From assembly GCA_035474955.1 (NCBI GenBank), contig DATIMV010000030.1, positions 4,207 through 68,206 of the forward strand: a stretch of DNA of 64,000 nt. The letters run 5' to 3'. The DNA is from Solirubrobacterales bacterium (GTDB taxonomy: Bacteria > Actinomycetota > Thermoleophilia > Solirubrobacterales > 70-9). Below the pieces are notes generated by a model. That model ran no database searches and was not told where the DNA came from. It was given only the letters and a program-made list of their open reading frames with translations. How positions within the stretch are numbered: the stretch's first letter is position 1; each line of letters begins with the position of its first letter. The translations under genes and the position numbers were made by a program. Of this stretch, positions 1 through 64,000 are shown one piece after another.

Positions 1-131
1 TCCTGCTCTACGCGGCCCTGGGGACGATCGCGGTTCTGGTTCTGCGGGGGATGTCGCGCCGCTGGCGCGAGGCCGGCGGCGCTGACGTCGAGGCCGGCGC
101 CCCCTACGGACCCCCGGAGGAAGGGCGATGA
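1..131 (+). CDS. cydA: cytochrome bd ubiquinol oxidase subunit I, C-terminal fragment (runs off the window start)
   Basis: Frame 3 is open from base 3 to TGA 129-131 (LLYAALGTIAVLVLRGMSRRW...). The stop overlaps the cydB ATG (ATGA coupling). Identity is inferred from position upstream of cydB only. Confidence 0.5.
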   Translation, partial: LLYAALGTIAVLVLRGMSRRWREAGGADVEAGAPYGPPEEGR

Positions 132-1126
132 GCAAGGCCGACGCCGCGGCGGCGATTCTCTGGGTCGGGGCGACCTTCTACGCGCTCTTCGGCGGCGCCG
201 ACTTCGGCGGTGGCTTCTGGGACCTCTTCGCCGGCGACGCCGAGAAGGGACGGGATCCGCGGGCGCTGATCCAGCGCTCGCTGACCCCCGTCTGGGAGGC
301 CAACCACGTCTGGCTGATCTTCATCCTCGTCGTCCTCTGGACCGCCTTCTCGCAGGCCTTCAGCGCGATCTTCACGACGCTCTACGTGCCGATCGCCCTG
401 GCCGCGCTGGGGATCGTCCTGCGCGGCGCCGGCTTCGCCTTCCGCAAGTCGGTGGTGACGCTGGGCGAGGAACGGGCCGCCGGCGCGATCTTCGCCCTCT
501 CCTCGGTCCTGACCCCGTTCTTCATGGGCACCGTGGTCGGCGCGATCGCCTCCGGCAACGTCCCCGCCGAGGGCAGCGGCGACCCCTTCTCGAGCTGGAT
601 CGAGCCGCTGCCGCTGCTGACCGGGGCGATGTTCGTCGCCACCGGCGCCTACCTCGCCGCGGTCTTCCTGGTCGGCGACGCCCGCCGCGCCGGCGAAGCC
701 GAGATGGAGCGCTACTTCGTGCGCCGGGCACTCGTCTCCGGCGCCGTCGCCGGCGTCTTCGCCGCCGTCGGCCTGGTCGAGCTGCACGCCGAAGCGCGCT
801 ACGTCTTCGACCGCCTCGTCGACCAGGGCCTGCCGCTGGTGATCGTCTCGGTGCTCTGCGGGATCGGCCTGCTCGTGACTCTGCTGCGGGGCGGGCGCCG
901 GCCGCTGCGCCCGCTTGCCGGGGGCGCAGTGATCGCGGTGATCTGGGGCTGGGGCGTGGCCCAGTTCCCCTACCTGCTGCCGACCAGCCTCCGCATCGAC
1001 CAGGCCGCCGCCCCCGATCCGACCCTGACCGTGATCTTCATCGTCTTCGGCCTCGCCACCGTCCTCGTCCTGCCCTCGCTCTTCCTCCTCTACGCGCTGA
1101 GCCAGCGCGACGTGCTCGAGCACTAG
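128..1126 (+). CDS. cydB: cytochrome bd ubiquinol oxidase subunit II
   Basis: 332-aa polytopic membrane protein. The N-terminus WVGATFYALFGGADFGGGFWDL is typical of CydB. High GC3 coding frame. Confidence 0.85.
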   Translation: MSKADAAAAILWVGATFYALFGGADFGGGFWDLFAGDAEKGRDPRALIQRSLTPVWEANHVWLIFILVVLWTAFSQAFSAIFTTLYVPIALAALGIVLRGAGFAFRKSVVTLGEERAAGAIFALSSVLTPFFMGTVVGAIASGNVPAEGSGDPFSSWIEPLPLLTGAMFVATGAYLAAVFLVGDARRAGEAEMERYFVRRALVSGAVAGVFAAVGLVELHAEARYVFDRLVDQGLPLVIVSVLCGIGLLVTLLRGGRRPLRPLAGGAVIAVIWGWGVAQFPYLLPTSLRIDQAAAPDPTLTVIFIVFGLATVLVLPSLFLLYALSQRDVLEH

Positions 1127-1137
1127 GCTGCCGCCCG

Positions 1138-1815
1138 ATGGCTGCGCCCGAGATCAAGGCCGTGCTCTGGGACATCGACGGCACCCTGTTGAAAACCGGC
1201 GGAGCGGGGGCGGTGGCCTGGCAGCGCGCCTTCCGCGAGCTCTGGGAAGTCGACGCCAACATCACCGAACACACCCGGGAAGGGATGACCGACCCCGAAA
1301 TCGCCGAGATCGTCTTCCGTGAGGTGATCGGCCGCGACGGCTCCGACGAGGAGCGGGCGGCGGCGATCGCCGGCTACCTCAGCCACCTGCAGGAGGCGGT
1401 CGACGAGTCAGAGGGCTACGAACTGATGCCGGGAATCGAGGAGATCCTGCCCCGCCTCGCCGAGGCCGGCGTCCTGCTCGGCATCGTCACCGGCAACATC
1501 GAGGCCGCCGCCCACATCAAGCTCGGCCGCGGCGATCTCAACCGCTTCTTCGCCTTCGGCGGTTACGGCTCCGACGCCCGCGACCGTACGGAGCTGACCA
1601 AGAAGGGAATCGAGCGCGGGGGAGAGGTGGCCGGTCACCCCCTCGACCCCGAAGCCACGATCGGCGTCGGCGACACCCCCCGCGACGTCGTCGCCTGCCA
1701 TGGCGCCGGCATCCGCGTGGCCGGAGTCGCCACCGGCAAGTACTCGATCGCGCAGCTGGAGGAGGCGGGCGCCGACTGGGCTCTGTCCGACGTTTGCGAG
1801 GGCTTCCCGATCTGA
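1138..1815 (+). CDS. HAD-superfamily hydrolase (phosphoglycolate phosphatase-like)
   Basis: DxDxT motif (LWDIDGTLL) near the N-terminus. C-terminal GVGDTPRDV motif is typical of HAD subfamily IA. Confidence 0.8.
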   Translation: MAAPEIKAVLWDIDGTLLKTGGAGAVAWQRAFRELWEVDANITEHTREGMTDPEIAEIVFREVIGRDGSDEERAAAIAGYLSHLQEAVDESEGYELMPGIEEILPRLAEAGVLLGIVTGNIEAAAHIKLGRGDLNRFFAFGGYGSDARDRTELTKKGIERGGEVAGHPLDPEATIGVGDTPRDVVACHGAGIRVAGVATGKYSIAQLEEAGADWALSDVCEGFPI

Positions 1816-1836
1816 TTGCTATTAAGGTCTCCGACC

Positions 1837-2742
1837 ATGGGGAGTAGGCAGGGGACGAAGCGGCGATGGGCGATGGGCCTGCTGGTCATGGCGGTGGTAG
1901 CGCTGCCGGTCGGCTGCGGCAGCTCGTCTTCCTCGGAGACGACCGCGGCGGAATCCCCGCCGGCCTTCGACGAGCAGGCGGCTTACGAGCTCGTCGAGCT
2001 CCAGGTCGAGGCCGGGCAACGACCGGCTGGATCGCCGCAGCTGAGGAAGCTCGCGAACCAGCTGGTGAAACTGCTGCCGCGCGGGGAATTCGAACCGATT
2101 CCCGGGGAGCCGCAGCTGCGCAACATCGTCGGCAGCATTCCCGGCGACAAACCCGCGATCGTGATCGGCGCTCACTACGACACGCTGTCGAAACCGAAAG
2201 GGTTCGTCGGGGCCAACAACGGCGCCGCGGGCACGGCTGCGGTGATCGAGGTGGCCCAGGCACTGGAGTCGGCTGCATCTCCGGAGGGCCGGGAAATCAA
2301 GTTCGTCCTCTTCGACGGCGAGGAGCCTCCGGGTGCCATTCCCGAGACGGCCGCCGAGTTCTACCGGCAGGGATTGCGCGGCTCGCGCGCCTACGTCGCG
2401 GCTCACCCCGACGAAACCGAGGCGATGATCCTGCTCGACTACGTCGGCCATAAAGGCCTGAAACTGACGCGGGAGGAAAGCTCGACGCCCTGGCTCTGGC
2501 AGCGGCTCGTCGAGGCCTCCGAGAAAGTCGGTGCCTCGCGCTACTTCAGCAACGAAAAAAGCGGCGCGATCCTCGACGACCACGCCCCGTTCCTGCGCGC
2601 CGGCGTCCCCGCGATCGACCTGATCGACTGGCGCTATCCCGGCCAGACCCTCGCCGACGGGCTCGACAAGATCTCGGTCCAGAGCCTGGAGGCGGTCGGG
2701 GACACGGTGGCGCAGCTGGCCGCCGAACTTCGAGCCGAATAA
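1837..2742 (+). CDS. M28-family metallopeptidase, probable lipoprotein
   Basis: ATG at 1837 gives a signal peptide with lipobox (VVALPVGCGSS). Has IGAHYD...GANNGAAGTA...FDGEE motifs of M28 / glutaminyl-cyclase-like peptidases. The ORF-track start 1816 is a TTG directly after the upstream stop. Confidence 0.75.
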   Translation: MGSRQGTKRRWAMGLLVMAVVALPVGCGSSSSSETTAAESPPAFDEQAAYELVELQVEAGQRPAGSPQLRKLANQLVKLLPRGEFEPIPGEPQLRNIVGSIPGDKPAIVIGAHYDTLSKPKGFVGANNGAAGTAAVIEVAQALESAASPEGREIKFVLFDGEEPPGAIPETAAEFYRQGLRGSRAYVAAHPDETEAMILLDYVGHKGLKLTREESSTPWLWQRLVEASEKVGASRYFSNEKSGAILDDHAPFLRAGVPAIDLIDWRYPGQTLADGLDKISVQSLEAVGDTVAQLAAELRAE

Positions 2743-2764
2743 CCCCCTCGGGAGGGGCTGCTCC

Positions 2765-3979
2765 TCAGGCCTTCTCGCAGCGTGCCTGGTAGATGTTGAG
2801 GAAGCCGTTTTCGAACCCGTTGCGGGCCATCCGCAGGTAGAGGCGCCAGACGCGCATCCGTTCGGCGCCGGCGAGGCGGGTTCCCTGGTCGCGGTTGCCG
2901 TCGAGGTTCTCCGCCCAGTGGCGCAGCGTCTTCGCGTAGTCGGGGCCGAAGTCCTCGACGTGGTGGACGACGAAGCCGGCCCGTTCCAGCGCCAGCAGGT
3001 TGCGCGAGAGGTGCAGCGGCGCGGCGTCGGGGAAGACATAGCGCTCGGAGAAGTCACCTGCCTCGGGATCGGTGTGGCGGAGGCGGGTGATGCCGTGGTT
3101 GAGCAAGCGCCCGCCTGGCTCCAACAGCCCCGCCAGCGTCTCCGCGTAGAGGTCGATGTTGGCGGAGCCGACGTGCTCGACCATGCCGATGCTGGCGATC
3201 GCGTCGAACTTCTCGCCGCTGTCGGCGAGGTCGCGGTAGTCCATGACGCGGATGTCGACCCGGTCGGCGACGCCGGCCTCCTCGGCCCGCTGCCGCGCCC
3301 TTTCCGCCTGCGGCGGCGAGAGGGTGATGCCGACGACGTTGGCGCCGTACTTCGTCGCCGCCCAGAGCGGGAAGCCGCCCCAGCCGCAGCCGACGTCGAG
3401 GACCCGCTCGCCCTCCTTGATCGCCAGCTTGCGGGCAACGGTGTCGAGCTTCTCCTCCTGCGCTTCCTCCAGCGTCTTCATCTCGCCGTCGCGCCAGATC
3501 GCGCAGCTGTAGACCATCGTCGGCCCGAGGAAGAGCTCGAAGAACTCGTTGGAGACGTCGTAGTGGTGGCGCACGGCGCGCGCGTCGCGCTCCTTGCTGT
3601 GGCGCTTCCCGCTCGGCCGCAGCTCGGCCGCCGGCCGCGGCGGCGGCTTGACGATCCCCATCGCCCGCACGGCGGCCAGCATCAGCGCCCGCTGGTCGGC
3701 GCCGTCGAGCGCCGGCGCCTGCCAGCTGTCGAGCACCCGGATCACCTTGTCGATGTCGTCGACCTCGAGCTCGCCGCTGACGTAGGCGCGGCCGAGCCCC
3801 AGCTGCCCCGGGGCGCGTAGGGCATGGGCAATCGCGCGCGGGGAGCGGACGCTGAAGACGGGCCCCTCTCCAGAGGTCGCGGTGACCTTGGTTCCGTCCC
3901 AGAACTCGATCGTGAAGGGCCGCTCCGGAAGGCGGGATTCGATCTCCCGTCGTAGCGGTGTGGTGTTTGCGAACGGCAT
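2765..3979 (-). CDS. cfa: cyclopropane-fatty-acyl-phospholipid synthase family methyltransferase
   Basis: Start taken at ATG 3979 (MPFANTTPL...). SAM motif VLDVGCGWGGF and CFA-synthase-like N-terminus (RAPGQLGLGRAYVSGELEVDD). The 603-aa track ORF upstream of this Met is antisense to the desaturase gene and non-protein-like. Confidence 0.85.
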   Translation of the reverse strand: MPFANTTPLRREIESRLPERPFTIEFWDGTKVTATSGEGPVFSVRSPRAIAHALRAPGQLGLGRAYVSGELEVDDIDKVIRVLDSWQAPALDGADQRALMLAAVRAMGIVKPPPRPAAELRPSGKRHSKERDARAVRHHYDVSNEFFELFLGPTMVYSCAIWRDGEMKTLEEAQEEKLDTVARKLAIKEGERVLDVGCGWGGFPLWAATKYGANVVGITLSPPQAERARQRAEEAGVADRVDIRVMDYRDLADSGEKFDAIASIGMVEHVGSANIDLYAETLAGLLEPGGRLLNHGITRLRHTDPEAGDFSERYVFPDAAPLHLSRNLLALERAGFVVHHVEDFGPDYAKTLRHWAENLDGNRDQGTRLAGAERMRVWRLYLRMARNGFENGFLNIYQARCEKA

Positions 3980-4046
3980 CGGCGGGGAGCCTACTTGCAC
4001 TTGCTTGGCTGCGAGGCCAGGATCGTCGCCCTTATCATCGCTCGCC

Positions 4047-4976
4047 ATGACGACCGTCGGACCACTTCCCTCAGATATCCAGCCCGTCGAGAACGAGACC
4101 CGGGACCGGATCATCACCGGCCTGGTCACCGTGATCCCCTTCGTCGCCGTCATCGTCGCCGGCTGGCAGGTGTGGGGCAGCGCCCTGAACTGGACCGACG
4201 TCTTCCTCTTCTGCGGCATGTACTTCTTCACCGGCCTCGGGATCACGGTCGGCTTCCACCGCCTCCTCACCCACCGCTCCTTCAAAACCAGCCCGTGGCT
4301 GCGCGGCCTGTTCGCGATCCTCGGCTCGGCGGCGATCGAGGGGCCGGTGATCTCCTGGGTCGCCGACCACCGCAAGCACCACACCTTCTCCGACGAACAC
4401 GGCGACCCCCACAGCCCCCACGTCGACCACGGCGGCGGCTTCAAGGGGGCGATGAAGGGACTCTTCCACGCCCACGTCGGCTGGATCTTCATCCACACCC
4501 AGCGCGGCAACAAGGAACGCTTCGCGCCGGACCTGATCAAGGACCCGGTGGTCAGCTGGGTCGACCGCACCTTCATCTACTGGGCGATCCTCGGCCTGCT
4601 TCTCCCGTTCTTCCTCGGCTGGATCATCGGCGGCACCCTCGTCGCCGGTCTCACCGGCCTCCTCTGGGGCGGCCTGGTGCGGGTCTTCGTCCTCCACCAC
4701 TTCACCTACAGCATCAACTCGCTCTGCCACACCTTCGGCCGCCGCGAATTCGAGACCACCGACCACTCGCGCAACCTGGCGCTGATCGCGATCCCGACCC
4801 TCGGCGAGGCCTACCACAACAGCCACCACGCCTTCCCCACCTCGGCCACCCACGGTCTGCGCTGGTGGCAGATCGACATCTCCTCCCTGGTCATCAACGG
4901 CCTCGAGAAGGTCGGCCTGGTTTGGGACGTGGTACGCGTTTCGCCTGAGCGAATGGCTTCGAAAACCGCCGCCTAA
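4047..4976 (+). CDS. membrane acyl-CoA/acyl-lipid (delta-9 type) fatty acid desaturase
   Basis: Three histidine boxes (HRLLTH, HRKHH, HNSHH) and TM segments. ATG 4047 (MTTVGPLP...) chosen because the upstream part of the track ORF overlaps the cfa start region. Confidence 0.85.
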   Translation: MTTVGPLPSDIQPVENETRDRIITGLVTVIPFVAVIVAGWQVWGSALNWTDVFLFCGMYFFTGLGITVGFHRLLTHRSFKTSPWLRGLFAILGSAAIEGPVISWVADHRKHHTFSDEHGDPHSPHVDHGGGFKGAMKGLFHAHVGWIFIHTQRGNKERFAPDLIKDPVVSWVDRTFIYWAILGLLLPFFLGWIIGGTLVAGLTGLLWGGLVRVFVLHHFTYSINSLCHTFGRREFETTDHSRNLALIAIPTLGEAYHNSHHAFPTSATHGLRWWQIDISSLVINGLEKVGLVWDVVRVSPERMASKTAA

Positions 4977-7354
4977 GGCGTTTCCGGGCTTTCGTACCAG
5001 TCGATCCAGGAATCACACGCCTGACCCAGCGGCACCGTGCGGTGCGGCTCGGCCGGCACAGCGACCAGCTCGCCTAGATAGGCCTTGCCGTCGTACCCGG
5101 TCAAGCTCTGCAGGGCGCTCGCCCCCTCGGCCTCGACCGTGAAGCGGACGGGGCCGCCCTTGCTCTCGTAGCGGCCAGCCGGCCAGTACTGGCCGTTGTT
5201 GCCGAGGCTGATCGTGTTCGGGCGCTGCCCGTCGAGCGCGGCCTTCAGCTCTTCGCTGAAGCCCGGCGCGGAGATGGTCAGGTCGAAGGGCGAGAAGTAC
5301 TGAAGCGAGAGGTTCCAGGCACCGGGGGGCAGCCGCAGCGTTTGCGAGACCTCGGAGCCGGTCTCGAGGATGCTGGTCTCGCGCCAGTCCCCTTTGTGGC
5401 CGATCACCGCGTCTGGAAAGAGGCCGGCGCGGCCGGGGTTGGCGAGGAGGATGCGGATCTCCGGCGCGCCGCAGCCGGCGAGGGCGCCCGCCTCGGTTCC
5501 CTCGAGCAGGACGTGGCGGTCCTCGGGCGTCAAGCCGGTCCGTTCCCAGAGCACGTAGGAGTCGGTGCTCGCGACCCGCTTGAAGTTGGGCGGGGCCTGG
5601 CTGTTCCAGGCGGCGCGGCTGGTGATCACGTAGCGGAAGCGGTCGAGCGTTCCCCGCGAGAAGGAGTCGAAGTCGATCGGGCTGTAGGCGTCGCCGGTGT
5701 CGAACGGCTTTTCCGGATTGGGGGAGACGGCGTCGTCGGGGAACTCGACCAGCGGCACGTGGGTGTCTGCCCCCATCAGCTCGTAGGCGGCGAAACGGTC
5801 CTGGCCGGCGTAGAGGACCGGCTGGCCGTGCAGCTTCGGCAGGAAGGATCGGAGCTCGGCCCCGTGCCCAGGTGGGCCTACAGGGGCATCCCGGAGCGCC
5901 AGGAAGCTCGAGTAGACGGCGCCGCCGATGAACGCGACGGCCAGGATGGTCCAGGCAAGTCGTAGGGGCGCCGGGGGGGGGGGTCCCCCCGACAACAGCG
6001 GGGAGGGTCCGGTGGACCCCCTCCCCCGGCGCCCGAATCGGGGGAATTCTTCGAGCAGGGGGCGGACGATCACCAGCATCGCTAGCGGGGCCATGATGAT
6101 CAGGGCCTTGGCCTGGGAGTAGTCGCCGCTGGTGGGGAGGGAAGCGAGGTAGAGGAGGGTGGCGGCGCCTAGCGCGATAGGGATTGCGGCTTCGCGGCGG
6201 CGCACCCACCAAGCGACGCCCGCAAGCAGGGCGAGGACCGAGATCGCGCCCGCGAGGACCGGCAGGCGGACGCTGCCTTCGGCGTCGAGCCGGTAGTTGG
6301 AGGTGGGCCAGATTCCCAACGTCTCCAAGGCTGAGACTGGGCCGTAGGTGTTGCTGGCGGCGACTTTGTTGAAGGCGCCGCCGAAGCCGAAGGGACCGAC
6401 CACAGTGACCAGGACCGCGAGGCCGGCCAGGACGACGAGCGCCAGCAGGGTCAGCGGCCGCAGCAGGAAGCGCAGCAGAGAGCGCGGGCGTAGAGCCGCG
6501 CGCACCGGGGGCAGAGTGAGGCTCCACAGGGCGAGGATCGCCACTGGCCAGGCAACTCCAGCGAAGCTGTAAGAGAAGAAGATGCCGCCGGTCAGTGCCA
6601 GCGGCAGGCGCGCGAAGCGAAGACGATCACGCCACCCGTCGGGCAGCCTCTCGAATCGCGTCAGCCAGATCGCGAAGGCGAGGACTAGGAGGGCGGCGGC
6701 GGTCTCCTTGAAGGCTGCCTGCGCGTAGTAGGAGGCGGCGAGATAGGGGATGGCGACCATCGCGGCGCCGAGCGTCCGCCGGCCCGGCGTCAGGCTCCGC
6801 AGCGCGCCCAGCGCGGTCAGGCCGGTCATCGCCCCGATCGCGATGATCTCGCCGATGAACGCTTGGCCGAGACCGATGCCAGGCACTGAGGCAGTCGCCA
6901 CCGCCAGCCCGTGCGGCCCCAGCGGGTAGCCCGGCTCCGCCTCGGGGCCAAAGCCGCTGCGCAGCCACTCCGCCCAGGCGAGGTGCAGGCCGAGGTCGTT
7001 GTTGAAGCCGACGCCGAGCAGTCCCCAGCGGCCGCTGATCGCAAACGGGATCGAGAGCACGAGGACCACGACCAGCGCTACCGGCAGTCCCTCCCGCCAG
7101 GCTCCGGACGCCCGGTAGTCGGCCCACCAAACGATCGCGGCGGCGGCCAGGGCGAGGAGAGCCACCCCCAGCGTCGCCGAGGTCCCGTGTCCCGGTGCCC
7201 GGGCCAGCAGCCCGGTCACCGTCAGCACGGCGCCGAACCCGACCGCCGGCTCCAGCCACGACCACTCCCGCCTGCCGGCAAGCGAGAGGACGGCCCGGCC
7301 GACCAGCAGCGAGACGGCGCAGATCAGCGCCGCCGAGGCGTAGGTCGCGATCAT
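4973..7354 (-). CDS. large polytopic membrane protein with C-terminal extracytoplasmic domain (GT-C-like, function unknown)
   Basis: 793 aa with ATG start. About 12 or more hydrophobic segments in the first 470 aa, then a soluble about 320-aa domain. No motif that I can assign. Contains a C11 homopolymer on the coding strand at 5973-5983. Confidence 0.6.
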   Translation of the reverse strand: MIATYASAALICAVSLLVGRAVLSLAGRREWSWLEPAVGFGAVLTVTGLLARAPGHGTSATLGVALLALAAAAIVWWADYRASGAWREGLPVALVVVLVLSIPFAISGRWGLLGVGFNNDLGLHLAWAEWLRSGFGPEAEPGYPLGPHGLAVATASVPGIGLGQAFIGEIIAIGAMTGLTALGALRSLTPGRRTLGAAMVAIPYLAASYYAQAAFKETAAALLVLAFAIWLTRFERLPDGWRDRLRFARLPLALTGGIFFSYSFAGVAWPVAILALWSLTLPPVRAALRPRSLLRFLLRPLTLLALVVLAGLAVLVTVVGPFGFGGAFNKVAASNTYGPVSALETLGIWPTSNYRLDAEGSVRLPVLAGAISVLALLAGVAWWVRRREAAIPIALGAATLLYLASLPTSGDYSQAKALIIMAPLAMLVIVRPLLEEFPRFGRRGRGSTGPSPLLSGGPPPPAPLRLAWTILAVAFIGGAVYSSFLALRDAPVGPPGHGAELRSFLPKLHGQPVLYAGQDRFAAYELMGADTHVPLVEFPDDAVSPNPEKPFDTGDAYSPIDFDSFSRGTLDRFRYVITSRAAWNSQAPPNFKRVASTDSYVLWERTGLTPEDRHVLLEGTEAGALAGCGAPEIRILLANPGRAGLFPDAVIGHKGDWRETSILETGSEVSQTLRLPPGAWNLSLQYFSPFDLTISAPGFSEELKAALDGQRPNTISLGNNGQYWPAGRYESKGGPVRFTVEAEGASALQSLTGYDGKAYLGELVAVPAEPHRTVPLGQACDSWIDWYESPETP

Positions 7355-7385
7355 CAGGCGCTGGAACTTAAGGCAGCGGGCGCTT

Positions 7386-8102
7386 TCAGTACTTCTCGGC
7401 GGCCCGTTCGAGCGTCTCGCGCAGGTTCTCCCCGCGCAGCGGATGCTCGTGACCGGCCCCCACGACCCGCGGTTCCAGGGCCGCCAGCCGCCGCAGCGAC
7501 TCCTTCGCCTTTGCGTGGTTCCAGGCCCAGGCCGGGTGGGGAACGCTCGCCTCGCCCTCCGGCAGCGGCTTCAGGCGCGCCGAGTCGACCAGGTAGACGA
7601 CGTCTGAGACCAGGGCGACCCGGTCGCTCTCGCGCCAGAGCCCGATCAGCCCTGGAGCGTGGCCGGGGAAGTGCAGGACCTGGAAGCCGGCCACCTCGTC
7701 GCCTTCGATCACCGTGTCGGCGATCCGCACCGCCCCGCCGTCCCAGCGCCGCAGCAGGAAGGGGTAGATCCAGCGCACCCAGGCCACCGGCAGCTGCGAG
7801 AGGTCCATGTAGGAGTCGATCGCGGCGTCGTTTTCGGCGTCGGCCTTTTCGTCGGGATGGCAGAGGACGGGAACGTCGAGGTAGGGAGCGGTGCCGCGAT
7901 GGTCGGCGTGAGCGTGGCCGAGGATGATCCGCTTCAGCCCGCCCAGCTCCTCGGCCGCCGCCCGCGCCTGCTTGCGCATCGCCTTGGTTCCGGCGTCGAA
8001 CTGGATGACGCCGTCGCCGTCCTCGATGAAGTAGATGTTCATCGCCCCGCGGAAATCGCCGCGCAGCAGCCAAACTCCCTCTGCCACCTTCTCCAGCGCC
8101 AT
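7386..8102 (-). CDS. MBL-fold metallo-hydrolase
   Basis: HxHxDH motif (LGHAHADHRG) and a downstream GH motif (HFPGHAPG). ATG start at 8102. Confidence 0.8.
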   Translation of the reverse strand: MALEKVAEGVWLLRGDFRGAMNIYFIEDGDGVIQFDAGTKAMRKQARAAAEELGGLKRIILGHAHADHRGTAPYLDVPVLCHPDEKADAENDAAIDSYMDLSQLPVAWVRWIYPFLLRRWDGGAVRIADTVIEGDEVAGFQVLHFPGHAPGLIGLWRESDRVALVSDVVYLVDSARLKPLPEGEASVPHPAWAWNHAKAKESLRRLAALEPRVVGAGHEHPLRGENLRETLERAAEKY

Positions 8103-8160
8103 CGGCCAACCCTAACGGCCTAATAGGGTTTTCCCTGTGCCTGGGCCCTGGAAAGTCGGA

Positions 8161-8292
8161 ATGGCGATCCTCGTCGTCTGCTTGGCGGCGTCGATGGTGA
8201 TCGCCACCTACCGCCTCGCCACCACCCCCACCGAAATCCTCGGTGACGGATTTCGCGGTCTCCCGGCGAGCAGCGCCAAGGATCAGCGTTAG
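8161..8292 (+). CDS. possible small membrane protein (43 aa), not in the ORF track
   Basis: ATG...TAG ORF (MAILVVCLAASMVIATYRLATTPTEILGDGFRGLPASSAKDQR) with GC3-rich codons and one TM helix in an otherwise empty 220-bp intergenic region. Weak RBS. Confidence 0.25.
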   Translation: MAILVVCLAASMVIATYRLATTPTEILGDGFRGLPASSAKDQR

Positions 8293-8325
8293 TATCGGGC
8301 GCGTTCAGCGATCGAAGGAGGCGGC

Positions 8326-8769
8326 GTGTTCACTCGCATCGTGGTTGGTACCGATGGCTCCGAGACTGCCGCCGAGGCGGTTCGTCAAGCGACCGAGCTG
8401 GCGAGGCTCACCGGGGCCACGCTCAGCATCGTCAGCGCTTACTCGCCCGCTTCCGGTCGCCGCGTCTCCAGTGAGCAGCAGCAGGCTCCCGCCGACGTCC
8501 AGTATGAGCTGGGGCCGCGCGAGGAGGTCAACTTCGTCCTCGACGCCGCCGCCGCGGAGGTGAAGGAGAAGGGGGTCGAGGTCCAGACCCACCCGGTCGA
8601 GGCCGACCCCGCCGACGCGATCCTCAACGTCGCCGAAGAGACCAAGGCCGACCTGATCGTGGTCGGCAACAAGGGGATGACCGGCGCCCGCCGCTACCTG
8701 CTCGGCAGCGTGCCGAACAACGTCTCCCATCACGCGCCCTGCAGCGTCCTGATAGCCCGCACCACCTGA
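8326..8769 (+). CDS. universal stress protein (UspA family)
   Basis: GTG start preceded by GAAGGAGG. Has RIVVGTDGS...A and C-terminal GNKGMTG..LGSV...V..HAPCSVLI motifs of Usp. Confidence 0.85.
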   Translation: MFTRIVVGTDGSETAAEAVRQATELARLTGATLSIVSAYSPASGRRVSSEQQQAPADVQYELGPREEVNFVLDAAAAEVKEKGVEVQTHPVEADPADAILNVAEETKADLIVVGNKGMTGARRYLLGSVPNNVSHHAPCSVLIARTT

Positions 8770-8774
8770 CGACG

Positions 8775-10142
8775 TCAGGGGCGGGTGAACCTCGGCCAGG
8801 TCGAGGTCGCCCGCGCGGCGTCGACGAGGCCGGCGCCCTGCTGGTTGCGGGGCAGGCCCAGGTCGCGGGCGGTGCGGCGGAGCTGTTTCGCGACGAACCG
8901 GACCTGTGCGTCGGGCTCGAGGGCGGGGTTGACCACCCCGATGGCAAAGACCATGGCGGCGACGCCGGAGACGTGGGCAGCTGCCATCGAGGTGCCCACG
9001 TAGTAGGCGGGGATGCCAAAGGCTTTGGTGCTGCCGGGTCGCAGGGTCACCTGGTAGATCGGGCGGGCGGCGACGGACAGACAGCCCTTCTTCGGGACGC
9101 CCCCTCCAGGGGCGACGAGGTCGATTGCCGCGCCGGCCAGTGAGTAGTTGCCGAGGCAGCCGCCCTCGGTGGTTCCGCCCACGCCGATCACCCGGGGCCC
9201 CGTCGCGGGAGGGGAGACGCACCCCTCCGAACCCAGGTTCCCGGCCGAGGCGACGGTCACCACGCCCCGCTCGTAGGCTTCGCGCAGGGCTTCGTCAACC
9301 AGCGGCACCCGCTTGCCGCAGTCGAAGTTGAAGCTCATGTTGATCACCTTGGCGCCGTGGTCGACCGCGTACCGGATTCCCTTGGCGATGTTCAGGGCGT
9401 TGCCGAAGCCGTTGCGGTCCAGCACCCGCACCGGCATCAACTTTGCCCGGTAGGCGAGCCCGGTCACCCCGGTCCCGTTGTCGGTCTTCTCGGCGATCGT
9501 GCCGGCGACGTGGGTTCCGTGACCGCTTTCGTCGAGGGGCAGGCGGTCGCGGTCGACGAAGTCGTAACCGGCGACGAACTGGCCGGGGCCGAAGTCAGGG
9601 CTGGGGCGGAACCTGGTCCCGAGGGAGCGGTAAGCGATCCCGCTGTCGAGGACCGCGACGACGATGCCCGAAGCGCCGGGCCGGCCCCACTCGATCAGGT
9701 TTCGCCAGGCGCCGACCGCATCGATCCCCCCCGGGGAGACCGGCAACGGACCGCCGCCACTTTGCGTCGGGGCGAGGAAGTTCCACTGCTTGAAGGCCCA
9801 GCCGCCGGCGTCGACCGAGGAGTCGGAAGACCCTGCCAGGAACCCCGAGTCATTCGGGTCGAACGGCTCGCCGCTGACCGCGGAGGCGGAGGCGATGTAG
9901 TTCGGCTCGGCATAGACGACGCTCGGGTTCTGGCGCAGGGCTTGGGCGACCCGGCGCACCCCGGCGCCTGGAGCCAGGGCTATCGACTGACCGCGGCGCT
10001 GGCCCTCGAACTTGACCAGCAGCTGCCGCGGAGCGAACTCCCGGGCGGGGGAGAGGCCGGTCTCGGCCCCGGCAGGGGCGGCGGCCAGGGCCAGCCCGGT
10101 GATCGCCGTCAGCGGCATGAGGGATCGTAGAAGTCGTTTCAT
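8775..10142 (-). CDS. secreted S8-family (subtilisin-like) serine peptidase
   Basis: Catalytic triad motifs VAVLDSGI, GHGTHVAGT and GTSMAAAHVSG. ATG 10142 gives the signal peptide MKRLLRSLMPLTAITGLALAAAPAGA. Confidence 0.85.
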   Translation of the reverse strand: MKRLLRSLMPLTAITGLALAAAPAGAETGLSPAREFAPRQLLVKFEGQRRGQSIALAPGAGVRRVAQALRQNPSVVYAEPNYIASASAVSGEPFDPNDSGFLAGSSDSSVDAGGWAFKQWNFLAPTQSGGGPLPVSPGGIDAVGAWRNLIEWGRPGASGIVVAVLDSGIAYRSLGTRFRPSPDFGPGQFVAGYDFVDRDRLPLDESGHGTHVAGTIAEKTDNGTGVTGLAYRAKLMPVRVLDRNGFGNALNIAKGIRYAVDHGAKVINMSFNFDCGKRVPLVDEALREAYERGVVTVASAGNLGSEGCVSPPATGPRVIGVGGTTEGGCLGNYSLAGAAIDLVAPGGGVPKKGCLSVAARPIYQVTLRPGSTKAFGIPAYYVGTSMAAAHVSGVAAMVFAIGVVNPALEPDAQVRFVAKQLRRTARDLGLPRNQQGAGLVDAARATSTWPRFTRP

Positions 10143-10234
10143 CGGTCTCGGTGCCGCCGGAGCCCTCGCATCCGTCGGGCGATTCACAAACACCGCGTTG
10201 CCGCGGAAGTTGCCGAGAGACATACTCCCGCATC

Positions 10235-10693
10235 GTGAACACCGGCAACTTCGAGGCGGCGATGGGGGCTGCGATCGAGGAGGCGCGCAAAGCCGAGGAG
10301 CACGGCGACGTGCCGATCGGGGCCGCGATCTTCCGCGATGGCGAGCTGCTGTCGCGGGCCGGCAACGAGCGCGAGCTGCGGCGCGACCCGACCGCCCATG
10401 CCGAGGTGCTGGCGATCCGCGCGGCCGCCGAGGTCCTGGGCGGCTGGCGGCTGCCGGGCACGACGCTCTACGTAACCCTCGAGCCCTGCGCGATGTGCGC
10501 GGGAGCGATCGTCCTCGCGCGGATCCCGACCGTGGTGTTCGGCACGCCCGACCCCAAGGCCGGCGCCGTGGGGAGCGTGCTGGACGTCCTGCGGGAGCCG
10601 GCGCTGAACCACAGGCCGGAAGTCATCGGCGGCATCCGCGAAGCGGAGTGCGCGGCGCTCCTCCGAGACTTCTTCTCGACTCGCCGCGGTTAG
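10235..10693 (+). CDS. tadA: tRNA adenosine(34) deaminase
   Basis: CDA zinc motifs HAEVLAIR and PCAMCAGA. Lies next to a tRNA gene. Start ambiguous (GTG 10235 or ATG 10262). The track start 10151 would overlap the divergent protease promoter region. Confidence 0.85.
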   Translation: MNTGNFEAAMGAAIEEARKAEEHGDVPIGAAIFRDGELLSRAGNERELRRDPTAHAEVLAIRAAAEVLGGWRLPGTTLYVTLEPCAMCAGAIVLARIPTVVFGTPDPKAGAVGSVLDVLREPALNHRPEVIGGIREAECAALLRDFFSTRRG

Positions 10694-10713
10694 TCAATAC
10701 CCTGTGGGGACCC

Positions 10714-10803
10714 GGAGAGGTGTCCGAGCGGCTTAAGGAGCGCGATTGGAAATCGCGTGGGCGGGGTTAACCCGCCTCGTGGGTTCGAATCCCACCCTCT
10801 CCG
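10714..10803 (+). tRNA. tRNA-Ser (anticodon GGA)
   Basis: Cloverleaf folded by hand: acceptor GGAGAGG/CCTCTCC, anticodon stem CGCGA/TCGCG with loop TTGGAAA, long variable arm and T-arm GTGGG-TTCGAAT-CCCAC. CCA is not encoded. Confidence 0.9.
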
Positions 10804-10997
10804 CTACACGGAAGTAGCGGGATCCTCGTCAAGGAACGGATCGGTTCCCTGAGCTCAACTCTATACTTCGCTGAGTAATGGAGCTCTGATTGCGCTTCGT
10901 TGCACCCCTGGGAGGGCCGGCATTTCTTGGCCGATGATGTCGGTCCTCTCTCTTCCCCACAGCCGGTTCGAGGAACCGCTGTGTAGGAAAAGAGTAG

Positions 10998-11086
10998 CGG
11001 AGGGGGTGGGATTCGAACCCACGAGCCCCCTTACGAAGGCCAACGGTTTTCGAGACCGCCCCGTTCAACCACTCCGGCACCCCTCC
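10998..11086 (-). tRNA. tRNA-Ser (anticodon CGA)
   Basis: The reverse complement reads GGAGGGGTGCCGGAGTGG...CTCGAAA...GTGGGTTCGAATCCCACCCCCTCCG. It has a long variable arm and anticodon loop CTCGAAA. Convergent with tRNA-Ser(GGA). Confidence 0.9.
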
Positions 11087-11103
11087 AGGACGGGAGACTG
11101 ATT

Positions 11104-11535
11104 CTAGGGTCGCGGCGAGTTTGGGGGCGGGAAGTCGGGCCGAGAGGCCCAGAGGACCACGATGGGGGCACCGACGAGGAGGCTCAGGGAGGCCAGCTCC
11201 CCAACTGCGTCGGCGGTGTTGAAGCCCTCGAGGTGGCCGGCGTGGAAGACCAGGTGAAGGCTGGCGGTGAGGAGCCAGGCCACGCAGATCGCGCGGGTCA
11301 GGGTTTGCTCGAGCGTCCGGGCGGCCCAGGCGAAGAGGACGGCGAAGCCAAGGTAGAGACCGCCGACGTCGGTGACGAGGTGCTCGTTATAGGGGGGAAG
11401 GAGGTTGACCCAATGAGCGACAAAGGGAAAGTCCTCGTAGAAGGTTTGAGGAAAGGCCGTCGCGGTGAGACCGATTAGGAGCGACGAGGCAAAAAGCAGC
11501 CCGAGCCCGAGCCTGGCGATTGAGGGATTCCGCAT
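11104..11535 (-). CDS. small integral membrane protein, function unknown
   Basis: 143 aa with ATG start and four hydrophobic segments. Good GC3 bias. No recognisable motif. Confidence 0.55.
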   Translation of the reverse strand: MRNPSIARLGLGLLFASSLLIGLTATAFPQTFYEDFPFVAHWVNLLPPYNEHLVTDVGGLYLGFAVLFAWAARTLEQTLTRAICVAWLLTASLHLVFHAGHLEGFNTADAVGELASLSLLVGAPIVVLWASRPDFPPPNSPRP

Positions 11536-11602
11536 CTCTCGGCACTAAGTTACGAAACTCAAAAAAGGGCTGTACTTGCTGTCTAATTTTAGTACTCTGG
11601 AT

Positions 11603-12367
11603 CTAGTTGACCGCCAAAGCCTCATTTGCCGCCTCATGACCCTCGTAAGGAAGCACTACGAAGTACATCAGCGAGGGCAAAAGAGCCTCGAGCTGACCGT
11701 ACTCCTGCTTGCAGAGGCGAGAATAGAGCAGGGATTCGACTCCGCCGACGATCCCCGAGGCCGTTACGGCGGTCTGCGTCCGGTCCCCGGGGAGGAGCTC
11801 TTCCGCTTCGGCTTGAAGGCAACGAGCGAAGTCATCCATCAGCTCGACACGGCGCCTAACCGCCGTAGCGCTGGCGGCCCGGGCCTCGACCACCATGGTC
11901 CGAGCGGTATCGGGCTCGTGACTGGCAAAGCGCAGCAGCGCTTCCAGCGCGCAGCGAACTCGATCGCGCCAGACGTCACCTCCCTTGCCGGCGGCGAGCT
12001 GGACCTTCTTGCGCAGCCGCTCGGCACTGGAGTCGAAGGCGGCGAGGAAGCAATCTTCTTTGTTGGAGAAATGTTCGTAGAAGGTCGGGCGGGAGACACC
12101 GGCTCGATCGATCACGTCCTGAACGTTGGTTTCGAGGTAGCCGAGCTCGGCGGCCGCGTTGAGCATCGCGACGATCAGCCGCTCCCGCTGGATCGCGCGG
12201 ATCAGTTCCGAGGGAAGCTTCCGAACCCCGGAAGGGAATCTGCCGCTGCTGTTGGCGAGCAACTCGAGGGCGGCTTGAACCTGATCGGGAGGCCAGTCGT
12301 CACCGATCGCCGCAAGGAGGGCCTCTTGGCTCAGCTTAATTCGGTCGAGGGGTGCCAAAGAACTCAC
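11603..12367 (-). CDS. TetR/AcrR-family transcriptional regulator (paralog 1 of 3)
   Basis: HTH VQDVIDRAGVSRPTFYEHFSNKEDCFLAAF. GTG start at 12367 is uncertain, because it leaves a long N-terminal extension before the QRERLI segment. Confidence 0.8.
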   Translation of the reverse strand: MSSLAPLDRIKLSQEALLAAIGDDWPPDQVQAALELLANSSGRFPSGVRKLPSELIRAIQRERLIVAMLNAAAELGYLETNVQDVIDRAGVSRPTFYEHFSNKEDCFLAAFDSSAERLRKKVQLAAGKGGDVWRDRVRCALEALLRFASHEPDTARTMVVEARAASATAVRRRVELMDDFARCLQAEAEELLPGDRTQTAVTASGIVGGVESLLYSRLCKQEYGQLEALLPSLMYFVVLPYEGHEAANEALAVN

Positions 12368-12480
12368 AGGTTTCCATTAAAAACATTGCAAGTTTTCTCA
12401 CGGTACCAGAATATTGGCGGGGCGCATGGGCCCTCGGCGGCAGCCTCCTCGCACATGGCTCGCAGCGGAGGCGGCGTTCG

Positions 12481-13101
12481 ATGACTATCCGCCCGGAGCT
12501 ACCCCGCGAGTTCATCGCCGACCACAAGCGGCGCCGCATGATGGGCGCGATTGCGGAGCTCACCGCCGCCCAAGGATACGAGGCGACGAAGATCGCCGAT
12601 ATCGTTCGCCGCGCCGCTGTCGCCCGCAAGACTTTGTATGACAACTTCGACGGCAAGGAGGATCTGTTCCTCTCCGCGGTCGACTCGGTCTTGACCGAAA
12701 TGCGGGTCGTCGTCGAGGAGGCCTGCGCGGCTCAGGACGGATCCCAGGGAGACGGAATCGTCGCTGGTCTGGAGGCTTTGCTCGAGTTCATCGCCGCAAA
12801 CCCCGAGGCCTCGCGAATGTGCATGGTAGAGGCGATCTCGGCCACTCCGAGCTCGGCCCGGCTGTACGACGCGGCGATGCACGACTTCGTCGAGCTCCTG
12901 CGCAGAAGCGCTCCCACGGACGCCGATCTGCCGGAGACGATCGAGGAATCGCTGGTGGGCGGCGTCGCCTGGATTCTGCAGTTGCAGATCAGGCGAGGGG
13001 ACACCGAGCGGGCCGTGGAACTGCTCCCAGAATTGTCCCAGTTCGTCCTATCGCCCTACTTGGGTGTGGGAAAGGTGGTTGATACCGGGAGGCGAAAGTG
13101 A
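12481..13101 (+). CDS. TetR/AcrR-family transcriptional regulator (paralog 2 of 3)
   Basis: ATG 12481 (MTIRPELPREFIADHKRRRMM...). HTH IADIVRRAAVARKTLYDNFDGKEDLFLSAV. Divergent from paralog 1. Confidence 0.8.
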   Translation: MTIRPELPREFIADHKRRRMMGAIAELTAAQGYEATKIADIVRRAAVARKTLYDNFDGKEDLFLSAVDSVLTEMRVVVEEACAAQDGSQGDGIVAGLEALLEFIAANPEASRMCMVEAISATPSSARLYDAAMHDFVELLRRSAPTDADLPETIEESLVGGVAWILQLQIRRGDTERAVELLPELSQFVLSPYLGVGKVVDTGRRK

Positions 13102-13129
13102 CAGTACGGTGCCAGACTTCGATGCTGAA

Positions 13130-13771
13130 ATGGACCGATTACCGCGGGGACGCCACGGCCTTTCACCAGAGTTTGTCGCGCGAAATCAGCGTGAGCGGCT
13201 GATCGCTGGCCTCACCCAGACTCTCTACGAGGTTGGGTATCAAGAAACCACTGTGTCACTTATCGGGAAACGCGCGGCCGTTTCCAAGAGTGACTTCTAT
13301 AAACACTTCCAGAGCAAGGACGAGTGTTTTATCGCCGCCTACGACGCGGCGATCGAGCGAATTCGCGAGCAGGTGGTCATGGCCTGCGAGGAACGGGCGG
13401 GCGAAGGTTGGGCGTGGCGCGTGCGCGGCGCGATCGACGCGCTGCTGAGGCTGCTGACCGCAGAACCGGCGCTGGCGAGCATCGCTCTGGTCGAGGGGCT
13501 CCGGGCTGGACGCGGTGTCTATGACCGCTACCAAGCCGCGGTGGAGTCCTTCGTCAGATACCTGCGCCAGGACGCGCCCGCCCCGACGGGGGGAGAAGTG
13601 CCCGAGGCGACCGGTGAAGCGGTGGTCGGCGGCATCGCATCTTTACTCGGGCGCCGGGTCCTGGCCGGCGAAGCCGACCGGTTGAGCGAGCTCTTTCCGG
13701 AGATCCTCGAGTTCGCTCTCGCTGCCTATATGGGCGAGGAAGAGGTTCGGCGAATAGTCTCCTCGGAATGA
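13130..13771 (+). CDS. TetR/AcrR-family transcriptional regulator (paralog 3 of 3)
   Basis: MDRLPRGRHGLSPEFVARNQRERLI... with HTH VSLIGKRAAVSKSDFYKHFQSKDECFIAAY. An alternative GTG start lies at 13109. The stop overlaps the next gene start (ATGA at 13768-13771). Confidence 0.8.
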   Translation: MDRLPRGRHGLSPEFVARNQRERLIAGLTQTLYEVGYQETTVSLIGKRAAVSKSDFYKHFQSKDECFIAAYDAAIERIREQVVMACEERAGEGWAWRVRGAIDALLRLLTAEPALASIALVEGLRAGRGVYDRYQAAVESFVRYLRQDAPAPTGGEVPEATGEAVVGGIASLLGRRVLAGEADRLSELFPEILEFALAAYMGEEEVRRIVSSE

Positions 13772-14922
13772 GCGAGCCGAAGAGCGGCGTCCTTCCTTCC
13801 CAGGCACTGAACCAAGCGATCGAGGCCGAATGGGTCAGCTCCGGCGACTACCGGATCCGGCCGGAGGCCGTGCAGCCGGCCAGCATCGACCTGCGCCTCG
13901 GCGACTTCGCCTGGGCCCTGCGTTGCTCGTTCCTTCCCGACGTCGATTCGACCGTCGAGGAGAAGATCGATGGTCTCGCCTTCCAGCGCGTCGACCTGCG
14001 CGACGGGGCCGTCCTCGAGCGCGACCGCCCCTACCTGGTGCCCCTGATCGAGGAGCTGAACCTGCCGCAGGAGATGCGGGCGAAGGCGAACCCGAAGAGC
14101 TCCACCGGCCGCCTGGACGTCTTCACCCGGGTGATCACCGATCGCCACCATCGCTTCGACGACATCCGCGCCGGTTACCAGGGGAGGCTGTACCTGGAGA
14201 TCGTGCCCCGCTCGTTTGCGATCCAGGTGAAGACCGGACTCTCGCTCAACCAGCTGCGGCTTGCGCGCGGTGACGTGCGGCTCTCCGACGACGAGATCCG
14301 CAGCTTGCAGGACGAGTTCCCGCTGCTCTACCTCGACTCGCACGCGCTGCGCCAGTCGGAGATGGCGGTCTCCGACGGACTTTTCCTCAGCCTCGACCTC
14401 TCGGGCCCGACCGATCGAGTGGTGGGCTACAGGGCGAAGAAGAACAGCCTCCCTGTCGACCTCTCCCGCATCCGCGCCTACCGCTGGACCGACTACTGGG
14501 ATCCGGTGTACCCGGAGCCGGGTGGTCGCGTCGTGCTCGAGCCGGAGATCTTCTACCTCCTGCTCTCGGCCGAGGGCGTCTGCATCCCGCCGCAGATCGC
14601 CGCCGAGATGATGGCCTACGACCCGACCGCCGGCGAGCTCCGAACCCACTACGCGGGCTTCTTCGACCCCGGTTTCGGCTACGACCCCGAGGGCGGCCGC
14701 CACGGCAGCCGCGCCGCGCTCGAGGTTCGGGCGCGCGACGTCTCGTTCATGGTCGAGCACCGCCAGCCGGTCTGCAAGCTCGGCCTCGAGCGGGTGTCGG
14801 AGCCGGCGGAGCGGCTCTACGGGACCGACCTTGGGTCGAATTACCAGGGCCAGGTGACGATGCTCAGCAAGCACTTCGAGGAGCAGACCGCCGGGGCCGC
14901 TGTTCCGGCCGACACCGCTTGA
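13768..14922 (+). CDS. 2'-deoxycytidine 5'-triphosphate deaminase (long DCD family)-like protein
   Basis: 384 aa. The N-terminus GVLPSQALNQAIEAEWV...QPASIDLRLG resembles the long-form DCD/dCTP deaminase family as I remember it. Translationally coupled to the upstream TetR gene. Confidence 0.7.
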   Translation: MSEPKSGVLPSQALNQAIEAEWVSSGDYRIRPEAVQPASIDLRLGDFAWALRCSFLPDVDSTVEEKIDGLAFQRVDLRDGAVLERDRPYLVPLIEELNLPQEMRAKANPKSSTGRLDVFTRVITDRHHRFDDIRAGYQGRLYLEIVPRSFAIQVKTGLSLNQLRLARGDVRLSDDEIRSLQDEFPLLYLDSHALRQSEMAVSDGLFLSLDLSGPTDRVVGYRAKKNSLPVDLSRIRAYRWTDYWDPVYPEPGGRVVLEPEIFYLLLSAEGVCIPPQIAAEMMAYDPTAGELRTHYAGFFDPGFGYDPEGGRHGSRAALEVRARDVSFMVEHRQPVCKLGLERVSEPAERLYGTDLGSNYQGQVTMLSKHFEEQTAGAAVPADTA

Positions 14923-15001
14923 CGGCGCTTGTAGTAACAACAAACCGATTTGACGCCGCGCCCCCCGAGGTTCAGTGGCGCCTCAATAGGATGTCGTCCC
15001 G

Positions 15002-16192
15002 ATGCTTCGCACCTTTCGATCACCGCTCGCCATAGCCTTGGCCCTAGGCCTCGCTCTCCTCGCCGGCTGTGGCTCCGGCGAGGAATCAGATACCTCGGCG
15101 GAGGGCTTGCCGGAGGAAATCGTGATCGGCGCCGCGATCGCCAAGAGCGGCTACCTCGTCCCCTACGACGCCAACATCGCCGCGGTGGAACAGCTGGTCA
15201 AGGAAACCAACGCCCGTGGTGGCATCGACGGTTCCAAGCTCCGCATCGTCTCCGTCGACAACCACTCCGAACCCCAGCGGCAGCCCGTCGCCGTGCAGGA
15301 GGTGATCGAAGATGGCGCCGACGTCCTTCTCTTCAGCTGCGAAGTTCCGATCGCCGCCGCCGGCGCCCCGATCGCGGAGGAACACAACCAGCTCAACTTC
15401 ACCCTCTGTGCCAGCGAACCCGGCTATGGCCCGCCCTACACCGGGCGACTCTCCTTCAGCCCCAACCGCAGCCTGATCAGTGAGGCCGCCGCCCGCGCCA
15501 CCTTCCTCTGGGAGCGTGGCGTCCGCCGCCCCTTCGAGCTGCGCGACACTTCGATCCTGCTCGGCGAGATCGACCAGTTCGGCTTCCAGGAGACCTGGGA
15601 ACACCTCGGCGGCAAGCTTGCCGGCCAAGCCGACTTCAAGAACGAAGACCTGTCGATCGCCTCCCAGATCGCCGAGATCAAGCGCTCCGGCGCCGACGCG
15701 ATCAACCTCAGCTCCTACCCGCCGGGAGGAGCCTCGGCGATCAAGCAGATCCGCGCCGCCGGCATCGACCTGCCGATCACCACGGTGAGCGCCTTCGACG
15801 GCACCTTCTGGCTGAAGGGCGTCCCCGACACGAGGAACGTGTACGCAACGCTCAACGGCTCTGCCTATGACCCGACCGATGCCCAGACGGCCGAGCTATT
15901 CGAAAGGATGAAGCGCGCCGGGGTCAGCACCGACGTCTCCGGCAACCTGCTCGCCTCCTACGCCGCCGGTCAGCTGATCCTCGACGCGATTCGCGAAACC
16001 GGTACCACCGATGGCGCCAAGCTCGCCACCTTCCTCGAGGCAAAGCCACGCCCGACGGTGATGGGACCGCTCAGCTATACGCCCGATAATCACTTACCCT
16101 CGGGTCCGTGGTACATCTACGAATACCCCGATCGCAAGCCGAAGCTCCTCGAGCGGGTCAAGCCCGCATACGTACCCGAATACGAACAGTAG
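15002..16192 (+). CDS. ABC transporter substrate-binding lipoprotein (LivJ / branched-chain amino acid type)
   Basis: Lipobox LLAGCGSG. About 390 aa with a type-I periplasmic binding fold pattern (IGAAIAKSGYLVPYD..., GADAINLSSY). Located next to liv permease/ATPase genes. Confidence 0.8.
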   Translation: MLRTFRSPLAIALALGLALLAGCGSGEESDTSAEGLPEEIVIGAAIAKSGYLVPYDANIAAVEQLVKETNARGGIDGSKLRIVSVDNHSEPQRQPVAVQEVIEDGADVLLFSCEVPIAAAGAPIAEEHNQLNFTLCASEPGYGPPYTGRLSFSPNRSLISEAAARATFLWERGVRRPFELRDTSILLGEIDQFGFQETWEHLGGKLAGQADFKNEDLSIASQIAEIKRSGADAINLSSYPPGGASAIKQIRAAGIDLPITTVSAFDGTFWLKGVPDTRNVYATLNGSAYDPTDAQTAELFERMKRAGVSTDVSGNLLASYAAGQLILDAIRETGTTDGAKLATFLEAKPRPTVMGPLSYTPDNHLPSGPWYIYEYPDRKPKLLERVKPAYVPEYEQ

Positions 16193-16259
16193 TAGCCGTT
16201 CGGTGAGTTGATTGGAGTCGGAGAAGCCCGCTTCGGGCGGCCGTCGCAAACGGCCATCC

Positions 16260-17057
16260 ATGATCGGCCTGGAGGGACTTCGTCGGCCCGAGCGCGGTGG
16301 CAAAGTCCCCCTCTACTACCAGCTCGGTGAGATCCTCAAGCAGAGGCTCGAGGGGGGCGGATGGGAGCCCGGCACCTTGTTTCCCTCAGAGCGCGAGATC
16401 GAAGAACACTTTGGTGTCTCGCGCGCGGTCGTTCGCCCCGCCCTCAGCCTGCTCGAACGCGACGGGGACATCTATCGCCGCCGCGGCTCGGGGACCTACG
16501 TCGCCGCGCCGAAGCGTCGCGTGCCGATCAGGGGGCTGATTCGCTCCCTGCTGGAGGATCACTTTGGCGACTCGCGGATCGTCGTCCTGCGTATTCGTGA
16601 GCAGACGAATGACCCGACGATCGCCGACTTTCTCAAAGTCTCCTCCGGCGAGACCGTCGCTCAGGTCACCTCGATCCTCCGCCTCGACAAACCGATCTGT
16701 CTGATCGACTCTTTCTTCCCCGTCGAGCGGGTGCCCTGGCTACTGGCCGCCGCCGCCTCGCTCAAAGGGGGTGAACAGCCTGTCCTTGGCGTGCCGCCGA
16801 TGCTCACCCGGATCGACGTTTCGTTCGAGGGCTCCTCCTGCGGGCCCTGGACCGCCAAAATCCTCGGCGTCCGCACCGGCGATCCGGCCCTGGTCGGCCG
16901 CCTCCTCCAGTACGGTGCCCCCGATGGCGTTCTCGGGGGCCAGAGCCGTGAGCGTCCTGTCGAGCTGACCCGCATCGTCGCCCGCAGCGACATCTCCCAA
17001 TTTCACTTCAAGGCGGCCGGCTCGCTCGACCGGCGGCGCGGAGGGGGTGGGGTTTAG
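16260..17057 (+). CDS. GntR-family (HutC/UTRA-type) transcriptional regulator
   Basis: wHTH PLYYQLGEILKQRLEGGGWEPGTLFPSEREIEEHFGVSRAVVRPALSLLERDGDIYRRRGSGTYV followed by a UTRA-like C-terminal half. ATG 16260 chosen. Confidence 0.8.
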   Translation: MIGLEGLRRPERGGKVPLYYQLGEILKQRLEGGGWEPGTLFPSEREIEEHFGVSRAVVRPALSLLERDGDIYRRRGSGTYVAAPKRRVPIRGLIRSLLEDHFGDSRIVVLRIREQTNDPTIADFLKVSSGETVAQVTSILRLDKPICLIDSFFPVERVPWLLAAAASLKGGEQPVLGVPPMLTRIDVSFEGSSCGPWTAKILGVRTGDPALVGRLLQYGAPDGVLGGQSRERPVELTRIVARSDISQFHFKAAGSLDRRRGGGGV

Positions 17058-17063
17058 GAGGGC

Positions 17064-18098
17064 CTAACCAGCCGCTGCGCCGGCTCGAGTCGAGTGCTCG
17101 GCGAGGGCTTGGCTTACGAAGTCCGCAAACGCCTGACGGTAAGCGAGCGTGAACTTGTCGGCAGGGGTATGGACCTCTGCGCTCAGATCCAGCGACAGTT
17201 CCGGCGGCTCGACTTTCGAGATCACGGCCACGTCCTCGGCGTAGATGCCGGCGTCGTAGGCGATCACCTCCTCGAGCTGCTCCTTGTCGAAATTCTCGAG
17301 ACCCGCCTCGATCCAGTAGTGGATTGACTCGGTTGCGCTGATCGCGCGTGCGGCGTGAAGCAGGCAGCGTTCGCCTTCGTCGGTGAACATCCTCGCCGAG
17401 GTGAAGTTGGGAGCGATCGTGTGGTAGCCCATTTCTCGCAACGGACCCCATACCTCGCTGGCGCCATCTCCCCATTCCATGTTTCGGCGGAGCGTTACCT
17501 CAAACCCGTTCCTCTCCGGCATCAGTGGCTCGATCTCCGCCGGCTGGACCCCGAGGGTGCCCTGGTGGACGAAGGCAAAATGGGCGACGTCGCGGAAGTT
17601 CTCGAGCATCAACCCGAAGGCGACCGGCAGCTCGAAAGGGGTGCCATGGCCCCAGGTCCACTTGTCCGGGTCGAACCACGGAACGTCGGGCACGTCGGTC
17701 AGCGGCTCCTCGAGCGTCGTCCAGACAAGCCCCCATTGCACGCGGACGGGATATGACGGAATCCGGGCGAGGGGTGGGATCTGACGTTGATCGGCAAGCG
17801 AGGGAATCCGGATGCAGGAGCCGTCGCCCGCCCACTCCCAGCCGTGGTAGGGACACTGAATGCTCTCGCCGCAGACCTTGCCCATCGAGAGCAGGGCGCC
17901 ACGGTGGGCGCAGCGGTCGGCGACTACGGCCGCCTCACCGTTCTCGGTGAGAAAGACCGCGAGAGGCTCCTCGAGCAGGACCGCTCGCTGGGGCCCGTTT
18001 TTCAGGTCCTCCAACCTCGCGACCGGCTGCCAGCAGTGGCGCAGTGCCAGCATTACGTCCTCGCTGCTCGGCGGCAAGGAGGGGTGATCGTCAGTCAT
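17064..18098 (-). CDS. Rieske [2Fe-2S] non-heme iron oxygenase, alpha-subunit-like
   Basis: Rieske motif CAHRGALLSMG...CPYHGWEW. ATG 18098 is preceded by GGAGG-N6. Last gene of the liv-like operon. Confidence 0.8.
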   Translation of the reverse strand: MTDDHPSLPPSSEDVMLALRHCWQPVARLEDLKNGPQRAVLLEEPLAVFLTENGEAAVVADRCAHRGALLSMGKVCGESIQCPYHGWEWAGDGSCIRIPSLADQRQIPPLARIPSYPVRVQWGLVWTTLEEPLTDVPDVPWFDPDKWTWGHGTPFELPVAFGLMLENFRDVAHFAFVHQGTLGVQPAEIEPLMPERNGFEVTLRRNMEWGDGASEVWGPLREMGYHTIAPNFTSARMFTDEGERCLLHAARAISATESIHYWIEAGLENFDKEQLEEVIAYDAGIYAEDVAVISKVEPPELSLDLSAEVHTPADKFTLAYRQAFADFVSQALAEHSTRAGAAAG

Positions 18099-18113
18099 TT
18101 TTACCTCCGACAC

Positions 18114-18809
18114 TCATAGCTGTCTCCCCATGTAAGCACGCAGGACCTCGGGATTGCGTTGCAATTCCTCGCGCAATCCGCTCGCACGGATCTTGCCACC
18201 GGCGAGCACCAGGCTGCGCTGGCAGAAGTCGATCGTCCGTGCCGCGTTCTGCTCGACGAGGAGCATCGTCGCTCCTTCCGCGCGAAGTTCCTCGAGCAGC
18301 CCGTAGATGACGTCGATCATCTTCGGAGCGAGGCCGAGCGAGGGCTCGTCGAGGATCAACAGCCGCGGCTTGCGCAACAGCGCGCGGGCCACTGCGAGTT
18401 GCTGTTGCTCGCCGCCCGAGAGGCGGTCGGCACGCTGTCCGGCTCGCTCCCGCAGGATCGGCATCCGCTCCAGCACCTGCTCCATCGCTTCGCTCCTGTT
18501 GCCCTGGGCGGCCAGGCGCAGGTTCTCCGCCACGGTCAGCGTGCCGAAGATCTGACGACCCTCCGGCACCAGCGCGATTCCCAGCCTCGCGATCTCCTCC
18601 GGCGCGAGGCCGCGCAGAGGTCTGCCTCCGAAGTTGATCTCGCCCGCGCTCGAACGGGTGAGGCCACAGATCGCACGCAGGAGCGAGCTCTTGCCGGCGC
18701 CGTTGGGGCCGACCATGCCGACCACTTCCCCCTCGTCGAGGCTGATCTCGACGCCGTGGAGAACCTCGACTCCGCCGTAGGCGACCTTCAGCCCGCGCAG
18801 CTCAAGCAT
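18114..18809 (-). CDS. livF: branched-chain amino acid ABC transporter ATP-binding protein (LivF-type)
   Basis: Walker A GPNGAGKSS, signature LSGGEQQ and Walker B LLILDEPS. 8-nt overlap with the upstream gene. Confidence 0.85.
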   Translation of the reverse strand: MLELRGLKVAYGGVEVLHGVEISLDEGEVVGMVGPNGAGKSSLLRAICGLTRSSAGEINFGGRPLRGLAPEEIARLGIALVPEGRQIFGTLTVAENLRLAAQGNRSEAMEQVLERMPILRERAGQRADRLSGGEQQQLAVARALLRKPRLLILDEPSLGLAPKMIDVIYGLLEELRAEGATMLLVEQNAARTIDFCQRSLVLAGGKIRASGLREELQRNPEVLRAYMGRQL

Positions 18810-20649
18810 TTGCGCCCACCGCGTACGACGTGCCGAGGTAAGCCTCGACCACGGCAGGATCGGCCTGGACCTCCTCGGGGCTCCCGAGGGCGACCGTGTT
18901 GCCGTCGTCGAGCACCTGCACCTGCGAGCAGAGGTCCATCACCACGTTCATGTCGTGCTCGATCAACAGGATCGCGCAGCCGAAGTCCCGGATCACCCCG
19001 CGGAGGATCGCGACCAGCTCCCGGCACTCCTCGTCATTCAGCCCTGCGGCGGGCTCGTCGAGCAGCATGTAGCGCGGTCCGGTGGCGAGGGCGCGGGCGA
19101 TGCCCAGCAGCCTCTGGCTCCCCGGCGGCTGCAGGCCGGCGGGGCTCTGTGCCTGCTCGCCCAGGCCGAGGCGCTCGAGCACGTCCGCGGCGACGCTCAC
19201 CGCCCGTCGCCGGCCGACCCCGACGCCCATCGCCCCGACGGCGACGCTCTCCGCCACGGTCAGCCCCGCGAATGGGAGCGCCGCCTGGAACGTACGGCCG
19301 AGCCCCGCCCGCGCGAGCCGCGGCGGCGACCAGCCGGTCACCTCGACTTCGCCGAGGAAGACGCTTCCGGAATCGGGAGCCTGGAAACCGCTGAGGACGT
19401 TGACGAGCGTCGTCTTGCCCGCCCCGTTCGGGCCGATCAACCCCAGAGCCTCGCCAGGAGACAGCTCGAGCTCCACTCCTCTCAGCACGTGCAGCCCGGA
19501 GAAGGCGAGAGAGACTCCCTCGGCGTGAAGGCTCCCAGTCGATCCGCGTGGGTGCCGCGGCCGTGCCGCGTCGGTCGCCGCCACCGCGGGCGAGGCCGAT
19601 GGACCACGGGGACGCAGCCAGCGGCGGATCGGCCCGATCTCGCCCGCCTCGCGGCCGCCGACCAGTCCCTGCGGCCGCATGACCATCGTCACCAGCAGGA
19701 TCAGGCCGAGACCGGCGGCTGCGAGGCCCGGCGCTGCGCCGATCGAGATCAGCCCGAGCACGCTGGTGCCTTCCTCGAAGTCGCGCAGCAGCTCGTTGAC
19801 CGTCGCCACCGCAAGGGTCCCGACGACGGCCCCGAGCACGCTGCGGGCGCCGCCCACCACCAGCATGGTGATCGTCGTCACCGAGGCGGCGAAGTAGAAG
19901 GTGGTGGGGGAGAGGGTGCCGGACTGGTGCACGGCCAAGGCGCCGCCGATCCCGCAGAGCATCCCGCTGATCGTGAACGCTATGAGCCGCTCCCGCATCA
20001 AGCCGATGCCGAGCGAGCGCGCCGCCACCTCGCCCTCGCGGGTCGCCTGCAGCCGGTAGCCACTTGCCGACCACTTGAAGACGAGCGCCACGACGACTGC
20101 CACGCCCGCCCAAAGCCCCGCCGATGCGACGTCGGTGGTTCTGGGGATGCTGACGAGCCCGCTGCTTCCACCGGTCACCGGGTCCCAGTTGGCGAGGACG
20201 TTGTAGGCGACGATCAGGAAGGCGAAGGTCGAGATCGGGATCGCCAGCGTCGAGGTCCTCATCAGGGGGAAGCCGACCACCCCCGCCAGCAAGCCACTCG
20301 CCCCCGCGGCGATCAGGGTGGAGAGCAAAGGGCTGAGCTGTGCATCGGCGATCAGCTTCGGCAGCTCGGGCGTCTGCAGGGCCGTGAAAGCCGGGGAGAT
20401 CGTGAGCAGGGCCGCGACATACGCGCCGGCAGCCGCAAAGCCGAGCTGCCCGAACGAGTAGACGCCGCTGTTGCCGATGAAGACCTGCAGGCCGAGGACG
20501 ACGATCAGGTTGCAGAGGATCAGCGTGACGGTGCCTTCGAAAGAGGGCGTGCCACTCGCCCCGATCGCAACGGTCAGCGCAACCAGGACGAGCGGCACGA
20601 CCAGGGAGGCGGCCGCGGCGGCGGGGGAGCGCAGTCCCCGGCCGGTCAT
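18802..20649 (-). CDS. fused LivM-type permease / LivG-type ATP-binding protein
   Basis: 615 aa. The N-terminal about 330 aa is a polytopic permease. After a Pro/Arg-rich linker comes an ABC ATPase (GPNGAGKTT, LPPGSQRLLGIARAL, MLLDEPAAG). ATGA overlap with livH. Confidence 0.8.
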   Translation of the reverse strand: MTGRGLRSPAAAAASLVVPLVLVALTVAIGASGTPSFEGTVTLILCNLIVVLGLQVFIGNSGVYSFGQLGFAAAGAYVAALLTISPAFTALQTPELPKLIADAQLSPLLSTLIAAGASGLLAGVVGFPLMRTSTLAIPISTFAFLIVAYNVLANWDPVTGGSSGLVSIPRTTDVASAGLWAGVAVVVALVFKWSASGYRLQATREGEVAARSLGIGLMRERLIAFTISGMLCGIGGALAVHQSGTLSPTTFYFAASVTTITMLVVGGARSVLGAVVGTLAVATVNELLRDFEEGTSVLGLISIGAAPGLAAAGLGLILLVTMVMRPQGLVGGREAGEIGPIRRWLRPRGPSASPAVAATDAARPRHPRGSTGSLHAEGVSLAFSGLHVLRGVELELSPGEALGLIGPNGAGKTTLVNVLSGFQAPDSGSVFLGEVEVTGWSPPRLARAGLGRTFQAALPFAGLTVAESVAVGAMGVGVGRRRAVSVAADVLERLGLGEQAQSPAGLQPPGSQRLLGIARALATGPRYMLLDEPAAGLNDEECRELVAILRGVIRDFGCAILLIEHDMNVVMDLCSQVQVLDDGNTVALGSPEEVQADPAVVEAYLGTSYAVGANA

Positions 20650-21530
20650 ATGCGCGCCTCCCCGGACGCCGAGCCGAGCAGGCCCTGCGGCCGCACGATC
20701 AGGATCGCTACGGGGAGGGAGAAGACGATCGCGTCGCGGAACGGAACCAGCCCGTCCGGCAGGTAGGTGCCGAGCAGCGACGAGATGACCCCGAGCACGA
20801 GTCCGCCGACCACGGCGCCGGAGATCCTCCCGAAGCCGCCGATCACCACGGCGATGAAGCCGACCAGCACCGGGGTCAGACCCATCGTCGGCGAGACCTG
20901 GCCCGTCTGCATGACGATCAGCACTCCCACGGTGGCCGCGAGCGCGCCGCTGATCGCGAAGGCGATCGCGATCACGCGGTTGGCGCGGACGCCGAGCAGC
21001 CGGGCCATCTCGAAGTTCTCCGCCGCCGCCCGCATCTCGAGGCCGATGCGAGTCCGGTAGAGCAGCCAGCCGAGGCCGCCGAGGACGATCGCGGTCAGCG
21101 CCAGGGTGAGGATCTCGAGGTTCGGGATCGAGAGGGCGCCGATCTGGCTCGATTCGCTCAGAAGCTCAGGCGTCGCCACCGACTGGGCGCGGGCGTCCAC
21201 CGACGCGCTGACGACGCTTTGCAGGATGGTCGCCACCGCAAGCGAGGTGACGAGCTGAGCGGCCAGGTCGGCGTTCCGCACCGGGCGAAAGGCCACCCGC
21301 TCGGCCAGGACCGCGAGCGCGACCCCCGTGGCGAGCGCGGCGCAGACCGCAACTGCGAACGGCAGCCCGGCCAGCACGTAGAGGGCGTAGGCGGGCAGCA
21401 TGATGAACTCGCCGTGGGCGAAGTTCATCATCCCCATCACGGTGAAGATCAAGGCGACGCCGACGGCGATCAGCGCATAAAGGCCGCCCAGGGCGAATGC
21501 GTCGATCAGGCTCTGAGCAAGGTCGGTCAT
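20646..21530 (-). CDS. livH: branched-chain amino acid ABC transporter permease (LivH-type)
   Basis: MTDLAQSLIDAFALGGLYALIAVGVALIF... is typical of the LivH N-terminus. ATG 21530 chosen over the longer track ORF. Confidence 0.85.
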   Translation of the reverse strand: MTDLAQSLIDAFALGGLYALIAVGVALIFTVMGMMNFAHGEFIMLPAYALYVLAGLPFAVAVCAALATGVALAVLAERVAFRPVRNADLAAQLVTSLAVATILQSVVSASVDARAQSVATPELLSESSQIGALSIPNLEILTLALTAIVLGGLGWLLYRTRIGLEMRAAAENFEMARLLGVRANRVIAIAFAISGALAATVGVLIVMQTGQVSPTMGLTPVLVGFIAVVIGGFGRISGAVVGGLVLGVISSLLGTYLPDGLVPFRDAIVFSLPVAILIVRPQGLLGSASGEARI

Positions 21531-21635
21531 CGGCTCGGGCGCTGCCGGGCGGCCCTCGCCCAAGACTTACACAGCGGGCGCTCGCTTCCGCCGGGTCCCG
21601 CCGGGGCAGGGATAACCACTTGGCATCGCGTACCG

Positions 21636-21680
21636 CGAATCTGTCTCAGTCCCCGTATGTGGGGGACTGAGACAGATTCG
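21636..21680. repeat. perfect 19-bp inverted repeat with 7-nt spacer in the livH/ytoQ divergent intergenic region
   Basis: CGAATCTGTCTCAGTCCCC-gtatgtg-GGGGACTGAGACAGATTCG. All 19 pairs were checked base by base. It ends 22 nt upstream of the ytoQ ATG. Confidence 0.9.
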
Positions 21681-21701
21681 ACGATCTCTAGGATCAGATC
21701 G

Positions 21702-22169
21702 ATGAGCGAGCGGACCTGGCGCGTCTACCTCTCCGGCGAGATCCACAGCGACTGGCGCGAGCGGATCGAGGTGGGCGTGCGGGAGGCGGGGCTGCCGGTG
21801 TCCTTCTCGGCGCCGGTGACCGACCACGCCGCCTCCGACGATGCCGGCACCGGCACCCTGGGGGAGGAGAGCGAGTCCTTCTGGCGCGACCACAAGGGCG
21901 CCGGGGTCAACGCGATCCGCACCCAGACGCTGATCCGCGACGCCGACGTGGTGGTCGTCCGCTTCGGCGACAAGTACCGCCAGTGGAACGCGGCCTTCGA
22001 CGCCGGCTGTGCCGCCGCCCTCGGCAAGCCGATCGTCACCCTCCACGACGAGGGCTTGGACCACGCTCTGAAGGAGGTCGACCGCGCCGCCCAGGCCACG
22101 GCGAGGACCGCCGAGCAGGTGGTCGACGTCCTTCGCTACGTGATCGAGGGCAAGCTTCCCGCTGGCTAG
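21702..22169 (+). CDS. ytoQ: YtoQ-family protein (nucleoside 2-deoxyribosyltransferase-like fold)
   Basis: MSERTWRVYLSGEIHSDWRERI...FGDKYRQWNAAFDAGCAAALGKP is colinear with the B. subtilis YtoQ pattern as I remember it. The track ORF upstream of this Met is antisense to livH. Confidence 0.75.
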   Translation: MSERTWRVYLSGEIHSDWRERIEVGVREAGLPVSFSAPVTDHAASDDAGTGTLGEESESFWRDHKGAGVNAIRTQTLIRDADVVVVRFGDKYRQWNAAFDAGCAAALGKPIVTLHDEGLDHALKEVDRAAQATARTAEQVVDVLRYVIEGKLPAG

Positions 22170-22197
22170 ACGGGCTCCTGGGGCGTAGGGTGGGCGC

Positions 22198-22686
22198 ATG
22201 TCCGCCGAGGCCAACCGGGCGACGATCGAGCGCTTCTACGAGGCGTTCGGCCGTTGCGACGGCAGCGCGATGACCGCCTGCTACACCCCGGACGCCCACT
22301 TCCGCGACCCGGCGTTCGGTGACCTCCATGGTGAGGAGGTCGGGGCGATGTGGCGGATGCTGACCGGCCGCGCCACCGATCTCGAGATCGAGCTGCGCGA
22401 GCACGAGGCCGGCGAGGAGACCGGCAGTGCCCACTGGATCGCCCGCTACACCTTCTCCACCGGGCGGCCCGTGGTCAACGACGTCCAAGCGAGCTTCCGC
22501 TTCGCTCCCGATGGCCGGATCGCCGACCACGTCGACGAGTTCGACTTCCGCAACTGGGCGAAGCAGGCACTCGGCCCGAGCGGTCACCTGGTGGCCCTGC
22601 TGCCGCCGCTGCGCTCGAAGGCCAGAGAGAAAGCGCTGGCGCAGCTCGCCTCCTTTCGCATGGAAGAGACCGGCTCCAGCGTCTAG
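22198..22686 (+). CDS. NTF2-like (SnoaL/ketosteroid isomerase-like) protein
   Basis: 162 aa. ANRATIERFYEAFGRCDGSAMTACYTPDAHFRDPAFG is typical of SnoaL-like NTF2 proteins. Confidence 0.7.
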   Translation: MSAEANRATIERFYEAFGRCDGSAMTACYTPDAHFRDPAFGDLHGEEVGAMWRMLTGRATDLEIELREHEAGEETGSAHWIARYTFSTGRPVVNDVQASFRFAPDGRIADHVDEFDFRNWAKQALGPSGHLVALLPPLRSKAREKALAQLASFRMEETGSSV

Positions 22687-22760
22687 CGCTTTCCCGTTCT
22701 CGCAGCGGGGCGATGCGGGCCTCGTCGCCGCTGGCTCCTTGCCCGGCATACTTCTCTCGC

Positions 22761-24410
22761 ATGGAGTTCGAGAACGCCCTTCCTGAACTCTCCGAGAATC
22801 CTCAGGATGCCCGCGGTGATTGGGGAGCGGCGGAAGCCGATGAGGTCGTGTATCGCCTCGGTTTGTCCTGCGCCTTGGTTCCGGGTCTACCCGAGGAGCT
22901 TTGGATTGGCGACGTGCAGGTCAGGTTCGTACGAGGTCCGGTGAGGGCACAAAGGACCGAAATCCGACAGCGATTTGGGTTACCTGTCGTCTTCGACAAG
23001 TCAATGAAGCGTGTTGAGATTGGAGATGACGAGGTCATTGCTCTCCTCTCCCTCTCAACCACGCCAGTTCCAGACGATCTTGAGGCAGGATTCGCCGGCT
23101 GGAGGGCCCATGCTTTAGCGGCTGCTGGAATGCTTGCTTCGGTTCTCGATGAGCGGGTGGCTGGAGCCGAGTTGTTCGAGGACGCCATTTTCCTACGCCG
23201 GGGAACCTTTGTCGGAGCCGCCGACATACGCGAAAAGGTCAGGACGTACTTGCCCTTTGAAGTGAATCCCGCTGATAAACGCGCCTTGGAGCGGCTGAAT
23301 GATCTTTCCGCCTCCGAGTCATCCGCAGTCGCTCGTGCTGCCCGCCTCTATCGCCGAGCCGCCCTCGAGGGCCCCACGGCAGATGCCTACGCGATGCTGT
23401 GGGTTGCCGCAGAGTGCTTCAGCGAGCATCGAAGCCCCTCCCGCAAGGACATTGAAGCTGCGCTCTCCGCGGCAGGGCTAAACCCCGAGGGATTGCCTAT
23501 CAGTGTCGGCCGCCTGATCGAATTGAGGGGCAAGATCCAGCATCATGGGGTGGAGTCAGACGACAGGCTGACTACGGCCTTTTATGAGATGGAGGCCGTA
23601 GTACGTACCTTGATCCGCCAAGAGGCGGGTCTCGAGGGAGGGTGGTGGGCGGCATCCGACAACCCGGCGGGCTTCGCGGCTCCGTTCGATGCTGCGGTGG
23701 CTCAGTTGCACGGGCGCGGAATAAGCGAATGGCACGTTGACCAATTACCTTCCCCCGAGACTCCGAGGCCGCTACGGATACCCAGAACCATCCCGAATCC
23801 GCAGAACGATCCAAGAATTGATCTTGCCGAGGGTTTTGGGGACACAGCCCACCTCATCGCAGGAGTCGTGCTTGACGCAATCGAATGGATTGATCCTGGC
23901 TTTTCTTTACAAATTCGCTTAGGACGTCCTCCAGAGGCTCCTCCAAGCGCACCATTTGGCGCGAATGCCGATTCTCTCTGGATCTCGAAGGAGGGACTTG
24001 ATGGCGTCGGCGATCCAGAAAAACCACATCTGCTGGTAAACCTCGTTTGGGATTTGGTGGGTCTCGTAGGTTTCGCTGTCGCTCAGCGTGTCGGGGCAGC
24101 GAGCCGCGGAAATGGGGTGCCGTTCGTTCAGGCCTTCGGCTCCTGGCTCCAATATGAGCGGCTTGTCAAGCACGGCGATTTCGAGGCGGAGGCCTTGTCG
24201 ATTCCAAGTGCCAACGACCCGATTTCCCTGGGAAAGCTCTGCGGCTGGGCCGCGGCCGGCGACCTGCGAGCAGAGGCATCAGTTCAAAGCCTGGAAGGCG
24301 AGACGTATGAGCTGGGGATTTCGATCCTTGAGACGCTTAGGGAAATTCCCCTCGCAGCCCCACTTCATTTACTTGATTCCTCAGAGGAACCGGCCGGGAC
24401 GGAGCGCTAG
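22761..24410 (+). CDS. orphan 549-aa protein with a central HEPN-like Rx4H motif (function unknown)
   Basis: ATG 22761, with an alternative in-frame ATG at 22713. GC is visibly lower than the flanks. Contains LIELRGKIQHHG (R256..H261, nt 23526-23543). No other motif recognised. The upstream part of track ORF 22350..24410 overlaps the NTF2 gene out of frame. Confidence 0.6.
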   Translation: MEFENALPELSENPQDARGDWGAAEADEVVYRLGLSCALVPGLPEELWIGDVQVRFVRGPVRAQRTEIRQRFGLPVVFDKSMKRVEIGDDEVIALLSLSTTPVPDDLEAGFAGWRAHALAAAGMLASVLDERVAGAELFEDAIFLRRGTFVGAADIREKVRTYLPFEVNPADKRALERLNDLSASESSAVARAARLYRRAALEGPTADAYAMLWVAAECFSEHRSPSRKDIEAALSAAGLNPEGLPISVGRLIELRGKIQHHGVESDDRLTTAFYEMEAVVRTLIRQEAGLEGGWWAASDNPAGFAAPFDAAVAQLHGRGISEWHVDQLPSPETPRPLRIPRTIPNPQNDPRIDLAEGFGDTAHLIAGVVLDAIEWIDPGFSLQIRLGRPPEAPPSAPFGANADSLWISKEGLDGVGDPEKPHLLVNLVWDLVGLVGFAVAQRVGAASRGNGVPFVQAFGSWLQYERLVKHGDFEAEALSIPSANDPISLGKLCGWAAAGDLRAEASVQSLEGETYELGISILETLREIPLAAPLHLLDSSEEPAGTER

Positions 24411-24458
24411 AGCAGACGAAGATTGCTTCCTTCAATCCATTCCCATGGATCAGCTAAG

Positions 24459-24848
24459 TCACTTCGCTAGCTGGGCTTCTGCCCATTCGCCGACTTCATT
24501 GAACAGCGCGACCGTCGCCTCACGGTCCAGCGGCTCGGCATCTAGGAGATCCGCATAGCGCAGCGGGACCGCATAGATCGACAGGTCATCGAGCTGGTCA
24601 GCGCCCGGGGGTGGATCGATCCCGGCGCTGTCGAGAATTTCAAGCAGCCGTCCAAGGTCGTGAATACGAGCCTCTTCCAGGCCGTGGAACGCCATCACCG
24701 CCTTGAGCCACTTCTCGACCGCCTGTTGGGCGTGGAAGCCGATGGCCTCGTCATCGATCTCGGGGTCGGGCGCCAACTTGCGCGCAACCCTGGCATCGCC
24801 CGTTGCCTTGCGTGCAAGAACCTTCGCGAGGTCCCCAGCATCAGGCAT
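24459..24848 (-). CDS. HEPN-domain protein (toxin-type partner of the MNT nucleotidyltransferase)
   Basis: FHAQQAVEKWLKAVMAFHGLEEARIHDLGRLLEIL is typical of MNT-associated HEPN. ATG 24848 overlaps the MNT stop by 8 nt (ATGCCTGA). Confidence 0.8.
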   Translation of the reverse strand: MPDAGDLAKVLARKATGDARVARKLAPDPEIDDEAIGFHAQQAVEKWLKAVMAFHGLEEARIHDLGRLLEILDSAGIDPPPGADQLDDLSIYAVPLRYADLLDAEPLDREATVALFNEVGEWAEAQLAK

Positions 24849-25158
24849 CGACAAGAACCCGGCCCTCACTCAGCGCCTCGTTGAGCATCGTGCCGTCGAA
24901 GTGACCCCATTCTTCGACGTCTTTAGCGCTCACGACGATTACATCAAGGGCCACTTCCAGCCCTCGCAACTCTCGCCTCAGGCGTGCCGTCTCGGCTCGA
25001 CGCTTTGACACGTCATCCGGCTCGATTACCAGGAGATCAAGATCGGAATCTGGGCGGGCCTCTCCACGGGCGCGAGAACCAAAGAGAATCACTTTGGCTC
25101 CGGGCGCGGCGCTGGCGAGTCGCCGGCCAGCCTCTGCGATTAGAGCCTCGTCGGTCAT
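24841..25158 (-). CDS. minimal nucleotidyltransferase (MNT) domain protein
   Basis: GSRARGEARPDSDLDLLV motif (GSxxxG...DxD). ATG 25158 preferred, with GTG 25179 as an alternative. Confidence 0.8.
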   Translation of the reverse strand: MTDEALIAEAGRRLASAAPGAKVILFGSRARGEARPDSDLDLLVIEPDDVSKRRAETARLRRELRGLEVALDVIVVSAKDVEEWGHFDGTMLNEALSEGRVLVDA

Positions 25159-25249
25159 GCGCCATAGGGTAGCCGTCACTTTTGACAGCCACGGAAACCG
25201 AGCCCGAATCCTTTAGAGGTTGACCGGTTGACCCAGTTTGGGCCGCATG

Positions 25250-25263
25250 CGAACATATGTTCG
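25250..25263. promoter_or_regulatory. LexA-type SOS box (CGAAC-N4-GTTCG)
   Basis: The perfect 14-bp palindrome CGAACATATGTTCG overlaps the start region of the radical-SAM gene. It matches the Gram-positive/mycobacterial SOS-box core GAAC-N4-GTTC. Confidence 0.6.
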
Positions 25264-25264
25264 T

Positions 25265-26317
25265 ATGAGGTGGGATGAGCAACGAGTCGAGAACGACCTG
25301 CGACTGCCGGGGGTGGGGGACGGCACCGTCGTCCGCACCTTCGACGCCCCGGAGGCGATGGGGATCAACTTCCACGAGGTCCGCGCCCGCTCGGCGCTGA
25401 ACCACGTTCCCGGCAGCCGCTACGGCTTCAGCTGGACGATCAACCCCTTCAGAGGATGCACCCATGCCTGTAAATACTGTTTTGCTCGAAGAACTCATAA
25501 CTATTTAGATTTTGGTCCTGGTAAAGACTTCGAGCGGGAAATCGTCGTCAAGGTCAACGTGCCGGAGCTGCTGCGGGCGGAGCTGCGGCGGCCGAGCTGG
25601 AAGCGGGAGCTGGTGGCGCTGGGGACGAACACCGACCCCTATCAGTGGGTCGAGAGCCGCTACCGGATGATGCCCGAGATCCTCGCGGCGCTGGAGGCGG
25701 CGGAGACGCCGGTCTCGGTGCTGACCAAGTCGCCCCTGGTGCTGCGCGACGTCGAGATCTACGAGCGGATGGCGAAGGTGCTGCCGATCTCGGTCAACCT
25801 CTCGATTCCGACCCTGGACGAGGAGGCCTGGCGGGCGACCGAGCCGCACACCCCAAGCCCAGCCGCCCGCCTCGAAGCCGTCGCCGAGCTCCGCTCCCGC
25901 GGCATCGACTCCGGAGTCCTGATCGCGCCGCTGATGCCGGGGATCAACGACGACCCCGACCAGGTCCGCCCGCTCGTAGAACAAGCCAAAGCCGCCGGCG
26001 CCACCTTCCTGGGCAGCGTCGCCCTCCACCTCCGCGGCGAGGTAAAGGACGTCTTCTTCGCCTGGCTAGAGGCCAAACGCCCCGACCTCCTCCCCCGCTA
26101 CGAAGCTCTCTACCGCGACCGCGCCTACATGCGGCCTGAGCAGCGCCGTCACGCAACGAGAGCTGTCAAAGGCTGGGGCAGAGGAAGAGCGTCAAGACAA
26201 AGGGATTCACGGGCGGGTGGCGACGATCGGGAGGACTCTCCCGATAGGGAGAGCCCCCGATCGGAGACAGGACCCGCCCGCCAGAGCTCCCCCGTCCACC
26301 AGGGTTCCCTCTTCTAG
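25265..26317 (+). CDS. Rv2578c-family radical SAM protein (SplB/DNA-photolyase-like, COG1533 type)
   Basis: FSWTINPFRGCTHACKYCFARRTHNYLDF carries the CxxxCxxC motif. Start ambiguous (TTG 25238, ATG 25247 or ATG 25265). The C-terminal 35 aa are encoded by a repeat element and low-complexity sequence. Confidence 0.85.
   Translation: MRWDEQRVENDLRLPGVGDGTVVRTFDAPEAMGINFHEVRARSALNHVPGSRYGFSWTINPFRGCTHACKYCFARRTHNYLDFGPGKDFEREIVVKVNVPELLRAELRRPSWKRELVALGTNTDPYQWVESRYRMMPEILAALEAAETPVSVLTKSPLVLRDVEIYERMAKVLPISVNLSIPTLDEEAWRATEPHTPSPAARLEAVAELRSRGIDSGVLIAPLMPGINDDPDQVRPLVEQAKAAGATFLGSVALHLRGEVKDVFFAWLEAKRPDLLPRYEALYRDRAYMRPEQRRHATRAVKGWGRGRASRQRDSRAGGDDREDSPDRESPRSETGPARQSSPVHQGSLF
26212..26287. 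repeat. 76-nt palindromic repeat element, copy 1 (in-frame in the radical-SAM gene tail)
   Basis: 74/76 nt identical to 54481-54556. Has an internal hairpin CTCTCCC-GATA-GGGAGAG flanked by GATCGGG...CCCGATC. Confidence 0.85.
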
Positions 26318-27267
26318 CCCGCCCCTTCATCAAGCTGATCGAACTTGCACTCTTTCGGCGCTTTGTCGTCCCTGAACCGATGAAACCGAGCCCCATGCCG
26401 AATCCGCCCCGAAGCCGCATGGTCATACCCAACCTCGATCACCAGCTCCGGCCGCAACTCAACCCACTCGAGGTCGCGGCCCCCGGTCCAGCGACTGGGC
26501 TCCGCGGTGCCGGCCTTGCCGGTCTCCAGCGGCGCCAGCATCGAGCGCATGCTCTGTTTCGCCGCTTTCGAGAACCCTGAGATGTGGCCGACCGTGCAGA
26601 GCTCGCCGTCTTTGTAGAGGCCGAGGATCAGCGAGCCGACGGTGCCCTCTTCTTTGCCCGGGCGCCAGCCCATCACCACGCAATCGATCGTCCGCTCGCG
26701 CTTGACCTTCGCCATCCCCTTCCGCTTGCCGGGAACGTAGGGCGCGGAGAGGTTCTTGGCCATCACCCCCTCGATGCTGTTCAGCCACCGCTCCGCCTGC
26801 TCGGCGTCGGCGCTCAGCGTCGTCAGCTCGAGGCCCGCCGTCTCGGCGATCGCCTCCAGCCGTTCGCGGCGCTCGCGCAGCGGCTTCTCGCACAGCACCT
26901 CGTCTCCTTCCGCCAGCAGGTCGAAGACGACGTAGCTGGCCGGGATCTCCTTCGAGAGCAGCTCGATCCGCGACTGCGCCGGGTGGATCCGTTCCTGCAG
27001 GGAGTCGAATTCGAGGTTGCCGTCGGCGTCGCGGATCACCAGCTCGCCGTCGAGCACCCAGCGGCCGGGGGCGAACTCGAGCTCGGGGAAGTAGCGGTTG
27101 AAGGGTTTGCCGCCGCGCGACTGCACGTAGAAGTCCTCGCCGTCGACGAAGACGATCGCGCGGAAGCCGTCGAGCTTCGGCTCGTACGCCCAGTCCTCGC
27201 CCTCCGGCAGCGCTTTGCGGGTAAGCGCAAGTTGCGGCTTGATCGGAGGGGAGAGGGGTAGCGCCAC
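26314..27267 (-). CDS. ATP-dependent DNA ligase (LigC/LigD ligase-domain type)
   Basis: Adenylation motif I EPKLDGFRAIVF. About 317 aa, consistent with a stand-alone ligase. GTG start lies immediately after the oppF stop (TAG-GTG). Confidence 0.85.
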   Translation of the reverse strand: MALPLSPPIKPQLALTRKALPEGEDWAYEPKLDGFRAIVFVDGEDFYVQSRGGKPFNRYFPELEFAPGRWVLDGELVIRDADGNLEFDSLQERIHPAQSRIELLSKEIPASYVVFDLLAEGDEVLCEKPLRERRERLEAIAETAGLELTTLSADAEQAERWLNSIEGVMAKNLSAPYVPGKRKGMAKVKRERTIDCVVMGWRPGKEEGTVGSLILGLYKDGELCTVGHISGFSKAAKQSMRSMLAPLETGKAGTAEPSRWTGGRDLEWVELRPELVIEVGYDHAASGRIRHGARFHRFRDDKAPKECKFDQLDEGAG

Positions 27268-28122
27268 CTAGTTGACGCTACCGGCGCGGCGCTCGCGACT
27301 CTCCCTCGGATCGGGGATCGGCACTGCTCCCAGCAGCTTTTTCGTGTACTCGTCACGCGGGTTCTCGCAGACCTGGTCGGCGCTCCCCTGCTCGACGATC
27401 TTGCCCTCGTTCATCACCGCGATCCGGTCGGAGATGTGGCGGACGACGCCGATGTCGTGGGCGACGAAGAGGTAGGCGAGGCCGAACTCGTCCTGGAGGT
27501 CGTCGAGCAGGTTGACGATCTGCGCCTGGATCGAGACGTCGAGGGCGGAGACGGGCTCGTCGCAGATCACCAGCTTCGGCTTCAGTGCGAGCGCGCGGGC
27601 GATCCCGATCCGCTGCCGCTGGCCGCCGGAGAACTCGTGCGGGAAGCGGTTGTAGTGCTCGGAGGAGAGCCCGACCCGCTCCAGCAGCTCCTGCACCTGC
27701 CGCCGCAGCTCCGAGCCGGAAGCGACCCCCTGCCGCTTGAGCGGGTCGCCGACGATCTGGCCGACCCGTTTGCGCGGGTTGAGCGAGGCCTGGGGGTCCT
27801 GGAAGATCATCTGCATCTCGCGGCGCAGCGGCCGCATCTGGCGGCGGCCCAGCCCGGCGATCTCCCGCCCTTCGAACTTCACCGACCCCGAGGTCGGCTT
27901 GATCAGCTGCAGCACCGCCCGGCAGGCGGTCGACTTGCCGCTGCCGGACTCCCCGACCAGCCCCAGCGTTTCCCCGCGCTCGACCTTGAAGCTGACCCCG
28001 TCGACCGCGCGCACCTGATCGACCTCGCGGTCGATCAGGATCCCGCGCTTGATCGGGAAGTGCTTGACGAGGTCGGTGACCTCGAGCAACGGGGCGCTGC
28101 CGGCGGTCTCGGTGCCGTTCAT
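27268..28122 (-). CDS. oligopeptide/dipeptide ABC transporter ATP-binding protein (OppF/DppF-type)
   Basis: Walker [10 protein letters not shown], signature FSGGQRQR and Walker B LVICDEPVSALD. ATGA overlap with the upstream ATPase gene. Confidence 0.85.
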   Translation of the reverse strand: MNGTETAGSAPLLEVTDLVKHFPIKRGILIDREVDQVRAVDGVSFKVERGETLGLVGESGSGKSTACRAVLQLIKPTSGSVKFEGREIAGLGRRQMRPLRREMQMIFQDPQASLNPRKRVGQIVGDPLKRQGVASGSELRRQVQELLERVGLSSEHYNRFPHEFSGGQRQRIGIARALALKPKLVICDEPVSALDVSIQAQIVNLLDDLQDEFGLAYLFVAHDIGVVRHISDRIAVMNEGKIVEQGSADQVCENPRDEYTKKLLGAVPIPDPRESRERRAGSVN

Positions 28123-29150
28123 GCCCGCGGAGCCTCCAGTCCGATCTGCCCTTCGACCAGCCGCTTCTCGCGCTTCTCCTCCGGACTCAGCCAGCAGCGA
28201 TCGCAGTGGCCGGGGGACTCAGGCAGTTTCGCCTCCAGCGGCGGGTACTGCGGGCACTTCGAGAACTCGTGCGGGCAGCGCGGCCGGAACGGGCAGCCCT
28301 CCGGCAGGTCCAGCAGCGAGGGCGGCTGCCCGGCGATCTGCGGCAGCCTCCGCGGCCGCGGCCGGTCGATCCGGGTCAGCGACCCCATCAGGCCCCAGGT
28401 GTAAGGGTGCTGGGGGTCGTAGAAGATCTCGTCCAGCGTCCCCTGCTCGACCACTTTGCCGGCGTACATCACGAGCACCCGGTCGGCGACCTCGGCGACG
28501 ACGCCGAGGTCGTGGGTGATCAGGATCGTCGCCAGGTTGCGCTCCCGGTTCAGCTGCTCGAGCAGGCGCAGGATCTGCGCCTGGATCGTCACGTCGAGCG
28601 CGGTCGTCGGCTCGTCGGCGATCAGCACCTCGGGCTCCAGCGCCAGCGCCATCGCGATCATCGCCCGCTGGCGCATGCCGCCGGAGAACTCGTGCGGGTA
28701 GTCGTCGACGCGGCGCTTGGCGTCGGGGATGCCGACGGCCTCGAACAGCTCCACCGCCCGCGCCCGCCCCTGCTCCTTGGAGACGTCGCCCCGGTGGGCG
28801 CGGATCGCCTCGACGATCTGATTGCCAAGCCTGTAGACCGGGTTGAACGAGGTCATCGGATCCTGGAAGACCATCCCGATCCGCTCGCCGCGCAGGCGCC
28901 GCATCTCGGCGTCGCCGGCGCTCAGCAGGTCCTCGCCGCCCAACTGCACCGACCCCTCGATCCGGGCGTTCTTGGCGCGGGTGAGGCCGATCAGCGTCTG
29001 CGCGGTGACGCTCTTGCCACTGCCGGACTCGCCGACGATCGCCAGCACCTCGCCTGGGGAGAGGTCGAAGCTGACGCCGTCGACCGCCTGCACGACCCCG
29101 TCTTCGGTGGCGAAGCCGACACGCAGATCACTGACGCTGAGAAGGCTCAT
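28119..29150 (-). CDS. oligopeptide/dipeptide ABC transporter ATP-binding protein (OppD/DppD-type)
   Basis: [13 protein letters not shown]...GESGSGKSV...FSGGMRQR...[11 protein letters not shown], with a C-terminal oligopeptide-type extension carrying Cys residues. The longer track ORF (693 aa) is read-through over the permease gene. Confidence 0.85.
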
Positions 29151-30109
29151 TCCGAAGCGCTTTCCCCGAGTCGGACCCGTGGGTCGAGGTAGGCGTAGGC
29201 GATGTCGACCAGGGTGTTCATGAAGACGACGAAGAAGGAGCCGTAGAGCGCCACCCCCATGATCGGCGGCAGTTCGAATTTTTCGACGGCTTCGGCGGCG
29301 TAGAGGCCGACGCCGTCGATGTCGTAGATCGCTTCGGTGATGATCGCGGTGCCGGCGATCGTGGCGCCGAAGTCGAGGCCGAAGAGGGTGATCACCGGGA
29401 TCAGCGAGTTGCGCAGCACGTGCCGGGTCATCACCTGGCGCTCGCCCAGCCCCTTGGCGCGGGCGGTGCGGACGTAGTCCTCGTTCATCACGTCGAGCAT
29501 GTTCGAGCGCACGACCCGGCTGTAGAAGCCGATCGAGATCGCGGCGAGCGTGACCCAGGGCAGGATCAGGTGCTTCGCCCATTCCCACGGGTCCTCGCTG
29601 AAGGGGACGTACTGGCCGTTGGGGAAGATTTCGAGCTGGTTGGCGAAGAGGTAGATGAGGACGGGGGCGAGCAGGAAGACCGGGATCGAGATGCCGGCGA
29701 TGGAGACGCCGGTGAGGAGGCGGTCGAGCCAGCCACCGGCCCTGATCGCGGAGAGGTAGCCGAGCAGGAGGCCGAAGAAGAGCCAGATCACCGCCGCGCC
29801 GATCGTCAGCGAGAAGGTCGCCGGGATCCCTTCGATGATCTTGTCGTCGACCTCGATCCGCGGTTCGTACTGGACCAGCTCGCCGGTGAAGAGCTTCTCC
29901 ATCATCGTCAGGTACTGCTGCGGCAGCGGGTCGTCGAAGCCCCATTCGGCTTCGATGTTCTCGACCAGCAGCGGGGTCGCGTTCTTGCCCGCGAGGCTCT
30001 GCGCCGGGTTCTGCTTCGGCAGGACCATGAAGACGACGAAGACGACCACCGAGACCGCGAACAGCACCGCGACCATCCCGACGAGCCGGCGGACGATGAA
30101 GCGGGTCAT
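29147..30109 (-). CDS. peptide ABC transporter permease (DppB/OppB-type)
   Basis: [17 protein letters not shown]... N-terminus and an EAA-like loop ([10 protein letters not shown]). 320 aa. Confidence 0.85.
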
Positions 30110-31158
30110 GAGAGAGCGGCTCCCCCCTGGGTGCCGGTGGCGCCGGCCTGGGCCTCGAACTGCAGCGCCGCGTCCAGCCTCTGCTTGCCGCGTGGGTCAA
30201 GGGCGTCGCGGAGAGCGTCGCCGATGATGTTCAGCGACAGCACCGTCAGCATGATCATCGCCCCGGGGAGGATCGCCAGCAGCGGCTGGACTTTGAGCAG
30301 CTCGACCCCGGTGGTGATCATCGCCCCCCAGGAGGAGTTCGGCGGCTGCACGCCGGCGCCGAGAAAGGAGAGGCCGGCCTCGAAGATCATCGCGTTGGCG
30401 ATCATCAGGGTGAAGAAGACGATCACCGTCGAGGCGAGGTTGGGGAGGATCTCGCCGAACATCACCCGCAGCGGCCCCGCTCCCTGCGCGACCGCCGCCT
30501 CGACGAACTCTTTCTCGCTCAGCGCCAGCACCTGACCGCGGATCGGCCGGGCGATATAGGGGACGGTGAAGATGCTGATGATCCCGATCGGGATGATCAG
30601 CGAGCCGCCGGAGAGTTCCAGCGGCCCGAGCTTGAAGCCGCCGGTCGCGAGCGCGACCCCGATAGAAAGCGCGATCAGGAAGACCGGCAGCGACCAGATC
30701 GCGTCGAGGACGCGAGCGATCACGGTGTCCGTCCAGCCGCGGAAGTAGCCGGCCAGCAGGCCCAGGACCACCGCCAGCATGGTGGAGATCAAGGCGGCGC
30801 TGATCGCCACCAGCAGGGAGATGCGGCCGCCGTACATCAGCCGCACCATCTCGTCGCGGCCGAGGCGGCCGTCCGCCCCGAGGAAGAACTTGCCGTCGGC
30901 GGCGAACCACTGCGGCCCGATCGGTTTCCCTTCGACGCTGACGACGTCGAGTTTCTCGCCGTCGACGGTGATCTGTTCGACGATGTGCTCCTCGTTCGGG
31001 CCGGTTTCGGCGACGTGCTCGGCCCACAGCGGAGCCGCGAGGACGAAGAGGACTATGAGAACGAAGACGCCGAGGAAGGCGACGGCGAGGCGGTTGCGGA
31101 AGAACCGCCGCAGAGCGAGGGACCAGGGCCCCCGCTCTGCGCTCGGTTCGTTAGGCAC
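30106..31158 (-). CDS. peptide ABC transporter permease (DppC/OppC-type)
   Basis: OppC-like N-terminal segment (SLALRRFFRNRLAVAFLGV). GTG start. 350 aa including an unusually long periplasmic insert after TM1. Confidence 0.8.
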   Translation of the reverse strand: MPNEPSAERGPWSLALRRFFRNRLAVAFLGVFVLIVLFVLAAPLWAEHVAETGPNEEHIVEQITVDGEKLDVVSVEGKPIGPQWFAADGKFFLGADGRLGRDEMVRLMYGGRISLLVAISAALISTMLAVVLGLLAGYFRGWTDTVIARVLDAIWSLPVFLIALSIGVALATGGFKLGPLELSGGSLIIPIGIISIFTVPYIARPIRGQVLALSEKEFVEAAVAQGAGPLRVMFGEILPNLASTVIVFFTLMIANAMIFEAGLSFLGAGVQPPNSSWGAMITTGVELLKVQPLLAILPGAMIMLTVLSLNIIGDALRDALDPRGKQRLDAALQFEAQAGATGTQGGAALS

Positions 31159-31181
31159 GAGGCTCTTCTACCCCTGGCGCT

Positions 31182-32837
31182 TTACTTGAATTCGAAACTG
31201 CTCAGGTAGTGGCCGAAGGTTGGGTTGAAGATGACGTTGTCGAATTCGATTTCGTCGGAGACGAAGGTCGTCAGGTTCCGGTTCCCGTAGGGAGCCCAAG
31301 GCGCCTGTTTCATGATTTCTTCGTCGAGTTCCGCGTAGGCCGCTTCCTCCTCCGGCCCGAGCTGCTCTTCACCCAGTTCGGAGATCTTTTTGTTGACCGC
31401 CGGGTCGTCGAAGTTGGCGAAGTTGCCGTTGTTGGTCGGCAGGATGCTTTCGCCGGCCAGCAGCGGCTGGAAGAAGTCGTTCGGGTGCGGGTAGTCCTGG
31501 AACCAGTTGGCCCAGCCGGCATCGAGGTCCGGGGTGCTCTGGTTGCCGATCACCGTGAAGTAGTTGTCGGCGTTGAGGATTTTCAGGTTCGTGTTGAAGC
31601 CGAGTTCCTTGAGGACCTCGTTGAAGTATTCGCCGGCTTCGTTGTTGGGGCTTTCGGTGTCGGTCCAGACGGTGATGTCCATATCCGACGGATTTGCCTC
31701 TTTGATCATCTGCTTGGCTTTGGCAAGGTCGTACGGGTAGAGCTCGAACTCCTCGTGGCCCGGCATCCCCGGCGGCAGGATCTGCTGGGAGCCGGTGAGC
31801 TGGCCGGCGTAGATCCGTTCCAGCGCCCGGTCGTCGACCGCGTAGTTCACCGCCTGCCGGACTTTGAGGTCGTCGAACGGCGGCTGCTGGTTGTTCATCC
31901 AGAAGAAGTAGGTGCTGATGGTCGGCTCGACCCGGAACTGGGTGCCCTCGAAGTTTTCCTTCACTTCCGCGTAGCGGGAAGCGGGCGGCGGGTTCTGCAT
32001 CCACTGGTAGGTGCCGTTTTCGACGTCGTCCACCTGCGACTGCTCGTTGCGGACAACGGTGATTTTGGCTCCGTCGACGCTGCCGTCAGGCAGGTCGGGC
32101 ATCGCTTTGCCGTTGGCTTTGGCCCAGTAGGGGTTGCGCTCGTATTCCCAGCCTTTGCCCGGCTGCGATTTGGTGATCACGTAGGGGCCGGTGGCGGGCG
32201 GCGGGTTCGCCGACATGTCTTCGATCGGGGTGTCCTGGGGCAGCGGCGCGACGAACATCAGGCCGAGCTCGTTGGTGAAGGTGCCTCGCGGTTTTTCGAG
32301 GCTGATGACGATCTCGCCGGTTTTGTCGTTGGTTTTGATCCCCGGGATCGGGCCTTTTTTCGTTTCGGCGAATTTTTCGGCGCCTTCGATCGCCGCGATG
32401 TAGAAGGGCGAGCCGCCTGAGTTGAGCTGGATCATCCGTTCGACCGCGAAGCGGAAGTCGGAGGCTTTGACCGGGGTCCCGTCCGAGTATTTGAGGCCGG
32501 GGCGGAGTTTGAGGGTGTAGGTCTTTTCGTCTTTGCCGATCTCCGGCAGATCTTCGGCCAGGCCCGGGATCACTTCGCTGCCTTCATCGCCGCTGGCGTG
32601 CTTGTAGGTCAACAGGGGGACGTAGATGTCGGCCATCGCGGTCCAGCCTTCGGCCGTGTAGGAGAGGGCCGGGTCCATGTAGTCGGGGAACGAGGCATAG
32701 GTCCCTTTCAGGATCCCGCCTTGCTTGCCTTGACCACCGCCGGAGGTCTCGTCGTCACCGCCCCCGCAGGAGGCCAGTCCAATCGCTGCGACCGCTGCAA
32801 GTACCAGAACCGCAATCAGTGATCCAAGCTTCTTCAA
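31182..32837 (-). CDS. ABC transporter family-5 substrate-binding lipoprotein (peptide/nickel type)
   Basis: TTG 32837 is preceded by GGAGGG-N6 and gives LKKLGSLIAVLVLAAVAAIGLASCGG (lipobox). The track start 32942 would overlap the MFS gene. Confidence 0.8.
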   Translation of the reverse strand: MKKLGSLIAVLVLAAVAAIGLASCGGGDDETSGGGQGKQGGILKGTYASFPDYMDPALSYTAEGWTAMADIYVPLLTYKHASGDEGSEVIPGLAEDLPEIGKDEKTYTLKLRPGLKYSDGTPVKASDFRFAVERMIQLNSGGSPFYIAAIEGAEKFAETKKGPIPGIKTNDKTGEIVISLEKPRGTFTNELGLMFVAPLPQDTPIEDMSANPPPATGPYVITKSQPGKGWEYERNPYWAKANGKAMPDLPDGSVDGAKITVVRNEQSQVDDVENGTYQWMQNPPPASRYAEVKENFEGTQFRVEPTISTYFFWMNNQQPPFDDLKVRQAVNYAVDDRALERIYAGQLTGSQQILPPGMPGHEEFELYPYDLAKAKQMIKEANPSDMDITVWTDTESPNNEAGEYFNEVLKELGFNTNLKILNADNYFTVIGNQSTPDLDAGWANWFQDYPHPNDFFQPLLAGESILPTNNGNFANFDDPAVNKKISELGEEQLGPEEEAAYAELDEEIMKQAPWAPYGNRNLTTFVSDEIEFDNVIFNPTFGHYLSSFEFK

Positions 32838-32883
32838 GGTGTTCCCTCCGTCCCGGGATTGCCGGATAGGCCGATTTTGCTGG

Positions 32884-34170
32884 TTACGCCCTGTTTTTAG
32901 TCCCTGGTAACAACTCCACCACAATGTCGTCCCGCCCGTCAAGCGAGGGAGCTTCAGCCACTTCGCCGCTTTCCATCCATTTCCCTTTAAGCAGGGGCGT
33001 CATGACGACAACGATGCCGACTACCCCCACCCCCGCGACGAGAAACGTCATCCGGGGGCTGATCAGGGCGGCGATCACGCCGCCCAGGGCGAAGCCGATG
33101 CCCGGCGTCGCCGCGCCGATCGACTCGAGCACGCTCATCACCCGCGCCTGCATCGATTCCGCGGTCAGCTCCTGGACGGCGCTGATCATCGTCACCCACT
33201 GAACCCCGTTGCCGGCACCGCCGATGACCGAGGCAAGGCAGGCGAACGCCAGGGTCGGAGCCGCGGCAAGCCCCAGATAGCCGCCGCCGACGGCCAGGGT
33301 GCTGAACAGCAGCAGGTAGCCGAGGGAGCCCTGGCGGAGGCGGGCGAAGAGGAGGCTGCCGAACACCATGCCGGTCCCCCAGCTGGCCAGCATCAGGCCG
33401 TAGCCCGTGTCGCTCGATTCCAGCGTGTCCTTGACATAGACCACCTCCACCGGAATGACGGCGGCAAAGAAGATGAACGCCAGCCCCTCGGCGATCAGCA
33501 GGCGCCGCAGGATGGTCTGCTCGCGGATGTAGGCGATCCCGGCTTTGAGCCGTGCTCTCATGTGCCCGGGTTCCGGCTCCCCCCGCGGCATCGCTCCTGC
33601 GGTGAGCAGGATCCAGGCGATCGCATAAAAAGACACGGCGTCTAGTAACAGGGCGGTCGGGATCCCGAACTGCGCGACGACGAGGCCGGCGATCGCCGGG
33701 CCGAGGGCGGCGCCGCCGGTGAAGGCGACGTTGAGGATCGCGTTGCCGGCCCGCAGCTCCCCGACCGGCTCCAGCAGCGAAGCGGCAACGGAGCGGGTGA
33801 GGGCGCGGGCCGCCAGCATCAAGGTGCCGTCGATCGCCCCGAGCACGATTACCCCGGCGAGGGAGAAGTTGACCGAGAGCAGGGCGAGGCCACCGAAGGC
33901 CGCCGCCTCGGCGGCGTAGAGGACTGGCAGGGCAAAACGGGGAGATGGCAGCTCGACGCGGGCCACCAGTGCTGGCGCCAGCAGGGCGGGCATGAAGCCG
34001 GTCCCGATGAAGAGCGCCGCCGTCGCCAGGGCGCTTTCGGTCTGGTCATAGACGAGGACCGAGAGGGCGATCAGGCCCATCCAGTCCCCCAGCTCGTTGA
34101 TCGCGTAGGTGATCGCCAGCCGTCGGAAGAGAGGGCGGCGGAGCGGTGCGGCTAGACCTTGGCCAGGCAT
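32884..34170 (-). CDS. MFS transporter
   Basis: 428 aa with about 12 TM segments. The N-terminus RRPLFRRLAITYAINELGDWMG resembles the EntS/MFS_3-type. Confidence 0.8.
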   Translation of the reverse strand: MPGQGLAAPLRRPLFRRLAITYAINELGDWMGLIALSVLVYDQTESALATAALFIGTGFMPALLAPALVARVELPSPRFALPVLYAAEAAAFGGLALLSVNFSLAGVIVLGAIDGTLMLAARALTRSVAASLLEPVGELRAGNAILNVAFTGGAALGPAIAGLVVAQFGIPTALLLDAVSFYAIAWILLTAGAMPRGEPEPGHMRARLKAGIAYIREQTILRRLLIAEGLAFIFFAAVIPVEVVYVKDTLESSDTGYGLMLASWGTGMVFGSLLFARLRQGSLGYLLLFSTLAVGGGYLGLAAAPTLAFACLASVIGGAGNGVQWVTMISAVQELTAESMQARVMSVLESIGAATPGIGFALGGVIAALISPRMTFLVAGVGVVGIVVVMTPLLKGKWMESGEVAEAPSLDGRDDIVVELLPGTKNRA

Positions 34171-34197
34171 GAACTCAATGGATGTCCTACCTCAAAT

Positions 34198-34223
34198 TTG
34201 CACAACTTCTCGTGCAATTGCAC
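34198..34223. promoter_or_regulatory. operator-like array of TTGCAC half-sites
   Basis: TTGCAC-N8-GTGCAATTGCAC. The last 12 bp (34212-34223) form a perfect palindrome. Lies 28-53 bp upstream of the MFS start in a low-GC intergenic region. Confidence 0.45.
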
Positions 34224-34391
34224 AGGTTTTGGACAATCTGTGCTACAAACTGAGCAAGCAACTGCACGAGATTCAGACGGTCTTGGGACGTCTGAGGGCT
34301 TCAATCTAAGAGAAGGGGCATTTAAAAATGGGTTTCCGTCGCTAATTCAGAACTTCAGAGCGAGTCCAACTAAGGCCTCGCCAAGCTTTAC

Positions 34392-34419
34392 CGAAAGGCG
34401 CTCGCGAGGGCGCCTTTCG
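34392..34419 (+). terminator. terminator-like hairpin inside the MFS / HD-GYP intergenic region
   Basis: CGAAAGGCGC-tcgcgagg-GCGCCTTTCG forms a 10-bp stem, followed by TCTGTT on the + strand. Strand assignment is tentative. Confidence 0.4.
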
Positions 34420-34670
34420 TCTGTTCGGGACTAGATCGCCGCGACCTCCCCTGGGGGCGAGGCAGCCGCGAAGGCCCGTGCAAGATTGCTTTCTCCCTGG
34501 AATATCTGCCGAACTCGCGCCTACACCAGCGTTTTTGGGCGCTAACGTGCCATTGAGCAATAACGCAGAGCGGATGGGTCCGAGCGTGCGAGCGCAGGGA
34601 ACTCGCCGCCCTTGCGGAACCCATTGCCGTAACGGGCCATTCGGCAGAACCCCACCATCCACAGCGAGCA

Positions 34671-36071
34671 ATGTACGACGACCGCCCCACCCCTAGAGCC
34701 ATCGCCCTGCAGGTCGGGGCGCTGGTGCTGATCGCCGCGGTCGCCATCTACGAGGCGCCGCAGGGGAATTGGGACATCGGGCTGCTGCTGGTCCTCTTCT
34801 CCTTCGCCGCGTTCAGCGACCTGACCGCGATCACCACCAACGCGCAGCTGAAGATCTCCGGCAGCTTCCTCGCCCTGGTCCTGGCGATGGTCTTCCTCGG
34901 CGGACCGCCGGCGGCATTGGTCGGGGTGTTGACGATCCTCGTCGGCTGGCTGCGCTGGCGCGACGAGCCGCACGATCTGCTCAACAACCTCGTCACCTAC
35001 GCGACCTTCCCGCTGCTCGGAGGCCTCGCCTTCACCGCCATCGCCGACCAGGCCAACGTGCAGTCGAGCGAACCGATGTTCTACGTGATGGTCTTCGTCC
35101 TCTTCCAGGTCGTCCTCGCGCTCAACTTCGTGATGACCGCCGGCTACGGCTGCTACCTGGAGCGGGTCCCGTTCCGCGAGAAGCTGCGGGTGCTGCCGCC
35201 GGTGCTGCCCTCCGAGTTCGCCAGCGCGATGCTGGCGCTCGCGGTCGCCTTCATCTACCACGTGATCGGGATCGCGGCGATCGCCCTCTTCGGCGTCGTC
35301 TTGATCACCTTCCAGTACCTGCTCGGCCAGCTGTTGCTGTCCCAGCAGCGGGCGGAGGAACTGGAGCTGCGCAGCAAGCAGCTGGCCAGCTTCCAGGTCG
35401 GGATGTTGAGCGCGATGCTGCGCACCCTCGATCTGCGGGACAAGATGACCGCCCGCCACAGCGCCGCCGTGGCGCGGTACTCGCGGGCGATCGCCCAGCG
35501 CGCCGGCTACTCGCGCCGCGAGGAGGAGTTGGTCCACATCGCCGCGCTGCTGCACGACATCGGCAAGTTCATCCTTCCCGACCGCATCCTCAAGGCCAAC
35601 GTGCCGCTCACCGACGAGGACTGGATGCTGATCAAGCGTCACCCGCAGCAGGGCGCCCGCGTCGTCTCCTCGCTCGACGGCTACGGGCCGGTGGCGGAGA
35701 TCATCCTCGCCCACCACGAGCGGATCGACGGCAAAGGCTATCCGCGCGGTCTGGCGGGAGACGAAATCCCAGAGCTGGCGCGGATCATCTCCGTCGCCGA
35801 CACCTACGACGTGATGACCGCGCGAGATTCCTACCGGACGCCGATGTCGAGCTACGACGCGATCGTCGAGCTCCGCCGCGTCGCCGGCAAACAGCTCGAC
35901 GCTCGCTTCGTCGAGATCTTCATCGAGCTGCTCGAGGGCAAAGACGTCTCCTTCCAGCACGGCGAGGCGGCCGACTTCGAGAAGGAGCTGGCGCTGGAGG
36001 CGCGGATCGAAGAGACCGCCAGCCCCGGCAGCGAGTCGAACCGCTTCCAGGCCGCCGGCGTCAGCAGCTGA
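34671..36071 (+). CDS. membrane-anchored HD-GYP domain protein (c-di-GMP phosphodiesterase type)
   Basis: The N-terminal about 200 aa has about 6-7 TM segments. The C-terminal part has HD (LLHDIGKF) and HHERIDGKGYPRGL motifs. Confidence 0.85.
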   Translation: MYDDRPTPRAIALQVGALVLIAAVAIYEAPQGNWDIGLLLVLFSFAAFSDLTAITTNAQLKISGSFLALVLAMVFLGGPPAALVGVLTILVGWLRWRDEPHDLLNNLVTYATFPLLGGLAFTAIADQANVQSSEPMFYVMVFVLFQVVLALNFVMTAGYGCYLERVPFREKLRVLPPVLPSEFASAMLALAVAFIYHVIGIAAIALFGVVLITFQYLLGQLLLSQQRAEELELRSKQLASFQVGMLSAMLRTLDLRDKMTARHSAAVARYSRAIAQRAGYSRREEELVHIAALLHDIGKFILPDRILKANVPLTDEDWMLIKRHPQQGARVVSSLDGYGPVAEIILAHHERIDGKGYPRGLAGDEIPELARIISVADTYDVMTARDSYRTPMSSYDAIVELRRVAGKQLDARFVEIFIELLEGKDVSFQHGEAADFEKELALEARIEETASPGSESNRFQAAGVSS

Positions 36072-36091
36072 ACCGGTAGCGTTGCGCGCGC

Positions 36092-37126
36092 ATGCGCGCT
36101 GTCACTTTCCAGGCGCCCGAGCAGGTGCGGGTCGAGGAGAAGGCCGATCCCGAGATCGCCGCTGCCGACGACGCGGTGGTGCGGGTCGAGGCGAGCGGCA
36201 TCTGCGGCTCCGACCTCCACATCTACCACGGGCGGGTGCCGGTGGAGCCGGGCTTCACGATCGGGCACGAGTTCGTCGGTACGGTCGTGGCGGCCGGGGA
36301 CGACGTCGAACGGGTGGCGGTCGGAGACCGCGTCCTCGGCACCTTCCACACCGCCTGCTCGACTTGCGTCTCCTGCCTGCGCGGCGACTACCACCGCTGC
36401 CGCAACGGCCAGACCTTCGGTCACGGGGCGAACCTCGGCGACCTGCAGGGGGCGCAGGCGGAGCTGCTGCTGGTTCCCCGCGCCAACCTGACCCTGCGCC
36501 GGGTGCCGGAGGGGATGTCGGCCGAGGTCGCCCTCTTCGCCGGCGACGTGATGGGGACCGGCTACCACGCGATCGCCCACGCGGAGATGAAGGCGGGGGA
36601 CACTGTCGCGGTACTTGGCCTTGGTCCCGTCGGGCTCTGCGCGGTGCAGGCGGCGCTCGCCGGCGGCGCAGTCAAGGTGTTCGCGGTAGATACGGTCGAG
36701 GAACGGCTGCAGGTGGCCGAGCGCTTCGGGGCGACGCCGTTGCACCTGACCGAGCAGGAGCCGAAGAAGGCCGTGCGCGCCGCCACCGAGGGTCTCGGGG
36801 TCGACGTCGTCGTCGACGCGGTCGGCGATCCGGGGCCGCTGGCACTCGCGATCAGCCTCGCCCGCGACGCCGGCACGGTTTCGGGAATCGGCGCCTACGC
36901 CGGCAAGGGGGAGGTGCCGCTTGGCCTGGCCTGGCTGAAGGGGCTGCAGCTGCGCCTCGGTCTCGCCAACGTGATCGCCCACGTCGACCGCGTCCTCGCC
37001 CTGATGGAGGTCGGCAAGCTCGACCCGAGCCCGCTCGTCACCCACCACATGCCGCTCGACCAGGCGGACGAGGCCTACCGGGTCTACGACAACCGCGAAG
37101 CGCTGAAGATCGTCCTCACGCCTTAG
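36092..37126 (+). CDS. zinc-dependent medium-chain alcohol dehydrogenase
   Basis: GHEFVGTVVAAGDDV and a structural-zinc Cys cluster (CSTCVSCLRGDYHRC). NAD-binding motif VLGLGPVG. Confidence 0.85.
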   Translation: MRAVTFQAPEQVRVEEKADPEIAAADDAVVRVEASGICGSDLHIYHGRVPVEPGFTIGHEFVGTVVAAGDDVERVAVGDRVLGTFHTACSTCVSCLRGDYHRCRNGQTFGHGANLGDLQGAQAELLLVPRANLTLRRVPEGMSAEVALFAGDVMGTGYHAIAHAEMKAGDTVAVLGLGPVGLCAVQAALAGGAVKVFAVDTVEERLQVAERFGATPLHLTEQEPKKAVRAATEGLGVDVVVDAVGDPGPLALAISLARDAGTVSGIGAYAGKGEVPLGLAWLKGLQLRLGLANVIAHVDRVLALMEVGKLDPSPLVTHHMPLDQADEAYRVYDNREALKIVLTP

Positions 37127-37154
37127 GAACTGCTGTATCAGTTGACTCGAACAG

Positions 37155-37841
37155 ATGGTGGGGATACTGTGCGAGCTGGTGGCACAGCTGGAGGAGAACC
37201 CTTTCCGCATCGATCCCGATGACGAGGTACCCGTCGGGCTGCAGCTGTCCTGGCGCCTGCGGGCTCTTATCCACACGGGTGAGCTGGGGGCCGGGGAGCG
37301 GTTGCCGAGCTTCCGTCGCCTGGCCGAGTGGGCGGGAGTGAACGTGGGCACGGTGCGCGCCGTCTACGAGGCGCTGGAGCGGGACGGCCTGGTGGTCACC
37401 CGCCACGGCCAGGGGACCTTCGTTGCCGAGGAGGTGGAGGCGACGCCGCAGCTGGAAGAGATCGCATCCGAGGCTTTGCGGCGAGCCGAGGAAGCCGGGA
37501 TCGGCCCCCGCGAGCTGGCGATCGTCGCCATGGCCAGCGCCGGCCTTGCTCCCGCCGCCGAGAGCGACGTGCCCGAGGTGCGGCAGGAGCTGCGCCGGCA
37601 GATCGCCCGGCTCGAGGCCGAGCTCTCCAGCTACACCGGCCATCTCCAGGCGGACCTGCCGACGGCCCCGAAGCGGGCGGTGGCTCATGTGGCCGGAGTC
37701 GAGGAGCTGGAGCAGACGCGCGACACCCTGATCGCGCAGCTGGCGGAGGCGCAGCGGGAGACCGAGCAGGAGGTGCGGCAGCAAGCGCAGCGGCGGGGGC
37801 CGCTGGGGAGGGCGATGAGCCGGTGGCGGGCCAGACGCTAG
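37155..37841 (+). CDS. GntR-family regulator with a coiled-coil-like C-terminal half
   Basis: wHTH LPSFRRLAEWAGVNVGTVRAVYEALERDGLVVTRHGQGTFV. The C-terminal part is Glu/Arg/Ala-rich and helical, not a typical FadR or UTRA domain. Confidence 0.75.
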   Translation: MVGILCELVAQLEENPFRIDPDDEVPVGLQLSWRLRALIHTGELGAGERLPSFRRLAEWAGVNVGTVRAVYEALERDGLVVTRHGQGTFVAEEVEATPQLEEIASEALRRAEEAGIGPRELAIVAMASAGLAPAAESDVPEVRQELRRQIARLEAELSSYTGHLQADLPTAPKRAVAHVAGVEELEQTRDTLIAQLAEAQRETEQEVRQQAQRRGPLGRAMSRWRARR

Positions 37842-37858
37842 AACGCGGGCTCTTGCCC

Positions 37859-38629
37859 GTGAAGAACGTCTTCGAGGAGGTGGGGGTGATGATGATCCTC
37901 ACCGTCAAGACGCTGATGTCAGCGGTGAGGCCCCCTTATCCCTACGGGGAGGAGCTCGTCTGGCAGTTCCTCTTCGTCTTGAAACTTGCCTGGTTTCCGC
38001 TGGTGGTCTCCACCTTCGCGCTGAACCTCGGCGCGCCCGGCTTGCAGGCTGCCGGGGTGCTCTCCCTGTTCGGCGCGCTCGACCGCCTCGGCGGCTTCTT
38101 CGTCGTGATCGCGATTCGCTGGATCGGGCCGCTGGTCACCGCGGTGGTGGTGGCGGGCGTCGCCGGCACCGCGATCACCGCCGACCTCGGCGCCCGCAAG
38201 ATCCGCGAGGAGCTCGACGCCCTGCAGGTGCTCGGCGTCGACCCGGTGAAGAACCTCGTGGTCCCGCGCTTCCTGGCGCTGATGATCGTCACCGCCCTGC
38301 TCGACATCTTCGCGATCGTCTTCGGTCTCTTCGCCGGTATCGCCGCGATGCTCCTCTACAACCAGCCGCTCGGCGGCTTCTTCGCGACCCTCTTCTCCAA
38401 CGCCACGGTCACCGATCTCTGGTCCTCGGTGATGATGTGCACGATGTTCGGGGCGATCGTCGCCGTCGTCTGCTCCTACAAAGGGATGTCGGCCTCGGGG
38501 GGCGCCGCCGGGGTCGGCCGCGCCGTCAACCAGGCGGTGGTGATCTCCCTCGTCGCGGTCTTCTTCTTCCAGTTCGTCGTCAGCTCGATCCTGCTGGCCA
38601 CCAACCCCGAATTGCAGGCGGTCCGGTGA
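37859..38629 (+). CDS. MlaE/YrbE-family ABC permease (YrbEA-like)
   Basis: VAGVAGTAITADLGARKIREELDALQVLGVDP is the conserved MlaE/YrbE loop. GTG 37859 chosen (ATG 37889 is an alternative). The rest of the track ORF overlaps the GntR gene. Confidence 0.8.
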   Translation: MKNVFEEVGVMMILTVKTLMSAVRPPYPYGEELVWQFLFVLKLAWFPLVVSTFALNLGAPGLQAAGVLSLFGALDRLGGFFVVIAIRWIGPLVTAVVVAGVAGTAITADLGARKIREELDALQVLGVDPVKNLVVPRFLALMIVTALLDIFAIVFGLFAGIAAMLLYNQPLGGFFATLFSNATVTDLWSSVMMCTMFGAIVAVVCSYKGMSASGGAAGVGRAVNQAVVISLVAVFFFQFVVSSILLATNPELQAVR

Positions 38630-39423
38630 TCGGCTGGCTCGACGCCCCGCGCTCCTGGCTCGACGCCTTCGGGGAGATCGCCCGTTTCGGCGTCCGGATC
38701 ATGGGCCAGGTCTACTCGGGCCGGGTGTTCAAGTTCTTCGGCGAGGGCCTGCGGCAGGCGGGCATCCTGATCTTCGGCTCGGCCCTGATCATCTGGGCCT
38801 TCGTCTTCATCCTCGGCCTCCAGTGCGGCCTTCAGGGCGCCTACTTCAATCGCTCGATCGGAGCTCCGTCGCTGGCCGGCCTCTTCTCGGCCTACTGCGA
38901 TCTGCGCGAGGGCTTGCCCTACGCCTTCGGCTACATCCTCGCCGCCAAGGTCGGGACCGGGATCGTCGCCGAGCTCGGGGCGATGCGGATCTCCGACGAG
39001 ATCGACGCGCTCGAGGTGATGGGGATCCAGCCGCTGACCTTCCTCTGCGCGACCCGCCTGCTGGGAGCGTGGATCGCGATCCCGTTCCTCTATCTGGTCG
39101 GGATCGGGCTGATCTACGCCGCCAGCTACTTCTCGGTGGTCAACCAGGTCGGCGACGTCTCGTCCGGTGGCTACTTATTGATCTTCTGGATGTATCAAGA
39201 CCCCACCGACCTGGTCTTCAGCATGATCAAGGGGCTGACGATGGCGACCGTGATCGTGCTGGTCGGCTGCTACTACGGCTACACGGCCTCGGGCGGCCCG
39301 GTCGGGGTCGGCACCGCCACCGCGAAATCGATGGTCTTCAACATCGTCGCCGTCCACATCATCGGCATGCTCGGCACGGTCGTCTTCTGGGGCGCCAACC
39401 CCAGAGCACCTATCGGCGGCTAG
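38626..39423 (+). CDS. MlaE/YrbE-family ABC permease (YrbEB-like)
   Basis: GTGIVAELGAMRISDEIDALEVMGIQP loop. GTG 38626 overlaps the upstream stop (GTGA). Confidence 0.8.
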   Translation: MIGWLDAPRSWLDAFGEIARFGVRIMGQVYSGRVFKFFGEGLRQAGILIFGSALIIWAFVFILGLQCGLQGAYFNRSIGAPSLAGLFSAYCDLREGLPYAFGYILAAKVGTGIVAELGAMRISDEIDALEVMGIQPLTFLCATRLLGAWIAIPFLYLVGIGLIYAASYFSVVNQVGDVSSGGYLLIFWMYQDPTDLVFSMIKGLTMATVIVLVGCYYGYTASGGPVGVGTATAKSMVFNIVAVHIIGMLGTVVFWGANPRAPIGG

Positions 39424-39674
39424 CCGCCCTTGATGAGAATCGTGCCGATCAGGCCGAGCATCGCGGCTAACAGGGTGTAGTTGCCGCGTTGGACGGTGGC
39501 ATGGAGGGCGGTCATCTCTTGTCTCAAGGCCCTCATTTCGGCGGAGACTTCATTGAAGCAGCGGTGCGTCTCCTCTCTCCCCTCGGTGATTCGCCGGTTG
39601 ACCTCGTCGAACCGTTCATCGACTCGCGCGAACCGTTCCTTTTGGACTTCGTCGGGCGGGGCCATGGTCGGCAT
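39420..39674 (-). CDS. small coiled-coil protein with C-terminal TM anchor (hypothetical)
   Basis: 84 aa. ERFARVDERFDEVNRRITEGREETHRCFNEVSAEMRALRQEM is followed by LLAAMLGLIGTILI. AT-richer promoter-like region upstream (39675-39739). Confidence 0.45.
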   Translation of the reverse strand: MPTMAPPDEVQKERFARVDERFDEVNRRITEGREETHRCFNEVSAEMRALRQEMTALHATVQRGNYTLLAAMLGLIGTILIKGG

Positions 39675-39739
39675 GGTTGCAGCCTAGCGAAGCAAATGCA
39701 ACATTTTGTCTGAGAACGTAAATTCTCTGAAACTTCTGC

Positions 39740-40513
39740 TCAGCGACGGCGGTGCTTGCGGAAGGTCTCCTCGACCCACTTGTAGCCGCGGCGGCCGCTG
39801 AGGCTCTCGCGGAAGCGCTCCATCGCCGGCGGGCGCGGCAGGTTCGGGTTGAGCGGGCCCTCGGGCGGGACGACCAGCGGGTAGAAGAGCGAGGCGGCGG
39901 TGACGTCGGCGACGGAGAGGCCATCGCCGACGAGGAACTCGCCGTTGCCCTTCTCCAGCTCGGCCTCGAGCTTGTCCAGCGCGGCGACGATTCCCTCGCG
40001 GGCGCGTTCGGCGTCCTCGTCGCTGTCGGCGTTCCAGCGCAGTCGCGTGTAGGTCCTGGCGTAGGCGCCCACCACGGGCTTGGCCTTGCCCAGCGGGCCC
40101 GGCACCGATTCGGCCGCCACCTCGGCGAACAGCGCGGGCTCCTGAGTCAGCTCGTAGAAGGGGAGCAGGCGCGCGTGCGGCCCGAGGTTCTCGTCGAACC
40201 AGTCCTCCAGCTCGATCGCGCGGGCTCGCTCCTCGGCGTCGATCGGGTAGAGCGGCGGGTCGGGGTACTTGGCCTCCAGCGCGGCGATGATCTCGGTCGA
40301 GTCGCCGATCGCGCGCCCGTCGATCGTCAGTACCGGCAGGGTGACCTGGGAGCCGCGGGTGAGGGCGAAGGCGATCGGGATGTGGGTCCCGGGCAGCGGC
40401 GAGCGTCGCCGGTGGTCGATGCCCTTGTACTCGAGCGCCCAGCGGACCTTCTCGCTGTAGTGCGAGATGTCGATCTGCCAGAGCGTCGGCCTCTGTCCTG
40501 ATTGCGCCGTCAT
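39740..40513 (-). CDS. glutathione S-transferase family protein
   Basis: ATG 40513 (MTAQSGQRPTLWQIDISHYSEKVRWALEYKGI...) shows the GST N-terminal thioredoxin-like pattern. The rest of the track ORF is a 5' extension. Confidence 0.8.
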   Translation of the reverse strand: MTAQSGQRPTLWQIDISHYSEKVRWALEYKGIDHRRRSPLPGTHIPIAFALTRGSQVTLPVLTIDGRAIGDSTEIIAALEAKYPDPPLYPIDAEERARAIELEDWFDENLGPHARLLPFYELTQEPALFAEVAAESVPGPLGKAKPVVGAYARTYTRLRWNADSDEDAERAREGIVAALDKLEAELEKGNGEFLVGDGLSVADVTAASLFYPLVVPPEGPLNPNLPRPPAMERFRESLSGRRGYKWVEETFRKHRRR

Positions 40514-40537
40514 CGCCTGCCTGGCAGCATAAGCGCC

Positions 40538-40816
40538 GTGGCCCTCTTGAGCGAGGCGGAGATCGAGCAGAGGCTGAGCGACCTCTCCGGGTGGGAGCGC
40601 GCCGGTGAGGCGATCCGCAAGAGCTTCAAGCGCGACGACTTCGTCGGCAGCGTCCGCTTCGTCTCCAGCCTGGTCGAGCCGGCGGAGGGGATGAACCACC
40701 ACCCCGACGTCTCAATCTCCTGGGACACGGTGACGGTGACGATCTCGACCCACTCAGAGGGCGGCCTGACCGCGGCCGACTTCGAGCTTGCCGAGAAGAT
40801 CGACGCCTTGGCGTAG
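40538..40816 (+). CDS. 4a-hydroxytetrahydrobiopterin dehydratase (PCD/PhhB)
   Basis: LSGWE...F.F.DF..A..F...V...AE..NHHPD motif. GTG 40538 chosen. Confidence 0.85.
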   Translation: MALLSEAEIEQRLSDLSGWERAGEAIRKSFKRDDFVGSVRFVSSLVEPAEGMNHHPDVSISWDTVTVTISTHSEGGLTAADFELAEKIDALA

Positions 40817-40823
40817 GTCCTCG

Positions 40824-41174
40824 GTGGCGAAGCGGAAGAAACAGCGTCGGGCGCGCGAGAAGGCGCCGACGGTCGACTACGTCGACCCGGAGGGGAACGT
40901 CCTCACCCTGCGAGAGACGCTGAGCGCGGGGACGATTGCCAAGGTCGGCGAGCCGCCGGCGGGGGAGGCGACTTCGCTCGACGACGCCTGGCGGCGGCGC
41001 TCGGAGGTTCTCTTCGAGCGGTTGGCGGTGCGCTGGGAGATCGCCGAGCTCCCCCTCACCGACCAGAAGATGCTGCTCGGTCGCTACCGGATGGCCGATG
41101 CGGAGACGCAGCGGTGGGTCCGGCAGACGATCGCCGAGCACCTCGAACGCCACATCCCCGAGCTCAGCGGCTGA
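40824..41174 (+). CDS. hypothetical protein
   Basis: About 116-aa ORF between the PCD and arfB genes with good GC3 and a basic N-terminus (KRKKQRRAREK). No recognisable motif and the start is uncertain. Confidence 0.45.
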   Translation: MAKRKKQRRAREKAPTVDYVDPEGNVLTLRETLSAGTIAKVGEPPAGEATSLDDAWRRRSEVLFERLAVRWEIAELPLTDQKMLLGRYRMADAETQRWVRQTIAEHLERHIPELSG

Positions 41175-41178
41175 GATC

Positions 41179-41592
41179 GTGGCCGAGGCGCTGCGGATCG
41201 ACGAGCGGCTCTCGATTCCGCTGGCGGAGATCGAGCTGCGGACCAGCCGCTCCTCCGGCCCCGGCGGTCAGCACGCCAACGTCACCGCTTCGCGAGTCGA
41301 AGCCGTCTTCGACGTCGAGGCTTCGGCGAGCCTCGACGAGGCGCAGCGGGCGCGGCTGCTGGAGCGGCTCGGCCCGGTCGTCACGGCGGTCGCCCAGGAC
41401 GCCCGCGGCCAGTCCCGCAACCGCGACCTGGCCCTGGAGCGGCTGGCGGCGAAGATCGCCGCCGGCCTGCGGGTGCAGCGGAAGCGCCGGCCGACGCGCC
41501 CTACCCGCGCCTCTCGCAAGCGCCGGCTTGAGCAGAAGCGAATAAGGGGAGAGAGGAAGCGGGGTCGGCAACGGCCATCGCCGGATGAATGA
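41179..41592 (+). CDS. arfB: alternative ribosome-rescue factor / peptidyl-tRNA hydrolase ArfB
   Basis: GGQ motif (SSGPGGQHANVT) and a basic C-terminal tail (RKRRLEQKRIRGERKRGR). GTG 41179. Confidence 0.8.
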   Translation: MAEALRIDERLSIPLAEIELRTSRSSGPGGQHANVTASRVEAVFDVEASASLDEAQRARLLERLGPVVTAVAQDARGQSRNRDLALERLAAKIAAGLRVQRKRRPTRPTRASRKRRLEQKRIRGERKRGRQRPSPDE

Positions 41593-41604
41593 GAGGAGAA
41601 GGGC

Positions 41605-41982
41605 ATGCTCGGCACGACCAAGGCGACCAGCGGGTTCGCCGTGAAGGACCTGAAAGAGGCGAGGGATTTCTACGAGGCAACTCTGGGAGTGGGGGTCGAG
41701 GTGCTGGACGAGGAGAACGGGGTGGCGAGGCTGAAGCTCGCTGACGGCTATGACGTCCTCATGTACCTCAGCCCCGAGATGACCTCGCCGAGCTACACGA
41801 TGCTCAACTTCGAGGTCGACGACGTCGACGCTGCCGTGGACGGCCTCGTCGAGCGAGGGATCGCCATCGAGCGCTATGACGGCTTCGACCACGACGAGAA
41901 GGGCATCGTCCGCGGCCCCGGGCCGCAGATCGCCTGGTTCGAGGACCCGTCGGGGAACACCATCGCGGTGATGCAGCAGTAA
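41605..41982 (+). CDS. VOC/glyoxalase-family protein
   Basis: 125 aa. F.VKDL.EAR.FYE..LG...AWFEDPSGN pattern. RBS GAGAGGAGAAGGG upstream. Confidence 0.8.
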   Translation: MLGTTKATSGFAVKDLKEARDFYEATLGVGVEVLDEENGVARLKLADGYDVLMYLSPEMTSPSYTMLNFEVDDVDAAVDGLVERGIAIERYDGFDHDEKGIVRGPGPQIAWFEDPSGNTIAVMQQ

Positions 41983-41996
41983 AGGCCGCGGCTGGA

Positions 41997-43226
41997 ATAC
42001 TGCGCGGGGTGCCTGCGCTACGCCGCTTCGCCGGCCGCCGACGAAGTCGCGCCGACAGCCCCCGGCTCTCCCTGTGCGCGATGACCGCTGCCGGGCCGGC
42101 GCAAGCGCGGGCCTTCCTCGAACAGTGGCGCCCCGTGGTCGACGAGATCGTCGTCGCCGTGGACGAGCGCGCCCATCCGGCCACGACGAACGAGTGCGCG
42201 CGCCTCGCCGATCAGGTCTACGTCGTGCCGGCGGCGATGTCGAACATCGAACCCTACGTCGGATGGCTGCACAGTCACTGCTCCGGCGAGTGGATCCTGC
42301 GGGTCGACGACGACGAGCTGCCGAGCAAGGAGCTGAGGCAGGCGCTGCCGTCCCTTCTCGACGAGCGCGAACCCACGCATTACTTCCTGCCGCGCCGGTG
42401 GATGTACCCCACGCCGAAGACGTACATAACCGAGGGGATCTGGCTGCGGGACGTGCAGCTGCGCCTGGTGCGCAACCTTCCCGGTCTCTGGCGCTTCTCC
42501 GGCCGCTTGCATCTGAACATCGAAGTGGAAGGCGCCGGCCGCATCGTCGACGCGCCGCTGCTGCACCTCTCGCTTCTCGTGGCCGATCTGGAGAAGCGGC
42601 GGGCCAAGGTGGAGGCCTACGAGCGGATCAGACCCGGGCTCCGCACCGGGTCGGGCGTGCCCCTCAACAGCGTCTTCCTCCCCGAGGACATGGAAGTGAC
42701 CTCCCTGAACCGGTCGGGGAGGTCCGACGCCTCGGCTGCCGACCGCTTCCTGCAGGCGGTTCACGGTCCCGAGACGGAGCCGGCGCCACCGGCTGGCGGG
42801 GTGCCGAGCGTCCCCCTGGGGGAGATCCTGCGCTGGAGCGGAGACCGGCCGGTCTCCGCCGGTGCCTACCGGGCGCGCGTCACGCTCCCGAACGGAGTCG
42901 CGCCGATGCCGGCCGAGGCCATCCAGCACGTGCAGGTCGAGGTCAGCAACCTGGGGGACGAATGGTTCCCCAGAGGACCGCATCCGCAGCCGCCGATCCA
43001 GATCGGCTACCGCTGGCAACGGGAGGACGGCACGGAGATCGAGCTACCGACGCTGCGCACGCCCTTCACGGAGGCCGTCGCACCCGGCGCGACGACGCGG
43101 TTGGCGATGGCGATCCAGGCCCCGCCGGACCACGGGCGCTTGCAGCTCCGCGTCGATCTGGTCCACGAGAACGTGCGCTGGTTCGAGTGCGAGGCGCGCC
43201 TCGAGGTCGACATCTCCCCTCCGTAG
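41997..43226. repeat. 1.23-kb direct repeat, copy A (paralogous duplication, period exactly 1801 bp)
   Basis: Colinear with 43798-45027 without indels. Both ORF starts (42009/43810) and the TAG/TAT position (43224/45025) are offset by exactly 1801. About 85-90% nt identity by eye. Confidence 0.85.
42009..43226 (+). CDS. putative GT2-like glycosyltransferase with C-terminal beta-rich domain (paralog A)
   Basis: LSLCAMT...VDEIVVAVDERA...WILRVDDDELP resembles the GT2 subgroup with a D(A/D)DE motif. The start is uncertain (GTG 42009 or ATG 42081). Confidence 0.6.
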   Translation: MPALRRFAGRRRSRADSPRLSLCAMTAAGPAQARAFLEQWRPVVDEIVVAVDERAHPATTNECARLADQVYVVPAAMSNIEPYVGWLHSHCSGEWILRVDDDELPSKELRQALPSLLDEREPTHYFLPRRWMYPTPKTYITEGIWLRDVQLRLVRNLPGLWRFSGRLHLNIEVEGAGRIVDAPLLHLSLLVADLEKRRAKVEAYERIRPGLRTGSGVPLNSVFLPEDMEVTSLNRSGRSDASAADRFLQAVHGPETEPAPPAGGVPSVPLGEILRWSGDRPVSAGAYRARVTLPNGVAPMPAEAIQHVQVEVSNLGDEWFPRGPHPQPPIQIGYRWQREDGTEIELPTLRTPFTEAVAPGATTRLAMAIQAPPDHGRLQLRVDLVHENVRWFECEARLEVDISPP

Positions 43227-43237
43227 GCCCTGACGGC

Positions 43238-43708
43238 CTACGCCGAGGTCCGCTCCAGCTCCCGGGCGACAGCGTCGTGGCGGTAGTCGAAGATCGTTCG
43301 CAGGTCGCGCTGGACGAAGAGCCGGTTGGCGATCTCCCCCAGCGGCCCGAAGGGGATCGAGTAGCGGATGCGGTCGTGGATGATCGTCGCCTCCGGTCCG
43401 TCCTCCTCGAACACGTGCGTGTGCTCCCACAGCGTGTAGGGGCCTCTTACCTGGGTGTCGACGAACCCGTGGGGCCGTTCCCAGGTCTCGATCCGCGTCT
43501 GCCAGCGGATCGGGATCCGGTGCAGCTGCAACCGGTAGTCGAGCAGGGTCCCCGGTCCCATCTCGATCGGGCCGGGGGTGAGCACTTTGAAGCGCAGCCA
43601 CGGCGGCGTCAGCAGCTCGAGGTTGCCCGCGTCGCCGTAGAAGTCGAAAGCCCGCTCGACGGGGAGCTCGACCCGCTGCTGGCGTTCGAGGAGGTGGACG
43701 CGGGGCAT
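43238..43708 (-). CDS. SRPBCC-family ligand-binding protein
   Basis: ATG 43708 (MPRVHLLERQQRVELPVERAFDFYGDAGNLELLTPPWLRF...WEHTHVF) shows the SRPBCC/COG4276-type pattern. Confidence 0.75.
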   Translation of the reverse strand: MPRVHLLERQQRVELPVERAFDFYGDAGNLELLTPPWLRFKVLTPGPIEMGPGTLLDYRLQLHRIPIRWQTRIETWERPHGFVDTQVRGPYTLWEHTHVFEEDGPEATIIHDRIRYSIPFGPLGEIANRLFVQRDLRTIFDYRHDAVARELERTSA

Positions 43709-43797
43709 TCGAGGCAGCCTAGAGGGTCGTCGATCCCGTCCTGGGGCTTTCGCTCTGGGCTCCCACTCCATAAGGGTGCATTACCCGTTCCGATGTC

Positions 43798-45027
43798 ATA
43801 CTCCGCGGAGTGCCCGCGCTACGCCGCTTCGCCGGCCGCCGACGAAGTCGCGGCGACAGCCCACGGCTCTCCCTGTGCGCGATGACCGCAGCCGAGCCGT
43901 CGCAAGCGCGGGCCTTCCTCGAGCAGTGGCGCCCCCTGGCCGACGAGGTCGTCGTCGCCGTGGACGAGCGCGCTCATCCGGAGACGACGAACGAGTGCGC
44001 GCGCCTCGCCGACCGGGTCTACGTCGTGCCGGCGGCGATGGCCCACATGGAGCGCTATCTCGGGTGGCTGCACAGCCGCTGCTCCGGCGAGTGGATCCTG
44101 CGGGCCGACGACGACGAACTGCCGAGCGAGGCACTGAAGAAGGTGCTGCGGCCTCTGCTCGACGAGCGCGAGCCGACGCACTACTGGTTGCCGCGCAGCT
44201 GGATGTACCCGACGCCGGAGACGTACATAACCGAGGGGATCTGGCACCGGGACATCCAGCTGCGCCTGGTGCGCAACCTCCCCGGCCTCTGGCGCTTCTC
44301 CGGCCGTTTGCACTCGAACGTCGAGGTGGCGGGCGCCGGCCGCATCGTCGACGCGCCGCTCCTGCACCTCGCGCTTCTCGTCTCCGACCTGGAGAAGCGG
44401 CGGGCCAAGGTCGAGGCATACGAGCGTGTTGCGCCTGGACTTCGCGCGCCGTCGGGTGTGCCCCTCAACAGCGTCTTCGTCCCCGAGGAGATGGGAGTCA
44501 CCTCCCTGGACCGGTCGAGCAAGCGCGACGTCGCCGGCGCCGCCCGCTACCTGCAGGTGGCCCGCGAGCCCGGGGAGGAGCCGGCGCCAAAGGCCGGCGG
44601 TGTGCCGACCGTCGCGCTGGAGGAGATCGTGCGCTGGAACGGGGAGCGGCCGGTCTCCACCGACGCGTACCGGGTGCGGGTCACGCTCCCGCGGGGCATC
44701 AGGCCAATGCGAGCCGAGAGCGTCCAGCACGTGCAGGTCGAGGTCGCCAACCTGGGAGACGAATGGCTGCCGAGAGGACCGCGGCCGGAGCCGCCCATCC
44801 AGGTCGGCTACCGCTGGTGGCGGGAGGACGGCACGGAGATCGTGCAGCCCACGCTGCGCACCCCCTTCACGGAGACCGTCGCGCCCGGCGCGACGACGCG
44901 GTTGGCGATGGCGATCCAGGCCCCGCCGGACCACGGGCGCTTGCAGCTCCGCGTCGACGTCGTCCATGAGAACGTGCGCTGGTTCGAGTGCGAGGAGCGC
45001 CTCGAGGTCGACATCTCCCCTCCGTAT
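43798..45027. repeat. 1.23-kb direct repeat, copy B
   Basis: See copy A. Homology stops at the codon (TAT 45025-45027) that corresponds to the TAG stop in copy A. Confidence 0.85.
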
Positions 45028-45672
45028 GCCGAGGGGTTCTTCGCATCCCTCGACGAGGGTGGCCGGGCGTCCGCGGACGCCGTGATTCCCTGGCTCTTCG
45101 AGCATCTCGCACCGAGGAGCATCGTCGACGTCGGCTGCGGCACCGGCACGTGGTTGGGGATCGCACGGGAGAAGGGAATCGACGACGTGTTCGGCCTCGA
45201 CGGGCCATGGGTCAGTCCCGACGCTCTCGAGATACCCCCGGAGCGCTTCCTCGCGGCGGATCTCACCGTGCCACCGGAATTGGGCCGGACGTTCGACCTC
45301 GTCCTCTCGCTCGAGGTCGCAGAGCACCTGCCGCCTGCGAAAGCGGAGGGCTTCGTCGACTGTCTGACGTCCCTGGGGCCGCTGGTCGTCTTCTCGGCCG
45401 CCATCCCCGGGCAGGGCGGCATCGGTCATACGAACGAGCAGTGGCCCGAGTACTGGTCCGAGCTCTTCGCGCGCCGCGGCTACGAACCGGTCGACTGCCT
45501 GCGGGAGGTCTTCTGGGACGACGAGGGTGTCGACTGGTGGTACGCGCAGAACCTCCTTCTGTTCGCGTCCCCCGCGGCGCTCGATGCGGTCCCGAGCCTG
45601 CGCGAGCACCCGAGCCGGGGGCAGGTCCCGCGGTCACTCGTCCACCCCCGCCGACTCTCCCTGGCTCCATGA
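43810..45672 (+). CDS. GT2-like domain fused to a class I SAM-dependent methyltransferase (paralog B)
   Basis: The first 405 aa are about 80% identical to paralog A by eye. The C-terminal extension carries VDVGCGTGTW and LSLEVAEHL methyltransferase motifs. Confidence 0.7.
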   Translation: MPALRRFAGRRRSRGDSPRLSLCAMTAAEPSQARAFLEQWRPLADEVVVAVDERAHPETTNECARLADRVYVVPAAMAHMERYLGWLHSRCSGEWILRADDDELPSEALKKVLRPLLDEREPTHYWLPRSWMYPTPETYITEGIWHRDIQLRLVRNLPGLWRFSGRLHSNVEVAGAGRIVDAPLLHLALLVSDLEKRRAKVEAYERVAPGLRAPSGVPLNSVFVPEEMGVTSLDRSSKRDVAGAARYLQVAREPGEEPAPKAGGVPTVALEEIVRWNGERPVSTDAYRVRVTLPRGIRPMRAESVQHVQVEVANLGDEWLPRGPRPEPPIQVGYRWWREDGTEIVQPTLRTPFTETVAPGATTRLAMAIQAPPDHGRLQLRVDVVHENVRWFECEERLEVDISPPYAEGFFASLDEGGRASADAVIPWLFEHLAPRSIVDVGCGTGTWLGIAREKGIDDVFGLDGPWVSPDALEIPPERFLAADLTVPPELGRTFDLVLSLEVAEHLPPAKAEGFVDCLTSLGPLVVFSAAIPGQGGIGHTNEQWPEYWSELFARRGYEPVDCLREVFWDDEGVDWWYAQNLLLFASPAALDAVPSLREHPSRGQVPRSLVHPRRLSLAP

Positions 45673-46322
45673 CGATCGCGGATCGCGTCAGCGAGATGGA
45701 CACCTCGCTCTTCAGGCCGATCGAGAGTCAGACGACCGAGCCCGACCGCCAGTCGTTGCTCGCGCTTCACGCCGCGATCGCCGAGCGCGGTCCTTTCGAC
45801 TATCTCGAGATCGGGTCGCACCTCGGGGGGTCGCTGCAGGCGCTGGTGGCCGACCCGCGCTGCCGGAGCATCGTCTCGATCGACACGCGGCCTCTGTCGC
45901 AGCCCGACGACCGCGGCGACGCCGCCGCTTACCCTGACAACAGCACCGAGCGCATGCTGGAGCTGCTCTCTTCGCTCCCCGGCGCGGACCTCGCGAAGGT
46001 GGAGACGTTCGAGCGCGGCACGGACCGGCTGTCGGTCGCAGAGTTGCCGACCCGGCCGCAGTTCTGCTTCATCGACGCGGAGCACACCCGCGCCGCGGCG
46101 TTGCGCGACGCCCGCTTCTGCCTGAAAGCAGTGTCACCCGACGGCGTCATCGCCTTCCACGACAGCAACGTCGTCCTCCCGGGCATCGAAGACTTCCTCG
46201 CAGAGCTCGACCGTCCCCACCACGCGTTTCAAATGCCGGATTCGGTCTTCGTGGTCGAGCTCGGCCCGGCACGCCTGTGGGACACGTCGTACGTCCAGCA
46301 AGCTCTCGTCCCCATCGCTTGA
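45669..46322 (+). CDS. class I SAM-dependent methyltransferase (Methyltransf_24-like)
   Basis: ATGA overlap with the upstream gene. FDYLEIGSHLGGSL...FCFIDAEHT...VIAFHD pattern. Confidence 0.7.
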   Translation: MTIADRVSEMDTSLFRPIESQTTEPDRQSLLALHAAIAERGPFDYLEIGSHLGGSLQALVADPRCRSIVSIDTRPLSQPDDRGDAAAYPDNSTERMLELLSSLPGADLAKVETFERGTDRLSVAELPTRPQFCFIDAEHTRAAALRDARFCLKAVSPDGVIAFHDSNVVLPGIEDFLAELDRPHHAFQMPDSVFVVELGPARLWDTSYVQQALVPIA

Positions 46323-46363
46323 CAGTCACCCCGGCCGCCTCGACCGGTTCTTACTCGACGACA

Positions 46364-46435
46364 TGGGCACGGCTGGTTTCGAACCAGCGACCTCTCGCGT
46401 GTGAAGCGAGCGCTCTCCCACTGAGCTACGCGCCC
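46364..46435 (-). tRNA. tRNA-Val (anticodon CAC)
   Basis: The reverse complement reads GGGCGCGTAGCTCAGTGGGAGAGCGCTCGCTTCACACGCGAGAGGTCGCTGGTTCGAAACCAGCCGTGCCCA, with anticodon loop TTCACAC. CCA is not encoded. Confidence 0.9.
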
Positions 46436-46580
46436 GGGATTGGGGATTGTACGACGGCCGGAGGGGCAGGGTGTCGGTAGGGCATTTGTCCATTACTCCA
46501 CAATTTTTGGTAGGCCGGGGTATTCGGGCTCCGACCCCCTCCGGTTGGCGGGGAGACGACCACTTTGAAAGGAGCTTCGA

Positions 46581-47594
46581 ATGCGAACCTGGAAAGGAGG
46601 GATCCTGCTTGCCCTGGCGGCGGTGATGGCCTCGGGCGCGCTGGCGGTACCGGCGGGGGCGGCCACGGCGGTCTACCCACCGGGCGGCGGTCAGTTCAGC
46701 GGCGGGCCCGAAGGCTGGGAAGTGACCAGCGCGGAGTGCAACGTCCCCGCTCTCTGCACGGCGAGTGGAGGCTATGACGGGGCCGACGGGGTGCCGGCCG
46801 GCTCGTTGGGGGCCGACACCAACATCAGCCTCAACCTGCTCACGCTCTTCCGGTCGGCCGTGACTCTGCAGTCCCCCGACTTCAGGGCCTCCACCGGAGG
46901 CGCCGCGACCCTTCACCTGGAGCGACGCTTCTCGCAGGGTTCGCTGGTGGACCTGGCGCCCCAGCTCGACTACCGCGTCCAGCTCGTCGACCGGACCAGC
47001 GGCAAGCGCTCGAGCTTGATCACCGAGACCCTCGACGGCGCCTCGGGCTGGAGCGGCGAAGACGGGGCGGCGACCCTGAAAGCAGGCCACACCTACGCGC
47101 TTGCCATCACCGCCGAGACCTCCTCGAACGTGGCAGGAGCCGGTCTCCTCTCCGGTACGACCAGCGCCCGCTTCGACAACGTCGCGCTCACCGTCGGCAG
47201 CGGTGGGGCGGGCGGAAAAGGCGATGCCAACGGTAAAGGCGGAAGCGGTACCGACGGCACGATCGCGGCCCGTGTCGCGGCGCTCGCCCCGGCGACCCTT
47301 GCCGGGCCGGTCCAGATGAAAGGCAAGCGCCTCTTCGTCAAGGCGCGCTGCCCGAAGAGGATCGGCCGCAACTGCCGGATCTCGGTCCTCGGGCTGTTGA
47401 AGAAGGGCAAGCCGGCGACTGCGAACCGCACGGTCAAGGTCGCCAAGGGCAAGACCAAGCGCCTCGTCCTCAGGGTCAAGCCGCGGGCGAAAGGCAAGGT
47501 CGTGAACCGCAAGCGCCTCCTCTTCAAGGTGCGGGTGCGGGCCGGGAAGGCCAACGCGACCGCGTTCAAGCGGCTGAAGCTGATTCGCCGCTAG
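46581..47594 (+). CDS. secreted protein, function unknown, with Lys/Arg-rich C-terminal region
   Basis: RBS AAAGGAG. Signal peptide MRTWKGGILLALAAVMASGALAVPAGA. No recognisable domain. The 3' end overlaps the convergent antiporter gene by 29 bp. Confidence 0.6.
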   Translation: MRTWKGGILLALAAVMASGALAVPAGAATAVYPPGGGQFSGGPEGWEVTSAECNVPALCTASGGYDGADGVPAGSLGADTNISLNLLTLFRSAVTLQSPDFRASTGGAATLHLERRFSQGSLVDLAPQLDYRVQLVDRTSGKRSSLITETLDGASGWSGEDGAATLKAGHTYALAITAETSSNVAGAGLLSGTTSARFDNVALTVGSGGAGGKGDANGKGGSGTDGTIAARVAALAPATLAGPVQMKGKRLFVKARCPKRIGRNCRISVLGLLKKGKPATANRTVKVAKGKTKRLVLRVKPRAKGKVVNRKRLLFKVRVRAGKANATAFKRLKLIRR

Positions 47595-48753
47595 GGCGCT
47601 CCTGCCGCAAGGCCATGCCGACGAACGGATAGATCAAGGTGGACAGCATCGCCGCCCCCACCAGGCCGGCGGCGGTGCTGCTCTTCATGTGTCCCTGCTC
47701 GACGGCGATCGTCGTGATCGCCACCACCAGGGGCAGCTCGGTGGCCGAGTAGAAGGCGAGCGCGGCGCGTTCGCGTGCGCTGAGCAGGCCTCGGTAGAGG
47801 AGCATCGCCGGCGCCCCGCGCACGATCAGGAAGAGGGCGAAGAAGAGGAAGAGCTTGGCGATCGCTTCCGCGGAGCCGAGCGCGGCGAGGTCGAACTCGA
47901 TCCCGCTGGCGACGAAGAAGAAGGGGACGAAGAAGCCGAAGCCGACCGCGGTCAGCTTCGACTCGAACACCTGCAGCTCCTGTCCCCTGAGCGCGAGGCG
48001 GGTGATCATTCCGGCGACGAAGCCGCCGAGGAGGATGTCGAGCCCGAGCTCCCCGGCGAGCAGGACGAGGCCGAAGACGAGGACCACCGTCACCCGCACC
48101 GCCAGCTGGCTGCTCGCCTCGAAGGTCCGTTCGAGCGCCGGCCAGCCGCGCCAGGCGAAGCGGACCGAGGCCAGGGCGAGGACAAGTGCGAGGGCGACGA
48201 AGGCGAGCAGGATCACCGCCTCGTGCAGCGGGTTGGTGGTGGAGAGGACCAGCGTCACCAGCAGGATCGGACCGAACTCGCCGGCGGCTCCGGCGGCCAG
48301 CAGGTAGGTGCCGAAGCGGGTCTTCAGCTCGCCGTTGTCGCGCAGGATCGGGATCAGGGTCCCGATCGCCGTCGTCGCCATCGCCGAGCCGGTGTAGAGG
48401 AAGGAGACGACGACGCCGGCGGCCGCGAGCGCCCCGCCGATTCCGTAGGCGAGGCCGACCGAGACGAACCAGCCCAGCGCCCCGAGCTTCATCGGCGCCC
48501 CTTTGATCCGCTCGAAGTCGATCTCGTAGCCGGCGAAGAAGAAGAGCATCCCGAGGCCGAGGTTGGCGAAGAAGTCGACGAAGTCGCTCGACTCCGCGAG
48601 GTCGAGGACTTCCGGCCCGATCACGATTCCGAGCATGAGCTCGAGCACGACCACGGGGGGGGCCAAGCGCTTCGGCAGGTAGGCGACGGTGATCGCAGCG
48701 AGGGCGGCGACGGCGACGATCGCGAAGAACGAGTCCGTGTCGACCGTGATCAC
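47566..48753 (-). CDS. cation:proton antiporter (CPA1/CPA2, Na+/H+ exchanger family)
   Basis: 395 aa with about 11-12 TM segments. Typical N-terminus (LPKRLAPPVVVLELMLGIVIGPEVL). GTG start. Confidence 0.8.
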   Translation of the reverse strand: MITVDTDSFFAIVAVAALAAITVAYLPKRLAPPVVVLELMLGIVIGPEVLDLAESSDFVDFFANLGLGMLFFFAGYEIDFERIKGAPMKLGALGWFVSVGLAYGIGGALAAAGVVVSFLYTGSAMATTAIGTLIPILRDNGELKTRFGTYLLAAGAAGEFGPILLVTLVLSTTNPLHEAVILLAFVALALVLALASVRFAWRGWPALERTFEASSQLAVRVTVVLVFGLVLLAGELGLDILLGGFVAGMITRLALRGQELQVFESKLTAVGFGFFVPFFFVASGIEFDLAALGSAEAIAKLFLFFALFLIVRGAPAMLLYRGLLSARERAALAFYSATELPLVVAITTIAVEQGHMKSSTAAGLVGAAMLSTLIYPFVGMALRQERPSGESASAA

Positions 48754-48784
48754 GGGCGTGATCCTATGTCTGGCCGGCTAAGAT

Positions 48785-49065
48785 CAGCGGTGGACCGTGC
48801 TAGGCGGGGAATTAGCGGTGCCCTGTAACCCGCAATCCGCTTTAGCGGGGCCGACTACCGTTCCGAGGGACTGGCCGTCGGGGTCAGTGCGTCGCGGCGG
48901 GCGTTGACGGCCGGGTCCTGCGCGACGTGGGCACGCGAATCAGGTCAGGTCCGGAAGGAAGCAGCCTTAAGCGGATGCCGCGGGTGCCGCAGGAGAGCCC
49001 GACCCGAGCCTCAAGCGACGGACACGCCCGGTGACCTCGTTTCAAAGAACGGGTGCACGGTCCAT
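48785..49065 (+). ncRNA. ffs: signal recognition particle RNA, long (Bacillus-type, Alu-domain-containing) form
   Basis: Domain IV core GTCAGGTCCGGAAGGAAGCAGCC. 5' Alu-domain motifs GTGCTAGGCGGGG and AGCGGTGCCCTGTAACCCGCAATCCGC. Terminal helix GGACCGTGC (48792-48800) pairs with GCACGGTCC (49055-49063). Ends are approximate to about 5 nt. Confidence 0.85.
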
Positions 49066-49078
49066 ATTTCGCTGGTGA

Positions 49079-49893
49079 TCAGTCGATCAGGCGCTTGCGC
49101 ATCTGGTGGATCGCGATCCGCCAGGTGACGAAGGCGAAGGCGACGAGGAAGGCGAAGCGCAGCAGGTCCTCCGCCTCGAAGCCGAAGGCGGCGCCGCGGA
49201 CCAGTTCGACCAGCTGGTGCAGCGGGTTGAACTGCGCCGCCACCTGCACGCCCTCGGGCAGCCCGTCGATCGGGAAGAAGGTGCCGGCGACGAGGAAGAG
49301 CGGGGTGATGAAGAGCGCGGTCACGTAGTTGAACTGGTCGATCTTGGCGACCGTCGCCGCCATCGCCACGCCGAAGCCGGAGAAACCGAGGGCGGTGAAG
49401 AAGCAGAAGATCGGCACCAGCAGCATCCCCGGCTCGGGGTCGAGTCCGAAGCCGATCGTCACCAGCAGGGGCACGCAGCCGTAGGTGCCGGAGCGGATCG
49501 CGATCCAGAGCATCTCGGCGGTGACCAGCTCCTCGACGTCGACCGGCGCGGCGAGGATCGCGTCGTAGGTGTTCTGGAAGCGGTGCTTGACGAAGGTGCC
49601 GAACATCGACGGCAGGGCGCTGGAGAAGATCACCGCGGTGGCGACCATGCCGGTGCCGACGAACTCGATGTAGGGGATGCCGTCGACTTCGTCGACCAGG
49701 GTGGCGCTGAGGCCGAGGCCGAAGGCAAGCATGTAGACGAGCGGTTCGAGCACGCTGGAGAAGGTCGTCCCCTTCCAGTAGGTGCGGAAGTTGGAGACCT
49801 CGCGGCTCATCACCCCGGCGATCGCCGCCCGTTCGAGCCGGCGCAGCTTGCGGGGCGCCTGCGCCGCCGGTGCGGTCTGCGCTGAGGACTCCA

Positions 49894-49894
<1 letters not shown>
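49079..49894 (-). CDS. ABC-2 type transporter permease
   Basis: ATG 49894 (MESSAQTAP...). Six TM segments in an ABC-2/NodJ/DrrB-like layout. Start shares one base with the upstream stop (TGATG). Confidence 0.8.
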
Positions 49895-50781
<887 letters not shown>

Positions 50782-50808
50782 GCGCCTGATGCTGCCAGAC
50801 TGCCGCCG

Positions 50809-51594
50809 ATGCTGGACGAGCGCTGGATCCGGTCGCTGCACGTGGAGTCGATGCGCCACGCCGATCTGCACCGCGAGCGCGACCCGCACGTCCTCTTCCA
50901 GGCCTCAACGATCGGCGCGCTGCTCGACGGCGCCTTCGAGGGCGACCTCAGCTTCGCCGAGCTTGCCGAGCACGGTGACCTCGGCCTCGGCACGCTCAAC
51001 CACCTCGACGGCGAGATGATCGCGGTCGACGGGGAGTTCTTCCGCGCCGACGTCGACGGGCGGATCGAGCGGGTGCCGCCCGAGGAGAAGACGCCTTTTG
51101 CCGTCGTCACCCGATTTGAGCCCACCGTCGAGGAGCAGCTGCCCGGCGAGGAGCGATCCCACGAGGAGCTGCTTGCACGGCTCGACCGCCTGGTTCCGGA
51201 GGGCGCTTCCTCATGCGCGGTTCGCCTTGACGGGGGCTTCAAGCTCGTCCGCGCCCGCTCGGTGCCGCGGCAGAGCCCGCCCTACCGGCCGCTGACCGAG
51301 GTCGTCGCCGACCAGCACGTCTTCGAGCTCCAGGAGGTAGAGGGGACGATGCTCGGCTTCCGCTTCCCCACCTACGTCGAGGGGATCGAGGTGCCCGGCT
51401 ACCACTTGCACTTCATCAGCGCCGACCGCAGCCGCGGCGGCCACGTTCTCGACTCGCGCTCAGCCGAGCTGCGGGTGCAAATCGATCCTTCCGACGACCT
51501 CCACATCGAGCTGCCGCCGCAGGTCGAGCTCGGCGACCCGGACCTCGCCGCCGAGACCCACGCCGCGGTCGCCGCCGTCGAGCACAGCGGCTAG
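50809..51594 (+). CDS. budA: alpha-acetolactate decarboxylase
   Basis: LFQASTIGALLDGAFEGDLSFAEL..HGDLGLGTLNHLDGEMIAVDGEFF and the C-terminal GYHLHFIS motif are typical of AlsD/BudA. The rest of the track ORF is antisense to the ABC genes. Confidence 0.85.
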   Translation: MLDERWIRSLHVESMRHADLHRERDPHVLFQASTIGALLDGAFEGDLSFAELAEHGDLGLGTLNHLDGEMIAVDGEFFRADVDGRIERVPPEEKTPFAVVTRFEPTVEEQLPGEERSHEELLARLDRLVPEGASSCAVRLDGGFKLVRARSVPRQSPPYRPLTEVVADQHVFELQEVEGTMLGFRFPTYVEGIEVPGYHLHFISADRSRGGHVLDSRSAELRVQIDPSDDLHIELPPQVELGDPDLAAETHAAVAAVEHSG

Positions 51595-53042
51595 CAGCGG
51601 CGGTAAATGACCCAGGAGTCGTTCGCGGCGACGCGCTCGAACCCGTCCGGGACCGGGAAGGAGGGGTCGGTCGGGTCGTTGGGGTCGAGGATGAAGTTGT
51701 GGATGACGAAGTCGCTGGCGGGGGCGACGAAGTAACCGCGCTCGGGTACCCCTTCCTCGGATGCGCTGATCACCTGGGTTGGCTTGATGTCGAGGCCGAA
51801 GGCGAGACGGGGGACGGCGCGGTGGTTGGGCACGGCGATCTCGCCGCAGAGCGGCTCGAAGGCGCCGGCGTCGACGAGGTCTGAGAGGTCACCCTCGATC
51901 CGGGCCTGGTTGGTGAGGTCGGTGTCGACGCGGGAGTCGAGGTCCCACTGGTTCGGCAACCAGACCAGGGACATCGCGAAGACGATCGCGGCGAAGACCT
52001 GCCAGCGGCGGCGCCAGGGATGGTCGGAGTCCAGCAGGCGCCAGCCGAGCAGGGCGAGGGCGGCGAAGATCGCCAGCACCGCCGCGGCGAGCATCGTGTA
52101 GCGGGGGAGGATCGCGAGGCCGCCGCAGGCGAGGATCGCGAAGGCGAGCAGCGCCAGCGCGGCGGCGGCGACTCCCAGGACCGAGCGTCGGCGGAGGAAG
52201 GCGAGACCGAGGACGACGCCGCCTAAGGCGCCGACCATTCCGGGCCATTGCAGGACCTCGCCGAGGCGGCGGGGGCCGTAGAGGACGAGGTCGATCGGTC
52301 CCGTCTGCCGTTCGAGCGTCTCGACCGTCTCTTTGGTCCCGGTCCACGAGTAAGTGGGACTACCGGTGGTGATCAGGTCAAACAAGACCCACAAGATCGG
52401 CCCAGCCACTGCCAGGAATCCCAACCAAGCCAGCTCGACCTTCGATCGCTCCTCCCGTAGGCGTCGTTGCTGCGGATCGAAAGCCAGATAAAGCCAGTAG
52501 ACCCCGGCGAAGAGCCAGGCCTCTGGTCTCAGCAGGCCGGCCAGGGCAAGCAGGAAGAGCACAGGCCAGCCGGCCCTGGGGCGTTTGGCCTCTACCAGGA
52601 GCGCGGCCAGGCAGAGGGCGATGTAGGGGAGGTCGATGTAGGCGCGGAGGCCGTTGGAGAGGAAGGGGGCGCGGGTGAGGACGATGAGGGCGGCGACTCC
52701 GCCGACCCAGCGGTCGAACCAGATCGCGCCGAGCCGGTAGACGAAGTAGCCGATCAGCCCCAGGGCGACGTAGGCGCCGATCATCGTCAGCGTGATCGCG
52801 CCGTCGCCCAGCGGCGTCAGCAGCGCTCCCCAGAGCTCGGTCAGCGGGTGCGGCGTCGGTGGCAGCGAGGCGCCGTGGTCGGGGCTTTCGAGGTGGGCGA
52901 TTTCGCGCCCCCAGACGAGCGCGTAGATCGTGTCGTAGTTGGGGAAGCCGACCGGGAAGAGGAGCAGCAGCACGCCACTCACCGCGGCGACCCAGGCGGC
53001 GGGCGTCAGCCAGTTGCGGGCCCCCTTCGGCACGGGCGGCAC
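51591..53042 (-). CDS. polytopic membrane protein with C-terminal soluble domain (GT-C-like, function unknown)
   Basis: 483 aa with about 10 TM segments, then an about 110-aa soluble tail. The GTG start is uncertain. Confidence 0.55.
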   Translation of the reverse strand: MPPVPKGARNWLTPAAWVAAVSGVLLLLFPVGFPNYDTIYALVWGREIAHLESPDHGASLPPTPHPLTELWGALLTPLGDGAITLTMIGAYVALGLIGYFVYRLGAIWFDRWVGGVAALIVLTRAPFLSNGLRAYIDLPYIALCLAALLVEAKRPRAGWPVLFLLALAGLLRPEAWLFAGVYWLYLAFDPQQRRLREERSKVELAWLGFLAVAGPILWVLFDLITTGSPTYSWTGTKETVETLERQTGPIDLVLYGPRRLGEVLQWPGMVGALGGVVLGLAFLRRRSVLGVAAAALALLAFAILACGGLAILPRYTMLAAAVLAIFAALALLGWRLLDSDHPWRRRWQVFAAIVFAMSLVWLPNQWDLDSRVDTDLTNQARIEGDLSDLVDAGAFEPLCGEIAVPNHRAVPRLAFGLDIKPTQVISASEEGVPERGYFVAPASDFVIHNFILDPNDPTDPSFPVPDGFERVAANDSWVIYRRC

Positions 53043-53095
53043 GGTATCGGGGTGGCTCCCGGGACGGCGGGTGGCCGTGGATACACTGGCTCTAA

Positions 53096-54937
53096 GTGAG
53101 CGAGTCGACTTCCCTCTACCGCCGCCATCGCCCGGGTTCCTTCGACGAGGTCGTGGGCCAGACCCACGTCGTCCGCACCCTGCGCAACGCGGTCGAGCAG
53201 GGCAAGGTCCACCACGCCTACCTCTTCGTCGGCTCCCGCGGCACCGGCAAGACCTCGATGGCGAAGATCCTCGCCCGCTCGCTGAACTGCGAGCGCGGTG
53301 GCCCGACCGTCACCCCCTGCGGCGAATGCGAGTCCTGCGTGACGATCGCCGCCGGCACCTCGGTCGACGTGATCGAGATGGACGCGGCCTCGAACCGCTC
53401 GGTCGACGACGTCCGCGACCTCCGAGAGCGGGTCGCCTACGCCCCCGCCGGCGGCCACTGGAAGGTCTACATCCTCGACGAGGCGCACATGCTGACCAAA
53501 GAGGCTTGGAACGCCTTCCTGAAGACGCTCGAGGAGCCGCCGCCGAACACCGTCTTCGTCCTCGCCACCACCGAGTCGCACAAGGTGATGGCGACGATCG
53601 CCGACCGCTGCCAGCGCTTCGACTTCCAGCGCCCCTCGCTGGAGCAGATCTCCGAGGTGCTGACCCGGGTCGCCGCCACCGAGCAAATTGAGGTCGACGA
53701 GGGGGCGGTGGCGATGATCGCCCGCTCGGCCTCGGGCAGCTTCCGCGATGCCCTTGGCACTCTCGACCAGCTGGTCGCCTTCGGCGGCAACCACGTCAAG
53801 CTCGAAGACGTGCTGGAGATGCTCGGCGCCGCTGACGCCGACCTCCTCTTCGAGGCGGTCGATGCGGTGGTCGCCGAGGACCCCAAGGGCGTCCTGCTCG
53901 GGGTCGAGAGGATGGCCCGCTCCGGTCGCGACCCCTCGCAGTTCGCCCGCGACCTCCTCGCCCACCTGCGCCATCTGCTGATCACCCAGACGACCGGCGA
54001 AGTCCCGACCGGCTTCGTGGTAACCGCCACCGACACCGCCCGCATGCAGGCCCAGGCCACTGCGATCCGCCCCGGCAACCTTGTCCGCACGATCGACGAG
54101 CTCGCGGATGCCCTCACCGCCGTCCGCGAGGGCGACGACGCCCGCCTGGCCGTCGAGATCGCGCTGCTCAAGGCTGCCCGTCCGGATCTCGACCCGGACA
54201 CCGCTGGGCTGCTGAGGAGGATCGAGCGACTGGAGCAGCAGGACGGAGGCGCCCGGCCCGCGGGCCCTGTCTCCGGTACGTCCCTCTCGCCTGCCGGCGA
54301 GAGTCCCGCACCGTCGCCACCCGGGGCAGATCCGCCCCCAGCAGACGACCCACCGATCGAACCTTCACCGAACGATCCCCCCGCTCCGGCCCCTCAGGAG
54401 GACCCCCCTCCCGCCGAAGAAGAAGAGGCTGAGGTTGCCCCGCCCCCCGAGTCTGAGCCGTCAGCGGAAGCCGCTCCTCCGGCGGGTGGCGACGATCGGG
54501 AGGACTCTCCCGGTAGGGAGAGCCCCCGATCGGAGACAGGACCCGCCGGCCAGAGCCCGCCCGCCCCCCCCGCGGAGCTGTCCCTCGACGAGATCCAGCG
54601 AGTCTGGCCCGCTGTCCTTCAGAAGCTGGAGGAGACCGCTCCGGCTCTCGCTGGTGCGCTCGAGGGCGCGCGGCCGGTCAGTTTCGGTGAGAGCGGACTC
54701 GAGGTGGGCTTCCCCCCCGACATGACCTTCCTGAAGAAAAACGCCGACAGCCCAGAGAAGCGAGACACGGTGGCCGCTGCCTTTGCTGCCGTGACCGGCA
54801 CGGGGTTGCGGCCCACTTATGTGGTGCTGGACGGAGAGGCGCCGCCGGATACGCCGGCGCCGGGTAGTGATCAGGTCAACGAGGAAGAGCTGCTGGAGCG
54901 GCTGAAGAGCGAGTTCGACGCGGAGGAGGTCGGTTAG
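53096..54937 (+). CDS. dnaX: DNA polymerase III subunit gamma/tau
   Basis: LYRRHRPGSFDEVVGQTHV, Walker A GSRGTGKTS, a zinc module CGECESC and an SRC-like region. Long Pro/Glu-rich linker containing repeat copy 2. Confidence 0.9.
   Translation: MSESTSLYRRHRPGSFDEVVGQTHVVRTLRNAVEQGKVHHAYLFVGSRGTGKTSMAKILARSLNCERGGPTVTPCGECESCVTIAAGTSVDVIEMDAASNRSVDDVRDLRERVAYAPAGGHWKVYILDEAHMLTKEAWNAFLKTLEEPPPNTVFVLATTESHKVMATIADRCQRFDFQRPSLEQISEVLTRVAATEQIEVDEGAVAMIARSASGSFRDALGTLDQLVAFGGNHVKLEDVLEMLGAADADLLFEAVDAVVAEDPKGVLLGVERMARSGRDPSQFARDLLAHLRHLLITQTTGEVPTGFVVTATDTARMQAQATAIRPGNLVRTIDELADALTAVREGDDARLAVEIALLKAARPDLDPDTAGLLRRIERLEQQDGGARPAGPVSGTSLSPAGESPAPSPPGADPPPADDPPIEPSPNDPPAPAPQEDPPPAEEEEAEVAPPPESEPSAEAAPPAGGDDREDSPGRESPRSETGPAGQSPPAPPAELSLDEIQRVWPAVLQKLEETAPALAGALEGARPVSFGESGLEVGFPPDMTFLKKNADSPEKRDTVAAAFAAVTGTGLRPTYVVLDGEAPPDTPAPGSDQVNEEELLERLKSEFDAEEVG
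54481..54556. repeat. 76-nt palindromic repeat element, copy 2 (in-frame in the DnaX linker)
   Basis: 74/76 nt identical to 26212-26287 and in the same codon phase. Encodes AGGDDREDSPGRESPRSETGPAGQS. Confidence 0.85.
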
Positions 54938-55285
54938 GTGGCACGAGGAGGCGGACCGGGAGGCTTTGACATCCAGGGTCTGATGAAACAGGCGCAGCAG
55001 ATGCAGGCCGAGATGCTGGAGGCGCAGGAGAAACTGAAAGACGAGGTCGTCGAGGCGAGCGCCGGTGGCGGCATGGTCAAAGTGAAGATGGGCGGCGACC
55101 TGACCCTGCGGGAGATCGTGATCGATCCCGAGGCGATCGACCCCGAGGAGGCGGAGCTGCTGCAGGAGATGGTCCAGGCGGCCGTCAACGAGGGTCTGCG
55201 CGCCGCACAGGAGCTGGCCAGCTCGAAAATGGGCGGGATCACCGGGGGCGGCGACCTCGGCGGCCTGGGGGGCATGCTCGGTTGA
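54938..55285 (+). CDS. ybaB: YbaB/EbfC-family nucleoid-associated protein
   Basis: MKQAQQMQAEMLEAQEKL...GGGMVKVKMGGDL pattern. GTG directly after the dnaX stop. Confidence 0.85.
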   Translation: MARGGGPGGFDIQGLMKQAQQMQAEMLEAQEKLKDEVVEASAGGGMVKVKMGGDLTLREIVIDPEAIDPEEAELLQEMVQAAVNEGLRAAQELASSKMGGITGGGDLGGLGGMLG

Positions 55286-55881
55286 GCGAAGGCCCGGCAC
55301 CGCTCGCGCGCCTGGTCGCTGAGCTATCGCGGTTGCCGGGCATCGGCCAGCGGACCGCGCAGCGGCTCGCTTTCCACCTCCTGCGCGCGCCCGACGAAGA
55401 GGCCTTCGCCCTCGGCGACGCGATCCGCGAAGTGAAGGAGAAGGTCGGCCTCTGCGAGGAATGCTTCAACCTCGCCGAGGGTCCGCTCTGCCGGATCTGC
55501 GCCGACCAGAACCGGGATCGGGCGACGATCTGCGTCGTCGAGGAGCCCGCCGACGTGATCCCGATCGAGCGCACCCACGAATACCGTGGGCTCTACCACG
55601 TGCTCGGCGGCGCGCTGTCGCCGATCGACGGAGTCGACGCCGAAGACCTGAAGATCGGTGAGCTGCGGCGACGGGTCGAGCGCGGCGGCATCGACGAGGT
55701 GGTGCTGGCGACCAACCCCACCACCACCGGTGAGGCGACCGCTCTCCACATCGCCGACATGCTGCGCGGGCAGGTGACGGTGACGCGGCTGGCCAGCGGC
55801 CTGCCGGTCGGCGCGGACCTCGAGCACGCCGACGAGGTGACCCTGGGCAAGGCCCTCGCGGGCCGAAGAAGCCTGGAATAA
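55282..55881 (+). CDS. recR: recombination protein RecR
   Basis: LPGIGQRTAQRLAFHLL HhH motif, Cys4 zinc finger (CEECFNL...CRIC) and a Toprim domain. TTG start overlaps the ybaB stop. Confidence 0.9.
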   Translation: MSEGPAPLARLVAELSRLPGIGQRTAQRLAFHLLRAPDEEAFALGDAIREVKEKVGLCEECFNLAEGPLCRICADQNRDRATICVVEEPADVIPIERTHEYRGLYHVLGGALSPIDGVDAEDLKIGELRRRVERGGIDEVVLATNPTTTGEATALHIADMLRGQVTVTRLASGLPVGADLEHADEVTLGKALAGRRSLE

Positions 55882-55973
55882 GCGGGACTGAACATCCGTC
55901 CTGGACGACTGTCACCTCGCAAATAGCGGCTTTTTGAGAATCGATTGTCCGGCGCCTTCGCCAAGGTCACTGT

Positions 55974-56708
55974 GTGCCCGACCAACCTCAAGCGGATCGC
56001 CGCCGGGAAGACCGTTCGCCCTCTGGCCGGCTCGCCCTCAAGGTCTCCCAGCTGCACGCCGATCTCTTAGGCAGCTTGCACGAGGAGATTGGGACCAATG
56101 GAGTGGACTTCGCCCAAGCGGCGCAGCGGCTGGCTGGAGAGTTCGGCTCGGTAACCGCTGCGGCAATCGAGGCCGCTGAGGGAAGCCCCCCGGTCCCATC
56201 CAACGGCCACGCCCTCGAAGGGCAGCTCGAAGAACTTCCCAGCCTCTACCAGCCAGGTCATATGCGCCGGCGGTTGGAGCAACTGTTGGAGACGAACCGC
56301 CGCTACGGCCATCCCTTCGGTCTCGCCGTCTTCGACGCTTCCGGGCCCGGGGTCCGTCCCGGCGACGCTGCCGGCGGGCAGGAGACGGTGCTCTCGATCG
56401 TTGGCGCCGCCCTCCGCGACAGCATCCGCATCGTCGACGAATGCTTCCGCCTCGAGGAGGACGCGCTCTGCGTTCTCGCCCCCTGCATCGGCACGGTGGA
56501 AGGGGTGCAGATGTGCGAGCGGCTGCTGGGTCAGCTCGACGACCTGGAGCGGGCGGGGGGGCTGCGAATCTCGGTCTCAGCCGGAGTCGTCGCCTGTCCG
56601 GACCATGGCACCGATGCCGAGGAGCTTCTGCACAAGGCCGACGCGGCAATGTGGAGAGCTCGGGCCCTGGGGCAGCCGGTGGGCGTCGGCGCTTTGCAAG
56701 ATCGCTGA
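55974..56708 (+). CDS. degenerate GGDEF-domain protein (A-site lost, RxxD I-site retained)
   Basis: GGDEF-fold landmarks are present (NRRYGHPFGLAVFD, SVSAGVVAC..., LLHKADAAMWRAR). Where GG(D/E)EF is expected, the sequence reads RIVDECFRLEEDAL. Confidence 0.7.
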   Translation: MPDQPQADRRREDRSPSGRLALKVSQLHADLLGSLHEEIGTNGVDFAQAAQRLAGEFGSVTAAAIEAAEGSPPVPSNGHALEGQLEELPSLYQPGHMRRRLEQLLETNRRYGHPFGLAVFDASGPGVRPGDAAGGQETVLSIVGAALRDSIRIVDECFRLEEDALCVLAPCIGTVEGVQMCERLLGQLDDLERAGGLRISVSAGVVACPDHGTDAEELLHKADAAMWRARALGQPVGVGALQDR

Positions 56709-56808
56709 CAGATCCCCGTAAATCCGTCCAAAAGCTCCATCCCTGGTGGGAGAATCTGCGGGCGCTGTCGAATAGACACGCAGTCCACCGATTCACGTTC
56801 TTTATCCG

Positions 56809-57648
56809 ATGCCAGGAATCCGCACCAACGCCGCCGCCGAAGTTCTGGGCGTAAGCCCCAACACCCTGCGTAGTTGGGAGCGTCGCTACGGCTACCCGAC
56901 GCCGAAGCGGACCGTCGGCAACCACCGCAACTACGAGCTGCTCGAGCTGCAGGCGTTGCGCGACGCCCTCGCCGAGACGGGCAACATCTCCTCGGCGATC
57001 GAGCTGGCGCGCCAGCGTCAGGCCGCGCCGGCCAGCGACGACAGCCTTCTCAGCGCCTTCGAGAGCTTCGACGAGCCCGCCGCCGACCGCGCGGTCGAGG
57101 AGAGCCTCGCCCTGCGCTCATTGGAGCGCACGGTGGAGGAGCTGCTGCTGCCGGCGATCGACAAGCTTGCCGCCGACCCCGAGCGCGAGGCAGAGCTCGA
57201 GTTCGCCTCCCGCTGGGCCACCGGCTGGCTCCACGGCGCCCGTCGCCTCGCCTCCACCGCGGCGCGACCGGCCGGGATCCTGCTGCTCGACTCCAGCCAC
57301 GGCCAGGGCGCCGAGGAGGTCTACACCCAAGCCCTCGACCTCGCCCTCCGCCGTGCCGGCTTCCGCGTCCTCGTCCTCTCCAACGAGCTCGGCGACGACC
57401 GCCTCGGCCGCGCCCTCGGTGCGCTCGACCCGACCGCGATCGTCCTCTGCGGCCCCGAGGCCGACACCCAGAGCGCCGTCAAGCTGGTCCGCAAGATCCG
57501 CGAGCTCGGCTTCGTCGCCCCGCTCTACGGCTTCCGCGCCGACGGCCTGATCGGCGCCGCCGTCCCCTCCGCGGGCAACCGCCCCAGCGAAGTCACCGGC
57601 ATGCTGAACGCTGATCTCCGCCGCCGGGCGTCCCAGGCTTTCGCCTAA
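56809..57648 (+). CDS. MerR-family regulator with a possible cobalamin-binding-like C-terminal domain
   Basis: N-terminal MerR HTH (AAEVLGVSPNTLRSWERRYGYP...HRNY). The C-terminal Rossmann-like part has LLDSSHGQGAEE (HxxG), reminiscent of LitR/CarH. Weak call. Confidence 0.7.
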   Translation: MPGIRTNAAAEVLGVSPNTLRSWERRYGYPTPKRTVGNHRNYELLELQALRDALAETGNISSAIELARQRQAAPASDDSLLSAFESFDEPAADRAVEESLALRSLERTVEELLLPAIDKLAADPEREAELEFASRWATGWLHGARRLASTAARPAGILLLDSSHGQGAEEVYTQALDLALRRAGFRVLVLSNELGDDRLGRALGALDPTAIVLCGPEADTQSAVKLVRKIRELGFVAPLYGFRADGLIGAAVPSAGNRPSEVTGMLNADLRRRASQAFA

Positions 57649-57686
57649 TCACCGAAACCGTGTCAGTGTCCGCATAGCGGCCCTTT

Positions 57687-59816
57687 TTACGGTCTCGCGG
57701 GGATCTCCGCGCTCTCGCTGATTCCCCAGCGTTCGTGCAGCCGCCGCAGCGGCGCCGGCGCCCACCAGTTCCACTTGCCGAGCAGCTCCATCAGCGAGGG
57801 GACGAGCAGGGCGCGGATGATGCTGGCGTCGATCAGGACGGCCAGGGCCGTGCCGACGCCGTTCTCCTTGATGAAGATGATCTCCGAGGTGGCGAAGGCG
57901 CCCATCGCGACCGCGAACAGGAGAGCCGCTGCGGTGACGATGCGGCCGGTCCGCTCCAGCCCGATCGCGACCGACTCCGACTCCGAGGCGCCGCTGTCGC
58001 GTGCCTCCTTGATCCGCGAGAGCAGGAAGACGGCGTAGTCGGTGGAGAGGCCGAAGGCGACGGCGAAGAGCAGGATCGGCATCGTCTGCTCGATCGCGCC
58101 GGGGCTGGAGTAGTCGAGGAAGCTCTCGAGCCGGCCGTCCTGGAAGATCAGCACCAGCAGGCCGAAGACGGCGCTGAGGTTGAGGAAGTTCATGATCAGC
58201 GACTTGATCGGCAAGATCACCGAGCCGGTCATCAGGAAGAGGATCACCAGCGTCGAGAGGATCACGATCGCGAGGGCGATCGGCAGGTGCTCCTCGAGGC
58301 TCGACTGGAAGTCGACGAAGTCGGCGGTGGCGCCGCCGACCAGGACGGTCGCGCCGGGAGGTGCCGACAGAGCGCGGATCGCCTTCACCGTCTCCTGGCT
58401 TTCGTCGGAGACGAAGGGATGGGCGGAGGTCACCTGCAGCGCCGTCACCCCTGACGTCAGTTGCTGCGGCGGCGCCACCTCGGCGACGCCGTCGACCTTG
58501 CGCACCTGCGCCGCGAACCCCGCCGCCCCCGGCTTCCCCTCGTAGGCAATCCAGATCGGGGTGTCGTGGTAGGGCGGGAACTCCTCGCTGACGGTGTCGT
58601 AGGCGACGCGCGCGCTCGCCGACTCCGGCAGCACGGTCGGGTCGACGGTGTTGAACTTGATCTGCAGGAAGGGGAGGCCGAGCACGATCAGAAACAGCGC
58701 GCTGAGGGTCGCGACCGGGATCGGCCGCCGCATCACGAAGCGGGAGAGCCGGTACCAGAAGCCCTCGTGCGCCGGCCGCGCGTCGGCCTCGGCGCGGCGC
58801 TGGAGGAACTTCGGCGCCCCGGCGTTGACCCGGTTGCCGAGCAGGGTCAGCACCGCCGGCAGCACGGACAGCGAGATCAGCGCCGCGAACAGCGCCACCA
58901 GCGCTCCGCCCAGCCCCATCGAGTAGAGGAAGCGCTGGGGGAAGACCAGCAGCGAGGCCATCGCCGCCGCCACCGTCAGCGAGGAGAAGAAGACGGTCCG
59001 CCCCGAGGTGGCCAGCACCCGTCGCATCGCTTCCAGCCCCGGCCCGCGCTGAGCGATCTCCTCGCGGTAGCGGGAGACGATGAAGAGGCTGTAGTCGATC
59101 GCCAGCCCCAGCCCCAGCGCCGTGGTCAGGTTGAGGGCGAAGATCGAGATCGAGCCGAATTCGCTCGCCACTCGCAGGATGAGGAAAGTGCCGACGATCG
59201 CCAGGGCGCCGATCATCAGCGGCAGCAGCGCGGCGACCAGGCTGCGGAAGAAGAGCAGCGAGAGCAGGAAGAGCAGGGGGAAGGCGAGCAGCTCCGCCTT
59301 TTTCAGGTCTTCCTCGACCTGCTTGTTGACCTGCTCCTGGGCGACCGCCGGACCGCCGGCGAGGACGCCGGGCTGGGAGGAGAGCTCATCGGCGATCTCG
59401 GCGCCGGCCTCCTGCCACGCCTTGTCCTCGGTCGGCTTCAGCGCCACCGCGAAGTAGGTGGACTGGCCGTCGCGCGAGACGAATGCCCGCGAGCCGGTGT
59501 CGTAGTAGCCGGTGACGGAGGCGACGTCGGGACGCTTCCTGACCTCCTGCTCGAGCGCCATCACCCGCTGCTTGGTGGCGGGATCGGCGAGCGGCGCGTC
59601 CTGAACGACAGCGATCACCGCCGTCCCCCGCAGGCCCGCTTCCTCCAGCCGGTCCGTCGCCTTCACCGTCTCGGTGTCGGGGTCGTCGGCGCCGTAGGGG
59701 TCGAGCCGGTCGGCGACCGAGCCGCCGACCGCGCCCGCGAGCAGGAAGAAGACGATCGCGGAGAGGCCGACCCGCTTGGCCCTTCTATTTGCGAGTGTGG
59801 CGAGAGAGTCGAACAT
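57687..59816 (-). CDS. MMPL-family (RND superfamily) transporter
   Basis: ATG 59816 (MFDSLATLANRRAKRVG...). About 710 aa with two 6-TM bundles and two periplasmic loops. Has the GLAIDYSLFIVSRYRE and GLSTDYAVFLLSRIKE repeat motifs. Confidence 0.85.
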   Translation of the reverse strand: MFDSLATLANRRAKRVGLSAIVFFLLAGAVGGSVADRLDPYGADDPDTETVKATDRLEEAGLRGTAVIAVVQDAPLADPATKQRVMALEQEVRKRPDVASVTGYYDTGSRAFVSRDGQSTYFAVALKPTEDKAWQEAGAEIADELSSQPGVLAGGPAVAQEQVNKQVEEDLKKAELLAFPLLFLLSLLFFRSLVAALLPLMIGALAIVGTFLILRVASEFGSISIFALNLTTALGLGLAIDYSLFIVSRYREEIAQRGPGLEAMRRVLATSGRTVFFSSLTVAAAMASLLVFPQRFLYSMGLGGALVALFAALISLSVLPAVLTLLGNRVNAGAPKFLQRRAEADARPAHEGFWYRLSRFVMRRPIPVATLSALFLIVLGLPFLQIKFNTVDPTVLPESASARVAYDTVSEEFPPYHDTPIWIAYEGKPGAAGFAAQVRKVDGVAEVAPPQQLTSGVTALQVTSAHPFVSDESQETVKAIRALSAPPGATVLVGGATADFVDFQSSLEEHLPIALAIVILSTLVILFLMTGSVILPIKSLIMNFLNLSAVFGLLVLIFQDGRLESFLDYSSPGAIEQTMPILLFAVAFGLSTDYAVFLLSRIKEARDSGASESESVAIGLERTGRIVTAAALLFAVAMGAFATSEIIFIKENGVGTALAVLIDASIIRALLVPSLMELLGKWNWWAPAPLRRLHERWGISESAEIPARP

Positions 59817-60370
59817 CAGTTGCTCCTTTCCTCGAGAGCGGAGTCGAGGATTCGGGCCTCCATCCGCTCGCACCAGTCGGCAAACCACTCGCTGAACTCG
59901 AGCCCGCCTTCCAGCACGATCAGGGGGAAGGGGTCCTCGACTTCACCGCTCAGCTTCAAGTCTTTGATTGCCTGCAACTGCTGGTGGGCGGCGAGCCGCC
60001 GCGCCCGCATCTCGCGCAGGATTACCAGCGCCTCCTCGCGCGGCAGCGCATCGGCGAAGAACAGCTTCAGCAGCCCTTCGTCGCGCATCTCGAAGACGTC
60101 GGGCCGCTGCCGCAGCCAGCTCCGCAGCTCCTCCTCGCCGTCGGCGGTGATCTCGTACACCGTCCGCTTGCGCCCGCCGGTGGGGGAGTCGGAGCCGACG
60201 ATCAACCCCGCCTCCGCGAGCCGTTTCAGCTCGGGGTAGATCTGCCCGTAGCTCGCCGCCCAGAAGAACCGGGTCGAGTTGTCGACCAGGGCTTTGATCT
60301 CGTAGCCGGACTTGGGCCCTTTGCGGACGAACCCGAGGATCACGTAGGCGGTGGCGCTCAGCGTCTCCAT
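59816..60370 (-). CDS. PadR-family transcriptional regulator
   Basis: YVILGFVRKGPKSGYEIKALVDNSTRFFWAASYGQIYPELKRLAEAGLI. The stop shares one base with the MMPL start. Confidence 0.85.
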   Translation of the reverse strand: METLSATAYVILGFVRKGPKSGYEIKALVDNSTRFFWAASYGQIYPELKRLAEAGLIVGSDSPTGGRKRTVYEITADGEEELRSWLRQRPDVFEMRDEGLLKLFFADALPREEALVILREMRARRLAAHQQLQAIKDLKLSGEVEDPFPLIVLEGGLEFSEWFADWCERMEARILDSALEERSN

Positions 60371-60381
60371 ATCTCTGGCTT

Positions 60382-60400
60382 ATATATCTAACAGATATAT
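60382..60400. promoter_or_regulatory. AT-rich palindrome upstream of padR (candidate PadR operator / promoter)
   Basis: ATATATCT-AAC-AGATATAT has perfect 8-bp arms. It lies 12-30 bp upstream of the padR ATG. Confidence 0.45.
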
Positions 60401-60465
60401 CGAGAAGTGTGATTACGATCACGCTCTCCGGCCGCCGCCGGAGTCGATCGATCTGTCCAGAGATG

Positions 60466-60495
60466 CGAGAGGGCCGGGAAAGATCCCGGCCCTCT
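60466..60495 (-). terminator. 13-bp perfect-stem hairpin downstream of the low-GC secreted-protein gene
   Basis: GAGAGGGCCGGGA-aaga-TCCCGGCCCTCTC lies 45 bp after the stop at 60540. There is no U-tract (I-shaped terminator type). Confidence 0.55.
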
Positions 60496-60539
60496 CTCGG
60501 CAGAGGCCTGCCGCGATGCGGCGCCTCGTGTGTATGGCT

Positions 60540-61143
60540 TTAGTCGATCGAGATGCTCGTGCCTCCGCTTACCGGTTTAGCGGTGACTGCCGATTCCTGG
60601 GTGTATTCAGCGCCTTCTTTTTCGCCGGTCCCGCTGAAGGGGCACAGGAACCCATCTTTTGTGACGTTGTATTTGATTTTTTTGGCGGTGGCGAAGATGT
60701 CCAGCCAGGGGCTGTTGTTGGTGAATTTGACCCCTGTCAGGTTGTTCTGCGGCGGAACGTCTACCACGCAGTTACCGGCTGTAATTTCTATTACTTTGGT
60801 CGGGGGGCACCCGATATCGATTTTCTCGTTGCTGTACATGATGTACCAGCATCCGTTCACATGCACCGTTGCGCTGACGAACCCGAAGGCTTTGCATTCG
60901 GTGTAGGTCGGGAATATTTTGATCGAGGTCGAGGCTTCCGACAAAGTGCCTTCGAAATGACCAGCGCATTCGACGGTGCCGCCTTCCGTCGTGAAGATGT
61001 CGTTGCCGAGAGGGCTGGTCGCTGTGACCGTGGTCGGGTACGAGCTCGCTGTGAATTGCGCTTGGGCCGCGGAGGCGACGACTGCGCTCATCGCGAGGAC
61101 GGCGACCAGAGTCGGCCCCAAGATCTTGAGTTTGCGAATCATT
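60540..61143 (-). CDS. orphan secreted Cys-containing protein encoded in a low-GC patch
   Basis: ATG 61143 preceded by AGGGAG. Signal peptide MIRKLKILGPTLVAVLAMSAVVASAAQA. About 50% GC by eye. No recognisable domain. The rest of the 387-aa track ORF is a non-coding extension. Confidence 0.6.
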
Positions 61144-61415
61144 TGAATCTCCCTTTCTTGTTGCGTGATGCCGCTCCCCGAGTTTGTTGGGGAGCTGACC
61201 CGCAGGTCAAGAAATATTGGGCGTTGCTCTACTTGCGGTGATCCGGCTTCCAGAATTCTCCTGCAAGCACAGTGCGGCACAGATCTGTGATGCACGGAGC
61301 CGCGCACGCAGCAAAGGGCCTCAGGTGGGATGCCCGTCCGCGGAAGCAGGCGGGTGGAGTGCGATCCCGTAAGGTCAGCGGTCCATGTTCGAAGGCGAGG
61401 AGAGAGGAGCTTGGG

Positions 61416-61652
61416 ATGTCGCTTGACCAGAGCAAGGTCGGCCGGGTCGTGGCCGAACAGATGGAGGCGATCGAGAACGACTACGGCGACGACTGCGAAA
61501 TCGGCGACGTCTGCACGATCGTCGAGGTGGTCGGTCCGCACGGCTCGCACGTGCGGGTGCGCAGCAGCGACATGCGTCCCCACAGCGGCCTCGGCCTGAT
61601 CCGGATGGCCGAACAGGCGATGCTCGGCAACCTCGGAGGCGCGGCCGAGTAG
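61416..61652 (+). CDS. small acidic hypothetical protein (78 aa)
   Basis: Strong RBS (GAGGAGAGAGGAG) upstream of ATG 61416. GC3-rich codons. A short hairpin follows the stop. Confidence 0.55.
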
Positions 61653-61705
61653 GAGCCCTCCCGAGGGAGGGGCCCCAACCGGTTCCCGACTATCCTCAGA
61701 CATCG

Positions 61706-62995
61706 ATGACTGGGGATGGGTCCGACATCGTCGTGATGAAGTTCGGCGGCACCTCCGTGGCGGGTGCCGAGCAGATCAAGCGCGCCGCGGGGCGGATCGT
61801 CGCCGCCCGCGAGGCCGGCAGCCGCGTCGTCGCCGTGCTCTCCGCCCGCGGCAAGACGACCGACGAACTGGTCGAGCAGGCGCACGAGATCTCCGCGCGC
61901 CCGGTCGCCCGCGAGATGGACATGCTGCTCTCGACTGGCGAGCGGATCTCCTGTGCGCTGTGCGCGATGGCGATCCACGACATGGGCCACGAGGCGATCT
62001 CGCTGACCGGCTCGCAGGCGGGGATCGTCACCGACTCCTCCCACACCAAGGCGCGGATCATCGACGTCCGCGCCGATCGCATCTCCGAGGCGCTGCAGCA
62101 GGACCGGATCGTCCTCGTCGCCGGCTTCCAGGGTGTCTCCACCGACAGCCGCGACGTCACCACCCTCGGCCGCGGCGGCTCCGACACCACCGCCGTCGCC
62201 CTCGCCGCGGCACTCCGCGCCAGCGTCTGCGAGATCTACACCGACGTCTCCGGCGTCTACAGCGCCGATCCGCGGATCGTCCCCAGCGCCCACAAGCTCG
62301 ACCGCGTCTCCTTCGAGGAGATGCTGGAGATGTCGGCTTCCGGCGCGGGGGTGCTGCAGCTGCGCTCGGTCGAGTACGCGCGTAACCACGGCGTCCGCAT
62401 CCACTGCCGCAGCAGCTTCGAGGACGGTCCCGGTACCCTCGTCGTCTCAGAGGAAGAGACCATGGAGAACCCCTTCGTAACCGCAGTCACCCATTCCAGC
62501 TCGGAGGCCCGGGTGACGCTCAACGGCCTCCGCGACGAGCCGGGCGTCGCCGGGCGCGTCTTCGGCGCCCTCGCCGATGCCAACGTCAACGTCGACGTGA
62601 TCATCCAGAACGAGCCGGTTGGCGACGACCAGCTCGCCGACCTCTCATTCACCGTCGACCGTTCCGATCTGACCACCGCCAAGGACACGATCACTGCCCT
62701 CGGCGACGTCTCGCTGAAAATCCTCACCGATGAGCAGATCGGCAAGGTCTCGATCGTCGGCGCCGGCATGCGCTCCCACCCGGGTGTCGCCGCCAAGGTC
62801 TTCCAGGTGCTCGGCGAGGCGAAGATCAACATCGAGATGATCTCCACCTCGCCGATCAAGATCTCGTGCGTCATCGCCGCCGACCGCGTCGCCGACGCCG
62901 TCAACCTCCTCCACAAGGCGTTCGATCTCGGCGAGGACGCGATCCAGCCCGAGGACCCGACCGGCCCGGATCACCGGCCGACGGTTGCCAACTGA
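61706..62995 (+). CDS. ask: aspartate kinase
   Basis: [25 protein letters not shown] and two C-terminal ACT domains. Followed by asd, as in other Actinomycetota. Confidence 0.9.
62462..62995 (+). CDS. ask: possible in-frame internal start for the aspartokinase beta (ACT-domain) subunit
   Basis: In-frame ATG at codon 253 ([20 protein letters not shown]), preceded by GAGGAAGAG. It lies at the position where Corynebacterium/Mycobacterium lysC-beta starts. Confidence 0.4.
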
Positions 62996-63016
62996 GCGGC
63001 CGTCATACTCGACCGA

Positions 63017-64000
63017 TGGCCGCTGACGGATACAGAGTCGGGGTGCTGGGCGCGACGGGGCTCGTCGGCTCGACGATCCTCGAGCTGCTCGCCGCCCGGG
63101 ACTTCCCGGCGCGCGAGGTCGTCCCCTTCGCCTCCGAGCGCTCGGCCGGCAAGGAGATCGAGTGGGAGGGCAAGGTTCTCACGGTCCAGTCGCTGAACGA
63201 GGACTCGATCCAGGGCCTCGACCTCGTCCTCTCCTCCGCCGGCGGTGCGATCAGCGCCGAGTGGACGCCGAAGCTGGTCGAGGCCGGCGCGACCGTGGTT
63301 GACAACACCAGCTACTGGCGCATGCACGACGATGTGCCGCTGGTCGTCTCCGAGGTCAACCCCGACGCTCTATCTGGTCACAACGGGATCGTCGCCAACC
63401 CCAACTGCTCGACGATGCAGATGGTCGTCGCCCTGAAACCGCTCTACGACGCGGCCGGGATCGAGCGGCTGGTGATCTCCACCTACCAGGCGGTCTCCGG
63501 TACCGGTAAGGCGGCGATCGACGCGCTGAATGCCGAGGCCCGGGCGGTGGTCGGCGGCTACGAGTTGCCCGAGCCGCAGATCTACCCGCACCAGATCGCC
63601 TTCAACGTTCTCGCCCACGCCGGCAGCTTCCCCGACGGGGACGACCACACCGACGAGGAGCGCAAGCTGATCAACGAGACCCGCAAGATCCTCGGCGACC
63701 CCGAGATCAAGGTCAGCGCGACCTGCGTGCGGGTGCCGGTGGTGACCGGCCACTCCGAGGCGGTCAACGTCGAAACCCGCGAGCCGCTCGAGCCCGCGCA
63801 GGCGCGCGAGCTGCTGGAAGCCGCCCCCGGGGTGACGGTCGTCGACGACCCCGCTGCCGCCCGGTACCCGATGGCGGTCGACGCCGCCGGCAAGGACGAG
63901 GTCTACGTTGGCCGGATCCGCCGCGACGCCGGCAACGAGCGGGCGCTCGACATGTGGGTCGTCTCCGACAACCTGCGCAAGGGCGCCGCGACCAACACGG
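63017..64000 (+). CDS. asd: aspartate-semialdehyde dehydrogenase, N-terminal 328 codons (runs off the window end)
   Basis: My own translation gives MAADGYRVGVLGATGLVGSTILELL...IVANPNCSTMQMVVALKPL...STYQAVSGTG. No stop before base 64000, so it is absent from the ORF track. Confidence 0.9.

Follow-up and report, generated by a model that had tools for sequence, protein, structure and literature searches.

A three-gene cassette beside a radical-SAM gene

The window, that is, the whole stretch of 64,000 nucleotides that was analysed, harbors a low-GC islet (22761-25179) with three genes. On the forward strand, an ORF taken from the ORF listing (22761..24410; NCBI locus tag VLI94_05970) encodes a 549-aa protein of an unnamed family. 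On the reverse strand lie genes for a small HEPN protein of the PF05168 type, a predicted toxin (24459..24848), and for a minimal nucleotidyltransferase (MNT, PF01909), a predicted antitoxin (24841..25179). All three had been placed in the islet by an earlier, sequence-only reading of this DNA. The start of the 549-aa ORF at 22761 fits both the alignment of homologues and the insertion border described below; a 686-aa ORF from a GTG at 22350 overlaps the SnoaL gene and begins outside the insert, and was discarded for these reasons. The left flank is formed by a SnoaL_2/NTF2-like gene and the right flank by an Rv2578c-family radical-SAM gene with a LexA-type box, CGAACATATGTTCG (25250..25263), the sole such site within the window, in agreement with the neighbors originally described as an NTF2 gene and an SOS-box-bearing gene.

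The islet has a GC content of 60.1%, compared to 67.8% for the whole window and about 70% for the flanks, and ranks among the lowest 0.4% of windows of the same size. The drop in GC noticed by eye is thus real, but the initial estimate in the mid-50s was too low, as values of 55-57% are reached only at the minimum inside the islet in 300-bp windows. Codon usage likewise departs from the flanks, as had been anticipated: GC3 is 0.61 in the 549-aa gene, 0.63 in MNT and 0.73 in the small HEPN gene, whereas neighboring genes have 0.88-0.95 and the median of the window is 0.88. We did not count the low-GC stretch at about 25180-25650 as part of the islet, since it belongs to the 5' part of the radical-SAM gene, whose orthologues are equally GC-lowered at their 5' ends.

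Comparison with orthologous loci, which had been proposed as a check, showed that the three genes constitute a foreign insertion of about 2.56 kb, with approximate borders at 22687..25245. All three are missing from each of 80 orthologous Solirubrobacterales loci, and related genomes have the gene order orfX-SnoaL-rSAM-ligase-ABC without them. In alignments to two empty sites (L008 and L009), homology stops directly after the SnoaL stop codon (22686) and restarts just before the CGAACATATGTTCG box; the box is also kept at both empty sites and lies outside the cassette, at the right edge of the native DNA. The insertion site is an intergenic hotspot, at which sister genomes carry other toxin-antitoxin (TA) pairs or an insertion sequence. 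Neither end of the window cassette bears terminal direct or inverted repeats or tRNA remnants. Within the islet, neither an Rfam family nor a tandem-repeat array was found, and we accordingly disfavor an AbiF-like RNA antitoxin at this locus.

Relatives of the 549-aa protein and their genomic settings

The 549-aa protein had been regarded as an orphan, which proved wrong: it has 85 close homologues, and its family comprises at least 174 representative clusters at 50% identity. The protein yielded no above-threshold match in Pfam, NCBIfam or PADLOC, with no PADLOC family matching even at E<=1, and the sequence as well as a profile of the close family (A1) retrieved nothing from Pfam, NCBIfam, PADLOC or PDB sequences. 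As none of the tested Pfam, NCBIfam and PADLOC models detects the family, annotation from these libraries misses it. Phage, plasmid and IMG/VR collections held no relatives, and a profile search of a large protein set, seeded by the domain alignment, returned five family fragments only, owing to its word-based prefilter.

Across 16 independent loci, no partner gene is conserved near members of the family. Homologues instead occupy shifting settings rich in defense and TA genes, with no conserved housekeeping setting, the outcome that would be expected if the locus were the defense islet first envisaged. Gabija GajA/GajB lie directly upstream of one relative (L113), PDC-S21 lies directly downstream of another (L110), and a QatA/KAP-NTPase-like protein (L111) or a type IIG REase-MTase together with a PLD-SNF2 protein (L093) are encoded near two more. 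One relative is flanked by TA pairs (L002), and some adjoin other pairs, either RHH-PIN or two small overlapping ORFs. An 85-aa and 98-aa ORF pair upstream of L002-type relatives was considered as a RelE/ParE-type TA system; Pfam and PDB comparisons were unsupportive, and we therefore call this pair TA-like by organization only. Traces of mobility include duplicated tRNA-Gly 3' ends on both flanks of a 2.54-kb cassette with a relative, and integrase fragments and a transposase alongside short relatives. About one third of the loci lack recognizable defense or mobile genes nearby, and one relative sits between the genes for ribosomal proteins S12/S7 and those for RNA polymerase subunits. Taken together, the relatives are stand-alone genes in mobile, defense-rich contexts.

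In another reading of these settings, the 549-aa protein would be an active HEPN RNase working for the mobile cassette and not against phages: a toxin for addiction or triggered by stress, kept in check by an inhibitory domain of its own. The repeated company of TA modules, TA hotspots and integrase-less mini-islands would suit such a role, as would the lack of an obligatory partner, and HEPN proteins plausibly form fused toxin-regulator architectures. However, several loci lie within recognized defense clusters (Gabija, type IIG restriction-modification, PDC-S21), ApeA, the closest characterized HEPN lineage (see below), is an anti-phage system, and classical addiction relies on a separable antitoxin of lower stability, which a single gene does not offer. 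We therefore consider an addiction role unlikely and prefer a role in phage defense.

The MNT/HEPN pair next to the 549-aa gene had been called canonical. Gene order and overlap indeed conform, including the 8-nt overlap of the HEPN gene with the MNT stop, which holds with an ATG start at 24848 (GTG at 24869 is an alternative start), but the small HEPN protein (Pfam HEPN, E 1.5e-15) lacks the canonical Rx4-6H motif and shows RYADLLD only. The MNT ORF matches NTP_transf_2 (E 3.9e-13), contains the motif GSRARGEARPDSDLDLLV, and matches PDC-S09 in PADLOC (E 2.4e-11), while its score for NCBIfam MntA_antitoxin (37 bits) stays under the 60-bit cut-off. The whole trio recurs in a metagenome contig (L096) with 92.4% nucleotide identity over 2386 bp and a different right flank; protein identities there are 94%, 93% and 90%, and the relative of the 549-aa protein is 94-95% identical. 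In one further locus (L099), a PF05168-type HEPN gene lies at the contig end, 2 kb downstream of a relative with 66% identity. The other approximately 14 independent family loci have neither MNT nor PF05168 HEPN within reach, so that the grouping of the large protein with MNT and HEPN is not a trait of the family. Since it accompanies the 549-aa gene only in the closest relative, the MNT/HEPN pair travels along as a passenger and is no partner of the family as a whole.

These observations bear on the idea that the trio is one system, in which both HEPN proteins would be under the control of MNT, for instance through adenylylation like that of HepT by MntA, and the 549-aa protein would be a second, large type VII-like effector. 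The recurrence of the trio in L096, the HEPN gene in L099 and the low GC3 common to all three window genes can be cited in its favor. However, L096 is too near in sequence to be informative, as co-inheritance of the trio is expected regardless at such closeness. The absence of both partner types from most other loci, the association of other relatives with unrelated pairs (RHH-PIN, small overlapping ORFs), and the convergent orientation of the 549-aa gene and the MNT/HEPN pair, which precludes co-transcription, all speak against a single system, to which we assign a low probability.

A central HEPN domain related to that of ApeA

The family comprises short forms of about 330 aa (300-370 aa) and long forms such as the window protein. 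An N-terminal, beta-rich domain (residues ~25-160; 22833..23240, forward strand) is common to both. In the AlphaFold model, it is composed of strands at residues 28-100, a helix at 107-129 and a hairpin at 137-154. Its residues K80, D130 and R132 are invariant in all of the 49 diverse family members, down to 25% overall identity, over which we counted residue conservation. It found no match among solved structures or profiles, and we propose that it is a sensor or regulatory domain. The C-terminal domain (residues ~296-549; 23646..24407, forward strand), delimited by the secondary structure of the model, starts with an alpha/beta part and continues as a helical bundle. It is confined to long forms, as the short relatives stop near residue 310, and it had no match in any library searched.

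Between these two regions lies a predicted ApeA-like HEPN domain (residues ~185-292; 23313..23636, forward strand). Two AlphaFold models (pLDDT 89.6 and 85.5) predict helices at residues 189-203, 207-218, 249-262 and 270-289 with an additional, inserted helix at 228-237. The predicted catalytic motif, R256-x4-H261, is located exactly where it had been noted in the sequence (23526..23543, forward strand), in the last turn of helix 249-262. It thus sits at the C-terminus of the third core helix, the position given for the HEPN motif by Anantharaman et al. 2013 (PMC3710099). R256 is present in 49 of the 49 members and H261 in 48. In the HEPN superfamily, metal-independent endoribonuclease activity depends on these two residue types, and helix 2 bears a conserved acid, often within an Ex3[KR] motif (Anantharaman et al. 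2013, PMC3710099). Here, position 218 (codon at 23412..23414, forward strand), at the end of helix 207-218, is Glu or Asp in 49/49 members; the Ex3[KR] spacing is absent around E218. Following the Arg, 25 of the 49 members have Ala, 18 have Gly and 6 have Ser, and none has Asn, Asp or His, which are typical but not obligatory at this position (Anantharaman et al. 2013, PMC3710099).

A relationship to ApeA became apparent only when a profile was built from the HEPN domain alone across diverse members. Against PDB sequences, this profile matched Ec2ApeA (E 2.7e-6), Ec3ApeA (2.8e-4), Ec4ApeA (0.018) and Ec1ApeA (0.056), and no other family at E<1e-3; a full-length profile matched ApeA solely within the HEPN region. 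The match to Ec2ApeA spans its residues 335-391 and 484-535, collinear over H1-H2 and H3-H4, places R256 and H261 on R502 and H507 ('glRaeivH' versus 'RTRNLIVH'), and aligns E218 with the Glu of 'LWIAIEsL'. Among the solved ApeA structures compared (9HXB-9HXN), the R502A entries have Ala at the column aligned with R256, and this exchange abolishes ApeA defense (preprint 10.64898/2026.01.26.701840). Real fragments scored 43.1 bits, compared to a maximum of 15.3 in 5000 shuffles, and reversed controls likewise scored far below the real ApeA match. Sel1/TPR-like helical repeats were also matched by the domain profile (E 0.005-0.04), indicating some compositional attraction.

Curated models and structure searches gave weaker signals. 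Pfam HEPN_RiboL-PSP and HEPN_Apea matches fall on the motif segment, yet the best HEPN_Apea score among the 49 members (14.1 bits) lies below the cut-off of 24.4; no member passes the curated threshold of any HEPN model, and consensus sequences of the domain found nothing in Pfam. Foldseek searches of PDB and BFVD with the full-length model yielded nothing significant, and the best match (YbeY, E 0.14) was taken as noise. All matches of the HEPN domain model had E >1 (best 1.1); about 10 of the top 50 are HEPN proteins (Csm6, Csm6', AF0298, 1wty, HepT), with TM scores of 0.44-0.49 for the best of them (Csm6/Csm6', AF0298), so that HEPN structures are enriched among these weak matches, none of which is statistically significant. 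Together, the predicted helices, the motif at the end of core helix 3 and the profile match to ApeA support homology of this domain to the ApeA HEPN domain, and they bear out the suggestion of a HEPN fold around residues 190-290. The further suggestion of an undescribed HEPN effector applies to the overall architecture but not to the HEPN domain, which belongs to the known ApeA-like lineage.

A HEPN fold need not imply nuclease action, as certain HEPN families are non-catalytic (PMC3710099), and the domain might instead be a nucleotide/ligand-binding or scaffolding module of a protein with a role in, for example, regulation or RNA binding. The small residue after the Arg and the missing Ex3[KR] would be compatible with such a module, and the invariant K80, D130 and R132 of the N-terminal domain could then be the true functional site. 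Nevertheless, near-absolute conservation of R, H and the helix-2 acid down to 25% identity is a signature of catalytic HEPN domains, and R256/H261 fall on ApeA residues of proven catalytic function, which makes a non-nuclease role improbable. The reading of Rx4H as a coincidence within some unrelated helical domain, encoded by an ordinary, strain-specific accessory gene of another role, which the missing curated hits, Foldseek E-values all >0.1 and the Sel1/TPR-like matches might invite, was already disfavored and is very improbable given the collinear, two-segment match to four ApeA homologues including the catalytic motif, the lack of any other family at E<1e-3, the far lower control scores and the independent weak Pfam HEPN matches on the same segment.

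Proposed function and comparison with known systems

Since the central domain is related to the RNA-cutting domain of ApeA, the 549-aa protein is probably a further form of a known type of phage defense. Our preferred explanation, in which we place moderate confidence, is that it represents an ApeA-type HEPN ribonuclease that works on its own, is switched on by infection and has a different domain arrangement. In this mechanism, the HEPN domain (~185-292) would dimerize and thereby form a composite active site of R256, H261 and E218. The N-terminal domain, together with the C-terminal domain in long forms, would hold the nuclease off until a phage-derived cue appears. Once activated, the enzyme would cut cellular RNA, with tRNA anticodon loops as the likeliest target by analogy with ApeA, DARNA and PrrC, and growth of the infected cell would stop. 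The 549-aa gene arrived on the 2.56-kb cassette along with an independent MNT/HEPN toxin-antitoxin pair, which would most likely act as a stabilizer of the cassette or as a separate module.

More tentatively, the N-terminal domain (K80/D130/R132) and the ApeA-type HEPN domain may together constitute an unrecognized sensor-effector module of Thermoleophilia that responds to a phage cue different from those of ApeA and DARNA and spreads as integrase-less mini-cassettes with a TA stabilizer; in cassettes of the window type, MNT may in addition cross-regulate the large HEPN protein. The small cassettes (2.5 kb, TA-paired), which in one lineage lie between duplicated tRNA-Gly ends, provide a compact example of defense-gene movement without an own integrase. 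The host lineage, Solirubrobacterales/Conexibacter, is a poorly studied, mostly uncultured group of soil actinobacteria with almost no tested defense systems.

The adjacent pair resembles type VII HepT/MntA systems in the MNT-then-HEPN order, the stop/start overlap, a GS...DxD nucleotidyltransferase and a HEPN protein of about 130 aa. Unlike in those systems, the small HEPN protein is of the PF05168 type without Rx4-6H rather than DUF86/HepT, and the MNT falls below the NCBIfam MntA cut-off. The 549-aa protein itself is four times larger than HepT and, in most genomes, has no dedicated MNT. Its beta-rich N-terminal domain in front of a predicted HEPN RNase and its mobile/defense contexts recall further HEPN proteins of abortive infection whose N-terminal domains are unrelated, such as the ApeA-NTD1 and MAE_18760-NTD1 architectures (Anantharaman et al. 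2013); these families gave no sequence or profile match, and the likeness is organizational only.

The coupling of a toxic effector to infection sensing is currently modeled on HEPN nucleases that consist of one protein, among them ApeA and DARNA. Both are tRNases that are auto-inhibited and turned on by infection cues (10.64898/2026.01.26.701840; 10.64898/2026.02.22.705581). DARNA (PD-T7-3) is activated by SSB-bound ssDNA (preprint 10.64898/2026.02.22.705581). As is proposed for the 549-aa protein, it combines in one polypeptide a HEPN nuclease with a large non-catalytic sensing domain, coupled to Rx4H catalysis and abortive infection. Its HEPN domain is structurally nearest to Csm6 (6TUG), which is also among the best, statistically non-significant matches of the 549-aa protein's HEPN domain model. 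Its layout differs, with an N-terminal HEPN domain and an all-helical, Pds5-like C-terminal domain, and sequence similarity between the two proteins was not detected.

ApeA, reportedly described by Gao et al. in 2020, is a single-gene anti-phage HEPN tRNase. The family is characterized by a ring-shaped oligomer, a dinucleotide-binding pocket and tRNA anticodon cleavage, with deoxydinucleotides as the cue. ApeA and the 549-aa protein are both encoded by single genes, have 550-590 aa with non-catalytic domains packed around HEPN, and occur in defense islands. In ApeA (~590 aa), however, the HEPN domain is C-terminal, follows helical N-terminal and Mid domains, and is split by an insertion of about 90 residues, whereas in the 549-aa protein it is compact and lies centrally, between a beta-rich domain and a 250-residue domain that short relatives lack, neither of which resembles the domains of ApeA. 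ApeA has Asn after the catalytic Arg, where the 549-aa family has Gly, Ala or Ser, and ApeA models (Pfam HEPN_Apea, PADLOC) leave the 549-aa protein unrecognized. The family thus appears to have retained the ApeA-type catalytic domain while all of its surroundings were swapped, and ApeA and the 549-aa protein therefore offer a natural comparison of how different sensors might gate one nuclease.

The islet and its insertion site

The sequence-only reading had described a low-GC islet of three genes, and both its composition and its gene content were borne out: a 549-aa gene (22761-24410, + strand) faces a convergent pair on the - strand, comprising a small HEPN gene (24459-24848) and a minimal nucleotidyltransferase gene (MNT; 24841-25179). 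GC content falls from about 0.70 to 0.55-0.64 across about 22650-25650 (300-bp sliding window), and 22761-25179 has 60.1% GC, compared with 67.8% for the whole window, with just 0.4% of same-length windows as low. The codon signal is clearer than this dip: the 549-aa, MNT and small HEPN genes have GC3 values of 0.61, 0.63 and 0.73, whereas the flanking genes reach 0.88-0.95 and the window median is 0.88. Past 25179, the dip covers the 5' part of the radical-SAM (rSAM) gene and is native, since rSAM orthologues are equally low there.

The three-gene islet is an insertion. We searched 80 Solirubrobacterales loci bearing an orthologous rSAM protein for all neighbouring window proteins. The native order orfX-SnoaL-rSAM-ligase-ABC is kept in about 45 of them, and in uninterrupted loci the SnoaL stop lies about 45 bp ahead of the rSAM start; none of the 80 encodes a relative of any of the three islet proteins. 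Alignment to the two closest empty sites (comparison loci L008 and L009) places the edges just 3' of the SnoaL stop (22686) and just 5' of a LexA-type box (about 25246), giving an insert of about 2.56 kb, at whose ends no terminal repeats were found. In other genomes, too, insertions recur in the spaces between orfX, SnoaL and rSAM, which form a hotspot. As read from translations rather than profile searches, one related locus (L013 5204-8001) carries an insertion-sequence transposase and an XRE-like HTH protein between SnoaL and rSAM, and in another (L037 5380-8001) SnoaL is surrounded by a Phd/VapC-like pair and a HicB-like protein.

Pfam assigned the flanking genes to SnoaL_2 and Radical_SAM, and NCBIfam placed the latter in the Rv2578c family. 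A CGAACATATGTTCG box at 25250-25263, the sole such site in the window, is a perfect palindrome directly 5' of the ATG (25265) of the rSAM gene and is kept at orthologous sites (L008 6958-6971, L009 7986-7999). We take CGAACATATGTTCG to be the Gram-positive LexA/Cheo-box form. Because this conserved box precedes ATG 25265, the TTG at 25238 that is listed as the start is probably incorrect. The adjacent gene overlaps the rSAM gene on the other strand and encodes an ATP-dependent DNA ligase, pointing to two repair genes under SOS control. The rSAM orthologue is split in about a dozen of the related genomes (L054, L058-L061, L065, L066, L075, L078-L080), by about 0.9 kb between residues ~71 and 72 (e.g. 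L054 6759-7085 and 8001-8723); this interruption agrees with the 'intein-containing Rv2578c family' model of NCBIfam, which gave a score for the window protein too.

The window contains other low-GC stretches. Within 10714-13771, several low-GC3 ORFs in a row (11576-12484, 12499-12882 and the TetR-like 13064-13771) come after two divergent tRNA-Ser genes (10714-10804, +; 10997-11086, -). Pfam matched neither of the first two ORFs, and the region may represent a further islet acquired beside tRNA genes. Two further stretches of about 58-60% GC (59943-61703 and 62971-63753) hold ORFs of 159, 387, 118 and 127 aa (GC3 0.42-0.69), none with a Pfam match.

The central domain of the 549-aa protein

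The 549-aa protein had no match in Pfam, NCBIfam or PADLOC and no PDB sequence match, and no published description was found in the literature searched. The label 'orphan' nevertheless has to be dropped: we found 85 homologues (34-100% identity), all unannotated and, where their source is named, from a Solirubrobacterales, Conexibacter or 'Actinobacteria' MAG, and an exhaustive search of 50%-identity representatives returned 174 clusters. Shorter relatives of 300-370 aa from the latter search span only residues ~25-310, so the evolutionary core comprises the N-terminal domain and the motif-bearing helical domain, the C-terminal ~250 residues being an addition in a subset of the family. The closest fragmentary relative (L092 4207-5855), 85% identical, comprises separate ORFs of 370 and 169 aa; the probable cause is either a frameshift in a pseudogene or faulty assembly.

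Conservation was counted over 49 diverse members, some just 25% identical. K80, D130, R132, R256 and W295 are invariant, H261 is present in 48 of the 49, and position 218 is E or D throughout, which supports the HEPN-like Rx4H motif proposed from the sequence. A full-length AlphaFold model (pLDDT 89.6, pTM 0.84) and an agreeing domain-only model (pLDDT 85.5) both predicted helices at 189-203, 207-218, 249-262 and 270-289 and a short inserted helix at 228-237, with R256-H261 in the final turn of core helix 3 and E218 ending core helix 2. The layout of helices, motif and insert in these models is that described for HEPN domains, in which helix 3 ends with the motif and helix 2 bears an acidic residue, with a variable insert between these two helices (Anantharaman et al. 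2013, PMC3710099). Neither model gave a significant Foldseek match; about 10 of the top 50 weak matches of the domain were HEPN proteins, including Csm6 (6TUG), Csm6' (8PE3/8PCW), AF0298 (2HSB), 1WTY and HepT (7AE2/7AE8), with best TM-scores of 0.44-0.49. Sub-threshold Pfam matches to HEPN_RiboL-PSP or HEPN_Apea occurred in 3 of 49 members, and the two that could be located cover exactly the Rx4H segment and the next helix, and align with the C-terminal portion of the respective models.

Decisive for the putative HEPN identity was a domain profile built from 37 diverse members and run against all PDB sequences, which met Ec2ApeA (E 2.7e-6), Ec3ApeA (2.8e-4), Ec4ApeA (0.018) and Ec1ApeA (0.056). 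The Ec2ApeA match comprises two collinear stretches, 335-391 (H1-H2, with a common 'LWIAIEsL') and 484-535 (H3-H4), and sets the family 'glRaeivH' on 'RTRNLIVH'. The two ApeA fragments scored 43.1 bits, compared with a maximum of 15.3 in 5000 composition-preserving shuffles and -0.6 for the reversed sequence. Because the deposited ApeA R502A mutants have Ala at the column of R256, R256 and H261 correspond to ApeA R502 and H507; defence is lost in the R502A mutant (10.64898/2026.01.26.701840). ApeA was again the top match of a full-length family profile and was met in the HEPN region only, for which reason the N- and C-terminal domains are regarded as unrelated to those of ApeA.

The family departs from textbook HEPN proteins in that, among the 49 members, the residue after the motif Arg is Ala, Gly or Ser and never Asn, Asp or His, and an Ex3[KR] motif is not present; no curated HEPN model reaches threshold on the family. 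The first helix pair ('AARWYLRAAQxGPTADG' in the family alignment, residues ~190-210) resembles the Sel1/TPR repeat consensus, which explains weak Sel1, CTPR and OGT matches in the PDB profile search (E 0.005-0.04); homology to these proteins should not be read from them. Taken together, we regard homology of the central domain to HEPN/ApeA as highly probable.

Partners, contexts and mobility of the family

Pfam matched the convergent pair to PF05168 (HEPN; E 1.5e-15) and PF01909 (nucleotidyltransferase; E 3.9e-13). An earlier description as a canonical MNT/HEPN pair survives as regards these families and the 8-nt overlap, which holds with the HEPN start taken as ATG 24848, but not as regards 'canonical': the small HEPN protein has no Rx4-6H motif, and the MNT does not reach the MntA cut-off of NCBIfam. 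The two genes are a PF01909/PF05168 pair organised like a TA module, but do not amount to a certified HepT/MntA system. The same trio recurs, at 92.4% nucleotide identity across 2386 bp, on a contig from a different metagenome sample (L096), whose right flank past the MNT start differs from the window and lacks the rSAM gene; the three genes thus moved, or were inherited, as one block. A 66%-identical relative (L099) has a PF05168-type HEPN gene 2 kb downstream, at a contig end. Since all other family loci lack MNT and small HEPN genes, the pair is not a general partner of the family. An 86-bp stretch just outside the L096 cassette (2487-2572) is 77% identical to part of the unrelated locus L005 (7558-7643), which there lies about 150 bp downstream of its family gene; the two may represent a common target or an element of the flanks.

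Contexts of the family gene are wholly different between genomes, with no partner gene conserved, and its GC3 is below that of the surroundings in most loci. Scanning 93 neighbouring proteins, each lying within 3.5 kb of the family gene, from 16 independent loci against PADLOC and Pfam revealed defence-rich neighbourhoods: a complete Gabija pair directly upstream (L113/L115; GajA E 6e-126, GajB 5e-67), PDC-S21 directly downstream (L110; E 1.5e-107), a QatA/KAP-NTPase-like protein downstream (L111), a type IIG restriction-methylase (DrmMI-like) adjoining a PLD-SNF2 helicase (L093) and, within the set as a whole, PDC-S01, two PbeA matches and two phage integrases. About a third of the loci have no recognisably defensive neighbours; one of these lies between ribosomal protein S12/S7 genes and RNA polymerase subunit genes.

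The family is also mobile. Short relatives adjoin an integrase fragment and a transposase. Three loci (L002, L100, L101) share a 2.54-kb unit of an 85-aa ORF, a 98-aa ORF and the family gene; in L002, an RHH-PIN pair lies on one side of the family gene and two small overlapping ORFs on the other. The unit is flanked by a 44-83-nt direct repeat corresponding to the 3' end of tRNA-Gly(GCC) (L101 7217-7291 and 9791-9834; L002 5217-5291 and 7792-7853; L100 2203-2285 and 4744-4826), the hallmark of site-specific integration at a tRNA gene. As none of the three units contains an integrase, this mini-island must be either mobilised in trans or decayed. No relatives were found in phage genomes, plasmids or IMG/VR contigs.

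Proposed mechanism and relation to known HEPN effectors

The evidence best supports, with moderate confidence in the mechanism as a whole, a view of the 549-aa protein as a putative stand-alone, auto-inhibited HEPN ribonuclease of the ApeA/DARNA kind. Both ApeA and DARNA cut tRNA anticodon loops in abortive infection; 5'-phosphorylated deoxydinucleotides activate ApeA when bound in a pocket that lies between the HEPN domain and the N-terminal domain (10.64898/2026.01.26.701840), and ssDNA presented by phage SSB activates DARNA (10.64898/2026.02.22.705581). By analogy, HEPN domains of the 549-aa protein would dimerise to form a catalytic site from R256, H261 and E218, and a trigger would be sensed or transmitted by the conserved N-terminal domain, in which a Lys, an Asp and an Arg are invariant, and likewise by the optional C-terminal domain. 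Catalysis, an RNA target and protection against phage would follow from the same analogy, whereas HEPN homology, motif conservation, the insertion, mobility and the defence-rich contexts are shown directly.

The protein merits experimental work and the biology of the cassette is neat, although a new accessory-domain arrangement around a HEPN nuclease will be no great surprise to specialists. While the 549-aa protein may be of the same working type as ApeA, it lies outside that family as now defined, failing the curated models, and has another domain order and other accessory domains. We therefore class it with the single-protein HEPN defence or abortive-infection effectors, a known kind, in which the arrangement of accessory domains around the HEPN domain is new.

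Follow-up and report, generated by a model that had tools for sequence, protein, structure and literature searches.

A multi-copy, strand-specific hairpin element within genes of Solirubrobacterales

Soil Solirubrobacterales genomes carry a multi-copy, strand-specific hairpin element of 75 nt, often in frame within essential genes. Its copies come and go and replace one another at given sites, and they survive only where they do no harm. This high-GC element is a multi-copy family within a wider superfamily of REP/RPE-like palindromes, and it is probably an order-specific family whose copies moved as single-stranded DNA or were re-seeded by conversion, with selection filtering the insertions. 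What is new is the phylum, the intragenic scale, which includes ribosomal protein genes, the restriction to acidic frames, and the combination of a fixed outer stem with an exchangeable interior. A literature search found no paper on such repeats in Solirubrobacterales.

The repeat in the window and its wider family

In the window, a 64,000-nt stretch of a Solirubrobacterales bacterium assembly, a 76-nt segment at 26212-26287 (+) recurs at 54481-54556 (+) with 2 mismatches, a second match for which 100 shuffles give an expectation of 0. Both 76-mers begin on the third base of a codon in the ORF that hosts them, so that the two proteins share the peptide GGDDREDSP(D/G)RESPRSETGPA(R/G)QS, and the segment is predicted to form a three-tier hairpin (-55.6 kcal/mol, z = -5.6). 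The recurrence, the equal codon phase and the capacity to fold had all been proposed in a first-pass annotation of the sequence and are borne out here. The same annotation described two copies, both of which are real, but it missed a third that is diverged, inverted and located inside dnaX (nhmmer with the family profile, E = 6.6e-13). This third copy has the same architecture as copies 1 and 2, with its inner and middle stems altered on both sides. The repeat at 26212-26287 likewise stands, but its limits shift: the family alignment places copy 1 at 26208-26282, and the extra 3' bases AGAGC, which are common to only a subset of copies, therefore fall outside the family-defined unit. Coordinates of the copies and their neighbouring genes are collected in Table 1.

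Table 1. Copies of the hairpin element in the window, their host genes and the convergent ligase gene.
Feature	Coordinates	Strand	Description
Host gene 1, radical-SAM protein	25238..26317	+	359 aa; Pfam PF04055, Radical_SAM domain residues 68-239
Copy 1, type A	26208..26282	+	75-nt element: CT + hairpin 26210-26280 + CC; nhmmer E = 3e-18
Copy 1, GTGG tag	26217-26220	+	
Copy 1, host position			frame +1, radical-SAM C-terminal tail, about codons 324-348 of 359
ATP-dependent DNA ligase gene, convergent	26314..27267	-	stop codon overlaps radical-SAM stop (CTAG)
Host gene 2, dnaX (clamp-loader gamma/tau)	53096..54937	+	613 aa; domain III residues 234-364; DnaX_C 493-572
Copy 3, type B	54255..54329	-	frame -0, read as AGPVSGTSLSPAGESPAPSPPGA, DnaX about residues 387-411
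Copy 2, type A	54477..54551	+	75 nt; hairpin 54479-54549; nhmmer E = 5.4e-20
Copy 2, host position			frame +1, DnaX linker between domain III and DnaX_C, about residues 461-485

The DnaX linker between domain III and DnaX_C thus holds both copy 3 (-) and copy 2 (+), which form an inverted pair 147 nt apart. A further inverted pair is present at locus L032, where 1503-1559 (-) and 1616-1672 (+) lie 56 nt apart, and both arrangements are reminiscent of REPIN doublets. Relaxed scans of the window for more or sister copies recovered only the three known ones; an additional match at 57270-57333 scored at the level of shuffles and was dismissed.

Several other features of the window were recorded alongside the repeat. 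The conserved dnaX-ybaB-recR string (53096-55881) is preceded, at a distance of about 4 kb, by a bacterial large SRP RNA (48795-49060, +, 172 bits). Immediately 5' of the radical-SAM gene, two short ORFs that overlap each other (24459-24869 and 24841-25179, both -) look like a HEPN / nucleotidyltransferase (MNT) toxin-antitoxin pair, judged from their sequences. A 300-nt direct repeat at 41997-42296 and 43798-44097 (91% identity, 1.8 kb apart) probably consists of paralogous gene segments. Two long-arm tRNA genes, at 10714-10803 (+) and 10998-11086 (-), have 3' parts that form a 32-nt inverted repeat with 97% complementarity.

Beyond the window, one genome per species was scanned with the pattern GGGTGGCGACG, a spacer of 32-40 nt and CGGAGACAGG, the blocks common to the three window copies. 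The scan returned at least 113 loci in at least 44 species-level genomes, so the repeat has many copies elsewhere, with at least 6-8 per genome. Among the matches listed, 124 are true copies after three chance matches are dropped, and 117 of these 124 have an inter-block spacing of exactly 36 nt. All listed carrier genomes that bear an order-level name are Solirubrobacterales, and the remainder are soil Actinomycetota MAGs; a match on a viral contig was discarded as a single chance match without a hairpin. An assembly artefact, which had been raised as an explanation of the similarity, is excluded by the presence of the element in MAGs that stem from many projects. Within what we call family 1, GGGTGG and CGGAGACAGG are invariant by construction, since GGGTGG is part of the search pattern. 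Conservation of GGGTGG rests instead on sister-family copies that were found independently of the pattern (at L114, L116, L117, L118, L060 and L022) and that share GGGTGG...AC(A/G)GGACCC.

Searches of other kinds returned little. At the Rfam gathering thresholds nothing was found at the element, and an E-value scan gave only miRNA-like hairpin noise of at most 20 bits against thresholds of 45-184. A word-index search with the doubled frame -0 peptide gave 3 matches and an exhaustive phmmer search with the 30-aa frame +1 peptide gave 4, both searches being underpowered owing to short, low-complexity queries.

Anatomy and strand specificity of the hairpin

An ungapped alignment of 116 distinct copies defines a unit of 75 nt, a multiple of three, that consists of 5'-CT, a 71-nt hairpin and CC-3'. 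The terminal CT and CC are kept just as well in copies that lie between genes and therefore belong to the element. The outer stem is locus-specific and pairs sCsGC-GGGT with ACCC-GCsGs; it is followed by a small asymmetric loop, with GG opposite ACAGG, and then by a long, near-continuous helix that begins with C-G, tandem G.A/A.G and C-G pairs and whose stems vary with compensatory changes. As CGAC opposite GGAG is accounted for by these pairs, the only real internal loop is GG/ACAGG. A K-turn reading of the tandem G.A block was rejected: a C-G pair intervenes between the loop and the G.A pairs, and there are too many nucleotides on the opposite strand. An invariant GTGG lies directly 5' of the continuous helix (C37-G82) in all copies, GGGTGG having been part of the search pattern, and the GT of this tag is also paired within the outer stem. 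The tagged helix measures 46 nt and the whole hairpin 71 nt.

Covariation in the stems is strong. In the outer and middle stems 97.2% of alignment cells pair, versus 81.2% in shuffles, and double-sided stem changes number 258 versus about 86, a level that 0 of 500 shuffles reach. When the stem registers are slid, pairing falls to only 30-46%, and RNAalifold independently recovers the same stems. The register of the inner stem splits the copies into subtypes A (70 copies) and B (44), in both of which more than 98% of cells pair. The fold is also strand-specific, with 82 G.T versus 5 A.C cells, and the element-sense strand is the more stable in 112 of the 116 copies (-51.3 versus -45.5 kcal/mol), whatever the orientation of the host.

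A MITE of the classical kind, which a DDE transposase mobilises at its terminal inverted repeats, would likewise be small, non-coding in itself, multi-copy and bounded by inverted termini. Such an origin is very improbable, as a strand-specific fold is not expected of an element that moves as double-stranded DNA and as no target-site duplication is found at any boundary for k = 2-6. The sole duplication signal proved to be an artefact of self-complementary CCGG/CGCG within the stem.

Host genes, reading frames and the histories of single sites

With gene models taken from a codon-usage heuristic and phased coding signal read from the flanks, 89 of the 124 listed copies (about 70%) lie in ORFs with coding signal, which make up 33 clusters of host genes. 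By Pfam and by inspection, the hosts among the listed copies include OdhA, DnaX (at two sites), ParA, FtsZ, GrpE, NusA, RecQ, Lhr, RibD, NuoE, glycosyltransferases, membrane proteins and the ribosomal proteins S1, S2, S5, S9, S17 and L10. In these listed hosts the element is always outside Pfam domains, in a linker, a loop or a terminal extension, and domains downstream of it (DnaX_C, the Lhr helicase, OdhA) remain in frame. The ribosomal proteins S9, S17, S2 and L10 (L011, L087, L066 and L084; clusters C6, C9, C10 and C19) carry element-containing acidic extensions of 100-180 residues, and S2 (L066) and NusA (L005) contain an extra half-element that appears as a second AGPVSD; elements may seed the growth of disordered tails.

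Frame use is narrow. Across the 33 listed host clusters, 19 read the element in frame -0 (peptide AGPVSD-x11-SSPPA), 8 in frame +1 (GGDD...SETGPA) and 6 in other frames, most of these last being questionable cases at 5' ends. Of the 116 copies, 105 have frame +2 open and 110 have frame -2 open, yet neither frame is used, so the preference cannot be put down to stop codons. Only frames -0 and +1 encode acidic peptides, with net charges of -1.6 and -3.7 versus +4.7 to +5.4 elsewhere. Several N-terminal copies could lie in 5' UTRs; their translation is supported by the fact that frame -0 is used throughout. Selection would appear to purge insertions unless they leave the frame intact and the acidic, disordered peptide that they contribute does no harm, and the survival of only two acidic frames offers a clean case of insertions filtered by peptide chemistry.

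The presence of the same peptide in many proteins might suggest a motif selected at the protein level, with the DNA palindrome incidental to it. We consider this scarcely credible: the same DNA is read in two frames and on two strands and also occurs between genes, third codon positions are invariant, including those of the rare codon CCA, and the nucleotide covariation of the stems goes along with changes in the peptide.

The remaining 35 of the 124 listed copies are intergenic or unclear and mostly abut stop codons. Several of the intergenic ones are squeezed between two convergent genes, with 6-20 nt to either side, a geometry shared by copy 1. The first-pass annotation had suggested that copy 1 began as an intergenic terminator-like element into which the radical-SAM ORF later read, and this suggestion does not hold. 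The window radical-SAM tail ends in a conserved ...SLF*, and this LF* end lies 3' of the element, which places the element inside a translated tail. A terminator and promoter scan at copy 1 found nothing, with 0 terminator-like sites in 26000-26500, and the flanks of the element lack a conserved T-run and a terminator T-tract.

Orthologues of the radical-SAM gene, at which the synteny with the ligase gene is kept, record several states of this site. All 120 of 120 end in ...(Q)xxLF*, and in those that bear an element this end is downstream of it. The family-1 peptide is present in 18 of the 120 and, slightly mutated, in 2 more. Many orthologues have sister families with the same ends, such as AGGTVGGT...GGSPAVTGPARQ, some tails hold remnants (PRAGGTGPARQ, PRAGPARQ) and others are empty. 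The outer stem CGGGCGGGTGG...CAGGACCCGCCCG is common to the family-1 copy of the window, a sister-family copy (L116) and a minimal remnant (L114), while at L117 the ORF stops before a hairpin of a different family, which sits in the spacer. Locus L061 was rejected as an orthologue of the copy 1 locus, as its upstream gene is different and only the ligase-side flank is similar. Sister hairpins with the same GGGTGG...GGACCC termini and different, longer interiors were noted at L117 (about 1635-1708), L118 (about 1110-1208), L060, L022 and L050; one of them is intergenic beside the ligase stop codon and one occupies a second Lhr site.

An internal loop of Lhr gives a parallel series. The loop comprises 22-30 residues in distant orthologues and in some close ones (P0121, 92% identical), while other orthologues contain family 1 in frame -0 or sister families. 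The filled locus (L021) exceeds the empty one (L118) by exactly 75 nt, a difference of size only, since the loop is too diverged between the two to align and give a base-exact empty site. Both a tail site and an internal loop site therefore exist with and without the element, and the empty radical-SAM and Lhr sites show that the segment is not a feature shared by all orthologues. Among the Lhr homologues (P0121-P0240) many are annotated as partial, at 300-540 aa, even on Mb-size contigs, and gene calls or assemblies may break near the hairpins. More generally, gene calling, MAG assembly and the alignment of phylogenetic markers such as ribosomal proteins, DnaX and FtsZ can go wrong because of such hairpins. 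The series of empty, filled, swapped and decayed sites makes movement of the element testable, as it does the question of how proteins tolerate or exploit inserted disordered segments.

Among listed copies, outer-stem identity is 0.76 between orthologous copies versus 0.58 for the rest, and interior identity is 0.62 versus 0.60. Near-identical interiors make up 12.2% of comparisons between non-orthologous loci of one genome, versus 4.6-5.9% in the other classes (5.9% for orthologous copies in different genomes). Outer stems thus follow the locus and interiors follow the genome.

Origin of the copies and comparison with known systems

These patterns can be accommodated by ancient, non-transposing insertions whose similarity and interior swaps come solely from gene conversion through the conserved terminal blocks, a reading in keeping with an outer stem that is kept at its locus while the interior changes family, with the excess of near-identical copies within genomes, and with the lack of a transposase in the 0.9 Mb of loci scanned. 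We nevertheless regard it as unlikely, given that the conserved blocks, at just 13-18 nt, are short for homologous recombination and that both the empty sites in close relatives (P0121) and the intergenic copies in non-syntenic contexts (L061) suggest real gains.

A second alternative is that the hairpin is a host-beneficial cis-element under selection, acting either on DNA, for example as a cruciform or protein-binding site that punctuates replication or transcription, or on RNA, as a 3'-end stabiliser or a decay or pause signal. The strong stem covariation would fit such a role, as would the position of intergenic copies directly after stop codons, often between convergent genes, and the enrichment of hosts in highly expressed housekeeping genes. 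At orthologous sites the conserved blocks have, moreover, changed less than the linker around them: among dnaX orthologues the element is about 92% identical with its stem changes fully compensated, versus 77-80% for the linker, so that a host-level function could also be involved. In the majority class (frame -0), however, it is the strand complementary to the mRNA that folds well, which makes a function in mRNA unlikely. The lack of a T-tract, the decay of copies by internal deletion, their absence from close orthologues and the functionally unrelated hosts also weigh against this alternative, which we hold to be unlikely. Gene conversion between copies and a host function for the hairpin are both possible.

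In the reading that we favour, a selection-filtered family of REP/RPE-like palindromes, a strand-specific HUH-type (RAYT/IS200-like) enzyme would have dispersed the copies as hairpins of single-stranded DNA, or conversion between copies would have re-seeded them. The HUH-type route is inferred from published work on REPs, in which GT[AG]G tags, G.T pairs and one-strand cleavage at CT/CC have counterparts in the present element. A motif scan for HUH/RAYT proteins in six-frame ORFs of 0.9 Mb of loci, a weak test that covered about 2% of each genome, found none.

Two more ambitious possibilities can be entertained, although we place little weight on them: that the hairpins are substrates of an active single-stranded DNA cassette exchange that rewrites linkers of essential proteins, or that the GG/ACAGG loop with its tandem G.A pairs is the site of a host factor. 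In the former case the outer stem would be a fixed docking site with a swapped interior, the disordered linkers and tails of ribosomal proteins, FtsZ, DnaX and NusA would be continually rewritten, and the process would have driven the unusually long acidic extensions of Solirubrobacterales. In the latter, the factor would have a genome-wide role.

Among described systems, intrinsic terminators share the GC-rich hairpin and differ in having the T/U tract that is absent here. ERIC, Correia/NEMIS, QMITE1 and the Anabaena MITEs are small, non-autonomous repeats, and in-frame fusions can result from them (PMC10969869); the Solirubrobacterales element is likewise small and able to lie in frame. In contrast to it, those MITEs have terminal inverted repeats and target-site duplications, are usually AT-rich and are mostly intergenic.

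REPs are stem-loops that carry a GT[AG]G tag, with stem sequences that vary from family to family and frequent G.T pairs; some are found inside ORFs, especially those of replication and repair genes (PMC3733652). Their copies lie just after ORFs and between convergent genes, with no target-site duplication (PMC3733652, PMC8266576). TnpA_REP acts on one strand of single-stranded DNA and cleaves at CT, and a change of the tag from GTAG to GTGG shifts this cleavage to CC (PMC8266576). The Solirubrobacterales element has a GTGG 5' of its helix, CT on the 5' side and CC on the 3' side, and its G.T-biased strand asymmetry implies a single-stranded form. It differs from REPs in its longer hairpin (46-71 nt versus 20-40), in an extra outer stem that encloses the tag and, unlike in typical REPs, pairs its GT, and in the rarity of doublets. 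The motif scan of the 0.9 Mb of loci gave no RAYT gene. Furthermore, the 89 intragenic copies of the 124 listed contrast with the predominantly extragenic location of REPs downstream of ORFs. Its anatomy therefore best fits the tagged REPs, while its size and location depart from theirs.

RPEs are dispersed palindromic families, many of whose members are in frame in unrelated, often housekeeping, genes; they add peptides at positions compatible with the protein fold, and their mobilising mechanism is unknown (PMC10969869). The resemblance to RPEs that the first-pass annotation had seen is upheld in behaviour, as the present element is also a dispersed palindrome, with at least 113 loci, that lies in frame in unrelated genes without disrupting them. 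As a claim to the closest relative it needs qualification, since intragenic REPs (PMC3733652) are also among the closest described relatives. Unlike RPEs, which measure about 100-150 bp, the Solirubrobacterales element is 75 nt long, and it differs in phylum and in base composition (68% GC); it adds a GTGG tag, tandem G.A pairs and a strand-specific fold, uses only acidic frames and swaps interiors at fixed sites. Sequence homology is unlikely given the difference in phylum and GC content, and the element is better described as an analogue than as an RPE. In-frame selfish palindromes have so far been a Rickettsia curiosity accompanied by scattered intragenic REPs elsewhere; the Solirubrobacterales family extends this to soil Actinomycetota that are free-living and rich in GC, where it occurs on a large scale and in the most conserved genes of the cell.
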